This document shows, piece by piece, positions 1-64,000 of a DNA stretch of 64,000 nucleotides (the first letter of the stretch is position 1; every line of letters begins with the position of its first letter). Source of the DNA: Antedon mediterranea (taxonomy: Eukaryota; Animalia; Echinodermata); assembly GCF_964355755.1 (NCBI RefSeq), contig NC_092674.1, forward strand, positions 14,632,001 through 14,696,000, written 5' to 3'. The notes beneath the pieces were generated by a model. The model made no database searches. It saw nothing but the letters and a program-made list of their open reading frames with translations, and had not been told where the DNA came from. A program made the position numbers and the translations under genes.

Positions 1-270
1 TTGTAGGCTTACATGTAGCTGGTAAACATTGGTAACGTACGAACCTTGTATGCTAGATATAGGCCTAGCCTGATGTTGTATAGTTGCTGCATTAATTGTC
101 TTTCTGTTTTTGCAAATTGGGGCAAACCCGATATTTTTGCTGAAAAGTTTTTTAACCGTTTAAAGATGAAAAAAGTAATCTCAGTAGGACAATATAGTAT
201 TTACAGTATTTTTACATTAAATGTAGTTCGTGACCTTAAATTAGGTTTAAAAAACGTAGGGAATGGGACT
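1..270. mobile_element. Right part of a Kolobok-like (TTAA-targeting) MITE, truncated by the window edge
   Basis: Homologous to 22754-23237 and 45740-46319. Ends GTAGGGAATGGGACT followed by TTAA (271-274). Confidence 0.7.
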
Positions 271-979
271 TTAACTATGGATGAAAGATTATAAAGGTTT
301 TATCGATTCTGGGATTGGGTTGTAGATATTTAAGGAAAAGGACTTCACATTGTATTGTGATATAAAATTCAAGATAACTGTGACACTATAATAATCATTA
401 GGGTGATACAGTATTAATCAACACACAGATATTCTGATACTCCTATGTAGATCAACTTTTTTTTCTGTTTATTCTCTAAACGAGTTCAAATATAGTAATG
501 TATTCTGTCTGATAATTGATACTGCTGTGCCACCACTATTTATACCAATCTTTAATTCTGTATTTCCCTAATCCGAAAACTGTTACAAAAACTTTATTTT
601 AATTGTTACAAAAACTTTATTTATGCTCTCAGGGTTTTTCTTTTAACCAAATAAATTAGATAAAGCAAAGTTGAAAACATCAATCCATTGTTTTTGGGTT
701 TAACTGTGTAAGGGTTTACAGGTCATTCCACTTCAATTCAACCAAAGAAAATTACATCATCATGTCATTGATTTCATTCAAGTTGGGTACACAAAGAGCA
801 CTTAAGCCAAAATGCCAAATTCCATTTTATTTTTCAGTGACATCAGTACCAAACAACCTACTGTTTGATAGATTACTGTAGATGTGATGATATACTGTAA
901 ACTTCCAGTTATTTTTTAATTTGGGTAAAATAATATCGTGTAATTACTTCTTTTCTTTTTTTAATATAGCAATAGTACA

Positions 980-1982
980 ATGGCATTCAGAAGATCACTG
1001 GTTTTCTTAAACATCAAGCCAAATTCACTAACAATTTCAAAAAGAGTTTGTAACTATTTCTCGACAGAATATGATGCTATTATTGATAAATACTATACAA
1101 AATGCAGTATAAAACAATCAAAATCCAACAAATATTCAGTGTATACTCCGAATCTCTCTGTATCATTTCGAAGTATGTGTACGTCAAGAATTCAACTTGA
1201 CAATAAAATGACAGAATCCAAGATGCAGCTTGTATATACTTGTAAAGTATGTCAGACACGCAATACAAAAACAATTTCAAAGCAAGCATACAGCAATGGT
1301 GTTGTGATTGTGAAGTGTACTGGCTGTGAGAAAAACCATCTGATTGCTGATAATTTGGGGTGGTTTAAAGATGTAAAGGGCAGGTAATTTAATTTCACAA
1401 CTGTAAATTGAACCCAAAAAAATAATGGTTGTAATAATTGAATAATATAAAAAAAAAGAACATAAACTTAATTACAGATTATGATGAATCACATCACCTA
1501 TATCAAAACTTGAGTTTACACACAACAGGGCATCAACACCTGTATTTTATGTGATTGGAGTTCCAGTGTGTGTAAACTGTAGAGTTTTGCTACGTAATAA
1601 AGAAAATTACAGTAACGAAATAATATATAATTTTGGCTGTGGAACACTGTTATTCCGAACCTCCTGACTGCGCAATTAATTAGGTGTGCGCCTGCATCCA
1701 CTCTAGATTATCTATCAATAAAGTTTGAATTAGATAAATTAAGATGCAGTGAGCTACTTGATGAATTTATATTTTTTATTATTCTTTTTTTACATAAATT
1801 TTAGAAACATAGAAGAAATTCTGGCTGAAAGGAATGAGGAAGTTAGGAGAATTACTTACAATGAAACAATAGAACTGACTAAAGATGACATTCTTGATAA
1901 TAAAGGTTTGTGTAACAAGGAACAACAAAAGCTAACACAAGTAGATGAACACTTGGATGGAGCGCCCTCACAAAACAAATAA
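980..1982 (+). CDS. DNLZ: DNL-type zinc finger protein (mitochondrial Hsp70 escort Hep1/Zim17/Tim15), join(980..1383,1805..1982), 193 aa
   Basis: zf-DNL motif [46 protein letters not shown] phase-2 intron (1384-1804) rejoins to the conserved [14 protein letters not shown]. The N-terminus is Arg/Ser-rich, like a presequence. Confidence 0.95.
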
Positions 1983-2399
1983 ATTTGGAAGAATGTAATA
2001 TTTAGAAAAAGATAAGTAAAAAAAAAAAATAGTTTGCACATTCCATATACTCTATAATGAAGGCAAAAACAGGACTTTAAACTCGCATTTTTTTTTTTTA
2101 TCTTTCGTGGGAATCACCCACCTTTATTGTAATTTCTTCTCATTTTCAATGTATAATTGTATAAATAATTCTGTCATTCTTAAAACAATATAGATGCATA
2201 TCTGCCATAAAGGTAAATAGACTCTATACAGATGAAGCTATTAATAGAACCATTGATAAAATAATTAGTGATACATATTGTATATTGTATATTTACAATT
2301 GTACTGTACAGATAAATGAAAATATTGCATATATTAAAACAGAAAATGAAATAAAATCAAGGTAAGTTCTCTAAAATGCTAGTTTTTACATTTTTACAT

Positions 2400-3461
2400 T
2401 TTTTGTCTGCTTTAATAAAATTGCATCCGTAATTCAGGATTTCGATTCAAATGCAAACAAATTCCATATCACTTTATGTTTTTACAGTTTTTCTAATTTT
2501 TCCAAAATGCATGATTTGTAAATGCAAAATGTGAATAATGAAATAAGTTTATTTACAACTATGTTTCGTGTACCTGTTATTATTTTATACCAATTGATAG
2601 TACCTTCTGTTGGAAAACACTTAAATATGAGGTCATTAAATTTAAGCCATACATTTGGATTTCTGTACATTCAACTAGAATATGTAATTCACATTCAATT
2701 TCTTTTTTACACCTGTCACATTGTTTTGTACTATTTTCAATCTTTTTTTACAAGATAAAATATTGTGTAGTAATTTAAAATTAAATTGTGCAATTCTATT
2801 TATGTGCTTAAAGTTGTGTATTTTATTTGTCCATACTTTATACCAATCTAGTTCGGTATTATTGAACACTACTTCCCATTTTGCCGCTGCAATGGGATTG
2901 GTAGCTATTTCATTTACAAAATGCCTATAATAAAATTTTCGGAACAAGCATTTCCCAATTGTGTTCACTTGTTCATCATCACTTGGTCTCTCGCTAGATT
3001 CTTTCCATTCAATAGTTAGTTATGGCATTAATAAGCACCATGTATTCTATTAGACCATTTTGTCTTTTGGATAGAGTGGGTATTAGTACATCAGGTGCTA
3101 TTATTCTGTTATTTACTATAATATCATTAATTACTTTATATCCAGAATGTAACCATGTTTCAAAATATATTGATTTTCCATTAGTTGTAATATACCTATT
3201 TTTCCACAATTGTTGTTTTTTAATTTCTGCTACATTTATTGGATGTCGACCTAAAATATTGTTGATGTTTACCACATCTTTTAACGTTTCTACATAAAAG
3301 TCTGATAAACCTCTTAAAACTATGTGTTCTTCTAAATTAAGTAGACTTGTATTTACAGTATATTCAATTGGATACATATAATAGAGTGGTATGCACTTCC
3401 ATTTACCTGGGTCTGGACTTAGAAGCCTTTTGATCCAACTTAACTTTAGAGATTTTACCAT
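2400..3461 (-). mobile_element. Degenerate 3' part of an L1/Tx1-type non-LTR retrotransposon ORF2
   Basis: Frameshifted ORFs containing LKLSWIKRLL..W, QQLWKN and FNFKLLHNIL, motifs typical of the post-RT/zf-RVT region of L1/Tx1 elements. Confidence 0.7.
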
Positions 3462-6400
3462 TGGAATGTGGAACGGATAAAATAAACAAAATTAAAAATG
3501 AATAAAGTTGTATGTGTTATTTATCTTACCGTACATGGTACAGGGGAGGATTTGTAGCATACAGTAGTTTGTTTGACATTTCTAATAAGAGTATGAAACC
3601 CTGTGTCCTGGAAGTATCTCTAGCAAAATGAGTACAAATGCCTCCTTTGCTTAGAGAGTCAATGTTCCAGCAGATTGTTATTTTTATAGTTTTTTCCAGA
3701 GTTGTATTTCCACATCTGAAGGATATATTAAAGAAGTTGATGAAAGCTAAATAAATTGATACTTTAGATTTGGAAAAGTAATAAAGTGGCTATGACTATT
3801 CAATGTCAAACAATATTGATAAAGGTATTGATAGACAGAATAATGAAAGTAGAGAAACAACATACTATAGACCAGTCCTTAGAATACTTTACAACATCTA
3901 CTACTGAAACATAAAATAATTGTAAACTTGTTTATTGTAGACTAGATACATGTATCGATACATAGAAACATTCAGGAGGATTAAATCTACAGTTTGGTGA
4001 AATGTTTTGACAACAAAATACTATACAAACTAAATAAACTTATAATATAAAGTGATAAAACTAAATCTGAATGATATAAAAAATACACATAAAACAGGTA
4101 ACATAAAAAAATATTATGAAATGAAAAGTTGGCTTGTTTTAAAGAGTGTTTTCATCATATTTGGTTCCATGCTAAAGTTTCACAAGAACAGAATGGTCCA
4201 AAGGAAGATCAGGTGTTTGATCTTATTCTAGAATTAAAGGAACATTTTATTCTTCTTATATCAACAAGTCTAATCATTTTGTCCATTACAAACCTTCATA
4301 TTTTTACCTAAAAATACTGATTGATATGGTAAAAACACAGAAAATCCAAGCTAAAAATGTTATATATTACCAGTAGAAGCTTTATGCCATGAACTAAAGC
4401 TAGAAGGATCAGTTAACAATACTAAATTAACCCAAAACTTAGTTGAGATTGTTTTAACCATCACTCCTTTCAAGGTGCCGCCTAAGATAAATACTGTGTG
4501 CACAGGGATCTTAAAGTTATTGTGAAGTCAGTCAGTCAGGAATTGCAAGGAGATTGAGATCAATTAAGGTCATGCAGGCCTACACCCTACGATGATTGGA
4601 GAAGTTGAACATTATATGATAAAGTGAAGAATATACCATGATGAAAAGAATTGTCAGGCCCAATTACTAGTGAACCCACTTCAAAAACGAAAGGTTCCAA
4701 AATCTTGTAATGAATTATCAATTTTAACAGCATTGTGTAAAAGCATAAAAAGCAACAGCAGTAGAGATATGGTTATGAATATTATTGACAAAAATAAACT
4801 CGCCACGCTTCAGCTTTACTTTTGAGACAACTCAAACTTTCTGGGATTTTCATTTGACAAAATACTCTCTAAAATTTTAAATTCACACACTTTAAAGATG
4901 AAGAGGGTAACAAATAATGGATTTTTTTGCATCACAAGCGACTAAAAAACATGAAATTTATGAATGTGGATCACGACAAAAGGTGGAAAGGAAGTGTGGT
5001 AAATTGAGAAAGAAATATTAAAAAGTAAATGATCAAGATACAGTATAAAGAGGCATACAATGCAAATAACACATACTTGGTAGTTTAATCAACCATAATA
5101 CAATTCTAAATAGAAATGTGTTGGCAATATAACTATTGCAAATAAATCTTTTTAAAATACAATTACAACATAAATTTATAATTTTGAATGGAATATAAAC
5201 TAAATTAAAATAAATTTAAAAAAAAATTAGATTAATTAATTTAACATCTTTGGATGTGTTATTAAAAATTGCAATCTCAATATAAGAGCCAATTGAATCA
5301 CTTCAGTCTAGTATCAAATTAATTTGCAAACCATTTCAATGGTATATACAGTAGATGAAGGTTTCAAATAAAGTGGGTCGGGCAATAGCAAAATAAGTGA
5401 ATGATCATTGGAACCATAGTACAATTCTGGTTTTTCCAGTTTTGATGTATCTGAACATTCTCAGATTAAACATTGTTTTGGTACATGTACTGTACTGTGT
5501 GATTTAATAGTACCATACTGAATTTCATCAACTTGCACTGTGAAAGGTAGCAGATTGAATTGGCAATTGGCGACTTCCTCTTTTTCCATGTTTTCAAAGT
5601 AAAATATTCTTTTATCTCCATAATTTTAGTTGATTCCCAGTTATAGTTCCTACTTTCATGTGTAATCGTAGAAATGCCATGCTGATCTATTTTCTATTAT
5701 TATGTTTAAATAGTTTTTTTCAAGTGTGTTTCAGTGTTTTGGCACAATCAGTTACAGGACAATTACCAGAATGTTATTTCCTTTGCACCGTTTATGAATG
5801 TTGAGAGATCAGCTTTAACTTCCATGTTCTTCAATAACTGTTAATAACTATCTTCTTTGTGATCTCTTGTAATGAGGCAGTATTGTCAAGTTTTCCAAAT
5901 AGTTTTTAATTTGCCATCATCAAATACCATTTTTTCTAGATTTACAAGAAATAACATTTACTGTGTACTGCCTACACATAAAAAAACAAATGATACAACA
6001 ATGTTAATCCATTCCACAATATTTATCAGAGAAATCGCAGTATAGCCTTATTACAGTAATTCTTCTCGGTCCTCTTCAGTTAAAATGTTTTTGAAAGTTG
6101 ACTTTATGCTGCATCTAGTCCAACACAAACATCTAGTAATTTCATGACAATCACTTCAATTATAAAAGAATTTTAAAGATTTACAGACCACAGTGGTTTC
6201 ACTCTTTATATGTACAAATGTTTTCAAACTTTTCTTTGCCTTGCCCTTTAGAAACCTTCATCTAGCTTTTTGAATAGTTGGAAAGAGAAGCACCCATGTT
6301 ATAATAATTGAGAGTTGTAATAGAATTGTAGCCCTACATTTATTGTTAACAATTAAGTAAGTTTAATCAGCTTCTATATTAATATTTATATTTATTATAT

Positions 6401-6521
6401 ATAATGGTATAATAATAATAATAATGTTGTAACTGGTTGTAACTGGTCATTGCAACAAACTATAGCAAGTGGTTTGCATTAGTACATCCCGATACATGCA
6501 GAAAGAAAAACAATTCTACCA

Positions 6522-6626
6522 ACGTAAAGACAAAATACAGTTACAGTGAATCAAAATGAATATGAGCCTTCATTAGAAAAGTTCATATTCATTTTGATTC
6601 ACTGTAACTGTATTTTGTCTTTACGT
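6522..6626. repeat. Perfect inverted repeat with 44-bp arms and a 17-nt loop
   Basis: 6522-6565 is the exact reverse complement of 6583-6626. Confidence 0.9.
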
Positions 6627-7379
6627 CTGTTATGTGTAAACTGACTTTGGGGTTGGGTCAACCGGCTCAGCTACAGTGATTAAGTTCACTTAGGTTGACC
6701 CTGGTCTCCCCAATTTCAGTTTTTTTTGTTTTGTATATACTTAAGTAGACCAAATAAATAATGAAATGAAATGAAATGAAACTAAATGTTTTTACTGTAG
6801 ACCTAATAGTTGAATGAAAGGTTTGTGGCACAAATGTTCTGGTCCTGGGTGTCACTTGTATACAAACCAAACGGGGAGGTGCAGCAGCCACTTGTGCCAC
6901 CTGTTTTACTGAAAAATACTGTGAATTTGAACTACCAAGACAACAGAAAAAAGGCCACGCCAGAGAGGGCGCAATATTTGTACTAGTTTCCAGCAAATAA
7001 GTTTGCGATAGCATAGTTTTCATTGATTCAAAGGTAGGATCCCTTTAGCGATCCAGTATAGCTAAAATTTTGCGATAAATCGTGACATTTTGGCACTGGA
7101 CGGGCCAGGGAATTTCATTTCCCACGCTTGTGCTACTGAAAATGTACCCTGGGGTATATATCCTGCCTGTGTATGGAAATATTTAAGAGTGATTACAAAT
7201 AAAAGACCACCTCTCCAAGGCAACAACTGACCACCACTTTCATAAACATGAGACCGTTTCTCATAATAAACATCTTCTCTATTATGACTGTAAACTCTCT
7301 AACCTTTCTTTGGACATTATTTCAGAACAAAAATTAGTCCAAGAGATGTATGAACAACATAAAAAATGATTGAGGGAAA

Positions 7380-8760
7380 GAATTTAAAAGTATGAAAGAA
7401 AGAGCGAGTTACGATTAAAACCTTCATTTATGTATAACGCAGCTAAAGAAAAATAGTTACAGAAATGTTGAATCTCATCTCAAGGAAAATAACTTAAGAA
7501 GATAATGCAGAAAACATCTGAAAATTGTAAAGATGCAACAAACTTAACAACCAATAGTATGCCGTTTTATGTGATTCTTTGTTTTCACAAAAGCATATTG
7601 ATACAGTTGGAGTGGTTAAGTGGTAGCAAAGCCATCGTGCACAATTTATGCTTGTGCCAAAAAACAAAAATGGCACAACAACTTTTACAAGAAAAAATGA
7701 ATTTCAGCGTATTATTTGATTCAGACAGGCCAAATGGGATTGGAGTTTAAAATGGATACTGCCTTGCTTCAGAGGGGAAAACATGGGAAACTACACAATG
7801 CAGAGATTAAAAAAAGATATAATGCTAGTAGCCTATTCAAAGAAGTAGGCTACTAGAATGTGTTGAGAAGCAAACCAAGAAATTGCAAATTATCCCAAGC
7901 TATTTGTTCATGCTTTCTGACATCATCACCAGTACAAAGGAATAAAAGGCAGATCTTCACCTACATCTATTGTTGTACATGAACTATTTTTGCAAAGATC
8001 TAATAAAGCTAGGTAGGGAAACTCAAACCAATGCTGTTTGATCTGATAGTTAGGGCCAATTCAAGAGTAAATATTGCTTCACAATCTCTTTAACCTCTTT
8101 AAACTAAATTTTCAATCAATCAATCAATCAATCAATATTTTCTCCTTTCATATACAAAATTGATTTCAATGAACAACATTTTGAAGAAGAAGGTACAAAC
8201 CCTGAAAGATGAAAAACACATCTTGTGGAGGGCGTACCTATTACTGACACAGACAATAACAATTTAAACAAATATATATAATAAATAAATAAAAATTGAC
8301 CGAAGAATAGTTAATATTTGGAAATAAGGTGAATTTTAAGTTTAGATAAAAATGATTTACTAGAAAGAGTTTAAAATGAGGGAGTGGCAGATCGTTCGAA
8401 AAAGTGGGTCCGGAATACCTAATGTTGTGTTGAAAGTGGTTGGTTTTATGGGTTGGAATATGTAATTTTGAACTAATACGGGTATGATGATAATGAATTT
8501 TAGTTCTACATTTATTATGAATCATAAATAAATAAAGTATGCAGCTTTTAAGCTTAAAGTTATAAAATTTGCTGAGCAAACAACAAACCAAGCAGTAATG
8601 TTTAATGGTAGTCCTTGCATACATCGCTGATGGCACAAAGGAACAAATGGTAATTTTCAAGAGAAAACGATGCTAAAAGACATCTTCCCACCAGGACGTG
8701 GATGTGGATGGCTGTATCAAATAGATTGACAATGGTAAGGGAATGACGGCCTTTAACATC
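7380..8760 (+). pseudogene. Highly decayed DNA-transposase relic, possibly CMC/Chapaev-EnSpm type, interrupted by a LINE fragment
   Basis: V*SDS*GQFKSKYCF at about 8035-8080 (SDGxxGQFK-like) and DVDVDGCIK at about 8694-8722 (GxxDGxGGxIK-like). Many stop codons. Confidence 0.3.
8113..8560 (-). mobile_element. 3' end of a CR1/L2/Crack-group LINE with an (ATTG)n tail
   Basis: HYHHTRISSKLHIPTHKTNHFQHNIRYSGP matches the C-terminus of the LINE at 14817-16023. (CAAT)n microsatellite at 8113-8135 on the + strand. Confidence 0.7.
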
Positions 8761-9229
8761 AAAATTACTTTTAATTTGGGACATGTTTAAGGGTCATCTT
8801 GTAGATATTGTTACAAAATTAAAAAGTGGGCATACCAATATGACAGTTATTATATAGTTCAAATATTAAACAAAAGGCTACTGGACAAGCTAACATTAGA
8901 AATGTTTCTAGTCAGGTAATTGATGTGTTATTTAATCTGTTATACTTAAATTAATTCAAGAATTTAATTCACTTTTAAAATGTTTATATTCTCAGTGACT
9001 TTGGTGATACAACAATATATTATTAATTTAATTGTAAAGATTGTTTGTAATATTATTCTGTGCTTCCCAAAGTGACTCGTACTGTAACTACTGAATATTA
9101 TTATTTTTAAGCACATATTTTTTAAAAGCTGCAATAAAATGTATTACATGTATTATTATTATTCCTATCATCATCATTATTATTTTGGTTCTTGTGTGTG
9201 TTTCACAGTTTTTATGTCATGTTACTAAC

Positions 9230-12190
9230 AGGGTATCTATGAAGGATGGTGTAAAACCTGGGAAGATGACCACCAAAGCATCTATACCACCTGAGGTTGG
9301 TTAAAAATTGACCAGCATAGGGGATATTTGTATGTACACAGACTTCAATGGAAGGCAGAAATACCGACAGAATGTGGTTTTATCCTCAGTCCAAGTCCAA
9401 GTCATGTCAGTGGTAGTCCTCCAAATGCCTTTTTTTCGATCCATTTTTTTTTGTCAGCCAGTTGGTATATGGAATTACAGCCTAAGATGTCCTTGAACAG
9501 ATTGTCCTGGTAAAAATAAACAGGTGTTTTTTTAAAAGTGGCTACCATGTGTACGACATTAATGGTTGGTACAATATACTGACTGAAGTTCCTGCTTGTG
9601 GTCCTTGCAACAGGGCAGCATCAGCAAATTGGTAAATCCAGCTCATCTAAATGGGGTCGATTTTTGCTTAGGAAAAATCAATATTATCACAGTTAATGCC
9701 AGCACATCAGGCAATGTTTCCTGCAGTAATTACTGTTTGGTAAGTTAGTTTAAAAATGTGTTACTCATCAATTAAATATAAATTTACATATTATTTTCTT
9801 TTTACAGTATATAAAAGTAAGAAAGTTTTTCTTTCATTTCATAGTCATGGTGTAGATAAGAAAGTGCTGCAGCTCATAAAAGATCGGACTGAAGTCAACA
9901 CAATGGCAAAAGTATGGCGTCAAGTCAAAGAGAATCATTGCGATGAAAGGATATGTACACAATGGACTGCTAATTGACTTGCTAAAGCTTGCAAGCATTG
10001 GTTCTGCATTTGGTACAAAATTCAAAGCTCCAAAGCAAGAGTTTTTGATGACATGCTTTTTTGATGGGTAAAACTGATAAAGTACAAGAATACTGAACAC
10101 AAATTCTCTCAACATTTGGAAAGGTCCTGAAATTTGATTCAACTAAAAAGGTAAAAAACTTTCATCCAAACAGAATATACAAATAAAATACAGTATGAAA
10201 TCCTCCTAAATCATCAATTTATTATTTTTCCAAATCTGTTCCAAATACAAGGATACTGTGTAAACTTTCCCCTTTAAATCAACCAACGGTAATCCTTATT
10301 TTATTTTAGATATGTAAAAAATTGTCAGGTGAAGGACGAGGGACTGCCAAATGGTGTACAAACATTGGTAATAAAAATAGCCAAATTTAAGTTCCGTTTT
10401 CAAATTTTAGGCATCGACCACAATGCTAAAACCCATGGCAGATGGTGTATTAGTAAAGCATTATAGGCTGGCAGGATAAGATGCACCACAACTTATGTAT
10501 CATAGATAGACGGCAGATGGTGTATTAGTAGAGCATTAAAGGCTGGCAGGATAAGATGCACCACAACTTATGTATCATAGATAGACGGCAGATGGTGTAT
10601 TAGTAAAGCATTATAGGCTGGCAGGATAAGATGCACCACAACTTATGTATCATAGATAGACGGCAGATGGTGTATTAGTAGAGCATTATAGGCTGGCAGG
10701 ATAAGATGCACCACAACTTATGTATCATAGATAGACGGCAGATGGTGTATTAGTAGAGCATTATAGGCTGGCAGGATAAGATGCACCACAACTTATGTAT
10801 CATAGATAGACGGCAGATGGTGTATTAGTAGAGCATTATAGGCTGGCAGGATAAGATGCACCACAACTTATGTATCATAGATAGACGGCAGATGGTGTAT
10901 TAGTAGAGCATTATAGGCTGGCAGGATAAGATGCACCACAACTTATGTATCATAGATAGACGGCAGATGGTGTATTAGTAGAGCATTATAGGCTGGCAGG
11001 ATAAGATGCACCACAACTTATGTATCATAGATAGACGGCAGATGGTGTATTAGTAGAGCATTATAGGCTGGCAGGATAAGATGCACCACAACTTATGTAT
11101 CATAGATAGACGGCAGATGGTGTATTAGTAGAGCATTATAGGCTGGCAGGGTAAGATGCACCACAACTTATGTATCATAGATAGACGATGTTGCTGTGAA
11201 CATTAGTCCTTTTTAAATATTCGGTGGAAAATGGAATGGTGGTAAGGCTTAATGCTTGACATTGGATGCACAGATTTGATGCTGCTGTTTGTCAACCAAA
11301 GTCAGCTTTAGCAGGAGCCATGTATATATTATAACAAGGCAAATATGGATTATCAGATACAGGGTTGATATACCAGCGTATCTCATCATTAACTGCGAAA
11401 CACTCCGCGCATAGAATTGCCCAGGGCAGCGAAGAAACATTTAGACTTCTGGACTTTGCCATCAAAGCTTTATAAGGTAATGCTGGACTTGATGAAAATG
11501 GAGTGCCATTATTCAAATCTCATGCTGCTATCAAGGTTTGGACACAATGTCACTTTAGTATTAATACTGCAGGTTGTGTTATGCATTTTGTTACCCAGCC
11601 CAAATTAGAAGCTGCACATTGTTTGTGTTGGTTGTACAACTACAAGTACAACATAAACATACATATAAACATCCTTCACCAATATGGACATTTTTACAAA
11701 TTAAGAACTATAGATAAAAATATTGATTGATAAAGTTATATGTATGTAAAAGTGTTTTTTTTAAATATCCTCGTTGTGCAGCACGACCCTTCCAGTTGTA
11801 TCTATTGGGTGGAATTGCAAGGTGGAACTCTGATAGGGAAGCAGAGTCAGTGTTCAGCAGAAAAAGACATCAGCATAGGGGCGTATTCGACCAGTTTAAT
11901 TAAAAGATTGAACAAAAGGTACAAGAAGCTGTTTGGTGAGAAGGAGGAAAAGAATTTCCATGTTCCTGCAAAGGCAACAAATGAATTACTTGGCCTTGAG
12001 TACTTGTTTAAACAGTCAACAGCTTGCTCCCAAGTATGGAGGAAGAAGTATGCCTTGATTTGGATGATGGCGATGGTATTGATGCTGGTTATGATTCGGA
12101 AACTGACACGTTTAACAACCATATGAAACCCTGTCATGTTGTATATACATCTAAGGAAGCAGCGGGGTCCCACGATCCTTCAAGTGTAAG
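9230..12190 (+). pseudogene. Degenerate multi-exon transposase-like gene of the DUF6729-associated family
   Basis: Ordered motifs WFYPQ..PVGIWNYSLRCP, STFGKVLKFDSTKK|ICKKLSGEGRGTAKWCTNIGN, LMY-IDR-CC, RLNA*HWMHRFDA and ELLGLEYLFKQS, with stops and frameshifts. Family recognised from memory. Confidence 0.65.
10437..11186 (+). repeat. Minisatellite of 10 near-identical 75-bp units
   Basis: Unit GGCAGATGGTGTATTAGTAGAGCATTATAGGCTGGCAGGATAAGATGCACCACAACTTATGTATCATAGATAGAC at 10437, 10512 ... 11112. Only single-base variants and no spacers. Confidence 0.97.
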
Positions 12191-13406
12191 TTGATTTCAA
12201 TATTCTTTTAAATAGGCAAGTCACTTGAAAAATAAGTTCATGTAAGTTTAACTTGTATCGATCACGCTTTCACAGGAAGATGTAAAAAAAACATCTCAAG
12301 GGATTTGAAAAGATAGAAATTCTAAAGCCACTTGCTAGTAGACCTGGTTTTGTTACCTATAATACCTTTTAAACAAGAGAAACGAGATTTTCAAATGTGG
12401 GATAGCCTAGATTCACATGATAGATGCTACAAACATTTCCACACAGCTTACAAAACACAATGGGGAAATACCGTATGGACGTAAAGAGTGATGAGATAGT
12501 AGCTTTCATAACCAACAGACATAAACGGTCTGCTGTACCTTATATTGTTGAGCTGCTTAACTCTCAATAAGATGCACTGTTTTTTCTGTTTTAAATAAAT
12601 TTTTGATGTTTACAGTATGAATACTATCTTTTTTAAGGAGCGATTTATAATATGTACTACAATAATTTCAGACTTTTTGTAATGTTTTTATATCGGGCGG
12701 TTTAGAATTAATGTTCTTTGCCTGATTTGTTTATATACCTGAATAAATAAATAAATAACGCAGCGAATAAAGCATTGTCATCGTTTCATGCCTGTACAGA
12801 GAAATCGTTTAATGTTTAGCATTATAATACAAAGGTTATATTTTATAATTTTAAATTTATTAGCCTCTTGAAACAAAGGTTTAGGGACGGCTAATTTTAC
12901 TCAGTTCATCGTTATTGTTGCATGGAATTAGTGCCTGCATAGAACAAAGACTCCAGGACGTCGAGCTCTTTACCCAGAGAATATTTTAGAAATCAAGTGT
13001 GAGTTTATATTTAAATTTTTTATCAATAATTCTGAAGGATAAAATGTAGTAAGAAGTTGCTTCCCCATATAAAACGGTCTTAATCGTACGAAAAGCAAAT
13101 TTTTAAAGGATCAGCTTCTTAAGATTTTAAAATGGGCTTCTCAGTCAGTCAACTCTCACAAAAACGTTTGTGCAAACAAGAAACACTAATCTTTATTACT
13201 AGAAGCTTGTGTACAATATATCATTTATGTATTTCAGAATATGTTCGAAAGAGGTGGCAAGACTGAGTAAACAGGTATATTACCAAACAAATTGCCGACT
13301 TGCTTCCTAAAATAGATTTTAGTTGGTGATTGTTTTTTTTTTCGAATTGAGTGCATATTTTGGTAATGTTTAATTAACAGACCCAATCAGACTGATGCAA
13401 TAAGCC

Positions 13407-16400
13407 ATTCTACCATATCAGCAGTTACGCAACTTCATGGTCAACATGAGAGGCACGACCAGTGACCACAAATCATTGTACTTATGGTAGCCGTGAAGGT
13501 CAGACGTGAACAGATATTCTTCATCAGGTCTAAGATCTCTTTGCCGATCCAGGTGGATACAGCGATGTGTCCGAGCATTCAGATGACAGCCTCTCAGCCG
13601 CACAAGCAGTGCGGAATATTGCGGAGTTCGCGAGTGGGCAAGTTGACGCTACGATGGAGCTACCTAGTGGGTTTGCGGACTTGGCGGCGGAATTTAGTAC
13701 TGCGGTCCGTACGGGACCAGATATCGACGGGAAGCTTGCCGCTATTGTGGACGACTTAATTAAGAGCCGACTGCCGCAGCCGAAGGTAACGGATCTTGTT
13801 GAGAGGTATCCCAGGCCAATGAACTGTGGGGCTCTAGTGGCTTCTAAGGTCAACGCGGCAGTGTGGAGGCGGCAGGGTTTTGTGGTTCACCCTAATAAAT
13901 CGGTTGTTGAGCCTACGCAACGGCTCGAATTTTTGGGCTTCCTAAAAGACTCGGTGTCGATGACCGTGTCAGTGACGGGGAAAAAAGTTGTGATATTGTA
14001 TCGTTATTATGCAATGTAGCTCGGGCGACAGATCGGTTGCTGGTCAGACCGCCACGGTGGATGCGTGTCACCGGAGATGTATTGCTTCATCCATTACTAC
14101 AACAAAGTTGACATCTGCTGAGCCCAAAGCTCAGACTGTTGGTATGCAAGCTGTCCGGAAAAACATCACTGAGTGCAGCGTACCGGAGGGGATTGCCGAC
14201 GTCATCATGTGTGTCTGGAGACCGGGTACAAAGAAGCAGTCTCCAGAAGGTGTCTACATCTGGAAGTGCCATTTGTTTTGTTTACGAAGGAAAATTGATT
14301 ATTTGCGACCGCGTGTAAACGGAGTGTTGGCGTTTTTACATAGTCTGTTTTGGGAAGACGGTCATACGCTACATTGAACACACCCAGATCGGCTTTATCG
14401 TGTTTAGTGACGGATTTCAGTGATACCGTGGGGGTATCGGTTACGCAACATCCTTTGGTACTTCGGTACATGAAGGGTGTCTTTAATTGTCGTCGGCCCT
14501 CCCCTAGATATTCAGTAATGTGGGATGTTGACGTTGTCTTGATATATCTGGCCAGGTTACATCCACCAGAGAACCTTACTCTTAAAGAGCTTTCGTTTAA
14601 GTTGGTAATTTTTGATGGCCCAAACTTCGAGTCAGAGATGTCATGTGTTGGCATCTCTCGATATTAGTGTCATGTATAGACAAATGAATATTTTATGTTT
14701 ACATTCTGATCACAATAAGCAGGACAGGCCTGGTTGTGTATTTTCTTTTGTTACTTTTCGTAAGTACCACAAAGAAGAATTGTGTGTGTACTCCGTTCTC
14801 GAGAGTTATATAAAGCTTTATTCTAACAAAAATGTCCAATCCTTATTCAATACTGTCAACTCCAATTTGATCAATTTGTCCCAATATTTTGCAGCTAATA
14901 AACTTTCTCTTAATCATAAAAAATGTAGCTTCATCCTTTTTGGGACCCCAAAACTATTAAAATCTATTGACTTATCAGCCAACAAAATTACCATTGACAA
15001 CCAGGATTTACCTTGTGTACAATCAGCTAAGTTTTTAGGTGTAGTTATGGACAGCAATCTAACGTGGAAAAATCATATTAAAGAAGTAGAGAATAAAACT
15101 TCCAAAAGCATTGGTATCATATCTAGGTTATCCTCATTTGTACCCCTTAATATTCTTCGAACCCTTTACTGCTACTGTAACATTGTCTGGGCCAATACTT
15201 ACGTATCCAACCTCAGTAAACTGCAAATTATACAAAAGAAGGCTATCAGGATTATATCTGGCGCTCCACCGCGGTCCCATTCTTCCCATTTATTTTCCAA
15301 ACTTAATCTCCTCAAACTCATTAATATAAACTTAATGCAACAAGGCAAATTTGTATTCTCTGCCCTGCATTCCACTTCTCCAAATCATTTAAACAATATG
15401 TTTATTCCGAATTTTTCTATTCACAATTACCCTACACGTTCTAGAACTGATATACACATACCTATCCACAACACCAATTATTTTTCAAAACAGTATTAGA
15501 TACTCCGGTCCATCAATGATGAACAGTTTACCACCCCCAATTACAAATGCTGTTTCAATTTCTTTATTTTCCATAAAATTAAAACAACACCTAATGTCAA
15601 ACTATTACAAAGACAACGATCGAATGTCGCAATTTGATTTATGCTGCTGAATATTGATCTACTGTGGTTTTTGAGTTTTATTTTCTGATTCTACAATTTG
15701 ATTGATCTATTTTTTAAAATTTATTTATTTTCTTTATTTTTTTTTTTTTTTTTCCTTTTGTGTGCATTTTTGTTGTCTTGTTTGTTTCTCTTAATTTCCA
15801 CTCTAATATTCAATTATCCATTTTATTTGCATAGGCATACCCAGCACAAGATTTCCTCATCTTCTCAGGATTATGCCTTCCTCCATAGCCAATTTTCTTA
15901 AATTCACTTTTCTTTTGTATATCCAACAATCATCTATTTCATTTTTAATATACCTTACCATTTCTGTTTTTTATTTTGTATTGTATTGCTATGGAGGAAA
16001 ATAAATGTCTTTTTGAATTGAAAAAAGCGAACGGATGGTTTTTGAAGTTCCGATAGTTCGCAACTATTGCTTTCATATATTAAGCCGTTTAGGCCTATCG
16101 GTACTAGTACCGTGGGCAGATGGATCAAGTCCTTGCTTTGTTTAGCAGGCGTAGATACTGTTTTTTCTGCGCATAGCACGCGGGCAGCTAGTGTTAGCAA
16201 GGTGAGCAAGAGGATCCCCGTTGATGTTATACTTAAGCATCAGACTCGATGTTTATGAAGTTTTATAACAAACTAGTAGGGTCTGAAGGAAGGTTTGACA
16301 TAGCAGTGTTGGATTAAAGTCGCACTGTACTTTTGATTTGTTGTATGTGTGTGGGTTTCTTGTGTCCTTGTGTTCACGCCTGGCTTTGAAGTCTCATGTT

Positions 16401-16698
16401 GACCCGGAAGTTGTGTAACTGCTGATATGGTAGAATTAAACGAGCCTTACCTGTAAGGTGAAGTTTGATGATAATTCCACTAGATCAGCAGTAGCACTTC
16501 AGGGTTAACATGCCCTACCCGTATTTTTCCCCTCCCAATTGGTTTGTTTGATTGCTGGCGTGACGCGGTACACACAAGGATTTAAAGTCTGATTTGCGGT
16601 CACTGGTCCTGCCTCTCATGTTAACCCTGAAGTGCTACTGCTGATCTGGTAGAATTATCAAACTTCACCTTACAGGTAATTAAGACTCGTTTAATTCT
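13407..16698 (+). mobile_element. Internally deleted DIRS1-like tyrosine-recombinase retrotransposon
   Basis: Left ITR 13407-13475 is inverted against 16590-16656, and the internal complementary region is 16392-16512. Contains a gag-like segment, an RT fragment (GFVVHPNKSVVEPTQRLEFLGF) and YR motifs (RSALS..HPLVLRYMKGVF..PRY..WDV; LLSYIKP..TVGRWIK..AHSTRAAS). Confidence 0.9.
14817..16023 (+). mobile_element. 5'-truncated CR1/L2/Crack-group LINE inserted into the DIRS recombinase
   Basis: RT C-terminus ANKLSLNHKK..KFLGVVMDSNLTWKNHI..LQIIQKKAIRII, a 3' UTR with AATAAA and a TTGAATTGAA tail. AAAGC is duplicated at 14812-14816 and 16024-16028, and removing the insert restores LESYIKRT. Confidence 0.88.
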
Positions 16699-17243
16699 TC
16701 AATTAAAGTTATAAAGTAGTCTAGTGAGCCAAATTGTTTAAGAAATAGTTAGAATTATATTAATTTTAGTATGTGCAATGTAGCAAGAATTATTTAAATA
16801 ATATACAGTACTGCAGTTAAAAATGTATTACAATATTTCATAAACCTGAAAATTGACCAAGAAGGTTAATGTTTTAGAGCAATTGAACCTGAAGCTTCAA
16901 GTCTCTTAATTATCAACTTTAACGTCACTACAGTATTACTACAGTACTTCATAAACCTGAAAATCGATGCTTTTTAAAAAAAAATAAAATATGCATTTAA
17001 AATATACAATTGTAAATTTTCCAATTGGATTCAATTGGAAAACTCAATTTTGGTAATGGTAGCTAGGGACTTCTAGGCCGAATAACAGAAACAGCTATAA
17101 AATTAAATAATTTAAGCCTATAGGGCCTAGAGGCTAAGCCTAGATTAGTATTATTTAATATATCTAAAGTAGTAGTAGGCTAGGCATAAGTACGGCCCAG
17201 GCTATATAATGCCGGTAAAATACATTAATTTGTTTTTTTAGAA

Positions 17244-17750
17244 CATCGAAAATTAATTTTGCTTGTGCACAGCAGAATAATACTGTATGACAAAAGCAGT
17301 AACGAGTATAAACAAGACAAACAAAAAGCAGATGTCTGGAAAGCTATTGGGGATGAGGTTGTCGTACATGTCGTAAGTCAACAACTACTAGGCCTACTAC
17401 TACACTAGGCATAGGCCTATATCACGGCATAAAAATAGGCCTTGAATGAGGCATGATGGAGTGAGGCAAGTGATTGCCAAATAAATAACGTTAATGTTTA
17501 ATACAATTAAAACTTTTTTTCTTACAGAAGTTCAAGCTCTTTAGATTTGTTGAATATGATGATGATGGACAATCATGTTTTATACACAGAAGAGCTGGGT
17601 TTAGAGGACGATATTCAAGAGCCAATCATCAGAGATATTAATGAAGTTGTAGCAGCACCAAAAAGGTCTGGCCCTTCAACAACATCCGCATCGTCATCTA
17701 AAACCCCAAAATATGACAACGTAAGCCTAAAAATGGTTGATTATAGCTAG
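17244..17750 (+). pseudogene. MADF/Myb-like DNA-binding gene remnant of a Harbinger/PIF element
   Basis: HRKLILLVHSRIILYDKSSNEYKQDKQKADVWKAIGDEV fits the MADF pattern and lies between splice-like signals. Confidence 0.6.
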
Positions 17751-18189
17751 AATAAAAAGAAATAAACAAAACACCTAAAAAAAATAAATTTCAAACTGTC
17801 AAATTGTTTCCACAAACTAAACAAATTCAAGTTAAAAAGGCTATAACATCTCTTGTGTTCGACAGAAAAAATCGCTAATGAAGAATAATTCAACAAAAAT
17901 GTATACTGGTACCCATTTATCTAGACCATGGACCTATAAATTTGAGGTCCATGATTAGACTCAAAGTACTTGTGGTTGAATAGATACATAGTTTATATTT
18001 ATTCATAACTACAAATAAAATATTGGTGGAATGTTAATATTTTGAAATTAATAAAACATATATGTTAAATATAAATTTTGTTGTCTACGAATATGTTTGT
18101 GTATAACTGGTTATTTTTGGTGGACATATATAATTTTAACGAATGACAATTATATAAATATAGTACATACCGTTAATCTACTTTGGCAA

Positions 18190-18300
18190 TAGTGTAGCTA
18201 CATCGAATGTTTTCTGGACCTGCCATGAAACACTGCCAGCATCAGAACTGAAGTAGCCCTTAAACTTATTTCTGATATCGAGATCGCTTGATGCAAGAAA
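18190..18300 (-). pseudogene. C-terminal fragment of a Harbinger/PIF transposase, convergent with the MADF remnant
   Basis: The minus strand reads DIRNKFKGYFSSDAGSVSWQ, matching the Harbinger tail motif IR..F..YF...GSVPWQ. Confidence 0.6.
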
Positions 18301-19400
18301 ATGCAAATCTTTACCCCGAATATTTCAAAATTAACTTTTAACTAAAAAGTTATACATTATAACATCCAATTCACTTTAATTAATACTAGCCTCGAGTAAT
18401 AATATTCAATTTTTTAAATTTATCTCTAAAATCTAAATCTAAAATCTATCTTTCTTAAGTAAATGGATTATATCTCAATCAATATAATACGGCATTTGAT
18501 TTTGTCATAATAGAGAGACTTGAGAAATAAAAGTGGAGAATATGGTGAGGTCGCCCGGGTCGTTCAATTCGAGGTCGTCGCTTTCTGCACACCCAGGATA
18601 GGCGGCCCCCTTAACAAACATATAGGCCTAGCCTATTAAGCTAATCCTAGGCTAGGCCTAATATAAATAGGCTAGGACTACTACACTCACTTTGCCACAT
18701 AATTAAATCTGATCCTCTCTCAATCCTTCTAATCTAATCAACTGCTCAGTTATTTGTTGGATGTATATGCATGATGGTTTTAATACATATTTTCTGGCCT
18801 TAGCCTACTCCGTCTTGACATCATACTACGAGGAATCTTCATCTATTAGTAGAGGCCTAGAGTCTCCAGATGATCCTGTTGAACGCACGTCCTAATAACT
18901 AAAACTCAGCCATTTAAATCCAGTAAATTAAATATAGCTGCATGGATGATATGATAAAAGAAATATTTTATCCGCATGCTCATTTTTAAACCTGCTCGAA
19001 CACCATATCATCAAAAATTGGAAACTGGGGAAGAAGATGAAGAAAAGTTGCTAATTTGCATAAAACTACTGTAAAATGACCTGGTCCTACAATACTAAAC
19101 ACCACCAGATACCTACCAGAGCAAAACATCCTACCACCTGCTTAAAATTGATTATTAATGGTATATTATTTTCAAAGCTCAATTCTTTCATTTTCTGATA
19201 AAATTTAAGTTAAAAATTAAATTTCTTGTATGTCGCAATTCCAGATTCGAATGCGTTTGATCATCATAATATTAATGAAACGATTGCGTTCATCCATGTC
19301 TATTGTATTTGTTACGTGATGCTACGCATGAGGGCGTACTAATATTTATAATGTGCACAGTCTCTCTCTTACGATCAGTGGATACAAGCAGATGTCTAAA

Positions 19401-22400
19401 TACTCTAGTAGCTAGATCAACTTTCGTATGCACTTTGAGGTCCAGAGAATTTGACTTCAGAAATTGGTTTAGGGTGGTCAAACAATCATTTTTGGCTTGG
19501 TTACACATTTTGAAAATGTGGCGAAAGGTCAAAAGGTCAGGGTGAAAGGTCATAAAACAAAACACCAATATGTCCTTAAATCTCAACAACCACTGGTCAC
19601 AGCGAAGTAATTTTGGTCTCAAATTGATCAGAAGGTATACATTTATATTCAGTCTAATGGGACATTTTAGTCAAAAATGACCGGAAATGCCATTTCTGAC
19701 CTTTGACCCACACCTCAGGGCATGTATGTATCTCCGTAACTACTGATCGTAGACACTTAAATTTGGTCTTAAATTGTTTGAAATAAATATTTATTATTTG
19801 TAGCACATTTTTAAAAATGTTACAAAAGGTCAAAGGGTCAAGGTCAAAGGTTATATGAACAAATAAAAATAGATACTTGTATCTCGGCAACCACTCGTCG
19901 CAGCAAGTCAATTTTAGTCTCAAAATGTTCAGAAGGCATGCTTTCATATTCAATCTAATGGGACATTTTAGTCAAAAATTATCAGAAATGCCATTTCTGA
20001 CCTTTGACCCACATATCATGGCATCTTCATATCTCTGTAAGTACTGGTCGTAGAAACTTAAATTTGGTATAAAATTGTTCGAAGTATACATATTTACATT
20101 CATTGTAATAGAAAATGTGGTTAAAAGATGAACAGAAATACTATTACTAATGTTTCTAACAAAAAACATATCTCTACATAACTTATCCTTAGACAGTAAT
20201 GTTATGCAATAACTGATACTTTAAATTGTTTCAATTTCAAGTACTAGTTATTGCTGTCCCCAAGAACATTTTGATAGAAACGTCAAGCTCAACAGTTCTT
20301 TTCAGAATGCTAGAAGTAACTTGCCATGTGTATCCGATTAAACTCCCCGGGCATTTATTGTTCAAAGGGGTTTTTAGGGGCAGGGGAGGCATCTTTATTT
20401 GTGGTATAATATGGTAATATGTATAATCAAATAAATACCACCTAGATGTAAACAAAAATACAGCACAATTAATATCAAAAAGTGAAAAAAATGCTTGGTA
20501 AATTGTAGATTATGGTAGTTAATGTAATGTGTTGTGATACAATTATTGTGTAAATGCATGTGGCGGGTGTATTCCACATGGTGTTCTATTAGAGGGAATG
20601 GTGGCGTTTATTTGAGAGAGGCTTTTATTCAAAGCGGGTGTTAATTCGAATAAATACTCTAATTTTAATAATTATAATTCGTTTCTCAACTGATAAAAGG
20701 TACTTTACATGATTCGTTTTCTTCTTTATGCTTTTTAACGAAATGTTTCTGTCTTTTAGAATAAAAGTGACACTGTCATAGATAACATTAAATGGATCTT
20801 CTCTTCCAGGTGCCAGTATAATGATATAAAACAATGACATATCATTATCCTGACACAATTGCACTCATAATGGATCTTCATTCTATCATCTGTTTGTTTG
20901 TGACTACAATTTGACAACAATCTTTTGCATATTTTTAAATGCCAATACATAGCTTCATTACTATTGTACAATATGTCCAGCTTTCCTGAAAACACCCTTG
21001 TGTACTGTAGTACAGTGTTGTAGTATGATTTTATCTGATGCTTTTATTGTCAATGAATTCAGTACCTAAAACATGTCAATAGTGGTATTGATAATAAATC
21101 TCCAGAAACATATATTGTTTTATTATCTACACTGGGAACAGACGTGTATAATATACACCGACAAAACTTATACATATTATGTATAAGTTTTGTCGGTAAC
21201 ATTCAAAAATATTATGCAACAGTGTTACGGAATAATGACAATGAATTGGTCTATTAGTTGTCTGTGATACCTTTTATTACATGATTGTACTTGCAACAGG
21301 ATAGAATGAGGTTTATTCCAGTTATTATTCTTATTATATTAATTTTTTTTTTATCTGGGGTGTATTTATTTGATTATACATGTTACCATTATTACACCCA
21401 AACAAAATAAACGCCTTCCCTGAATAACTAAATGCCCGGACCTTTTATTCGGGTAACTATAGTAAGTTACTTCTAGCATTCTTAACTGTTGAGCTCGAGT
21501 ATTTATTCGAATTAACACCCGCTTTGAATAAAAGCCTCCATTCCCTCCAATAGAACATCATGTGGAATGCCACATGCATTTACAAAATAATTGTATCACA
21601 ACACATTTCATTAATTACCATAATCTACAATTTACCAAGCATTTTGACATAATGTTATTTTTTTATATTAATTGTGCTGTATTTTTTTACATCTAGGTGG
21701 TATTTATTTGATTATACATGTTACCATATTATACCCCAAATAAAGATGCCTCCCCTCCCCCTAAAAACCCTTTTGAACAATAAATGCCCGGGGCGTTTAA
21801 TCGGATACACATGGCAAGTTACTTTTAGCATTCTGAAAAGAACTGTTGAGCTTGACGTTTATATCAAAATGTTCTCGTGGACAGCAATAACTAGTAGGCC
21901 TACTTGAAATTGAAACAATTTAAAGTATCATATTGCATAACATTACTGTCTAAGGATAAGTTGTGTAGAGACATGTTTTTTGTTTGAAACATTGGTAATA
22001 GTATTTTCTGTTCATCTTTTAACCACATTTTCTATTACAATGAATGTAAATATGTATATTTCGAACAATTTGATACCAAATTTAAGTTTCTACGACCAGT
22101 ACTTACAGAGATATGAAAATGCCCTGGTATGTGGGTCAAAGGTCAGAAATGGCATTTCTGATTATTTTTTACTAAAATGCCCCATTAGACGGAATATAAA
22201 TGCATGCCTTCTGAACATTTTGAGACCAAAATTGACTTGCTGCGACCAGTGGTTGCCGAGATACAAGTACCTTTATTTATTTGTTTATATAACCCTTGAC
22301 CCTGACCCTTTGACCTTTTGTAACATTTTTCAAAATGTTTTTCAAATAACAAAATATATATTTCGAACAATTTAAAACCAAATTCAAGTGTCTACGACCA

Positions 22401-22743
22401 GTAGTTACGGAGATAAATACATGCCCTGGGTTGTGGGTCAAAGGTCAGAAATGGCATTTCCGGTCATTTTAAACTAAAATGTCCCATTAGACTGAATACA
22501 AATGTATACCTTCTGATCAATTTGAGACCAAAATTACTTCGCTGTGACCAGTGGTTGTTGAGATTTAAGGACATATTGGTGTTTGGTCTTATGACCTTTC
22601 ACCCTGACCTTTTGACCTTTCGCCACATTTTCAAAATGTGTAACCAAGCCAAAAATGATTGTTTGACCACCCTAAACCAATTTCTGAAGTCAAATTCTCT
22701 GGACCTCAAAGTGCATACGAAAGTTGATCTAGCTACTAGAGTA
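19401..22743. mobile_element. Foldback-type non-autonomous element with about 1.25-kb inverted arms
   Basis: 19401-~20659 is inverted against ~21497-22743. Termini are TA|CTCTAGTAGCTAG...CTAGCTACTAGAG|TA. The arms contain ~300-bp subrepeats, and no coding capacity was found. Confidence 0.85.
21157..21197. repeat. 41-bp perfect palindrome (20+1+20)
   Basis: ACCGACAAAACTTATACATA-T-TATGTATAAGTTTTGTCGGT. Confidence 0.95.
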
Positions 22744-22753
22744 AAAAGCTTAA

Positions 22754-23237
22754 AGACCCATTCCCTAAATTGTTTACGCTTTGTAATGCATACAGTATAT
22801 TACTTTAAAAACATTAAATCAGGTTATTTCTTGTCTTAGATACAACAGAACAATACACCCAAGTAGCTTGCGGTGAATGTCCTCTCATGGACGGTCTTTA
22901 GGCCAATCTAGATAGGCTTAGTTTTGTAGGCCTAGCTGGTAAACAACAGTAACGTACGAACATTGTACGCTAGATAGGCCTAGCCTGACGTTGTTTAGTT
23001 GCTGCATTAATTGTCTTTCTGTGAATCACAGAAGAAAAACTAAAATATCAATCCATGCGCAATGCATGTTGGGATTTAGCGGGCCGCTAAAATGATTAGA
23101 ATCTACTATTTTTTCACATGTTTTACCGTTCAAAGAAGACAAAAAGTTATCGCAATAGGAATGTGTAGTATTTATTTTTACATTAAATGTTGTTTGTGAC
23201 CTTAAATTAGATCTAAAAATGTAGGGAATGATCAGAC
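22754..23237. mobile_element. Kolobok-like MITE (TTAA-flanked)
   Basis: TTAA|AGACCCATTCCCTA ... TAGGGAATGATCAGAC|TTAA. Homologous to 1-270 and 45740-46319. Confidence 0.7.
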
Positions 23238-23539
23238 TTAAGTCATTAGGCTGAGTTGAGTTAACATAAAAGTCTTCACGTTTCTTAATATGGGTATAAC
23301 ACACGAAACTGTGTTCATGGTCAACTGTGAGGCGCTACCAATGCATTTATTTGATCAAATACATTCTATATGCTATACACTATAACATTTAAAAATAAAT
23401 AACTTTTTTTAACTTTTTTATTGTATCTGCCAATCTCTTTCAACAATATATTGTAATGTATTGATTCATTTGAAAACCAAAACAACTTACTTACTTACGA
23501 TGAAAGGCTTTAAAGTCTGAAAAGTTAAAAGTGTACATC

Positions 23540-23745
23540 CATCTCTATGCCATAATTTGACAATGACATGAAAGGTACATGCACCACCATCAAACAATGT
23601 TTGAGTGAATGGTTTGATAACTTAGTTTCTTTAAAGGAGCTTGGTGATGTTAGTATTTGAACCTACTAATTGGCCAGAAGATAATATTGATGCCCTTCAT
23701 TTGTATAGTGCAGATGAAGTGAATTTGTTAGTGGAACATTAACAA
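23540..23745 (+). pseudogene. hAT (ZNF862-like) transposase relic
   Basis: Reads IKQCLSEWFDNL..FEPTNWPED..LHLYSADEVNLLVEH, resembling the hAT pattern L..RF...FDP..WP...YG..EV..L..HF. Confidence 0.45.
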
Positions 23746-24700
23746 TTTGCAACTAGATGCCAACCACCTTCAACAAATATATTACAATATTCACATCATT
23801 TTGATAAAATTGAAGTTAAAATTGAATTTCTCGCCGTCACAATTCCAGAAGCAAATACGTTTGATCATCATAATAGTAACGAAATGAACATGTTCATCCA
23901 CGTCTATTGTGTATTGTATTCAGTGATCAACTATGAGGCGCTACCGATGCTTTTATTTGGTCAAATAAATTCTAGCCACATCAAAACCCACGCAATTTAC
24001 TCTGCCTGGTGCAATAATCGGTTCCGGTAAATTTTTAGACGTAAATGATATTTTGGAGTAGATGATGACTTTTTTACCAAGTGGTCCCAGGGTATAAGAT
24101 GGCCTGAAGAACGATGTTTATTTTGTAATCAACGATAATGTGAATGTGTGGCAACGTTTGACAGGAAAGACGTCCGTGTATCGAGATGATTGTGGGGCAT
24201 GAAACAGTAAAACAGCATCATACTACACGCCATATACTGTATCATAGATTCCAGAGGCTGTTTGTCTTATGTGGATCTTAAAATGGATTATATTGTAAAA
24301 CTTTTAAACTAAAACGAATACCGCTCAAACCGCAACCACTTGAAGAGGAAATAATTGTTTTCCGTAGGCTATACTATGTGACATTAAAAGCAGACAAAGA
24401 GTACAAAAAGAGATTTTATAACGACAACGGAGGAAACAGATGAAAATAGCACTGTGCCACCGCCGAGAGATTTAAAGCATGTGAAGAATGCAAAGTTCAT
24501 GTAATTGTAAGGCATCAAATCAAACCCATCAATTTACCACAGAAAAAATATCGCATATGACATCCTTGTACTTTTTTATGCATATGATACCAAATTCATT
24601 AGGGACATATTCTACAATGGCAAAGAAAAACCGGCATCAGTCGTTTTATATTTTGATTAACAGATATCTGACATTTCAAAGTTTTGCAATCCATCTTCAA

Positions 24701-24948
24701 AACATCCTAGTGTGTTGGGTATTGATGGTATGTTTAACCTTGGAGCCTGTTTTGTGACTACAACAGTCACCACACCAACATTTACAGGAAAACAACAAAT
24801 TTGCATCCTATTATGCTTGGCCCAGTGTTTTTACACTGGGATGGACTTTTCGAGACCTATCAACGATTTTTAACGCATCTGCAGAACATCCTAGTGTGTT
24901 GGGTATTGATCGTACATTTAACATTGGAGGCTGTTTTGTGACTACAAC
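24701..24948 (+). repeat. ~184-bp tandem duplication whose second unit is split by the P element and resumes at 37634-~37760
   Basis: AACATCCTAGTGTGTTGGGTATTGAT occurs at 24701 and 24885. Unit 1 keeps the uninterrupted GTGACTACAACAGTC. Confidence 0.9.
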
Positions 24949-26119
24949 CATGGAGTAAAGAATAAGAGGAGACACAACTCAGCCTAGCTATCCAGTTAAT
25001 CCAATTAGTATCACGCTGTGCGGTAGTGCTTAAGCATAGGGTAATAAACTTCCCATAACGATCCTTTGAAGAACATCCTGTTTACCCGTGCAGCTCGCTG
25101 CAGAGTCGGCTCTGATTACGTAACGCCCTAATTAAGGAAGAAGCCAGGCATGACATCGGTGACAAGAAAAGTAAACAGAGGCTGCGCAGTAGTTTCTAAT
25201 ACATCACAGTGAAGCATGACCTTTGTGCAGTTGTTCATTGTTCTTTGAGCTTTTTTCTCGAAAAAACCGTTTAAAAATCGAGTAATTTTTCACGGAGATA
25301 TCGCAGTTTTTATACCAGCTAACAAATTAATCATATTTTTTATCAAGCCATAGACGTATCATTTGGTAAGTAGAAATTTTACCGTTTAAACAACTTTTTA
25401 ATTTACGAACCCTAGTTCATTTTGTAGCATATAAAAGACTCTAACTTATTTTAAAATCATATTTTAGTGCGCGCAAATGCGCGCATGAAAAAAATTATAT
25501 AATTTAAGCTCATGAATATTCAAAAATACACGTATAGTAGAATTCCAACGACACAATTTCTTATTTTTATTACTATATTTGACATTTAATTTATGTTTCA
25601 GTCTATATTATGACTGTTTAGTTCTTTTATTTTAGTCTGATATTGTATAATTAAATTATTTATGATATTAATATTATAAAATATATGGTTTTTACGATCA
25701 GAAACTTAGAGTTCAGTGAAATTGTAGGACTAAATTATCTATCGTTTAACGATGTGTGGACAGGCCTACTACACAGTAGGCCTATATTTTCGTAATATAT
25801 TATTATTTAATAAATGGCATGGCCTAAATAAGGATAACAAATATTTAATAATATAATGATGGACATATTTAGTGCATACCTTAACCGGTAGGCCTATCAA
25901 TAGGTTAATGCATAGGCGCGCCTATAGTAATAAAAAACAATATCAATAATAGTAGCAATACGTTTTTTATTAATATATTAATAATTGTAATAACGTTAGA
26001 AATAGTATTAGTAGTAATATTTTATTAAAGAAGAAATTAATCAATTGGTTTTAGTTTTCGGATAGTCGTTATTATGAAATATGGTATAAAATATTACGAG
26101 AATATTCGTTTAGTATCAA

Positions 26120-26145
26120 CAGGGAGTAAAAATCGTTACTCCATT
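26120..26145. other. Probable P-type excision footprint (fused TIR ends between 7-bp direct repeats)
   Basis: GTATCAA|CAGGGAGTAAAAATCGTTACTCCATT|GTATCAA. Each end matches the CATGGAGTAA TIR start at 9/10 positions. Confidence 0.65.
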
Positions 26146-26263
26146 GTATCAACCCGTAACAACAACTACAAATTACATGTGTTGGTTAAAATTCAATTAC
26201 AAATATAGTCTATGCTCTTTTGTAATTATAAGCCATTGTTTAAAATGATTATGTACAGTTCGG

Positions 26264-27097
26264 GGATTAGGCCAAGTTGAGCCGCCGACAAGTTGAGCCG
26301 CCGCCAGAAAAACGTTATTTTCTATGAAACGCCAAATGCTTACTTTCGCCGGTGCTCGTTTCTATTTAATAGAAGTTCTATTTATATTAATTATTAGATA
26401 TAATAACGATGTATATTCCAAAGTTTATATATCACGGTTTTTAGTATATATTATTAAATATTATAATTAAAGAGAAATAATTATGAATATCTGACTTGTT
26501 TGTAGATTCCAAAATATAAGGCCTAAAACATGACCGAAAGTGATCGTTTTTAGCCAAAAATGACGTAAACATGTTTCCCCCTTAGGCGGCAGTTGTATGA
26601 ACTAGGCCTACTCCATTTTTCGGTAAAATAATTGCATAAAATCACCGTTTTTTAGTGAAATATTCTGTGTATTAACATTGTAAAATTCAATCAAATATGA
26701 TATTAAAAGATAGTAGATAAAAAATAATAATTATTTAACCTCATTCGAAGAGTATCAATACTCTATTACTTATTAGTCCTGAGAGACAACGTGATTTTAC
26801 GCGAGAAAAATATTATGGAGTGCACTGCATTTTTACCTTGAAAGATTAAAAACAATTAAATTATTAAATATGACTACTTTCCTTTGCTGTGTTGTTATGG
26901 CGGTTCAAACCAACAAAATTGTAGTATGTAATTATTATTTATTTTCATGACACAATAAACCTAAAGACCATGAACTTATGTACTAGGAAACCCCTCTATC
27001 ACTACGCGAAATGTCGTAAAAGACGCACTGGGCGTTTCATAGAAATTACCGGCGGCTCAACTTGTCGGCGGCCCAACCGGTCATATCCCGTTTTCCC
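26264..27097. mobile_element. MITE nested in the left arm of the P element
   Basis: Inverted subterminal GCCGCCGACAAGTTGAGCCGCC motifs at both ends and a flanking direct repeat CAGTTCGG (26256-26263 and 27098-27105). The exact ends and TSD length (5-8 bp) are ambiguous. Confidence 0.7.
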
Positions 27098-27293
27098 CAG
27101 TTCGGTACATCGCGGTTAGTAAAACAATCTGCATTAGATAAAGGTCTTTGTGCTATTCCGCCTGTTTAGGCCTAAATAAATATTAGAAGTAGGCCTATTT
27201 TGTTAACTTAAGAAAATAGAATTTAGATTTATAATAATTTATTATTTATAGGCCTCTACTCATTACTGTTTTTATGTCGTTATTTCAGTTTAA

Positions 27294-30200
27294 ATGAACG
27301 AATTACATCAATTGAATCTGGCAAATATTTGCCGGCTATGTCAATGTAACGGTACGACTGAGGAACATCGAAATCGTTCACTACCTTTCAAAAAGGAGAA
27401 ATACAGTGAACTTATCACAAAATGGCTGAATATTGATGTTAGCAACGATGATGAAAGTGTACACCCTCCTTGTATATGCTCAAAATGTGAACGGAAATTG
27501 CGAAGTTGGCGTGATAGGGCAAAGAAAAAGATGCACGTAACAGTTTCAATTGAGGTTAAGCCGTTTATTGCACATTCGTCTTCTGATTGCTTAATTTGTG
27601 GTCCTGCTGCATTAAACCGCGATGTTCTGGAGATTGAATCCATAAAACGAGGCTACATTGTAGTAAAGGAAGAAAAACGCCTAATTTTAATTGAATTTGA
27701 TTCAGCCATTTTACAAAATAAGCGATGCGTTTCTATTCAAAGCAACGGTAACTGGGAAATTGTTATACGAGGTAAAAAAATAGATCATAAAAACTGCGCC
27801 TTTCTTTCAGATATACCAGAAGTTTTGGAAACCGAAAACATTAGCACTTTTCTAGATCTCATATCTATGCCTTTATGTGGTGGTAACCTGATTCCAGCCC
27901 CTTTGAAAATGAAAACTTCTTTTAAGGGTACAAATGGGAAAGAAATTGCCTATGTTGAAGATGACATTATCAGGCATGTTAAGTGCGAGGTTTTTGTAGC
28001 AACCGGTCGCCAATGTAAAGTTTGTCGCGTGTATGGAGTAAATGTTAGAGCGATGACGGCGTATGCACGCAAGAGAACGAAAAACTTCTTAAAAACCGAA
28101 TCATCGTCACATGTGACGTTTTCCGTTCTTTCCGAAGAAGAAAAGAAAAAAAGATTACAGAACATGAAGAAAGATAAAAAACGTCTCACAGCAAGGAACA
28201 AGACACTAACAAATGAAATCGCAGAAATGCTAAACAAGGAATCTGTGAAGTTAAACGACAAACAAAACGATGCATTTTGCACTATTCTAGATGAGTCTAA
28301 ATGTTCGTTGAACTTTCCTGACGGATCTCCAGAAAAACTACTTTTTGAAGAACAACTGCAGGCAGTAGCGTTACGAAACAAGAAAGGAATAAGATGGCAC
28401 CCAGCTATAATGCGCTTATGCATGGCCCTACACACCAAATCTCCTGCCGCTTACCAATTTTTAAAGGAGTCTGGGATGCTTGTGTTACCACACATAAACA
28501 CTATCAGCAGGTACAAGCACTTTACAGATGCTGTAGCTGGTATAAATCCCGATATTTTAAAGCACGTGGCAACAGAGATGAAGATTCATTCTCAAAAGGA
28601 TTATGAAAAGAATGTTGTTATTGCTATTGATGAAATGAACATCAAGAGCGGGATGGTTTATAATCACAAAACCGGAAAAATCGACGGTATGACAGAACTG
28701 GGAGCACTGAATGAAGAACTCAAAACGTTCCGAATGTCAGTAGAAGGACGAAACCAAAGTGAATGCGCAACGCATGTCCTAGTAATCATGGTGATGGGCA
28801 TCTTTACGAGTCACCGATTACCCATTGCATATTACCCATGTCGAGCAATGACAGGGGACCAACTATTTCCAATTATCTGGAATATTGTTGAAGCTCTAGA
28901 ATTCTTAAGCTTAAAAGTCCGTGCAGTTATTGCAGACGGAGCGTCCACCAACAGAAAATTTTTCAAAATACATAGCACTGACGACGACCGACTGCAATAC
29001 AAGACTGTCAACCTGTATGCACGCGATAGAGATATATATTTCTTCTCGGATGTCCCGCACCTTATAAAGACAACACGAAACAATTGGGAGAAGTCTTGGT
29101 CCAGCAGAACTTCAAGAAAACTAATGGTAAGTTATACGTTACCGTATCCAAACCGATAAATCTTAATCGGTTAAATAAATTATTTTTTGTAAAACAAATA
29201 ATAATAATCTTCTTTTGTCCACAGAACAAAGGAAAACCAATCAAATGGTCGCATCTGGTAAAAATCTACGAACATGATATAGGTCTTGAACAGAAATCTC
29301 CTGGACTAAGAATTTTACATAAACTAAAGAACGAGCATATCTACTTGACACCATCATTGCGGATGCGAGTGTACCTTGCTGCACAGGTATTGAGATCAAA
29401 AGCTATGTTAATGAACCTATATGTCACAACCGACCCTACTATCCTGATTTGACATTTAATACTTTTTAACACGTTTTCTCACAGGTACTTAGTAGCACTG
29501 TTGCTAACGCTTTAGAGCTACTTGGTGATGACGAGCTTTCCTCAACGGTACAATTTGTTAGGATGTTCAATCGTTTTTTCGATTGCTTGAACGTTAAGAA
29601 TTCTTACGAGGGTAGGAATAAAAGAAATCCAGACCTTAACCCATACCGCAGCTCCAATGACGAACGCTTTACGGTAGGTCCTCGTCATAATGTCTAGATT
29701 TTTATTCAAATAAAACAAAGTGCAGTTATATTTGCTCATTATTGTATTATAGTAGGTACTGTAAATTTATTTCATGTTATAAAAGAAATGGCTTTTCAAA
29801 TATGTACGGTAATCATGAATGATAAGCCAGCCTACCTACATTCAGACATTTATTTGATAATTTTATATTCTCAGTGGCTGACAGACGTGTTTTTGAAATA
29901 CATCGACGACTGGGAAAATCAGCCTACAGTGGGAACGGGAAACGCAAAACGCTGCTTAAGCGAACAAACACTTACTGGCTTACGGATAACAGGTATGAAC
30001 AATTATAATTAAGTTCGTGACCCGTTAACAGCCTGAATTGTGTCATCAACAACATATATTTTTATATATATGTACAAATAAAAATATTTAAATTAATTTT
30101 CTTTTTAATTCTGACAGTTGTTATATATGCATGTTGTAACGACGCCTTTGGCGTGCCATAATTGTTCTCTCTCTTCTGAATAAATGTTCAGTTGTACACG

Positions 30201-33200
30201 CTGTGTTTAGAGCCCTTACTTTGCATTATAATTTATTATATACAACATAAATTTTGGCGACGAGGATGAGCATGGCAGTTATAATAGGAAAGGTGGAAGA
30301 ATTTGATTCATCTTTAGAAGCTTGGGATTCGTATACCGAACGGTTAGATCAATATTTTGTAGCCAACAAGGTCGATGATGATCGGAAGGTACCGGCATTG
30401 CTTGCACTCATCGGACCGAAAACGTACACGCTACTAAAGAATTTGTGTTCACCGGAGAAACCAGCGACACTGTCTTACGCAGATTTAATTACAAAGCTCA
30501 CGACACATCTTTGCCCAAAGCCATCGGAAATCGCTGAACGATTTCGGTTCTACAAAAGAGAACAGCATAGCGGGGAAAGCATTGCTTCATACATTGCTGA
30601 ACTACGAAGGTTAGCCATTCATTGCAATTTCGGAAACACTTTGACCTCGACACTGCGAGACATTTTCGTCTGCGGGTTGCGTCAAGAGAACATTCAGAAA
30701 CGTTTACTGGCGGTTCATGACCTTAAATTAGATGATGCAATTAAAACCGCTGTAGCTATGGAAACAGCAAGTCGTGATGCTACAGAATTTCAGAAAACAA
30801 GGACACCAAATACTACAGGTGAGAGCAATGTAAATAAGTTTACTACAAAAAATTACCAATCTAAAAGACACCAAGGTCATAAACAAAGTAAAGCATCTAC
30901 ACACTGTTACAGATGTGGTAATACAGGCCATAAAGCTGATCGCTGCAGGCACATACATACTGTTTGCAATTACTGTTCCAAGGAAGGACATCTAGAAAAA
31001 GTATGCATGAAGAAAAAGAAAGACAATAATGTGTCAAAGCCTAACACTGGTAACCTTAAAAAGAATGTACAGTATGTACAGGGAGAGGAAGTCAACTATG
31101 AACCTATGCTATATGCAAATCATAAGTCAAAAGTGGAGCCAATTATAGTGGTTGCATCTATAAATGGAAAGAAAATCCCTATGGAATTGGACACTGGATC
31201 ATCAGTATCACTGATTCCAGAGTTGACCTACAAGAAAGCATTCCAGTCGTTACCATTACAGAAAACTACAATTAGGTTGAAAACATATTCTGGTGAGACT
31301 ATTGTACCAATAGGCATGCTAAATGCTAAAGTGTGTCTTAACAATCATGAAGAAATTGCAGAGTTATTGGTCGTTCCATTGAACGGACCAGCCTTATTCG
31401 GACGTGATTGGCTAAAGAAGTTTAAATTAGATTGGCATGAAATAAAAGCCATTGATGAGGCAAAAGCAACAACTAAAGGTCTGGATGAAATTTTAGAAAA
31501 ACATAAAGCTGTTTTTAAAGATGAATTGGGGAAACTGGAGAATATTAAAGCTAGTATCTACATCACTGAAAACAGCAAACCACAGTTCCACAAGCCAAGA
31601 AATGTCCCATATTCAATGAGGGACAAGGTCGAAAAAGAGCTTGGACGACTACAAAATCAAGAGATTATTAGCCCTGTGAAATACAGCGAATGGGCAGCTC
31701 CCATTGTACCTGTACAGAAGAAGTCAGGGCAAGTTAGAATCTGTGGTGACTTTAAAGTTACAATTAATCCTGTGATGAAAGTAGAACAGTACCCATTACC
31801 TAAAATAGAAGATATCTTTGCATCTCTAGCAGGAGGTCAGAAATTTACAAAAATTGACCTTAAACAAGCATATTTACAGATGGAAGTGGAAGACACTTCA
31901 AAGGAACTGTTAACTATTAATACGCATAAAGGGTTATTTAGATATAACCGACTTCCATTTGGTGTAGCCTCAGCTCCTGCAATCTGGCAAAGAGCGATGG
32001 ACCAGGTACTGCAAAATGTACCCTTTACATCTTGCATATTGGATGATATGATCATCAGCGGAAAAACAACTGAGGAACACTTAAAAAACTTGGACACAGT
32101 TTTAGAGAGATTAGAGAAATACAACTTAAGAGTAAATCGTGAGAAATGTGAGTTTTTCAAAGAGGACATCACATACTGTGGTCATGTGATAACTGAAAAA
32201 GGGTTACAGAAATCCCCTGACAAGATACATGCAGTTATCAATGCGCCAAAACCTGACAACAAACAGCAAATGCGATCATTCTTGGGTTTAATAAATTACT
32301 ATCGTAGGTTTTTGCCAAACTTATCGTCCATAGTCGCACCCCTGAATGAACTCTTACAAAATGAAAAAACTTGGAAATGGACAAATTCATGTGATGAAGC
32401 TTTTAAAGCGGTCAAAGAACTTATAACTTCAGACCAAGTTCTATGCCACTATAATCCTGAACTAACAGTTAAACTAGCCTGTGATGCATCGCCATACGGC
32501 CTTGGTAGCGTTCTTTCACATATTATGCCAGACGGAAAGGAAAGACCAATTGCATTTGCTTCTCGCTCCTTAACAAAAGCTGAAAAGGGCTATGCCCAAA
32601 TAGATAAGGAAGCATTAGGACTTTATTGGGGAATACAAAAGTTTCATACTTACCTGCATGGCCGACATTTTACTTTGGTTACAGATCATAAGCCGCTAGT
32701 AAGCATCTTGCATCCACAAAAGTCAATTCCATCAATGACTGCTGCAAGACTACAAAGATATGCCCTTTACCTATCTGGACATACATATGATATCGAATAT
32801 CGCAACACGCACGCTCATGGGAATGCTGATGGATTGAGTAGATTGCCTATACCTACAGATGTGATTGATTACGTCGATGAGGCATCTACATTCTACACCT
32901 CCCAGATTGAAAGGTTGCCGATATCAAGTACAGAAATACGGAAAGAAACACAGAAAGATCAGATTCTGTCACACGTATTAGATACTGTTTTAAAAGGGAC
33001 TAACAAACTTCCTGACAAAGAAGCGTACACACCCTACAAGCGCCGTCTTACAGAACTTACTTGCCATCAAGGGTGTTTAATGTGGGGAAATCGAGTACTA
33101 ATTCCAGATAGACTTCGTGCTGCTATTCTTAATGAAATACATGATGGACACATTGGGATTGTTAAGATGAAAAACTTAGCTCGCTCTTACATCTGGTGGC

Positions 33201-34832
33201 CTAACATTGATTGCGAAATTGAACAAGTTTGTAAATCTTGTATCGGTTGCCAGCAAACAAGCAAAATGCCAAAATCCGCACCAGTACACCCTTGGGAGTG
33301 GCCATCTGCCCCATGGGATCGCTTACATATAGATTTTGCAGGGCCATTCATGAACTCTATGTTTTTAATTGTTGTTGACGCCCATAGCAAATGGCCAGAA
33401 GTTTATCCAATGAGATCTACTACAGCACAACTGACTATTGAGAAATTGCGAATTATGTTTAGCCAATATGGTATTCCCAGACAAATTGTATCGGACAACG
33501 GTCCTCAATTTAAGTCGGAGGAATTTACAGATTTCATGAAAGCAAATGGTATTCGACATACCACATCATCCCCATATCACCCCAGAACAAATGGCCTAGC
33601 AGAGAGATTTGTGCAAACGTTTAAATTGGCCATTAAGCAAGCAAGAGGAAACAGTTGTTGTTCATTACAGCAACATCTGAGTACATTTCTGTTTAAGTAC
33701 AGAACAACTCCTCATACACTTACCAAGGAAACACCTGCAAAATTACTCTACGGACGCAATCTACGAACGCGTTTGGATCTTTTGAAACCGGATCTAACAG
33801 CTACTGTCTTGAAAGGTCAAGATCGTATGAAGTTTGCAAAACATTGTGGAACCAGTATCCGAGAGTTTCAACCCGGACAATCAGTAATGGTCCGTGATTA
33901 TCGTAACACAAACCAGAAATGGATACCAGCTCAAATACAAGGAAAAACTGGTCCACTATCTTACACAGTTGACACAGGACTTGGAACAGTATGGAGGCGT
34001 CATGCTGATCAACTACACCCAACTATGGTGAATGTCACTCCTACAGAAATATTCACCCAGGATGACCATGTTCCAGAAATACTAAATCCAACAGACGCTC
34101 CACAATCAGATAACCTTACTCGAAATGTTAACGCCGACACACCTGTTACAACTGGCAGCGCATCTCTTACACAAGAAACTGCACCCATACGTCGATATCC
34201 AAAAAGAAATAATATTCGCCCACCAAAGAGACTAGACTTGTAAATAGACATGAAACAAGAAGTTGATTTTAGTTGAACTTTATTATTCATTATTGCATTG
34301 AAAGATATTATACAGAAAACTTTGATTGAAACATTATAATTACGAATGATTACAGAACAGTACAGAACTCTAGAATCTAGTCTTTACTATTCTTAAAATG
34401 GTAGGGAGGATGTGTTATATATGCATGTTGTAACGACGCCTTTGGCGTGCCATAATTGTTCTCTCTCTTCTGAATAAATGTTCAGTTGTACACGCTGTGT
34501 TTAGAGCCCTTACTTTGCATTATAATTTATTATATACAACAACAGTGAAATCGTTTGTTGAGCTCACTAAGTTGTTGCTTGAAATACCGGGAGTAGAATT
34601 TATTTTGAGTCGTAAGTTCAACCAGGATCCGTTAGAACAGTATTTTTCTAAACAACGCAGTGCTGGAGGGCAAAATACAAATCCAGATATCACCCAGTTC
34701 TCCAACAATTATTTAATTTTACATGCTACTGGACGTTGCATCAAAGCTGCAAAAAGAGGAAATACAAGAAGAGAGGGTGAATCAGTCTCTAACTTGCTTG
34801 ATGGAACACCTTTGGCCAAGAAAAAGAAGTAA
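27294..34832 (+). CDS. P-element/THAP9-family DDE transposase with a RAG1-like N-terminal zinc domain, join(27294..29126,29225..29386,29485..29673,29875..29992,34546..34832), 862 aa
   Basis: All introns are GT-AG with consistent phases (0,0,0,1). Motifs include RWHP..SPAAYQFL..LP, IAIDEM, VIADGASTNR, FSDVPHLIKTTRN, MRVYLAAQV, FFDCLN and NQDPLEQYFSKQR. An in-frame TAA lies immediately before the ATG. The last intron contains a Gypsy element. Confidence 0.92.
30119..34541 (+). mobile_element. Intact young Ty3/Gypsy (Mag-like) LTR retrotransposon
   Basis: Identical 129-bp TG..CA LTRs (30119-30247 and 34413-34541), 5-bp TSD ACAGT, PBS TGGCGACGAGGATG (tRNA-Ser-like) and a purine tract before the 3' LTR. 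Confidence 0.97.
30266..34243 (+). CDS. Gypsy gag-pol polyprotein (gag with two CCHC knuckles, protease, RT, RNase H, integrase)
   Basis: Single uninterrupted ORF with LDTGS, ILDD, DAS..EAL..TDHKPL, HHCC, and IDFAG/VSDNGPQF/NGLAERFV. First ATG at 30266. Confidence 0.96.
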   Translation: MSMAVIIGKVEEFDSSLEAWDSYTERLDQYFVANKVDDDRKVPALLALIGPKTYTLLKNLCSPEKPATLSYADLITKLTTHLCPKPSEIAERFRFYKREQHSGESIASYIAELRRLAIHCNFGNTLTSTLRDIFVCGLRQENIQKRLLAVHDLKLDDAIKTAVAMETASRDATEFQKTRTPNTTGESNVNKFTTKNYQSKRHQGHKQSKASTHCYRCGNTGHKADRCRHIHTVCNYCSKEGHLEKVCMKKKKDNNVSKPNTGNLKKNVQYVQGEEVNYEPMLYANHKSKVEPIIVVASINGKKIPMELDTGSSVSLIPELTYKKAFQSLPLQKTTIRLKTYSGETIVPIGMLNAKVCLNNHEEIAELLVVPLNGPALFGRDWLKKFKLDWHEIKAIDEAKATTKGLDEILEKHKAVFKDELGKLENIKASIYITENSKPQFHKPRNVPYSMRDKVEKELGRLQNQEIISPVKYSEWAAPIVPVQKKSGQVRICGDFKVTINPVMKVEQYPLPKIEDIFASLAGGQKFTKIDLKQAYLQMEVEDTSKELLTINTHKGLFRYNRLPFGVASAPAIWQRAMDQVLQNVPFTSCILDDMIISGKTTEEHLKNLDTVLERLEKYNLRVNREKCEFFKEDITYCGHVITEKGLQKSPDKIHAVINAPKPDNKQQMRSFLGLINYYRRFLPNLSSIVAPLNELLQNEKTWKWTNSCDEAFKAVKELITSDQVLCHYNPELTVKLACDASPYGLGSVLSHIMPDGKERPIAFASRSLTKAEKGYAQIDKEALGLYWGIQKFHTYLHGRHFTLVTDHKPLVSILHPQKSIPSMTAARLQRYALYLSGHTYDIEYRNTHAHGNADGLSRLPIPTDVIDYVDEASTFYTSQIERLPISSTEIRKETQKDQILSHVLDTVLKGTNKLPDKEAYTPYKRRLTELTCHQGCLMWGNRVLIPDRLRAAILNEIHDGHIGIVKMKNLARSYIWWPNIDCEIEQVCKSCIGCQQTSKMPKSAPVHPWEWPSAPWDRLHIDFAGPFMNSMFLIVVDAHSKWPEVYPMRSTTAQLTIEKLRIMFSQYGIPRQIVSDNGPQFKSEEFTDFMKANGIRHTTSSPYHPRTNGLAERFVQTFKLAIKQARGNSCCSLQQHLSTFLFKYRTTPHTLTKETPAKLLYGRNLRTRLDLLKPDLTATVLKGQDRMKFAKHCGTSIREFQPGQSVMVRDYRNTNQKWIPAQIQGKTGPLSYTVDTGLGTVWRRHADQLHPTMVNVTPTEIFTQDDHVPEILNPTDAPQSDNLTRNVNADTPVTTGSASLTQETAPIRRYPKRNNIRPPKRLDL

Positions 34833-35033
34833 AGTAAGACTAATAACATCGTACTTATTTTATTAAACTGGTAAATAAAAAAAAACATCATCATCATAGC
34901 CTAATATTAAAATATATAAAAAAACATGAAAACATTTTATCGCCAAGGAAAAACCAAATATACATTGGCTAATTTATGTCATGCTATATTCAATTGTTAT
35001 TAGTATGATGTAAAATCATTGTGCGTATTAATT

Positions 35034-36756
35034 TCATTTCTTTGTATTTGTCTTTTTAGGTAGTCTTTTTCTAAGAGGCTTTTCTGACTTATTTGTTTTT
35101 GTTTCTTCTTTTTTTCTTAGTATCAACATGTTTACTCGGACAAACGCAGTACAACGGATTTTAACAAAGTATTTTATCACCGTCGTCAGGAAGTGTGTAC
35201 TGGGTGCACCGTGGAGCTTTCCGTCGACAAGTGCGCACCACAACTGTTGTATCATAGCGTCGTTAATAACAATATTTATTATCTCGTCACTCATGCTTAA
35301 TGATTTGAATGTTAATATTTTCGAAACATGTAGTACTCGTCTAGTCAAAACTTCTACCCTCCTAAAGAAGATATAAACATTATGGTTGACTTTAAACAGT
35401 CCCCCTCTACTTTGCTTGTCAATCCATTTTTTTGAATACGTATAGAAGTTATCGCCGTCAGGTTCAACTCCTTCCTTCGGTTTCCCTTCCTTCCACGATG
35501 AGAGCATATGGCAGAGAGAAGAGGCTTTAGTGCCTTTAAACCGTTTAATCAACGCGAATGGAATGTAGCCAGCAACATACCGTATAACTTGTTCGTCTTT
35601 GGAAGTCAGTAGATCTTCATCCTGGTTATCCGTTTCTGTCGGTTTCTCGACTCGGTTCCGTTCAGCCACAATATTGGCGTACATTGTCCTCATCACATAA
35701 CTGTAAAGTATATCTGATACTCTACATTTTCTGCCACATAATGTTTTCCAATGTTGAAAAATGTCTTCATCCTTAGATATAAGTGAATTCAATTCCCTGA
35801 ACATGCATTCATTAGCTTCTGGTCCTAAAAATGTATTGTCACCGCTGGTAACCACAGTCCACAACTTTCTTGTTGTTTTCCGAGCGAATTCTGTAAATGT
35901 TGACATATTACCTGTTAAGATCTGTGCCGCTATTTCTTGCGCTATTTCGGCGTTAGGAAACGAGCCACTGAACATCGGATGCGATTTGATTGACAATACA
36001 GACGTTCGTAAATTTTCGTTGGCAAACTCCAATGCCTCGTCCCCGCTATACACGTTTTCGGGGCGTTTCATTTTACCTAAATAAATGTAAATACAAATAA
36101 ATTATAGGCTTCACAAAACATTAGTGGAAATCGGCATGCTTAAACTTATATCCCACTTATGTTTTCCCACCCCATTTATTATGCTAGACGTTTTTAGCCA
36201 TTAAAATTAATCTTAAATACACTTTTTTTTTTAAATTTTTGATATATTTGTTGTCGTTTTATTAGTTGTAGTAGTAGTAGTTGTATGACTGATTTCATTT
36301 ACACGTAAAATAAAAGGCAATCCAAATAAAATATATAAGCCTAATTAATAGTTTTATATCAACATTTGAAGAGTTTTGTATATGTCTGCTAAACAGAATA
36401 TTGTAGTTGAATTCATTACTTTTTTACAATCATAAAAGCTTACCTTTCTTTAGTTTTTGGGTGTGCAAATTATCTGTAGAAATGGCGGATTCGGTGCAAA
36501 CGTAACATTTCCATTGGCCCTTCGGTAGAGAGTCTTGTGTTACTCCAACGCAACGAAAATGGTACCATTTCAAACATTTGGGATTTTCGCACCCTATCAT
36601 TTCTGCATCATCTTTTTCTTTACAAACACAATTAAACTCGTCTGTCACATCTTCGTCACCGGAATTAAAGCTTAAATCTTCTAATTCAAAATCTAAATCG
36701 GAAAAGTCGGACTCGTAGTAAAAGTCGTCTTGTGCAGTTTTCTTAGGACGCGTCAT
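35034..36756 (-). CDS. Transposon-encoded protein with an acidic region, a PHD finger and a P-transposase-CTD-like domain, complement(join(35034..36076,36444..36756)), 451 aa
   Basis: Exon 1 has a D/E-rich stretch and CVC..MIGCENPKC..WYHFRCVG..PKGQWKCYVC (PHD). A phase-1 intron GTAAGC..TTTAG joins it in frame to the 345-aa ORF containing VIRYVAGYI and WIDKQSRGGLFKV..FFRRVE. Confidence 0.88.
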
Positions 36757-39600
36757 TTTGATGAATGTTGGATTGAACTGATTGCAGTATACTATATACT
36801 AGGCCTACCTGCATTATTTATAACATCTTGGACGCATATAAACTGTATTTGACACCTTAGCGCTTACAGACAATTAGATATAAATTGTTATTATAGAGAA
36901 CAAAAGCTATAGACTATACACCATTTCAGCCTTTACGATCATGAATACGGTACTTTACATTGCATTGCAATATAAACAAGACCGTATTTATAAGTATTTT
37001 TTTATTTTTGAAAACATATAAAATACAACCAAGATTAGGATTAATCTACAACGATCGTACTCTAATATTTAGGCCTAAATTTATCCTCGTAGGCTTAGGC
37101 CCTAAAAACCATGGAGTAAAAAATTATTTTTATTATTTGGTCAAGGAAAAAATACGTCTTTATGAAACTCATTAATCCATCATTATAATAAGTTGTCTGG
37201 AGAGAAATTACCAACATTAATACACAGTAAAACCGTATAAATATAATTCCTTAATAGGTGCCGCATAAAACTCGTATTATTTATTTGTTAATAAAAAGTT
37301 ATCCAGTAGAATGGCGCTGCTTTTTTATAAAATAAACAAGATCGGAATATAAGTTCAGTACACCATCACACAGTATAGCACACCTTTCACGCTTGAACGC
37401 ACATCGCCTAGCAAGAGTATTGTGACGTCCTAACACGACCTAATACGCATGTGTACTTTACACCAAAATTGACCGCGGGCAGTAAACATTGTAATCTTTG
37501 CTAATTGGGTTACGTAACGGCAGTGTTTAGTACCTATTAAATAGTCATTACAAGCATAGCCTTAAGGAAGCGGTAAACACGATGAACTGACTGAACTATT
37601 CAAGTTGTGTCTCCTCTTATTCTTTACTCCATGCTACAACAGTCTATCACCACATCAACATTTACAGGAAAACAACAAATTTGCATCCTATTATGCTTGG
37701 TTCAGTGTTTTTACACTGGATGGACTTTTCGAGACCTACCAACGATGTTTATTGCATCTGCCATGTAAATTACATGGAACTGGAATAGGTGGGTCACAAG
37801 TCATGGGAAACAACTTAATATTTGGTTCAAACAAATGTCGATGTTACTATTAAAGGAAAGAATCATTAAAGAAAATCCTGATTTCTTAGAATACTACTGA
37901 AAATTGGCCACAAATTTGTTAAAATACATAGGCCTACACTATTTTGGTACACAAATCAATTAATACATGGCTGCCGTTTGATTCAAACAACAATTCTTGC
38001 AAGAGCATTATTGTGGGAGGGCGGTATTTACTTGAACTATATTATGCCGCAGATGTATTTTTGGTGTTATACTATATAAGGTTACATGTACAAGTTTTCA
38101 GCGTAGTTCACCGGCGATAGAAGCTAGAGTAAGAGAAGGGTTTGAGACGTTGAAATATATTGTAGATAAATGAAAGAATATGAGTAATCCTCAGATCTCA
38201 TCTCAGTCCCCGTTAACCCCGTACAAGAACCAACAAAAACAAACTATCTGTTTGAAACATTTATTCTGGGACGGTGCGGCCACACGCCAATTACCATTAA
38301 CCCTATGCACATTCATCGTATAAATAACAAACCAACAAAAATAATTACAATCTTTGTTTCAGATGCCAAGGCATGTAAGCAAAATTAAAATTAAATAGTT
38401 TCTTTTTAAATTTAAATACCGTTCTGTTGAACGAACCAACAATATATGTATTAAAATTAAATATCTTAAGTGACTTTTGTTAAATCAATTATTATATCTG
38501 TGAAAACTTGTTACAGTACATGTTAACGTATAATTTAAAGAGCCGAAAGAAAACGTATGCTAACCATAACATCTTTCTAAATCACTCTTAACCTTGGGAT
38601 AGGCGAAAAACAAGAAAAATATCTGAAAATTCCTATCCGGCCCTGTGGTGGCGACCGAGTGCACCTATGTTGAATAACATTGATAAACTCTAAGGTTGAG
38701 AGCGACTGAAAATAATACATTAACATATTACAGTACCATGCGGTACCGTGCATGAAACGGGCATTTCGCTACCAATGTGGCAACCTATACTAATGTGACG
38801 GTCACACTAATCTACAGTAAGCCTGGACCACCGGTAGTGTTTTCATGATAACTACATGCCAACATCATGTTAAATGTTGTTTGGATATTTAATTGTTCGT
38901 TTCATGCAATTTATTTAGTAAAAAACTGCTAAATAAACAGTTCGTTTCATCAACCGGGCACTACCGGTCGTGTTGTTGTTTACGCGTTTTCACAAATGAT
39001 ATACGGTAATAATATTTCTATATTTAACTTGTTTCTAGTAAAAAAATAAATATTAATTCAATTTAACATTGTATTCTATTAATAACATGTATTTTATACT
39101 AATTTATATCATAAAAACACTACTTAATTTACCGGGCGTAGATTAGTACGTGTTATATGATGGCACCATATATTATGATGTCGCCCTCTATAGTATGTAG
39201 GATACCCATAAGGCAACAGAGCTCTAAAACATGGCTTCAGTATAGAAGACCTCACGAATGATTGTGATAACAATGATGTCGAATAACTAAAGAATAAAAG
39301 CATTGTGTTACTAGAAACGTCTCTCATGTATTAAAGAATATTACATGGTGGCAACGGTAGGATTGAAACATATAATAAAGTCAATCGATAAGCTATACTA
39401 GGCTAGAAGAATAAATAGGCTAGCGTACACGCCGCCGCACGAATAGAATAGTAAAACGTGTTGTTGAGAGTACACACGTGACGTGCGGAGAGAACTGAAT
39501 TGGATTTTGTATTCGGATAGCAGAAGGCAAAAAATAGCCCATACACATTTTGTTACCACTGTATACAACAACTGACAATATTAAAAAATTAATATTGATC

Positions 39601-42600
39601 ATGGCGAACCTAAATCAGCCAGAACCATTAAATATATCGACAGGCAACATATCGGAGAATTGGAAGAGATTCAAACAGAGATTTGAACTATATAACATTG
39701 CCAGTGGAATGTCACGAAAACCAAGTGAAACGCAAACGTCATTACTGGAGCTGTGGCTTGGTGGTTATGATGCTTGGCTACCAATCTAAGGGTCCTGGGT
39801 TCAAGTCCTGTCATATGTCAGGGTTTTTTTCTCATGACAATTTACAACTCCACTCCCAAAGACTTAATAATAAGTCTTTGTCTATGTAGAGCATCTTGTG
39901 TATATGTTTGTCTTATATGTTCTAGTGCAGTATATGGAGAGCCATCTCGATAGTGCTTTGCACTCATGGCAATCCTCAGGGTGCTGCACCGCTGTGTTGT
40001 CATGTATGTTTGCCTGAAAATTAAATAAAATAAAATAAAAAATAAAATAAATAAAATACTACTCCATACTATTGGGCAACAAGGCTTAGATGTATATAAC
40101 GCATTTAAATTTGAAAATGAAGCTAAGAAGATGAGATTAAACACAGTTATGCACAAATTTGAGGAATATTGCAACCCCAAGAAAAACATTACATTTGAAC
40201 GACACACTTTCTTTTCACGAAACCAGATACCAGGTGAGAAGATAGACCAATATGTGACCGACCTAAAGAACAAGAGCAAGACATGTGAGTTTGGAGAAAT
40301 TGAGGAATCCCTCATCAGGGATAGAATTGTTTGTGGACTATTGGACAATCAATTGCGTGAACGATTGCTTAGAGAAGATGATTTAAATTTAGATAAGTGC
40401 ATGAAAATATGTAAGGCATCAGAAGCGTCGAGAAACTTAGGGAAAGAGCTCAAAACTGATCACCAAGTAGCGGTAGATCAATTAGGTATGTCTAATAATT
40501 ATAAACATGATAGAACCAAAGATAGAGATAAAAGTAAACCATGCTCAAGATGCACTAGATCACATGAATATGGTAAATGTCCAGCTTTTGGCATGTCCTG
40601 CAATAATTGTGGTAGGAAAAATCATTTTAGTAGAGCATGTAGGTCAAAACGTAATGACAAACAAAAGGGAAAATATATAAATGCACCTAACAGAAGTAAG
40701 AGAAACGTGCATGGTATAAACAAAAGCAATGATAGCGATTGCGACAGTGAAGATGAATCTAATATTACATTTGAAGCAATTAAAATAAGCCAGATAAACG
40801 CTAAAGATGGTGACACAGAAGTGTTCACAAATGTCAAAATTGAAATAAACCGTAACAAACCAACTTTTCTGAAAGTAAAAGTAGATACAGGTGCAGAGGG
40901 TAATATATTACCACTGAGAATGTATAGAGCTATGTTTCCTAAAAACATGAGCAATAATGTACCTAATGATAGATATGTTAACAAATCTAATGTAAAAGTC
41001 ACAGCGTATAACGGAGCACAAATCAAACATTATGGTTACATACACATCCCATGTTACTTCAATAACTTACACACAAATGCAAAGTTTTATATTGCAGAGG
41101 TACAGGGACCAGCTATAATGGGACTACCGACGCTAAAGACTCTGAAGATAATACAGATAAACTGTGCAGTCGAAGTAAATGACAAAATCAAGGATGTAGA
41201 GGACATAAAAAGACTCTATCCAGACAGATTTGAAGGCATTGGCAAGTTTGAGGGTACGTACAAAATAGTTATAGACGAAACGGTACCACCTGTCATACAC
41301 GCACCAAGGTCATGTCCATTAGCGATAAAAAATGACATAAAGGCTGAGTTGGATGAAATGATGAGATTAAATGTCATACAGAAAGTAGAGAAACCAGTGG
41401 ATTGGGTTTCAAGTTTGGCCTACTCACAGAAACCAAATGGGAGATGGCGGATATGTTTAGATCCTAAGGACTTAAACAAAGCTATAAAACGCACATACCA
41501 TCACACACCAACCCTAGATGAGATAACACATAAATTTAGTGGGGCAAAGTTTTTCTCTAAACTAGATGCACGACATGGATATTGGTCCATAAGACTTGAC
41601 AAAGAATCCAGTTATCTTACCACATTTAACACTCCAGGGTTTGGAAGATTCAGATTCCTAAGATTACCATTTGGACTGAATGTCAGCCAAGACGTTTTTC
41701 AACATAAGATGGATCAAATATTGGAGAAATGCATCGGAGCCACAGGCATCGCAGATGACGTTGCTGTATTTGGGAAAACAGAAGAAGAACATGATCGAAA
41801 CTTAATGGACCTGATGGAAACCGCTAGAGAATATGGGCTTGTATTCAATGCAGAGAAATGTGAAATAAAGCGACCGCAAATAAATTTCTTTGGTATGATA
41901 TATGATAAAGATGGAGTACATGCTGACCCAAAGCGCATTGAAGCCATCAGCAAAATAAAACCACCAACGAATGTTAAAGAGTTACAAAGTTTCCTAGGCA
42001 TCGCCACGTATATGAGTCCCTTCTGTCCCAAGCTGTCAGACAAAACAGCACCCCTCCGAGAACTTCTGAAAAAAGATAATGTATTTGAATGGAATGGCTC
42101 ACAACAAAAAGCATTCGAAGAGATAGTCAACAATATGTAACCAGACAACACTGACCTATTTCCAACCTAACAAAAAGTTGAAACTACAAGTGGATGCATC
42201 CCTGATTGGAGTGGGAGCAGCACTCATACAAGACGAAAAAGTTGTTGCGTTTACATCAAAGGCATTAACAGAAGCGGAACAAAGATATGCGAACATTGAA
42301 AGAGAACTACTGGCGGTAGTATACGCAGTAGAGAAGTTCCACACATATGTGTATGGAAACTCATTCATTGTGGAATCAGACCACAAACCGTTAGAGATGA
42401 TCCAACTAAAAAATCTAATGTGTGCACCACCAAGACTACAAAGACTACTAATGAGACTACAAGGATATGATCTGACAATCAAGTATAAACCAGGCAAAGA
42501 AATGGTCCTGGCAGATGCCATGTCTAGATTAAACCCTATAAATGACAGCCAAATTGAAGAAGAAGTAAAGATACAACTGTCATATTTCTCAGAGTCCAAA

Positions 42601-43116
42601 GAAGAAGAAATAAGGCAGAAGACCAAGGAAGACCCAACTCTCATAAAATTGGGAAGTATAATACAGCAAGGCTGGCCAGACAAACTAAAATCTGTACATA
42701 AGACAATAAGACCATACTTCCCATACAGGGATGAACTCACAACAGAGAACGGAATAATACTAAAGGGTAACAGAGTAGTGATCCCAGAAGTCATGAGACA
42801 GGACATCCTAAAACAACTACACACATCCCACTTAGGCATAACCAAGTGTCAACTGATGGCTAAAACATCAATCCATTGGCCCAGTATTAATGAGGAAATA
42901 GAAAACATGATAAAAGCATGCCCATCATGCCAACAACACAAACACAAACAACAACATGAACCAATGTTGAAGAGAAAAATCCCTACCAAAGAATGGGAAA
43001 TACTCGCAGCTGACCTATTCTACATAAATAGAGTAGAATACCTCCTAATAGCAGATTATTACACCAAATATCCAATCATAAGAAAAATTAAGAAACCAAA
43101 TAGATTAGATTTGTAA
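39601..43116 (+). pseudogene. Disrupted gag-pol (SINE in gag, frameshift near 42138, integrase core deleted)
   Basis: VDTGA protease, IADD RT, RNase H and HHCC are present. After ADYYTKYPIIRK the ORF jumps straight to the terminal IKKPNRLDL. Confidence 0.9.
39747..40056 (+). mobile_element. tRNA-derived SINE inserted in gag
   Basis: A-box-like TGGCTTGGTGG, B-box GGTTCAAGTCC, (TAAAA)n tail and TACT duplication. Removing it restores the gag frame TSLLLHTIGQ. Confidence 0.88.
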
Positions 43117-43554
43117 ATAAAACTTATAATTGTTTTATTATGATTGTAATATGATTGATAAATGAGACCCACAGTTTAATTATATTTGTACACCATTATG
43201 AGTAATTAAAGAAGAGGGATGTTATATGATGGCACCATATATTATGATGTCGCCCTCTATAGTATGTAGGATACCCATAAGGCAACAGAGCTCTAAAACA
43301 TGGCTTCAGTATAAAAGACCTCACGAATGATTGTGATAACAATGATGTCGAATAACTAAAGAATAAAAGCATTGTGTTACTAGAAACGTCTCTCATGTAT
43401 TAAAGAATATTACATACGCAGCAATGGTAAAGAATAGGCTATGCTAAGTAAACGCTTAGTTGTTTTTGTTGTTGCTGTTCGGCCTTTCTTTTTTAACATG
43501 GTGGTAATAATTTTCTGTAGAAGTGACTTACCTTTAGTAATTCTTACCTTTAAT

Positions 43555-44400
43555 TCTTACTCCTTCCCATTACCATGAATAGAGGAAACACTTGAAGCTT
43601 TGGGCGGTGCTAAGTATTTGTCATCATTGGATCTAGCAAATGGAAATTTCCAAATAGCGATGGACAAAGATTCAGTCAAGAAAACAGCTTTTATAGTATC
43701 GTGAGGATTGTTTGAATTTGTAATGATGCCGCAAGGTCTTGCTAATAGTCCTAGTACATTTGAGAGAGGAATATGGAATATGGAATGGAATATGTGTTGG
43801 GCGACTTAAATCATAACGAAATTAATTATTTATCTTGATGATATATTGGTATTTTCTTCAACTTTAGATGATCACCTGTCCAAGTATTTATTAGACCTAT
43901 GAACCATGGGTTAAAATTAAAAGGGAAGAAGTGTCACTTTCTACAAACTGAAGTAAACCATTTGGGGCATGTATAGTAACTACAAATGATATCAAAGTTG
44001 ACCAAGACAAAATTTAAACCATTCAGAATTGGCCAATAGCAAAAAATATTTGGGAATTTAGATCATTTTTAGGCCTACATCGTATTATAGGAGATTTGTA
44101 AAGTGTTTTGCTTAGATAGCGGGTCCTTTGCATGCAATGATGGTTGGTGAACAAGTAAACGGTCCGAGGATGATCCAGTTTTAAAATGGTCTGATAAGAG
44201 TTTGGAAGCATTTCAGAAAGTGAAAGAAGTCTTGACTACTCCTCCTGTGCTGGGATATCCATGTTTTGATCAACCCTTTGTATTGGAGATCGATGCGTCG
44301 ATAAAGGGCTTAGAGGTATGTTTATCGCAGTATGGTCAGTATGGCAAGATTCATCCAATAGCTTTGCTAGTCGTATATTGAGTCCAACAGAAAAGAAATT
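43555..44400 (+). pseudogene. Older degenerate Gypsy pol fragment (RT to RNase H)
   Basis: LPLP*IEETLEALGGAKYLSSLDL..KTAF..MPQGLANSPSTFER..YLDDILVFS..EIDAS..HPIAFASR, with many stops. Confidence 0.85.
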
Positions 44401-44702
44401 CAAATTTTTCAAGTTTCAAAATAGAACTAGACATGAAACTCGTCACCTTGACGAGTTAGTTATCCGCCCCACAAACGCAAAGCGCAAGTACGTTATGCCT
44501 GCCTGTCTAGAAAAATATGCACAAAAAAAAGCCTATCTATCTGTTTAGAGCAGAACTGATTTAATAAATTATACTACTGTATTTTAGGGCCTAATTAATA
44601 ACAATACTTCTTAATAGTTAAACTATTATAATGTCAATCAAAAAACATTTTAAATGAAAGTTCACATTATTTAATCTTTTTTTTGTGATAAATATTAAAT
44701 AA

Positions 44703-44971
44703 TACGTGCAAAGATTGTATAGCGCCGTACAATCTTTGGTACGTGGCCGGCCGGCCGGCATTTTGCGCGGAACATTTATATAATATAACGTCCTGTTGTT
44801 TCGCATTGTACGTATTTTTCACACGCACGGAGCGCGCGGACGCAGCTATTGAAAAAAAAATGCGCAATAATTCGACGCCCGCTGGCCATATTGCGCAATA
44901 TCCGGGACGGCCGCGCCGCTGGGTATAAAAAGGTACGTATACCAAGCGGCGCTATACAATCTTTGCGTATA
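44703..44971. mobile_element. Short GC-rich MITE-like element
   Basis: 20-bp inverted repeat GCAAAGATTGTATAGCGCCG (44708-44727 and 44947-44966). No clear TSD. Confidence 0.6.
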
Positions 44972-45739
44972 CTGGCCAAACCTACCCAACCCTGTAGTAG
45001 TGAGGCGAGGTAATTATTGATGGCGCCCTCTTTTATATGTTATTTTTATTAATACGGGTTTTGGAAATGTTCTATACTCTGTATTATGTACTGAGATATT
45101 AATCAGTTTAGTGAAATGGTATTGAAAATGTATCTTAAAATGTCCAATAATAAATGTTATTACAATTAGAAATGTATTGTAATACAATTATGTATGTAGG
45201 GCCTATGTATGTATAAATATATATGTTATAGGGCGTTTATTACAGGAAATAAATGAACGTTTATTGTACTTTTGTGTATGACGGTAATATAGGGAGTAGG
45301 ATAAAAGTATTTGCATTAAAAAATATAACCAATCTGTAGCAGTTCTAATATTAATTGGAAATAGTTATACTGCCCTCTAGAGTCAAAGGTGACAAAATAT
45401 TATTTTAACAATACAATAACCCTTCACAATATACAGTAATAACACTATGGCCACTAATTCTGTGGATACTTTTGTTGGGTCACAAGTGTACTATACAATT
45501 TAATTTTCAATTCATCGACTGTTAAAGATACCTGATTCATATAAGTCTCCTTAAAGATACAAATTTAGAAAGAGAAAACATATTTTAGTTTACAATGAAC
45601 ATACCGTAATTTAAAAGAAATTAAATTTATACCAAAAAACAGGTACAAAGACATTTTTTTATTTATATTATTTACATCATATTTGGCAAAATATCCAATA
45701 AAGTTTCAAGTATAATTTATACCAAATTAAAATATTTAA

Positions 45740-46319
45740 AGACCCCTTCCCTGCAATTTTGGACGTTTTTTGGAAAATAATACATATATATCACTTTAAA
45801 AACATTAAACCATGTCATTCCTTGTCTTAAATGTACGTTTTATGGTAAATTATGATAAAAAGTGAGAAACAATGCACTACCTAAGTAGCTCGCGGCGATC
45901 GACCTCTCGTGGACGGTCTTAGGCCTAGCCTAGCTAGGCTTAGTTTTGTAGGCCTAGCTGGTAAACATCGATAACGTACAAACATCGTACGCTAGCTATA
46001 TACCTAGCCTGACGTTGCATAGTTGCTGCATTAATTGTCTTTCTGTTTTTGCCAGACTCCGTTGATACAAATTGGGGAAAACCCAGTATTTTCGCTGAAA
46101 AGTTAGGAGTCTTCCATTTGTTTTGGCTTCACGATCGATCGAAAAGTGGGCGAATTATAGGTGAAAAACAAAAATATCAATCCGCGCGCAATGCATTTTG
46201 GGATTTTTAACCGTTTAAAGACGAAAAAAGTTATCGCAATAGGACCATATAGTATTATTTTTACATTAAATATAGTTTGTGATCTTAAATTAGATCTAAA
46301 AAACGTAGGGAATGGGGCT
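45740..46319. mobile_element. Kolobok-like MITE, most complete copy
   Basis: TTAA|AGACCCCTTCCCTGC ... GTAGGGAATGGGGCT|TTAA. A TTAA TSD with AG..CT termini is the Kolobok pattern. Confidence 0.78.
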
Positions 46320-46679
46320 TTAATATCAAAACAATCTAATTTGTTTAAAGGTTTTTGTTAAGATAATAACGAAATCATAAAGTTACTGCGAACATGATTT
46401 TAAAAACAATGCATTACTATCAAAGAACGTACAACACAAGAATCTCCTGTTCTTCAATTTGCATTCAAAACACAGTATCGGAAGTACAGGGTTAAAAGGT
46501 CAAACTGGGCGACGCCATATATATATATCTCTATATATGGCTCTGTTTCACAGCATGGAGCAGCGCCCCCTCCAAACTAGGAGATGTCAATTACTCTATC
46601 CCCCTAGAGTATTAGCAGATCCCCTCTATGATTTTGACTTTCTAATTTGATGCAGGCGCCCTACTCCTCAGTCAATTAC

Positions 46680-47477
46680 GGTGACTACTTCTTCGCATGC
46701 AGCTAAAGTAAAATGACGTCTCATCACAGAGTCTCATGTATATTAATGAAGCAAACTTGCTGAGAGTGTTTTCCACCACACCACACACGCGACGCGAGAT
46801 TTATCGAAACTCCTGAGCCCATCATCGACTGACGATCATGTTTTTGACAATTAAAATCAGTATGGCATATATAAAAAAATATAATTGTTTTCACTGCTGA
46901 GGATAATAAATAATATATTTAATTTTAACGTATAGATACTTCCAGTGCGAATACAAAATAATAATAATGTACAGTATTAGTATGTATTTTCAAATGCTGC
47001 AAGACATGAGACCCGAAATAGGCTAGGCCTAGGTGGCAACGTGCATACCTAGTTAGAGCTAGGGTGGGTTGGAAGTGTAGCTAGTATGCTGGGTTAGTGT
47101 GTACATCTGCACGATGCCTCGCGGTAACGATGAAGGAGGATATGGAGGCCTGATAAGTGATGTAGTGGGTACTACTCTAAATATACTGTATTTTACTTTA
47201 GTTAGGCCGCTAGTGAGGAGGTAGTGTCATAGAAAGTCTTTCTAGCCTAGGCCTAGCTAGGCATCTAAGCCAAATGGGTCAAATAAAAAACTTTATTTAA
47301 TCTGCTTCTTTGTTATCAGGAACAATATCGGAATTATTGAAAACATTTTGTAAAATCATGAGCGCGCAATCAAGAAGCAGAGAGAAAACATTTCTTTTGC
47401 ATATGCATGAGACTCTGTGACGACACGCTTTAACGTGACGTCATTTTACTTTAGCTGCATGCAAAGAAGTAGTCACC
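46680..47477. mobile_element. MITE with ~40-bp TIRs and a 9-bp TSD (Merlin/MULE-like)
   Basis: TIR GGTGACTACTTCTTYGCATGCAGCTAAAGTAAAATGACGTC and TSD GTCAATTAC (46671-46679 and 47478-47486). Inserted in the second unit of an ~85-bp tandem repeat whose first unit starts at 46586. Confidence 0.88.
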
Positions 47478-47581
47478 GTCAATTACTCTATCCCCCCCCC
47501 CCCCACCCCTAGAGTACAGTATTAGCAGATCCCCTCTATGATTTTGACTTTATAATTTGATGCGGGCGACCTACTCCATGG

Positions 47582-48081
47582 CAGAGCCATATATAGAGAG
47601 AGTTACGACTTTGCGTTCACGGATTTTAGAAAGTCACGTGGTGTGCACGCCGGCCATGTTTGTGTCCAACTATGCCTATGTAGCGTATGGAGTCGTTGTT
47701 TAAAGGTTTTTGTTAAGATAATAACGAAATCATAAATTTACTGCGAACATGATTTTAAACAACAAAATGTAAAAACAATGCATTACTAATAGAGAATCGC
47801 TGTACAAACTAAACGTGCACGCGTAGAGCGTGCATGGAGCGCACAACCAGAGCCGTTCCGAAATTGCTATTTTTGTTTTAAATCATGTTCGAAGTAACTT
47901 TATAATTTTTTTATTATTTCAACAAAAACTTTTAATCAAATTTATTGTTTTGATATTAAATTCGATAATTAAAGGCTTTTGAACGTTATACATTTTCAAA
48001 ACAAAAGACTCAACTCCATACGCTACCGTACATAGGAATAGTCTAATCCATTCAATGTCGTAACTCTCTCTATATATGGCT
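47582..48081. mobile_element. MITE family member with partial copies at ~46324-46545 and ~59730-60000
   Basis: 25-bp perfect inverted repeat AGCCATATATAGAGAGAGTTACGAC (47585-47609 and 48057-48081). Internal sequence is shared with the other copies. Confidence 0.75.
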
Positions 48082-48910
48082 GGATAGGCTTTTGATATGC
48101 TGCCAAGAAACTTCAGGGATTAACTCACTAATATCATCTCATACAAATTTGAATTCCTCATAAAATTCTCTAAATTGTGGTATAAAAATGAATGAAATCG
48201 GCTAAATTGTAGTGTATATACATAATACATATTCAATCAAGCGTAATTGTTATGAAATGAACTTATATTTTTTTAATATAATTTATTTAAAATTGGTAAA
48301 ACCAATGACAATTCTGTTTGAGACCTACATTCCTCCTGCGTTTGAATTTCTCATTTAGCTATTTCCATTGAGGAGAAAATTGTATATATATACACTTTTA
48401 GGTATAGTAGGAGAAAAATCTGTATTTCATTTAGGTAATATTAGTTAATTGTAACCCAGCAATGACTTTAATCTTCAAATCCTTTGGCAGAAAGATGTAT
48501 ATATTTTTAAATATGCTATAATTAAATATTTTTTTTGAAAAATATTAATTGTTTTGAAAAATAATAAAAATTAAAAATTATTCTTAACATGATGCATGAA
48601 AATGTCTTTTATATAAAACATAAATCAGCTCAATAGGCCCATGGTGTTTTATGAGCAAAAAAAAAAAATTAATATTAGCCACCAAAAAAAGGTCAGGTTA
48701 TTGTTTGTGATTGAGGGTGAAATTGATATGTTGGGAAGTGATAACAGCTGAAGTTGTTAGGTTAGTGGCCGTCTGTAGTTGATGGATAAAGTTAAACTTT
48801 TTGAAGTTAGTGTATTGTTGCTTTATTTGAAATTTGACTCGACGCTATTTACAAAACTTATTTTTAAACTAAAAAACTACATTATTTTTGTAAAAGCAAT
48901 GGAAAAAAAC

Positions 48911-49719
48911 GGGTGTCTCGAAAACAGAGACCAGAGACCCGACACCGAGGGTGTCTGTTTTCGAGAAAATCTCGGAAACAGAAACCCCCACTAAAACGTC
49001 TCAATATTACGTAATATAGGGGGTCTCTGTTTTCGAGTTCTCGAAAACAGGGAACCCCTATATAACGTAATATTGGATCGAGTGTTGACAAAGTGCGAGG
49101 CACGACGAATATTTGTGCTGAGACATCATTTATCATTTCCAAACATGCGAGGTATATGCGGCGAATAAACGGTAACTGATATGCTGATCAAAGAACATGC
49201 CGCAACGATAAGAAGAGATTGATGAATTCTTGAACGCGTGTGAAAAGACTGTCATTTTGGAATACAAGGTCGACGTCCTAGAAGTAAGATGTATAAATGC
49301 ATGCTGCGCCTTTTAGAAGCTGAAAAGCGGGAGATTATTTCAATAGCTGACACTAGTTTCGTAAAATTTATTTACAAGCATAAAAGATAATAACGTACAA
49401 TGCAATAACAAAATGATATGAGGTCAGACTTTGAGGCAGACTGGAGGATGAAGACAAATATATTGTGTTGGGCGAGCCTTAAAAAAGAAATGAATTAAAA
49501 AATAAAATAAATAAATTGATAAATAAATAAACATAAATTCACGGTTTGTGCGATAAAAGTTGGGTTTTAATAATTTATGACCAAGCTCGTTGGTGGGTAT
49601 TTGCAACACTCTTAATATTGAGACGTTTTAGTGGGGGCCTCTGTTTTCGAGATTTTCTCGAAAACAGAGACCCTGGGTCTCTGGTCTCTGTTTTCGAGGT
49701 CTCTGTTTTTGAGACAGCC
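48911..49719. mobile_element. Non-autonomous MULE-like element with a 10-bp TSD
   Basis: GGAAAAAAAC|GGGTGTCTCGAAAACAGAGACC ... GGTCTCTGTTTTTGAGACAGCC|GGAAAAAAAC. Confidence 0.85.
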
Positions 49720-49747
49720 GGAAAAAAACATTGAATTACAGTATATC

Positions 49748-50024
49748 GCGTTTGAATAAAACTGGGAATGTTCTGTTTGCATTTAGTAACTGTTTAGTAA
49801 CTTAGACGAAAAGACTGGATACTGTGTACAATACTAATTAGAGAGAATTAAACAGATGATCAAATCAATTTGAGCTTGTAATTTATTTACCAGACGTTAA
49901 CCATGTAGGTTTTGATTTGTTTTTTAAAACAAGTGAAACCTTTTTAGTATAATTTGGAAAAATATTATATTAATTATTATTTTGTAAACTGAAGGGACAT
50001 TGACTTTAATGAATAATTGATATG
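49748..50024 (+). repeat. Diverged direct repeat (second copy ~54234-54516) bracketing the OB-fold gene
   Basis: Shared GTTTGAAT.AAACTGGGAATGTT ... GGACATTGACTTTAATGAATAATTGATATG. A further pair lies at ~51055-51170 and ~55195-55300. Confidence 0.8.
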
Positions 50025-50632
50025 TTTATTTATCGGAGGGCGTATTTTGATCTCTGGTGCGCGTGTTTACATAAAGGGATTAGTGCTCTTATCCAATCGA
50101 GTTTGAAAAAGTGGTCTAAGCAGAGTATATTAATTATTATATTAAGCAGGCCTACGTGGTTGCAGGTTTGAATCTTTTCGCGACTTTTTTTTCATTTTCA
50201 AAGACTTCCTTATCTTTAACCTATCAAATTAATTAATACATTTTCAGGATATCACCGGGGGGGTTTATATTGTATTCTGTGCCTGTGGTAATTATATATT
50301 ATAGACATGACAGGCACAGAATAAATTCTAAATTGTGTTGCACCTATATATTATATATGTTTTGTTATTGTCGTATAAAGTTGTTCAATTTGACTAGAAT
50401 TTTGGGAAAAAAATGTGTTACTTGACAAAAATATGAAATTTAAAGCCAGGGAGAAATTGGTTTAGTGTCAATGGATTTTTAAAAATTCATTTGTCATTTT
50501 TTGAATGGAAATATGTTTTGTTGGTTTTGTTATATATAAGTGACTTAGAAAATGATGTTGTCGAAGTCGGGTTTTAGAAATCTGTATTTGTGTTTGTCGG
50601 TGTTATTTTGTATTAGTGGTTGTAATTATAAG

Positions 50633-50655
50633 CATGGAGGTATTATACCTCCATG
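50633..50655. other. Probable P-type excision footprint
   Basis: TTATAAG|CATGGAGGTAT-T-ATACCTCCATG|TTATAAG, a 23-bp palindrome with CATGGAG ends between 7-bp direct repeats. Confidence 0.75.
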
Positions 50656-51340
50656 TTATAAGCAAGAATAATAATGCTGGTAGTATTAGGTAGGGGTCCG
50701 TAGGTTAAGTTTGGTATTTGCCTGTTTTTTATTTGTCAACACTTCTTTCTACGCAGAAATCTGACACTTGACAGTAAACATACCATTTTTTAAAATTTTG
50801 GGTCTTATTTATTATAAAATTGAGTATTAGATGATATTTGTCAATCAAAAATTAATTATGAGTATAAAATTTGAAAATGACAGTACACTCATTATTTGTT
50901 TAAGGTTTTATTTAATATAGGCATACAATTCAGTTATTTTAGGTTGTAAGAATAAGATACAATGGAATTAATGGTGGTGTTAATTGTATATAATGTTTAA
51001 TGGATGTGTCAAATAGTTAGTTATTGAATTGTTTTAAAGTTTAGTGATTATTTTGCGTAATTACAGGTTTGGATGCAAAACTTTAATAAAAAAAATATCT
51101 AGTTAATAATGGGGAAATGGTGCAATCAGTTCAGGTCATGAAGATAAATGATGTTTACAAACATTTGGAAGTAGATTGCTAAATGGCCAGGCTGTTATTG
51201 TGAAATTGATATGTTGAGAATAGTGATAAGGGATGTGAAGCAATTGCACGTGATCTGAGTTGAAGAGTAACAGAAGTCGAAGTTTTTTTAACTTAGTTTG
51301 TTTTGGAAATTTGGTTTGGTTAGACAGGTTAGAGAACGCA

Positions 51341-53729
51341 ATGAGTTTTAAGCAAATATTGAAAGTAGTAATAGTGGAAGAGTTTGAAGTAAGGGTAGCA
51401 TCAAGTGATGGAAGATCGTTTGCTGTTGGAAATGTATTGCTAGAAAATGAAAATAAAATAATTTCTTGTTATATCAACGATATGGAGACACCTGGTGCGA
51501 AAAAGTTATTGGAACTGAAAAGTGGGAAGAAAGTTATAATAACTAATGTTATACTGAAGAACGACGCCGTCAGGTTGTTAGCAAAATCCAAGGTAAGATT
51601 TTTATTAGTTTGTAAGTGTTTTTTTAAGGTGATTATTAGTTATTTATTGGATGGCTTGTTGATTTATTTTGTTTTATAATAGAGTGTTTAGGTATAGATT
51701 AGTCATTTATATTGTGGTAGTTTAGAGTTAAATGTATTGTTTGATTTATGTTGTACAGTATAGTCATGTCTTGTTGTTTTTTGTGGCTATAGGTGTTGAG
51801 CAGAGTTGGTAACTTTCCTATCAATGAAGAGATAATTGAAAAGTTTGTGAAGCCAGAGGTTGTGACAGTCATGGAAGCGAAGGGAAGTCCCCCTAAACGA
51901 AGGATATCCGTTAAAGGGAATGTATTTGAGGTAATTATTGATGAATATTTGTATTGTTGTTTATTTGATGTTGTTTAATGAAATTAAAGAAAAGTAATAC
52001 AACGTCAATTTACATAATGCATCCAAATTTAAAAACCCGTTATGCTATTGTTAGTCACAAAGCAACGTTACTTTATAAATTGATTTTAAATTACTTTTTT
52101 TTTATTTTCAGGTGGGGAAGTTAGTGGAGACACCCACTTATAAAAGACGATGTCTGAAGTTAGGCACACCAGAATCTAATATCGATTTAGTCCTTTGGGG
52201 CGATAAAAGTCAATTGATTGACTGGAAACCACTGAAACAAGTGACCATTTCGGCGGTAGTCGTAGAGGAAAGCAAGAAATTAAAAAGCACGAGATCTACT
52301 GTTGTAGAAGTAAGTGTTGTATAATTTGTTATTTAGCATGCTAAGTTTGAGGTTTGTTGGCGGCTTAATATTTACCAAATAGGCATGCTTTCGGGTAATT
52401 CATTCTATTGTCGTCTGAAGTTGGAGTGTGCCAAAATATTTGCATTACGATGTTGTTCTTTATGTTAGTTTGTTGGTTGTATAATTAGTATCGGTAAAGT
52501 CATATTGAATTTTTGAAGCTCAGCATATTTTGTGTTATAAATTAAGCTTTGATGTGTAGGAAGGTGTGAAGGGTATAACTATATAGTCTACTCAAATGTT
52601 ATTTAATCATTAACAATAGATTATTAAGTTCTGAATAAATACATATATATGTTAACAAGGCCGCATATGGTAGTCGCGTGCTTGCGTTAGTGTTTACAGA
52701 CCCAACCATTGAGGTGTAGAGTCGCGTTGCATGGGATTAAATTTTAAGATTTTTTTAGTTTTGATAGTGAAGTAAATATAGGTTTTACTTAATTATTAAA
52801 GAACAATGAACCATGTCGTAACTGGAATGGAAATAGCGTAAATGAAATGAATGCTTATTGAACAGAAATGAATTTACTTATAAAAATGATGGTGAATTCC
52901 TTTGTATTTTGAGATGAATTAGATGTGATTTGTACGTTTTAGTTATTAATTAAAACAATGTTTAATTTCAGACTGACGATACTGAATTTTTAGAAGGGGT
53001 GGTCATCGGGCTTGGCGATGAGAACGAAGGGTATGTACTTTATATTTTGTATTACTTACTTAGCAGGAGTTTTGTGTAACTTTGGCATTTGGATTTGGAA
53101 ATGGCATATTTTTGGAGGGCATTTTACATAAACATGTGTATTTTTTTAAATAATCGATTTATGGACATAATTTGTAGGCCTACTGTAGAATGTTTCTAAA
53201 AGATTAGCTGGCATCGTCAATAAATGTGAAATGTTTGTGGTCGTTTTAAATTTGATGGAAGAAAAGATGATGCACCGCGATAAAACGGTGTCGACAGTGT
53301 TCTTTTATTTTAGGCGATCAACAACATTTTTCAATGTTTTTTTGTTAATCAAAATTATGAATGTAGGGTTATCTTTTAACAACAATTAACAGTTTTTATT
53401 GTACAATTTCCGGTTAGTTAGGATTTTTGTTTCTGTTAATTACGCTTGGCTGCCGATAATTTTGTTTCGTGAAAGAAGTTTTCCGTATTATCCATGGAAA
53501 GATAAGGAAAGTGAATGTGTTGGTTTATAAAAAGAATCTCAATGCTGTTTTTTGAAAGTTTTATTATTATTCTTTCATTTTTAGATATCCTGTAGACGTA
53601 ATCCTAGCAGACGGTGACGTGTTAAAAATTCCGGAGGGCTTGGAATTCAATTTTGAAATTGATTTACCTGCTAATGTTAATTATCAGACCGACGGAGATC
53701 GGTTAGTAACCGCATTACACGTTCTTTAA
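51341..53729 (+). CDS. Uncharacterised tandem OB-fold-like protein, join(51341..51592,51793..51930,52112..52309,52972..53030,53585..53729), 263 aa
   Basis: Five exons with canonical GT-AG introns and consistent phases (0,0,0,2) give a stop-free ORF. It is beta-rich, with ISVKGNVFEVG..KRRCLKL..IDLVLWGDK..VTISAV resembling RPA-type OB folds. Confidence 0.75.
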
Positions 53730-54689
53730 ATTAAAAGCATAGTATCAGTAATGCGCTGCTTGTATTTTTGTACCGTAGAGTAGTGCGTTGTATTGTTTTT
53801 TTGCATGCGTTGACGTGTAGTCATTTTATGATTTTAGAGAAATTGATATAGTTTAAAGATGTATTGTCAGTCAAACAGGTTATGTAAAGTATTTATTTTG
53901 AAAGGTTAAGAAAAAAACAAAACAATTAAAAATATAACCTTATATTTGGAATTTGATGTGAAATTGATGTGAACATTGTCGTTTATGCGTACGCGTAAGA
54001 TAACAAATTTGCTATATTAAGGTAATTTAATGTTAAATTGATTGTGTTTTAGGCCTACATGTAATGACGCGAGGTTAATTGACTACCGTACTATAATTGT
54101 TTAGTTTATATCAGGCAGATCATGTCAAGAATTTAGTAGTTCTGTTTTTAGTGTTGTTGTTTAAAAGATTATTATGTATTATTAAAGAATATTGTTAAAT
54201 GAATATAGGCCTATGTGTTTGTTGAATTATATCGAGTTTGAATGAAACTGGGAATGTTGTGTTTGTATTTAATAACTGTCGATTTAGACGAAATTGACTT
54301 AATACGACTGGATATTGCGTATAATACTCCGGTATTATAGGGAGAATTTGACAGATGATGAAGTTGTTTTCGCCTAGCAATTTATTTATCAGACGTTGAC
54401 TATGTAGGTTTTGATTTGTTTTTTAAAACAAGTGAAACCTTTTTAGTTTTATTTGGAAAAATAGTATGTTACTTTGTAAACTGAACGGACATTGACTTTA
54501 ATGAATAATTGATATGATCAGAATCGTCTATCTTTCGAACGTGGGGTCGGGTTTGTATCTGACCTATTAACGTAACAATCGGAATCAGCCACTAATGTAC
54601 CATTAACCACTAAACAGTTAAGTAAATAAACCTTGTTTGTATATGTTAAGGCAGGGGCGCCGTTTATCGTACCTAAACAGCCAACAACA

Positions 54690-54978
54690 TCGACAAGGGT
54701 TTGAGGCTGACTTGCTCCTAGTTTTGGTAGTGGAACAAGTCTTCTCGGATAAGGACTATAAACCGTAGGTCTAGTGTACACAGTTATAACCTGTGTGCAC
54801 TTTAAAGAACCCAGTTCAGTATTTGAAAAGAGTTGGGGTTACCCCGGTGAACTGGTTCACAAAATAGCCCCGTATCAGGGGGATTACCACCTATCTGATA
54901 GGACAGTGATTAATTCACTATTGGCAATCCTTGTCCACATTGCCTAAAGACATAATATAAAATAAATAAATAAAATAA
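54690..54978 (+). mobile_element. Nin/Deu-domain SINE
   Basis: CTTCTCGGATAAGGACTATAAACCGTAGGTC..TTAAAGAACCC..GAAAAGAGTTGGGGTTACCCCGGTG resembles the DeuSINE central domain, and there is a (TAAA)n tail. The 5' boundary is uncertain. Confidence 0.65.
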
Positions 54979-56293
54979 TATACAAATCAGTTGTATTAGA
55001 TAATATCCGTCATTGGAATTAGTTAAGATGTCAGTTGCATAGGATATCATGGATGGAAATAATTTTTTATGCTTATATAATCTTATACAGTAAATACTGT
55101 ATTTTTGTATTTTTCTTTTTATTTAATATCCAGTTCAATTGTATTACTATAAAATCATGAATGCGGGGTAATTGTCAGTTATTGGATTGTTGTAATTGCG
55201 CAATTGCAGGTTTGGATGCAAAACCGAATGAAAATATCTAGTTTCAACAATGATGAGAAAATCAGGCGAAGAAGATATCATGTTGACATGCATTTGGGAG
55301 TTGTCAAAATAGTGTAGATAGAGTAATCGCGTACTGGGACCACTATGGTTAATTTACAGGTACTACCCAACACTGAACAGTTCCTAATACAAATAATACT
55401 GTAGTTTGAATTTTAAAATATAGTAAGATATTGAAGAAAATGTTGTATTATATGTTTTACAGGTCATAATATAAATATAGCAAATACATTTTTATTAAAC
55501 ATTTAAGTCAAGAATAGTGGAATAATGTTTCGTTAAGTGTATTTTACTGAGTGAAATTTAAATTTGTTGATTCCAAAAGAAGGTATGACTGACAGATTGT
55601 CACATTTTGTAGTATGATTAAGCTTACCGGTAAGTATTATTTTGATTATTTAATTTGCTTATTATGATGTGTAATGAATTTACAGATTTCAAATTAAAAG
55701 ACGTGATGCAGTACTGTACTATTTCAGGATTAGGCCAAACTATTGAAAGTCTGAATTTATCACATTATTAATATAATGACATATAATGAAAGATAATAAT
55801 AATAACAAAAATGAATTTGTTATAACAATAATAAATAACAACTAATCTATTACTCGTAACAAAAATCAATTATGGATTTATGAAAAGTACACATAATAAC
55901 ATTTCCAGTAATGTATGTGTTAATAGACTAAATCCTTAAACAAATAATATAGAGGATGAGATTTATATGTTTATTTTGAAGATGGACTTTAACATTTTGT
56001 AACAACATTTAATTAATTTCTAGAAATTAAATTGTTTTAATTTTGTTCATGCTATCATCTTATTCATGATTTTTAAATACACAGCGGATATTCAGTTTTG
56101 GTGTAGTGTCTACTATACGCGAAAATACGTGTATAATAATTGTTACACTACGCTATATTGAAAGGGAAGATGTGTTTACTTTGCCAGGCACGGAGAGGCT
56201 AATATAGGGTTACAGAGATCTCTGGTAATAATCAGTGATTTTATATCATCAATAGTAATTATAAAACACTAAGTGATATTGGCTTATTGTTGG

Positions 56294-58533
56294 GGGTGTC
56301 TCGAAAACAGAGATCTCGAAAACAGAGACCAGAGACCCAGGGTCTCTGTTTTCGAGATTTTCTCGAAAACAGACACCCCCACTAAAGCGTCTCAATATTA
56401 CGTTATATAGGGGGTTTCTGTTTTCGAGAAAAAGTCGAGAACAGAGACCCCTACTAAAATGTCTCAATATTAAAGTCAATGTTACGTTATGTAGGGGGTC
56501 CCCACTAAAACGTCTCAATATTACGTTATATAGCGAGTCTTTTTGACCGTTCGAATACTTCCATCAACAGGATTCAGTCGATAAATATCGTCCTCTTAGT
56601 CCTTAATTTGTACGTTGTGTGTTATGTCTAGATGGTGCCAAAAGGCAAGATGAAACAGTTGTTATCAGTACACTTCTTCCTGTATTATCAGTTGTATGGC
56701 ACGCCATACAGTTGGGTTATACATACCACCTGTACCTATAGCAATTAGTATGAGTCATGTAGAAAGTGGATTGTGAATAAAAGAGTCAGCTTTTATTACA
56801 ATACATTATACATGACTTACTTAGGTACTGGGGGTATATAACATTGTGTATAAATAGTAAAATGTTGTAGTTAAGAAGAAGAAAGGATAACAATCACAGT
56901 AGAAAGAAATAAATGAAGTTTCTATCGTTAAATATACCTTAATTGTACGAAAAGTAATTTTGTCAGTCCCCTCCACTTTTCAACATAAAAATCACAGAAT
57001 GACGTGTTGGTGTTACAAAAATCCGAAAAACCTTTTTTTTTGCTTGTCAGTTTGAAATTGACATTTTATTTTTTCCAGCGATCTGCGCCGTTGCATTGGT
57101 GTCGAAAACAACAATGTTGAACATATTATTTATAATATAAACAAAGAAATATATAATGAAATAACAATTCAAAATACGAAATGTATACCGGTAAACTTCT
57201 TTAAATGAATGACGGTTGAACGAATGCTCACAATAAACGTTAAAGTTATGACTTCACAATGTTCAAATATAGCATTTTCAAAATTATAGATGTAATTAAC
57301 ATAGATAGAGGTCTAACCCATTTTTAAAAACAGTTTGCAAATAACATTCAAATAACAATTTACTAACGTGCACAATAATGTTCGAATATGACATTTAAAA
57401 ATTGTTAATAACGTTAAAAGAACGTTAGTATCGACATTCAATAACATTTGATAACATTGTTTTAACGTTCACAGTACGTTCAATGTACGGTATTTTTTTT
57501 TTCGCAAACGATAAAAGTTCTTGCAAATTGAATAATAGGCTAAACAAAACCAAACAAATTATTAACAACCAATTGACAAAGTGGTTTGTCAGTTGAACAT
57601 TATGTAACAATAACGTTTTAAGTCAAAATAAAACGTTATGTGAACGTTTAAAACACAACGTTCAGCGGGCGTCAAAGAGAATCCACACATTTGAACAGAA
57701 AATAGGTGATTTTTATTAAAACCGCAAATGTTATTTAACTGGGACTAATAGTGGGACTCTTCCGGCCTTGTTTTCGTGTCGAGCGAAATGATATAAGGTC
57801 AGACTTTGAGGCAGACTGGAGGATGAAGACAAATATATTGTGTTGGGCGAGCCTTAAAAAAGAAATGAATTTTAAAAAAATAAATAAATTGATAAATATA
57901 ATAAACATAAATTCATGGTTTTTGCGATAAAAGTTGGGTTTTAATAATTTATGACCAAGCTCGTTGGTGGGTATTTGCAACATTCTTAATAAACAGGGAT
58001 TATATTAGGAGGTATCGGGAAATCTTGAAAAAAGAGACCCCCAATATAATGAGACGTTTTAGTGGGGGTCTCTGTTTTCGAGTTTTTCTCGAAAACAGAG
58101 ACCTCTTTATAACGTAATATTGACTTAATATTGAGACGTTTTTGTGGGGGTCTATGTTTTCGAGAAATCTCGAAAAAAGAGACCCCCTATATAATGTAAT
58201 ATTGAGACATTTTAGTGGGGGTCTGTGTTTTCGAGTTTTTCTCGAAAACAGAGACCCCTTATATAACGTAATATTGAATTAATATTGAGACGTTTTAGTG
58301 GGGGTCTCTGTTTTCGTGTTTATCTCGAAAACAGATACCCCCTATATAATGTAATATTGACTTAATATTGAGACGTTTTAGTGGGGGTCTCTGTTTTCGA
58401 GTTTTTCTCGAAAACAGAGACCCCCTATATAATGTAATATTGAGACGTTTTAGTAGGGGTATCTGTTTTCGAGATTTTCTCGAAAACAGAGACCCTGGGT
58501 CTCGGGTCTCTGGTCTCTGTTTTCGAGACACCC
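56294..58533. mobile_element. Non-autonomous MULE-like element with a 10-bp TSD and tandem hairpin subterminal repeats
   Basis: TTATTGTTGG|GGGTGTCTCGAAAACAGAG ... CTCTGTTTTCGAGACACCC|TTATTGTTGG. Shares 57790-57990 with 49420-49615. Confidence 0.88.
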
Positions 58534-60409
58534 TTATTGTTGGCGTATTTAAAATATTGTTCCTATAAGTTGTTTAGTTAGATAGGGTATGGCGTACATG
58601 AAATCAATAACTCTCATTGTCACAATGTTTGCTTGCTTTGTGTGCCTGGAAATGCTGCCTTTGAACATAATTATTGCGCAATAATCAACGCCTGTTTGCC
58701 ATTGTGTATTATTCAAATACGCTCGTTGGTCATGAAAATATACGCATAAGGTCAAACCTACCTAACCTGTTTCATAAAGGGAGCTTCGATTATAAGAGAC
58801 GTCTGCATAGGTTATAAAACAGCTGTGTTTTTTATATTTGAATTGTGTGCGGGAAGTCACATGTATCTGTTTTGATGCGCTTTTGACACAGTTATTCCGA
58901 AATGAAGTTATGGGTATTTTGGTCTAGTTATGAATGATTTGTTATTTATTCAAGTTAGAGTTTTAGAGTCCTTATACGATAATTGTATTTAATGATAATG
59001 ATACGGAGATGCAAATTGATATTAAATGATGATAATAATAATACAGTAACAATACATTAATAATAACATTAATATGTAATATTGGTTTTTGTTGACGAGG
59101 GTATTGTTTATTAGTGCAGTTTGGATTTTGGTTGTTTGTTTATAATATTTAAAAAAAAAAGGTCATTGTTTGTGATTGATAGCCTCGAAATTGATATGTT
59201 GGGAATACTTGGGCATAGGCCTAATGATAACCGTTGAAGTTGTTTAGGTGAATGGTCGTGGGATTGTTGAATGTTATTCATTTTAGGGTCATTTGAATAA
59301 ATTATATCAACGTTCAGTAATGGATAATTCAGACGTTTAGTATCGCTTGCAAGTTACGTAAGAAAGTATATGACATTGTTAAATTGTGTGAGTCCAGTCT
59401 TTTTAGCAGTTCGCCCTCTAGATAATCTGTATAAACTTCAAACCTGATACAGACAAATAACCCGAAGGCTTGAGAGAGTGTTCCACGGTAAAATTATACA
59501 GTATATTGCTAAAATAATACATTATAGACCACATAAATTACTACTGTACTATTTTGTTGTTAAAGCACAGTGAAGTTTTATTAAACTAAATATATTGTTT
59601 TAATGTTGTATACGAGGATTATAATATAGAGTGCGTTTGTGTTTCTGAAGGAGAATACGCATCGTTGTATGATGTAGGCCTCCTACGCGCACGGCTGGTG
59701 TGGTATGCGCGGCTCAAGGAGATAGGTGTAATGTATTACTGGAGAATCGCTGTACAAACTAAACGCGCATGTGACGTAGAGAGTTTGCATGGAGCGCATA
59801 GCCAGAGCCGTTTCGAAATTAAATAAAGCTATTTTTTTTGTTTAAAATCATGTTCGCAGTAGTTTTATAATTTTATAAATACTTTAACAAAAACAAATTG
59901 ATTGTTTTCATATTAAATTCGATAGTTAAAGCCTTTTGAATGTTATACATTTTTAAAACAAAGGACTCAACTTCATACTTTACAAAGGAGTAGTTGGACA
60001 AAAATATAAATTTATTTAAAGTTGCAAGAGAGTGTGGCCAACGACCGAAAGTAAATTATCCTAGGTGGCAGCACAAAATTATACAAGATTATGCCAGACA
60101 CAATTACGGCCAAAATAGCACAAAAATAATGTATTAGAGGGCGGTGTATGTTTATGTTTGTGTATCATAAAGTTGGGAAGCAAAAAAATGCCTGATTTGG
60201 CTACTATAATTTTTTATATAATTTTGGATAATTTTTTTCAATCGTATTTTATTGATGGATCACAATCGATGGCCAAAACTATTACTTACTTCTTTGCTTG
60301 ACTTAAACTGTAATTTTAATTTATTAAGTTCCCTCCTGTAAGTGGTGAACCATGAGCTCACTGTTGGTTGGAAAATGAATAAATAAATAATTAAATAAAT
60401 AAAATAAGA

Positions 60410-61530
60410 TTGTAAATCACTTAGAAAACCTATTTACTAAAGGTAATGGAAATGATATATTTGAATATATTCGTAAAAAACAAAGAAATTGTTAATTCAC
60501 ATTGGGTGTGCCCTCTTAAACAATCTGTCTTTGATTCATCAATTGCTAATTGGAGCCAAGAGTTAAATACAAAATCATCACTCAACGAATACAAATCTTT
60601 AAAAAAAAAACCTTGTCTAGAAACTATACCTTTTGGACAAAACAGATTTTGAAGGGGTAAGCATCAAATTTAAGCTGCGCACAAATACTCTGCCATTATA
60701 AGGTAGAAAATGCAATTGACTACCTGAAAGTGATGGTTTATGTAGTCTTTGCAATATGAAACGTATAGAAAACGTAACACACTTCCTATTTGAATGTCCT
60801 GCTTACGACGACATTAGAAAAGAAGAAACCATGAGATTAAAACTACAATTGCAATCTTCTAACCTTAATCATATTTGGCACTTATTCATAAACTCTAATA
60901 CTGATGTTAAAATATACCTAACACTTGGAAGTGACTATCACATGTTCAGTAAAGAAACCCATCTAATACTTGATAAATTTTGCAAAATATATGCCAAAAG
61001 AGCATGGAAAAAGCGCTCCGCAATTATCAATTAATAGATCTAGAAATTGTACCAGATTTCCGTTCTGTATTGCAGAGTAAGACTTGCATAGTGTAAATTT
61101 CTGTTTTTTTTTTTTACTGTATCAGTTGATTTTAAAATGCCTTGTCATTCATTTATTTCTTATGGTTAACTTTATAATGTAATTTGTTAATTTTGCAAAT
61201 GTAAATTTCTGTTCATTTTAGGCCTTTTATTTATATCTGTATTTTGTATTATCATTGTAAACGACACTTAACTGCTGCATGGAGACTTTCAAAACACACT
61301 TAAATCAGGATTATAATTTGAGGTAAAATGGTTAATAAAACACTAAAATAAGATTAAATATTAAAATTAGGAAAATCGAAATAATAATAAATTCTTTTAT
61401 TTTCTCTTTATACTTTTATTTAGCCTTCAGGCTAACATAATGTATGTAATGTATGTAAGAACGCACCGTCCAGAAGAACGTGTGCCACCGATTTAAAGGC
61501 GTATGTTCAATAAAGTTATTATTATTATAA
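60410..61530 (+). mobile_element. 3' fragment of a non-LTR retrotransposon
   Basis: Frameshifted KLRTN.LP..CSLCNMKRIENVTHFLFECPAYDDIR CCHC knuckle. The 3' UTR ends AATAAAG(TTA)n. Confidence 0.75.
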
Positions 61531-63312
61531 TTATGGCTCTGCTACTTGATTGCAAACGCTGCCGCCACTGTCTTGGTTTCTTAAAGATATAGCTGGCCGA
61601 GTGAGGGCTAAGCGACTAAAAACATTGTATTACTTGGTGGAGTGGATCGTATAAAGTGTGGTTGGTTGTTTACTTACGAACGAAATTATATGTTAAAATA
61701 TTGATGGAAAATTCACATTGAAAGAAGTTAAAGCAAAAGTTGGTTTGCAACTTATTAATATTAAGAATAAGTTTAAACTTAGTCTAGGTAAGACATTTGA
61801 CATTGTAGATTGCCATTTATTTATTAATGTGCATGATGATGATCAAGCTCTGAATTTGATGTTTTGAGTACGAGTGGTTGTGTCCGGTGGCCGTGTATTG
61901 GAATCGACGGGATGTTTCTGCCATGACTGAGACGATTCGGCTAGATTTTGGGGAGGAACGTTTCATTTTGTAGGCTGAAAATTGTAGCTTTTGACAAAGC
62001 TATATATATTTGTGTGGTATTTATGAACTGTTTTTGTTTGAACCTACCATATTTTATTTACAATGACAATTTTAGTACAATATACATCCTTAGTAATACT
62101 ACTACAGTACTATAGACTAGTAAGGATTAGGTGCCGTATTCGGCCACCTCGCGATTGATATGGACTGTACCATTATTATTATAGGTGTGTGGTGTATTGT
62201 GTTTTATGTAGAGAAGGGTGTCTATTGAATTAAATGGGAAGACAATACAATTGTTCTGTTATGTAACTTAGACAGTAAAAACTATAAGGAACAATACAGA
62301 ACATAAACTAGCAAGCATGTACTTTTGATAAGGTATTTTATTATTACAGTAGATACTGTGTTACGGAATGCTAAGATTTTGTAACAATATTACTATCTAA
62401 TATACTTAGTACTATATATAAACTAAAGTAAATATTACAGTTTAATCAGAATCAAAACATATTAATTTAATTAATATTTATTGGAAGACACCAATCATCC
62501 TCGTCATGGCGATATTATTAGTTCCGTTTTGCATTCGTTATTATAAAACGTTTTGATGCAAATACTGTTCAATTTTTTTAGAATCTGTATTTGTATTAAA
62601 TCTCTATATATATGTAACAAAGGACGTAATTGTTTTAAATCGTTGCCGTTGGTGAAAAATGTTTTTGGTGATTGTGGTATTCGAATGGAAACTTTTGTTG
62701 TCAATATAAAGATTTGAATGGTATATTTTAAATTTAAAACGAATTGAGCTCAACAGAAAGTCATTTCAACACAAATTGACAACGCAAGCTTTGTTGTTAA
62801 GAGCAATCTCTACGCTCAAAATTCGGAAAAAACTGGTCAATATTGTAATTGAATATGACAATTGTGTTTATCTTTTGTATCCGTCAATTTTTCTATTTTT
62901 ATTACTGAGCTAATTAAATTCATTATATGATGTGTGTACTATAAAAATATAGCCTGCTAATAGTTTATGACCGTGTTCGTACGGCGATTGAAATACACGT
63001 TTATTTGGTTTTTACCCTTGGGGTAAAACCCATACGACGTTCGTACGAATAAACAAAGTACCGGTAAGCTGACACGAAACCAATTAAGATCGGAATTCTT
63101 AGGTCAAAAAGCGCCCTCTGTGCGTCGACCCATATCAATTGACATGGCGTGTTGACAAATTCAACTGGATATTGCATGTCGTTTCGCGCGCGAATCGTTC
63201 AATTATTATTTTTCAATCGACAACCAGACCTATATATTTATAATACATCGAATACAATTTACTTTTTAAATAAATAATGATCGAAAATCCTGCTAACGTA
63301 TGTTGTTTGTTG

Positions 63313-63570
63313 ACCACGTGTGTTTATCGTGCGAGCCGAACTATTGTTGTGGAAATTCCATTTAATGTACACGCACTGTACCCCTCTTGTAAAAATCACC
63401 ACGTGTATTTATCGTGCGAGCCGAACTATTGTTGTGAAAATTCCATTTAATGTACACGCACTGTACCCCTCTTGTAAAAATCACCACGTGTATTCATCGT
63501 GCGAGCCGAACTATTGTTGTAAAAATTCCATTTAACACGCACTGTACCCCTCTTATCGTGCGAGCCGAAC
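63313..63570 (+). repeat. 85-bp tandem repeat, about 3.2 copies
   Basis: ACCACGTGT..ATCGTGCGAGCCGAACTATTGTTGT units at 63313, 63398 and 63483, with a partial unit at 63555. Confidence 0.92.
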
Positions 63571-64000
63571 GGTTGATGTGGTAATTCACAGACACCAGGC
63601 TACCACAATACAGAACTCCCTGACGTTACATGTACATTATAAGCCACCGATTCGCAAGTTCAGGTCACCGGAAAAAAACCAACGAGTTGATTATTTATAT
63701 ATAATTTTACAAAACAATAGATACATTCGCATTAACGAAAAAGAACATTTTAAACAATAATTGTTAAACAATCAGAAAGCTTATTTGAGGTCGCGATTTG
63801 ACATGATCCCGTTAACGCTTGATTAATTATACCCCGAGGCAGCGTGTAATTGGAATGGGATTGAAATAACCAGTAAAGTTGGTGGATTTTTCGTCCAGAT
63901 GGTTTTCTAATTTTTTATAGCCAGAGGCGTAAGTTAATTGCCACACGCGACCTCACAGTTGGAAGTACACGGTAGTTTCAGTCCCGTCCGAACGGGCCCT

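Follow-up and report, generated by a model that had tools for sequence, protein, structure and literature searches.

In Drosophila P, an RNase H domain with a GTP-binding insertion cuts and joins the element ends, and the HTH and the insertion contact the TIRs. The closest described counterparts of the N-terminal zinc domain (NZD) analyzed here are those of RAG1, Chapaev, and N-RAG-TP. The structure of the RAG1 NZD was first solved in 2026, and the accessible text of that preprint names no lineage besides Chapaev as keeping an NZD-like domain consistently, its occurrence in other proteins being sporadic (bioRxiv 10.64898/2026.01.24.700457). A 2015 paper stated that no other known transposons encode the domain; as far as their accessible text goes, both papers thus confine it to Chapaev and Transib/RAG-line elements. 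N-RAG-TP of Aplysia is described, in passages citing it, as a TIR element with a RAG1 N-terminal-like protein (PMC8355894, PMC8374863). On the side of the P superfamily, the THAP domain normally binds sites near the element ends (PMC3698922, accessible text), and three motifs of the C-terminal domain have been published for P transposase and THAP9 (bioRxiv 10.64898/2026.08.31.747927, accessible text). No NZD on a P transposase was found in the openly accessible portions of the literature searched; there was no P example in those of PMC8355894, PMC8374863, PMC7204232, PMC10462144, PMC13228809, and PMC10027918, and the words THAP and P element are never used in the accessible text of the 2026 NZD preprint (bioRxiv 10.64898/2026.01.24.700457). 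Automatic Pfam labels already pair PF12560 and PF21787 on several database proteins.

Here, we describe an element in the window (the whole stretch of 64,000 nucleotides that was analyzed) which we read, with a probability of about 0.8, as an intact P-superfamily transposon of the cut-and-paste type with an NZD/Chapa double zinc finger in place of THAP. Its features are as follows.

24942-24948, no strand: left copy of the 7-bp TSD (right copy at 37634-37640)
24949-24979, plus strand: left TIR, 31 bp, starting with CATGG, 100% complementary to 37603-37633
26264-27105, no strand: high-copy insert of 842 bp that has inverted ends plus an 8-bp direct repeat, upstream of the transposase and foreign to the P element
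27294-29126, plus strand: transposase exon 1, encoding the NZD, middle domain, coiled coil, HTH (residues 358-406), and N-terminal part of the RNase H domain
27294-27611, plus strand: NZD/Chapa-type double zinc finger, residues 1-106, delineated by Pfam, profile, BLASTP, and model
27618-28088, plus strand: middle domain (unnamed), residues 109-265, with a helix, a beta sheet, and conserved C195, C231, C241, and C244
29225-29386, plus strand: transposase exon 2, assigned to the GTP-binding insertion region from the alignment with relatives, joints (GT..AG) in X1
29485-29673, plus strand: transposase exon 3, joints in X1
29875-29992, plus strand: transposase exon 4, joints in X1
30119-34541, plus strand: Gypsy-type LTR retrotransposon with identical 129-bp LTRs, a 5-bp duplication, and a single 1330-aa frame
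34546-34832, plus strand: transposase exon 5, with the catalytic E798 (PF21789) and the stop codon
35034-36071, minus strand: second gene, 345 aa from ATG, inside the TIRs and convergent, with the three P-transposase/THAP9 C-terminal-domain motifs
37603-37633, minus strand: right TIR, 31 bp, perfect pair of the left TIR
37634-37640, no strand: right copy of the 7-bp TSD, matching 24942-24948

The ends are those of a P-superfamily element: the TIRs are perfect and, at 31 bp, as long as in Drosophila P, the 7-bp duplication is as in Galileo and 1360 (PMC3698922, accessible text), and there is an empty-site copy, a tandem copy of the target upstream, near 24755, with a single copy of the TSD sequence. 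Only two TIR-like matches were detected in the 64-kb window. Minus the nested inserts, the element is about 7.4 kb long, and an Rfam search of it gave no match. The target on both sides (24670-24948 and 37641-37780) is a degenerate, tandemly duplicated reading frame with the pattern GID-x-TFN ... P-x-x-LG-x-x-F-x-H, which may be the relic of a Mutator-type transposase. In three runs, contig depth over the element ends (24949-25600 and 37188-37633) is several-fold that over the coding part, and the ends are joined there to other flanks; this hints at numerous non-autonomous derivatives, although depth of this kind does not equal copy number. Elsewhere in the window, there are a separate long inverted-repeat element (20000-22445) and a second, broken LTR retrotransposon (39151-43415) with 196-bp LTRs that are 99% alike.

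The five transposase exons, joined across GT-AG introns, give 862 codons with no internal stop. The ORF starts at 27294, and an in-frame TAA, the stop pointed out in the initial annotation, directly precedes the ATG. Run X1 has GT..AG joints for introns 1-3 and, for the passage from exon 4 to exon 5, a loose end at the exon 5 start; splice joints are absent from DNA runs X3 and X4. X1 was taken as RNA solely from these joints, none of the runs being recorded as RNA. The X1 contig that covers the NZD is unspliced from 27098 through the NZD and includes no upstream coding exon. It differs from the window at 17 of 1444 letters and may derive from another allele or a sister copy, so that the splice evidence, too, possibly stems from a sister copy. 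A THAP exon further upstream was considered and rejected, given the stop before the ATG, the lack of any upstream in-frame reading into the ORF, and the lack of a THAP match. Both nested inserts have counterparts lacking them: X1 contains sequence without the 842-bp insert, and DNA runs X2 and X5 hold junctions without the Gypsy-type element. The latter element, apparently young, judging from its identical 129-bp LTRs, is inserted exactly at the intron 4 acceptor, where, owing to its 5-bp duplication, exon 5 is still preceded by an AG; thus, the retrotransposon may be removed together with intron 4 by splicing.

The catalytic core is that of a P transposase. Pfam search with the window ORF identified PF21787 (E = 7.9e-25), PF12017, and PF21789 (E = 3.7e-9), and the DDE triad and the D(2)H motif are present (D446, D548, and D587-x-x-H590 in the exon 1 part of the RNase H domain, and E798). 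The model of residues 1-611 matched best the fold of the Drosophila P transposase 6P5A (E = 3.6e-12), and the spliced protein aligned with a relative, P0012, across residues 120-844 (E = 1.6e-166). The GTP-binding insertion corresponds to PF21788 in full-length relatives and was assigned in the window by alignment. Neither PF12940 nor any Chapaev-type family was detected on the transposase pieces, and derivation of the locus from a Chapaev or RAG1L fragment was rejected, the catalytic core being P-type. The N-terminal THAP typical of the superfamily is missing, as is a fused P C-terminal domain. Because of its core and ends, we classify the element as a P variant despite the missing THAP, and consider the identity and lineage of this NZD-headed P transposon very probable.

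The motifs of the C-terminal domain reside instead in the second, convergent gene, for which the ordered motif score is 84, compared with a maximum of 55 in 1000 shuffles (0/1000 reaching it). The window transposase scores 38, and the tails of the 121 core rows do not exceed 45, none of these rows having the C-terminal domain fused. No Pfam, PDB, or atlas match was found for the second gene, and a RAG2-like identity was discarded for want of a RAG2 or kelch match. It would encode a putative detached transposase C-terminal domain acting in trans.

The N-terminus holds eight potential zinc ligands spanning residues 5-102 (27306-27599): C13, C16, C62, and C65 in finger 1, and H5, H94, C99, and C102 in finger 2. 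These correspond in order to the ligands of the mouse NZD (C110, C113, C175, and C178 in finger 1; H102, H206, C210, and C213 in finger 2; bioRxiv 10.64898/2026.01.24.700457, accessible text), with equal spacing except for a vertebrate insertion; the comparison with RAG1 was made with the mouse sequence in PDB. The window NZD is predicted to bind two zinc ions. With residues 1-109 as the query, Pfam reported RAG1_imp_bd (PF12560; E = 7.3e-6, 26.2 bits, cut-off 23.3) above its cut-off and zf-AD (PF07776; E = 1.6e-4, 22.3 bits) under its cut-off of 28; with the whole 621-aa frame, both were weaker and sub-cut-off, zf-AD being marginally first. The best match in a PDB sequence search was the RAG1 NZD (21WB), at a weak E of 0.013. 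BLASTP linked the domain to two RAG1-core proteins (E = 3e-12 and 1e-11), one of them being P0123 (29% across residues 5-102). The AlphaFold model of the domain (pLDDT 87.6) has helices at residues 3-9, 34-45, and 63-77, the last one basic, and lacks the vertebrate H2 helix; a homodimer prediction for residues 1-106 scored 0.00, which we read neither way. The RAG1-like zinc domain proposed in the initial annotation is therefore real, on the strength of the eight ligands, PF12560 above its cut-off, and the profile and BLASTP matches, and the motifs quoted there were located at residues 5-102. The likeness seen in a KKEK stretch is present in the window, but this stretch lacks conservation within the P family, and the match could in part be due to chance. 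The reported lack of a THAP signature was confirmed: Pfam found no THAP match in the window ORF, and six-frame translations of the element, whether the nested inserts were kept or removed, gave no match to a THAP profile derived from eight THAP proteins (best E = 8.9).

The window transposase belongs to a family. Word-based searches with the window protein as the query retrieved only P0001, a near-identical, N-truncated crinoid model, and the family surfaced only through a HMMER scan and a core search from P0012. The HMMER scan of residues 1-106 against 1.84 billion representatives yielded 136 matches; among the 74 that were at least 200 aa long, Pfam identified P catalytic families in 15, a RAG1 core in 3 (2 above the cut-off), and THAP in 1. 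This THAP-bearing match, the toadfish protein P0135, consists of THAP, NZD, and the middle domain without a core, and the lancelet protein P0002 has three NZD copies and the middle domain, likewise without a core; both are candidates for domesticated genes or mis-joined gene models. The core search from P0012 gave 362 proteins. Among the best 120 of these 362, local profiles detected the NZD in 30 and THAP in 8, never the two together; of the 82 with neither, 57 were too short to judge and 25 were long. Four of the 30 NZD relatives had seeded the NZD profile, and four were N-terminally partial. Pfam search of the other 26 NZD-P proteins detected THAP in 0/26, while the THAP-positive control worked. 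In total, 41 other proteins join the NZD to a P core (15 from the HMMER scan and 26 more). The named carriers come from crinoids, sea cucumbers, sea stars, sea urchins, a brittle star, lancelets, Clytia, and Hydractinia. An intron-free NZD-P gene of 890 aa was read on a contig (metagenome locus L001) that is too short to reveal TIRs or a second gene.

A core tree was built from 64 rows, with 57 short rows left out; it is unrooted and includes no outgroup. The 31 NZD rows, together with one NZD-less lancelet protein, fall on one side of a branch with SH-aLRT of 100. A second group unites the 8 THAP rows and 4 rows without a head, and the third consists of 20 head-less rows. FastTree on all 121 rows agreed with this tree. 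Head-less long P transposases of molluscs and hemichordates (P0174, P0179, P0188, P0195, P0211, P0220, P0228, and P0254) often begin with a short basic stretch. The middle domain is present in 31/31 NZD rows, 24/25 long head-less rows, and 5/8 THAP rows; an atlas search with the corresponding region of P0012 gave no match. Considering that this domain is common to all three groups, the groups differ in the occupant of one slot, and the NZD is positioned as THAP is in related P transposases, ahead of the same middle domain. In 27 proteins, NZD and core identities co-vary (rho = 0.39, 0/2000 permutations), as expected if the fusion is old and the two parts were inherited together. THAP as the ancestral state is taken from the literature (accessible text of PMC3698922, among other sources), not from the unrooted tree. 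Hence, of the earlier statement that the NZD replaces THAP, the shared slot stands, but not a direct one-step swap, since the third group has neither head. An ancestor would have lost THAP and gained the NZD in the same slot once, early, the NZD then being inherited with the core.

By analogy with Drosophila P, the RNase H domain and the GTP-binding insertion of the window transposase would cut and join the ends, the HTH and the insertion would contact the TIRs, and the detached C-terminal domain might be supplied in trans by the convergent second gene. To this machinery, the NZD would probably contribute positive charge, as an accessory module that assists in keeping hold of the DNA ends. In the helix that follows C65, the net charge is +7 (median, +6 across 37 P-type and +6.5 across 6 RAG1L-type domains), and such a basic patch (H4) is absent from ZAD (bioRxiv 10.64898/2026.01.24.700457, accessible text). 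Because the NZD fills the THAP slot and its long helix is basic, we favor this accessory DNA-gripping role over a protein-interaction or regulatory one, while placing DNA binding as the NZD role just short of even odds. A shared subterminal binding site was sought, and none was clear (best match, 10 bp, E = 0.12).

A serious contender, which we rate well below an even chance, is that the NZD is a protein-interaction or regulatory scaffold, engaged in host factor binding, localisation, turnover, or self-association, DNA recognition being left to the middle domain, HTH, and GTP-binding insertion alone. The 20 long relatives without both heads keep the middle domain, as this reading would have it; the NZD paper, in its accessible text, favors a regulatory scaffold and calls the role undefined (bioRxiv 10.64898/2026.01.24.700457); published work ties both protein level and the synapsis pathway to the first 215 residues of RAG1; and finger 1 shares the fold of the dimerising ZAD. 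The conserved basic helix and the THAP-identical position, however, suit nucleic-acid contact, and the mouse NZD is a monomer (same preprint, accessible text). Since the 20 long relatives carry neither head, neither head seems to be required for end recognition, and the DNA-gripping NZD that we favor is, judging by these proteins, probably accessory.

A second alternative, which we consider improbable, concerns the origin of the domain: a ZAD-derived finger could have gained the extra ligands independently, the likeness to RAG1 then reflecting a remote shared single-zinc ancestor and no transfer between superfamilies. Both fold searches were indeed topped by ZAD: Foldseek of the domain model returned ZAD structures only (best E = 0.21), and the VIA search matched a ZAD with Z of 6.1 and rmsd of 2.9 over 64 aligned residues (model range 11-81). 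21WB was not listed by either search, its presence in those fold libraries being uncertain. The three helices of the model would correspond to H1, H3, and H4 of the NZD. For 11 of the 26 NZD-P proteins, the best N-terminal Pfam match was zf-AD, and for 7 it was RAG1_imp_bd, the remaining 8 matching neither family; the cut-off was passed by 5 for the RAG1 family and by 1 for zf-AD. Finger 1 of the NZD is reported to resemble ZAD, and zinc-free models to match the NZD poorly (bioRxiv 10.64898/2026.01.24.700457, accessible text), so that the fold and single-sequence Pfam results fit an NZD and add no support for it.

The ZAD matches, though, span only residues 11-81, while the alignment to RAG1 extends over both fingers and includes every ligand as well as the intervening D-x3-[IV]HP motif, and pairwise comparison with RAG1L proteins gives E of about 1e-11. 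A profile of 22 P-family rows, selected for resembling the window domain rather than RAG1, retrieved 6P5A (E = 4.5e-19), 21WB (4.9e-9), and the ZAD of M1BP (7PO9; 2.2e-3), aligning the ligand columns of both fingers to 21WB; a domain-centred profile gave 1.4e-17 for 21WB versus 8.8e-4 for ZAD. In both cases, the E-value for RAG1 is more than five orders of magnitude better. Among 37 P-type NZDs, the finger 1 cysteines are present in 37/37 and the finger 2 ligands in 31, 31, 33, and 31, respectively; the strict eight-ligand pattern holds in 24/37, compared with 6/6 RAG1L-type domains. With 22.3 bits against a cut-off of 28 and four extra conserved ligands, the window domain falls outside ZAD. 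The profile check proposed in the initial annotation thus gave significant RAG1-N similarity, ahead of ZAD, with THAP absent; a best match to ZAD or THAP devoid of RAG1-N likeness, named there as the adverse outcome, did not appear in the sequence and profile searches, whereas the fold searches gave ZAD only and single-sequence Pfam was split. We conclude that the ligand pattern and profiles support a complete double zinc finger of the NZD/Chapa type and speak against a divergent THAP.

A local chimera or annotation artefact, that is, a Chapaev or RAG1L fragment inserted in frame before one dead P copy, might be suspected in an element with two other nested insertions, but it is refuted by the family data and retains hardly any probability, given the 41 other NZD-P proteins across five echinoderm classes, lancelets, and hydrozoans, including the intron-free 890-aa gene, the grouping of NZD-P proteins on the core tree, and the continuous frame covered by one X1 contig.

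The NZD is also found on RAG1-core proteins among the same HMMER matches, and the view that the domain was shuffled between transposon superfamilies holds up, with NZDs on both P and RAG1 cores; on the sequence evidence, it is clearly shared between unrelated cores. Four further proteins (P0046, P0049, P0057, and P0272) combine the NZD with a shared C-terminal region that contains a D-N-E-Q motif and has no Pfam catalytic match; they possibly represent a fourth transposase type carrying the NZD. The suggested bearing on the origin of the RAG1 N-terminus is conjectural. The domain phylogeny (103 rows, then 54 rows; about 105 columns) is mostly unresolved and names no donor. Grouping of the 37 P-type domains was not rejected (p-AU = 0.565), which does not demonstrate a clade, and RAG1L was not placed inside the P-type domains; no identified Chapaev or vertebrate sequence was included, and the tree that had been called for gives neither donor nor direction.

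It is conceivable, if unlikely, that the NZD is a portable end-recognition module and that an old THAP-less P lineage of cnidarians and deuterostomes was the reservoir from which it was captured by a Transib-type element, giving rise to RAG1L, with P0046, P0049, and P0057 as the fourth carrier. If so, the RAG1 NZD would be what is left of a DNA-binding head, whose ancestral job could be studied in NZD-P elements. Irrespective of the donor, a widespread NZD-P lineage contradicts the 2015 paper and the 2026 preprint on which transposons carry the domain, undoes the case for the domain as a sign that Chapaev and RAG descend from a common ancestor, and provides a third candidate source of the RAG1 NZD. 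It also shows that THAP, normally the sequence-specific DNA-binding domain of P transposases, is dispensable to them. Because P transposition assays exist, NZD-P elements are a simple test bed for NZD function.

Compared with the P superfamily (Drosophila P 6P5A/6PE2, Galileo, 1360, and THAP9), the window element has the same HTH, RNase H domain with DDE and DxxH, and intron-containing gene, and shares the GTP-binding insertion, as seen in its relatives. It differs in lacking THAP, in having an NZD and an extra middle domain N-terminally, and in encoding the C-terminal domain motifs in a separate convergent gene, not in the transposase. N-RAG-TP, compared by second-hand description, is described as having only RAG1 N-terminal-like sequence, unlike the window P transposase. 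Chapaev, compared via papers only, has the Chapa domain (type I) on a CMC/Transib-related core, sometimes with a RING finger, whereas the window core is P; no Chapaev sequence was identified among the matches of this analysis. ZADs (zf-AD, PF07776), usually found on C2H2 transcription factors, share the finger 1 fold and four cysteines with the window NZD but bind one zinc, dimerise, and lack the basic H4 patch, whereas the window NZD has four further ligands and the basic helix. The NZDs of RAG1 (mouse residues 89-223, 21WB) and RAG1L have the same order of eight ligands, with an N-terminal His and a His-Cys-Cys finger 2, helices H1, H3, and H4, to which the three helices of the window model, the last one likewise basic, would correspond, and the same location at the protein start. 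The window domain lacks the vertebrate H2 insertion, as does invertebrate RAG1L. In RAG1, the NZD is followed by a RING finger and a Transib-type core; in the window transposase, it is followed by a P-type core.

Follow-up and report, generated by a model that had tools for sequence, protein, structure and literature searches.

In the P superfamily, canonical P transposase and THAP9 carry a C-terminal domain (CTD) within the catalytic polypeptide. The locus described here raises the question of where this domain is encoded when a transposase gene ends shortly after its catalytic glutamate, and what the protein of the antisense gene facing it might do. The window (the whole stretch of 64,000 nt of Antedon mediterranea DNA that was analysed) contains a P-type transposon at 24949–37633 that carries both genes. 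The initial annotation had described a split transposase whose C-terminal domain, fused to a PHD finger, is encoded by another gene in antisense orientation; this observation was confirmed, the fold itself being a predicted one. The annotation had overlooked the terminal inverted repeats and target site duplication, the LTR element within intron 4 and the RAG1-type domain at the N terminus. The features, in window positions, are:

24942–24948, plus strand: left target site duplication (TSD), 7 bp, CTACAAC
24949–24979, plus strand: left terminal inverted repeat (TIR), 31 bp, beginning CATGG (inverted repeat, 100% complementary)
27294–29126, plus strand: gene 1 exon 1, with an N-terminal zinc domain of RAG1 type (aa 1–110), HTH and N-terminal part of RNase H (Pfam, profile match)
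29225–29386, plus strand: gene 1 exon 2, encoding the GTP-binding insertion (predicted splice sites, based on homology and GT/AG signals)
29485–29673, plus strand: gene 1 exon 3 (predicted GT/AG junctions)
29875–29992, plus strand: gene 1 exon 4 (predicted GT/AG junctions)
30119–34541, plus strand: nested Gypsy-type LTR retrotransposon, outside the two-gene system (identical 129 bp LTRs, 5 bp TSD ACAGT)
34546–34832, plus strand: gene 1 exon 5, QDPLE, with the catalytic Glu as residue 798 (PF21789)
34834–35120, plus strand: candidate 3′-UTR intron of gene 1, from 1 nt past the stop (GT..AG joint in one X1 contig)
35034–36076, minus strand: gene 2 exon 2, modelled as a helical domain of about 145 aa, followed by a P-transposase CTD fold and a basic tail
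36444–36756, minus strand: gene 2 exon 1, with an acidic tract plus a PHD finger of ING type (Pfam, structural-relative search)
37603–37633, minus strand: right TIR, 31 bp (inverted repeat)
37634–37640, plus strand: right TSD, 7 bp, CTACAAC

The ends are those of the P superfamily, which has TIRs and a 7–8 bp TSD: here a perfect 31 bp TIR and a TSD of 7 bp. A paralogous stretch resembling an empty site (24745–24780) has CTACAAC once. In the read contigs of X1, the flank beyond the right TIR differs from that of the window, and read depth at the right end is far above that of the genes, which hints at non-autonomous derivatives and does not measure copy number. The read-contig checks concern the right half of the element. 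The insertion site is a degraded, partly duplicated frame (PSVLGIDxxFNxGxCFVTTT, 24670–24948 and 37634–37850), which we take to resemble a MULE-type transposase. Within the left end, 5′ of gene 1 (26276–27077), short inverted repeats are spaced by about 750 nt and possibly belong to a nested MITE. Outside the element, imperfect long inverted repeats at 20000–22143 are foldback-like, and a second LTR retrotransposon at 39151–43415 has 196 nt direct repeats that are 99% identical and a fragmented pol frame.

The five predicted GT/AG exons of gene 1 encode 862 aa with no internal stop. IDE445, IAD546 and DVPH586 all lie in exon 1, followed by QDPLE794 in exon 5. Pfam recognised a P-type HTH and the N- and C-terminal parts of RNase H, with the GTP-binding insertion below cut-off (PF21787, E 8e-25; PF21789, E 4e-9; PF12017; PF21788, E 1.5e-4, below cut-off), and gene 1 also matched the fly P transposase chain 6p5a_A (E 1.6e-4). 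The protein has the P-superfamily core, namely a P-type RNase H with its DDE residues, a DxxH motif and a GTP-binding insertion. The closest named protein is an Antedon mediterranea model, with 92% identity over residues 80–563. The open frame was said to stop about 60 residues past the catalytic glutamate; the measured distance from the E of QDPLE to the end (KRGNT..PLAKKKK*) is 64 residues. The CTD is absent from gene 1, and no plus-strand match to a CTD profile occurs in the window. This, and the position of the sole downstream joint, which begins past the stop, ruled out an additional coding exon that would give gene 1 its own CTD. That joint marks the candidate 3′-UTR intron, the acceptor of which has 19/20 pyrimidines; the exon beyond it would be antisense to the coding end of gene 2.

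The copy of gene 1 in the window is probably disabled. A young Gypsy-type LTR element (30119–34541), with an open frame of 1330 codons, sits at the acceptor of intron 4, which is duplicated by its ACAGT TSD. The upstream acceptor copy keeps the pyrimidine tract (15/20 pyrimidines vs 10/20 for the other copy) and runs into a stop after 14 codons, so that the gene as it stands is probably inactive. In contigs of runs X2 and X3, intron 4 is joined directly to exon 5, and therefore copies free of the insertion exist.

Gene 2 is antisense to gene 1, with 201 nt between the two stop codons. Its two exons are separated by a 367 nt GT..AG intron and encode 451 aa, in which all of the motifs listed by the initial annotation were located: MIGC at 53, WYH at 64, EQVIRY at 266, YVAGY at 271, SRGGL at 327 and FFRRVE at 341. 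A family profile built from the window's own frame and its relatives was run against 2000 six-frame segments of the window, and only the gene 2 frame matched (E 5e-97; next, 0.89); since the profile singles out that frame, it is not a chance reading. Exon 2 matches 817 protein clusters at E ≤ 0.001, the best 150 of which are all ≤535 aa in length. The PHD finger is recognised by Pfam (PF00628, E 1.1e-7). The junction between it and exon 2 is predicted from GT/AG signals, from an NCBI gene model of Antedon mediterranea that is 98% identical to gene 2 residues 1–211, the junction included, and from relatives that carry a PHD finger and a CTD in one protein. In an X1 contig the intron of gene 2 is present in unspliced form, and the joints listed include none for it. 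The identity of run X1 as RNA is a guess only, and these observations have no bearing on expression. Among 17 listed differences of X1 in gene 2, 7 are synonymous and 10 non-synonymous (synonymous-site fraction 0.21); these were given no weight.

For the C-terminal half of gene 2, the predicted fold is that of the P-transposase C-terminal domain. Exon 2 was modelled without a template from 150 sequences (pLDDT 91.6) and the model was compared with 997 chains using VIA-align, and the top match was the fly CTD chain 6p5a_B (Z 12.2, rmsd 2.1 Å), with 118/118 residues aligned (model 150–318 to chain 617–734) and a runner-up at Z 5.4. With this aligner, a Z below about 13 may reflect a common arrangement in helical folds; despite this, the whole of the 6p5a_B chain is covered, at a score far above those of other chains. 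Foldseek gave an E of 1.2, a probability of 0.87 and a TM on target of 0.59, and 6p5a_B was alone above probability 0.15 among the matches listed. The TNP-CTD has been defined by three consensus motif blocks (bioRxiv 10.64898/2026.08.31.747927), all of which occur in gene 2 in the published order, as YVAGY, SRGGL and an FVKIR helix. The gene 2 model combines the helical fold with the YIAGY, RGGL and third-helix motifs that characterise a P-transposase CTD, while sequence profiles alone fall short: HMMER gave no match to the CTD chain of the fly protein, and Pfam Tnp_P_element_C was found in 1/45 family members, below its cut-off (E 0.0019). The earlier proposal that gene 2 holds a P/THAP9-type CTD is thus supported by the predicted structure and the three motifs, but the profile check gave no match to the fly chain. 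Residues near-invariant among the 150 members (Y162, G165, W213, R219, G220, L222, E237, W275 and R303) are all within the CTD fold. Model residues 1–144 form an added helical domain that had no clear fold match among the 997 chains (best Z 5.4). The basic tail is kept across the family, with a median of 32% K+R in the last 25 residues (154 proteins).

If the split were peculiar to the window, it might be an assembly artefact or a one-off rearrangement, an explanation ruled out by 21 other loci. Homologs of gene 1 extend to QDxLE in 6/24 cases, and all six stop 50–71 aa later. A wider sample was fetched by the transposase alone (80 loci, the best 80 of 218), and in 42 of these both motif and stop were visible. 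The stop lies 54–79 aa past the Glu in 38/42, and 5, 38, 40 and 106 aa past it in the others; these distances were taken from genomic frames, in some of which an intron could conceal a longer end. The gene 2 profile matches 21/80 loci, always antisense to the transposase (21/21), with 20 downstream in a tail-to-tail arrangement; at none of the 80 loci does it match in the transposase frame. The 59 loci lacking a match are mostly short contigs. Gene 2 was found at 18/27 loci with ≥1 kb downstream and at 12/16 with ≥2 kb, and was not detected at the other 9 and 4, respectively, even with a loose threshold. No fused transposase occurred among the fetched sequences; a search for fused CTD forms among proteins of 938–2675 aa likewise gave none, in a size range that misses the 600–900 aa canonical P transposases and is uninformative for them. 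No relative was found in viral contigs. Both genes lie within CATAG TIRs flanked by 7 bp TSDs at five loci (L006, L052, L062, L070 and L071), and two others (L054 and L063) have TIRs and no TSD. The split is, from these comparisons, a natural and widespread trait of the family.

Three of the loci have unusual arrangements. In L007 (4374–5294) the CTD gene is upstream and head to head with the transposase, the sole such relative. In L018 (338–5657), TIR-like CATAG ends bracket a CTD-less transposase in which gene 2 was not detected, and which may be decayed, spliced or truly one-gene; this locus is one of the four with ≥2 kb downstream and no gene 2. Two frames occupy the place of gene 2 in L005 (2531–4129), and these resemble a lambda-exonuclease-type nuclease and a Harbinger-type transposase, an ISL2EU-like pattern.

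Gene 2 is under purifying selection, judging by codon comparisons over 18 pairs. The dN/dS values are 0.10–0.18 in seven divergent pairs with computable dS (one further pair was saturated) and 0.62–0.76 in three near-identical pairs, the higher values being expected of unselected insertions. Identities of gene 1 and gene 2 correlate across 12 representatives (Mantel rho 0.69, 0/5000 shuffles), and supported clades are concordant between the two trees, the gene 2 tree having long branches and leaving the window's sequence unplaced. Long co-inheritance and selection are evident. The two genes are co-inherited because they share the same TIRs, and since shared TIRs alone give this result, it does not imply contact between the proteins.

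The N-terminal finger of gene 2 is a Cys4-His-Cys3 PHD finger nearest to the ING type; its closest solved structures are ING4, ING3, ING5, ING1 and ING2 (best E 3.5e-12). The Tyr, Met and Trp of an ING-type PHD are residues of the cage that reads H3K4me3. In the window copy the Met, the Trp and an acidic residue are retained, with an Asn aligned to the ING4 Tyr and a Phe one residue before it, and 3/8 fully matched relatives retain an aromatic residue together with M and W. The excerpted text of PMC12713335 describes the cage in general terms, giving no residue numbers. Pfam found a PHD in at least 6 and a C2H2 finger in at least 6 of 45 family members (44 of ≥360 aa and the Antedon model; shorter entries may miss an upstream exon). 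Next to gene 2 at the 21 loci, there is one PHD and five C2H2 fingers, a spurious match in L007 having been set aside, and many complete relatives of gene 2 have no finger at all. Three copies (L052, L070 and L071) are 94–99% identical and TSD-flanked, each at a site of its own, and have too little space before the TIR for a PHD, indicating mobility in the absence of a finger. As far as the sequences go, the PHD is an optional part of the family, replaced by C2H2 or by nothing in relatives.

Gene 1 also differs from canonical P transposases at its start, where Pfam and profile searches found no THAP domain. A profile of 10 sequences, made from aa 1–110 (27294–27623) and nine relatives, matches RAG1 in 21wb (E 1.8e-11) and residues 101–216 in 6oem (E 1.1e-8). 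PF12560 was found in 9/10 of these sequences, as was zf-AD, more weakly. The zinc module has the CRxC...HP..xCxxC...H...C..C arrangement of the RAG1 N-terminal/Chapa type, and it appears to be the Chapa domain described in the available portion of PMC4411706. Relatives carry either this domain or a THAP, one or the other, the THAP being upstream in L006 and L017 and weakly detected in L072. The window, L053 and L011 form one clade (95/90, long branches) in which all three have the RAG1-type domain, and the window and L053 have the PHD, that of L053 with a full cage.

Taken as two facing genes in a P-superfamily transposon, this arrangement can be read in several ways. We consider it somewhat better than an even chance that the gene 2 protein, with its predicted CTD fold, docks on the transpososome in trans and aids target capture. 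In the fly structure a disordered linker holds the CTD, which lies in the space separating RNase H from the GTP-binding domain of the other subunit and touches both end DNA and target DNA (PMC7776569, in excerpt); a linker of this kind makes it plausible that it could be cut into two genes. The C-terminal half of gene 2 would occupy that same position, flanked by the RNase H and GTP-binding domains, and its basic helix would touch transposon-end and target DNA. The added helical domain of 145 aa may provide a docking surface that replaces the lost covalent linker, and the N-terminal finger, which is exchangeable (a PHD in this element, a C2H2 or no finger in others), would bias the location of the complex on chromatin. 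The initial annotation had the domain missing from gene 1 supplied by gene 2. Its absence from gene 1 and relatives, and the co-inheritance of the genes in one TIR-bounded element, agree with this, but the necessity of such a supply does not follow: deletion of the CTD leaves excision and integration by DmTNP unchanged and raises integration by THAP9 by about 60% (bioRxiv 10.64898/2026.08.31.747927), so that supply in trans may not be needed. An absolute need for gene 2 in cutting is less likely than an accessory role in which its product tunes target capture.

The same deletion results keep alive a model in which gene 2 is a detached brake, binding the transposase or TIR DNA and reducing integration, with its own promoter tuning the activity of the element. 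Integration is inhibited by the CTD of THAP9, the fly transposase can do without its CTD, a separate gene permits separate regulation, and the X1 joint, on the guess that X1 is RNA, suggests a gene 1 transcript continuing antisense into gene 2. We nevertheless hold a brake to be unlikely, as the fly CTD was not inhibitory in the same assay (bioRxiv 10.64898/2026.08.31.747927), the basic tail is retained, and a pure repressor would easily be lost, yet gene 2 is kept at 12 of the 16 testable loci. The acidic N-terminal tracts (10 picked members have 29–53% D/E over their first 45 residues) and the PHD or C2H2 fingers, six of each among the 45 members, resemble a transcription factor and would suit a CTD descendant that is now independent of the transposase, acting on the element as a DNA- or chromatin-binding factor (anti-silencing or transcription). 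This is quite improbable given that the near-invariant residues all fall in the CTD fold and that many complete relatives are fingerless.

That the PHD was the purpose of the split, with gene 2 directing insertion towards H3K4-methylated chromatin in the way that RAG2 serves RAG1, is very improbable. The ING1–5 relationship and the retained cage residues favour it, and the ING-like nature of the finger, on which tethering to methylated H3K4 had originally been proposed, stands; but the case for such targeting is weakened because the finger is optional (a PHD at 1 of 21 gene 2 loci, C2H2 at five), PHD-less copies were mobile and the window copy has an Asn aligned to the cage tyrosine. A broader proposal, possible but doubtful, is that a P-superfamily lineage independently reached the RAG1/RAG2 design, its transposase beginning with a RAG1-type zinc domain and a second, convergent gene supplying the enzyme's own CTD in detached form. 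That subunit would serve in target capture, and its swappable reader, an ING-type PHD or a C2H2 finger, would set the preference for insertion sites.

The CTD of P/THAP9 transposases has been a puzzle, as it contacts DNA in the structure and yet is dispensable in cell assays. A lineage with the CTD as a separate, conserved gene makes this directly testable, by one plasmid added or omitted. If a swappable finger sets target choice, the element would offer a DDE transposase with a natural, modular targeting subunit. It would further parallel RAG1/RAG2 independently, down to the N-terminal zinc domain of RAG1. Full-text literature searches gave no description of two-gene P elements, including the accessible parts of PMC10824691 and PMC4455052 and a term search of 10.1101/2021.09.26.461848; Repbase Reports and subscription journals, which lay outside the search, may list such families. 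The two-gene layout is a real, widespread and new variant of the P superfamily, for the second protein of which we infer a function.

Among known systems, gene 1 is most like the Drosophila melanogaster P transposase (PDB 6P5A/6PE2) and THAP9, sharing the HTH, the split RNase H with a GTP-binding insertion, the D..D..E residues and DxxH. Perfect 31 bp TIRs are also a feature of the Drosophila P element, as are, in the model, the CTD fold and three motifs. Unlike both, the window element has its predicted CTD encoded by a separate gene on the opposite strand, together with an additional helical domain and a PHD, and its gene 1 has a RAG1-type zinc domain and no THAP. The TSD is 7 bp, compared with 8 bp in Drosophila P, a length shared with Galileo and 1360/Hoppel of the P superfamily (PMC3698922, available part), for which that part of the source mentions no second gene; these were compared by description only.

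Second proteins encoded within TIRs are also found in Kolobok Kol0 (KolX; PMC9587614, in part) and Harbinger (Myb/SANT; PMC12730594, in part), but theirs are unrelated folds and not the transposase's own detached domain. Chapaev transposases carry a RAG1-like N-terminal zinc finger, the Chapa domain, on a different catalytic family, and according to the available portion of PMC4411706 this domain was known in transposons, as of 2015, only from the Transib/Chapaev group. The element parallels RAG1/RAG2 because gene 1 opens with a RAG1-type zinc domain, homologous to RAG1 residues 101–216, instead of THAP. As in RAG1-RAG2 and RAGL/ProtoRAG (Transib), two convergent genes lie within the TIRs and the second has a PHD (PMC7204232, excerpted text). 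It is not a RAGL/Transib element, which would have a Transib-type core and a kelch RAG2L: its core is P-type, the second gene encodes a helical CTD in place of a kelch propeller (the exon 2 model being all-helical), its PHD finger is N-terminal and of the ING type, and the TSD is 7 bp compared with 5 bp for RAG.
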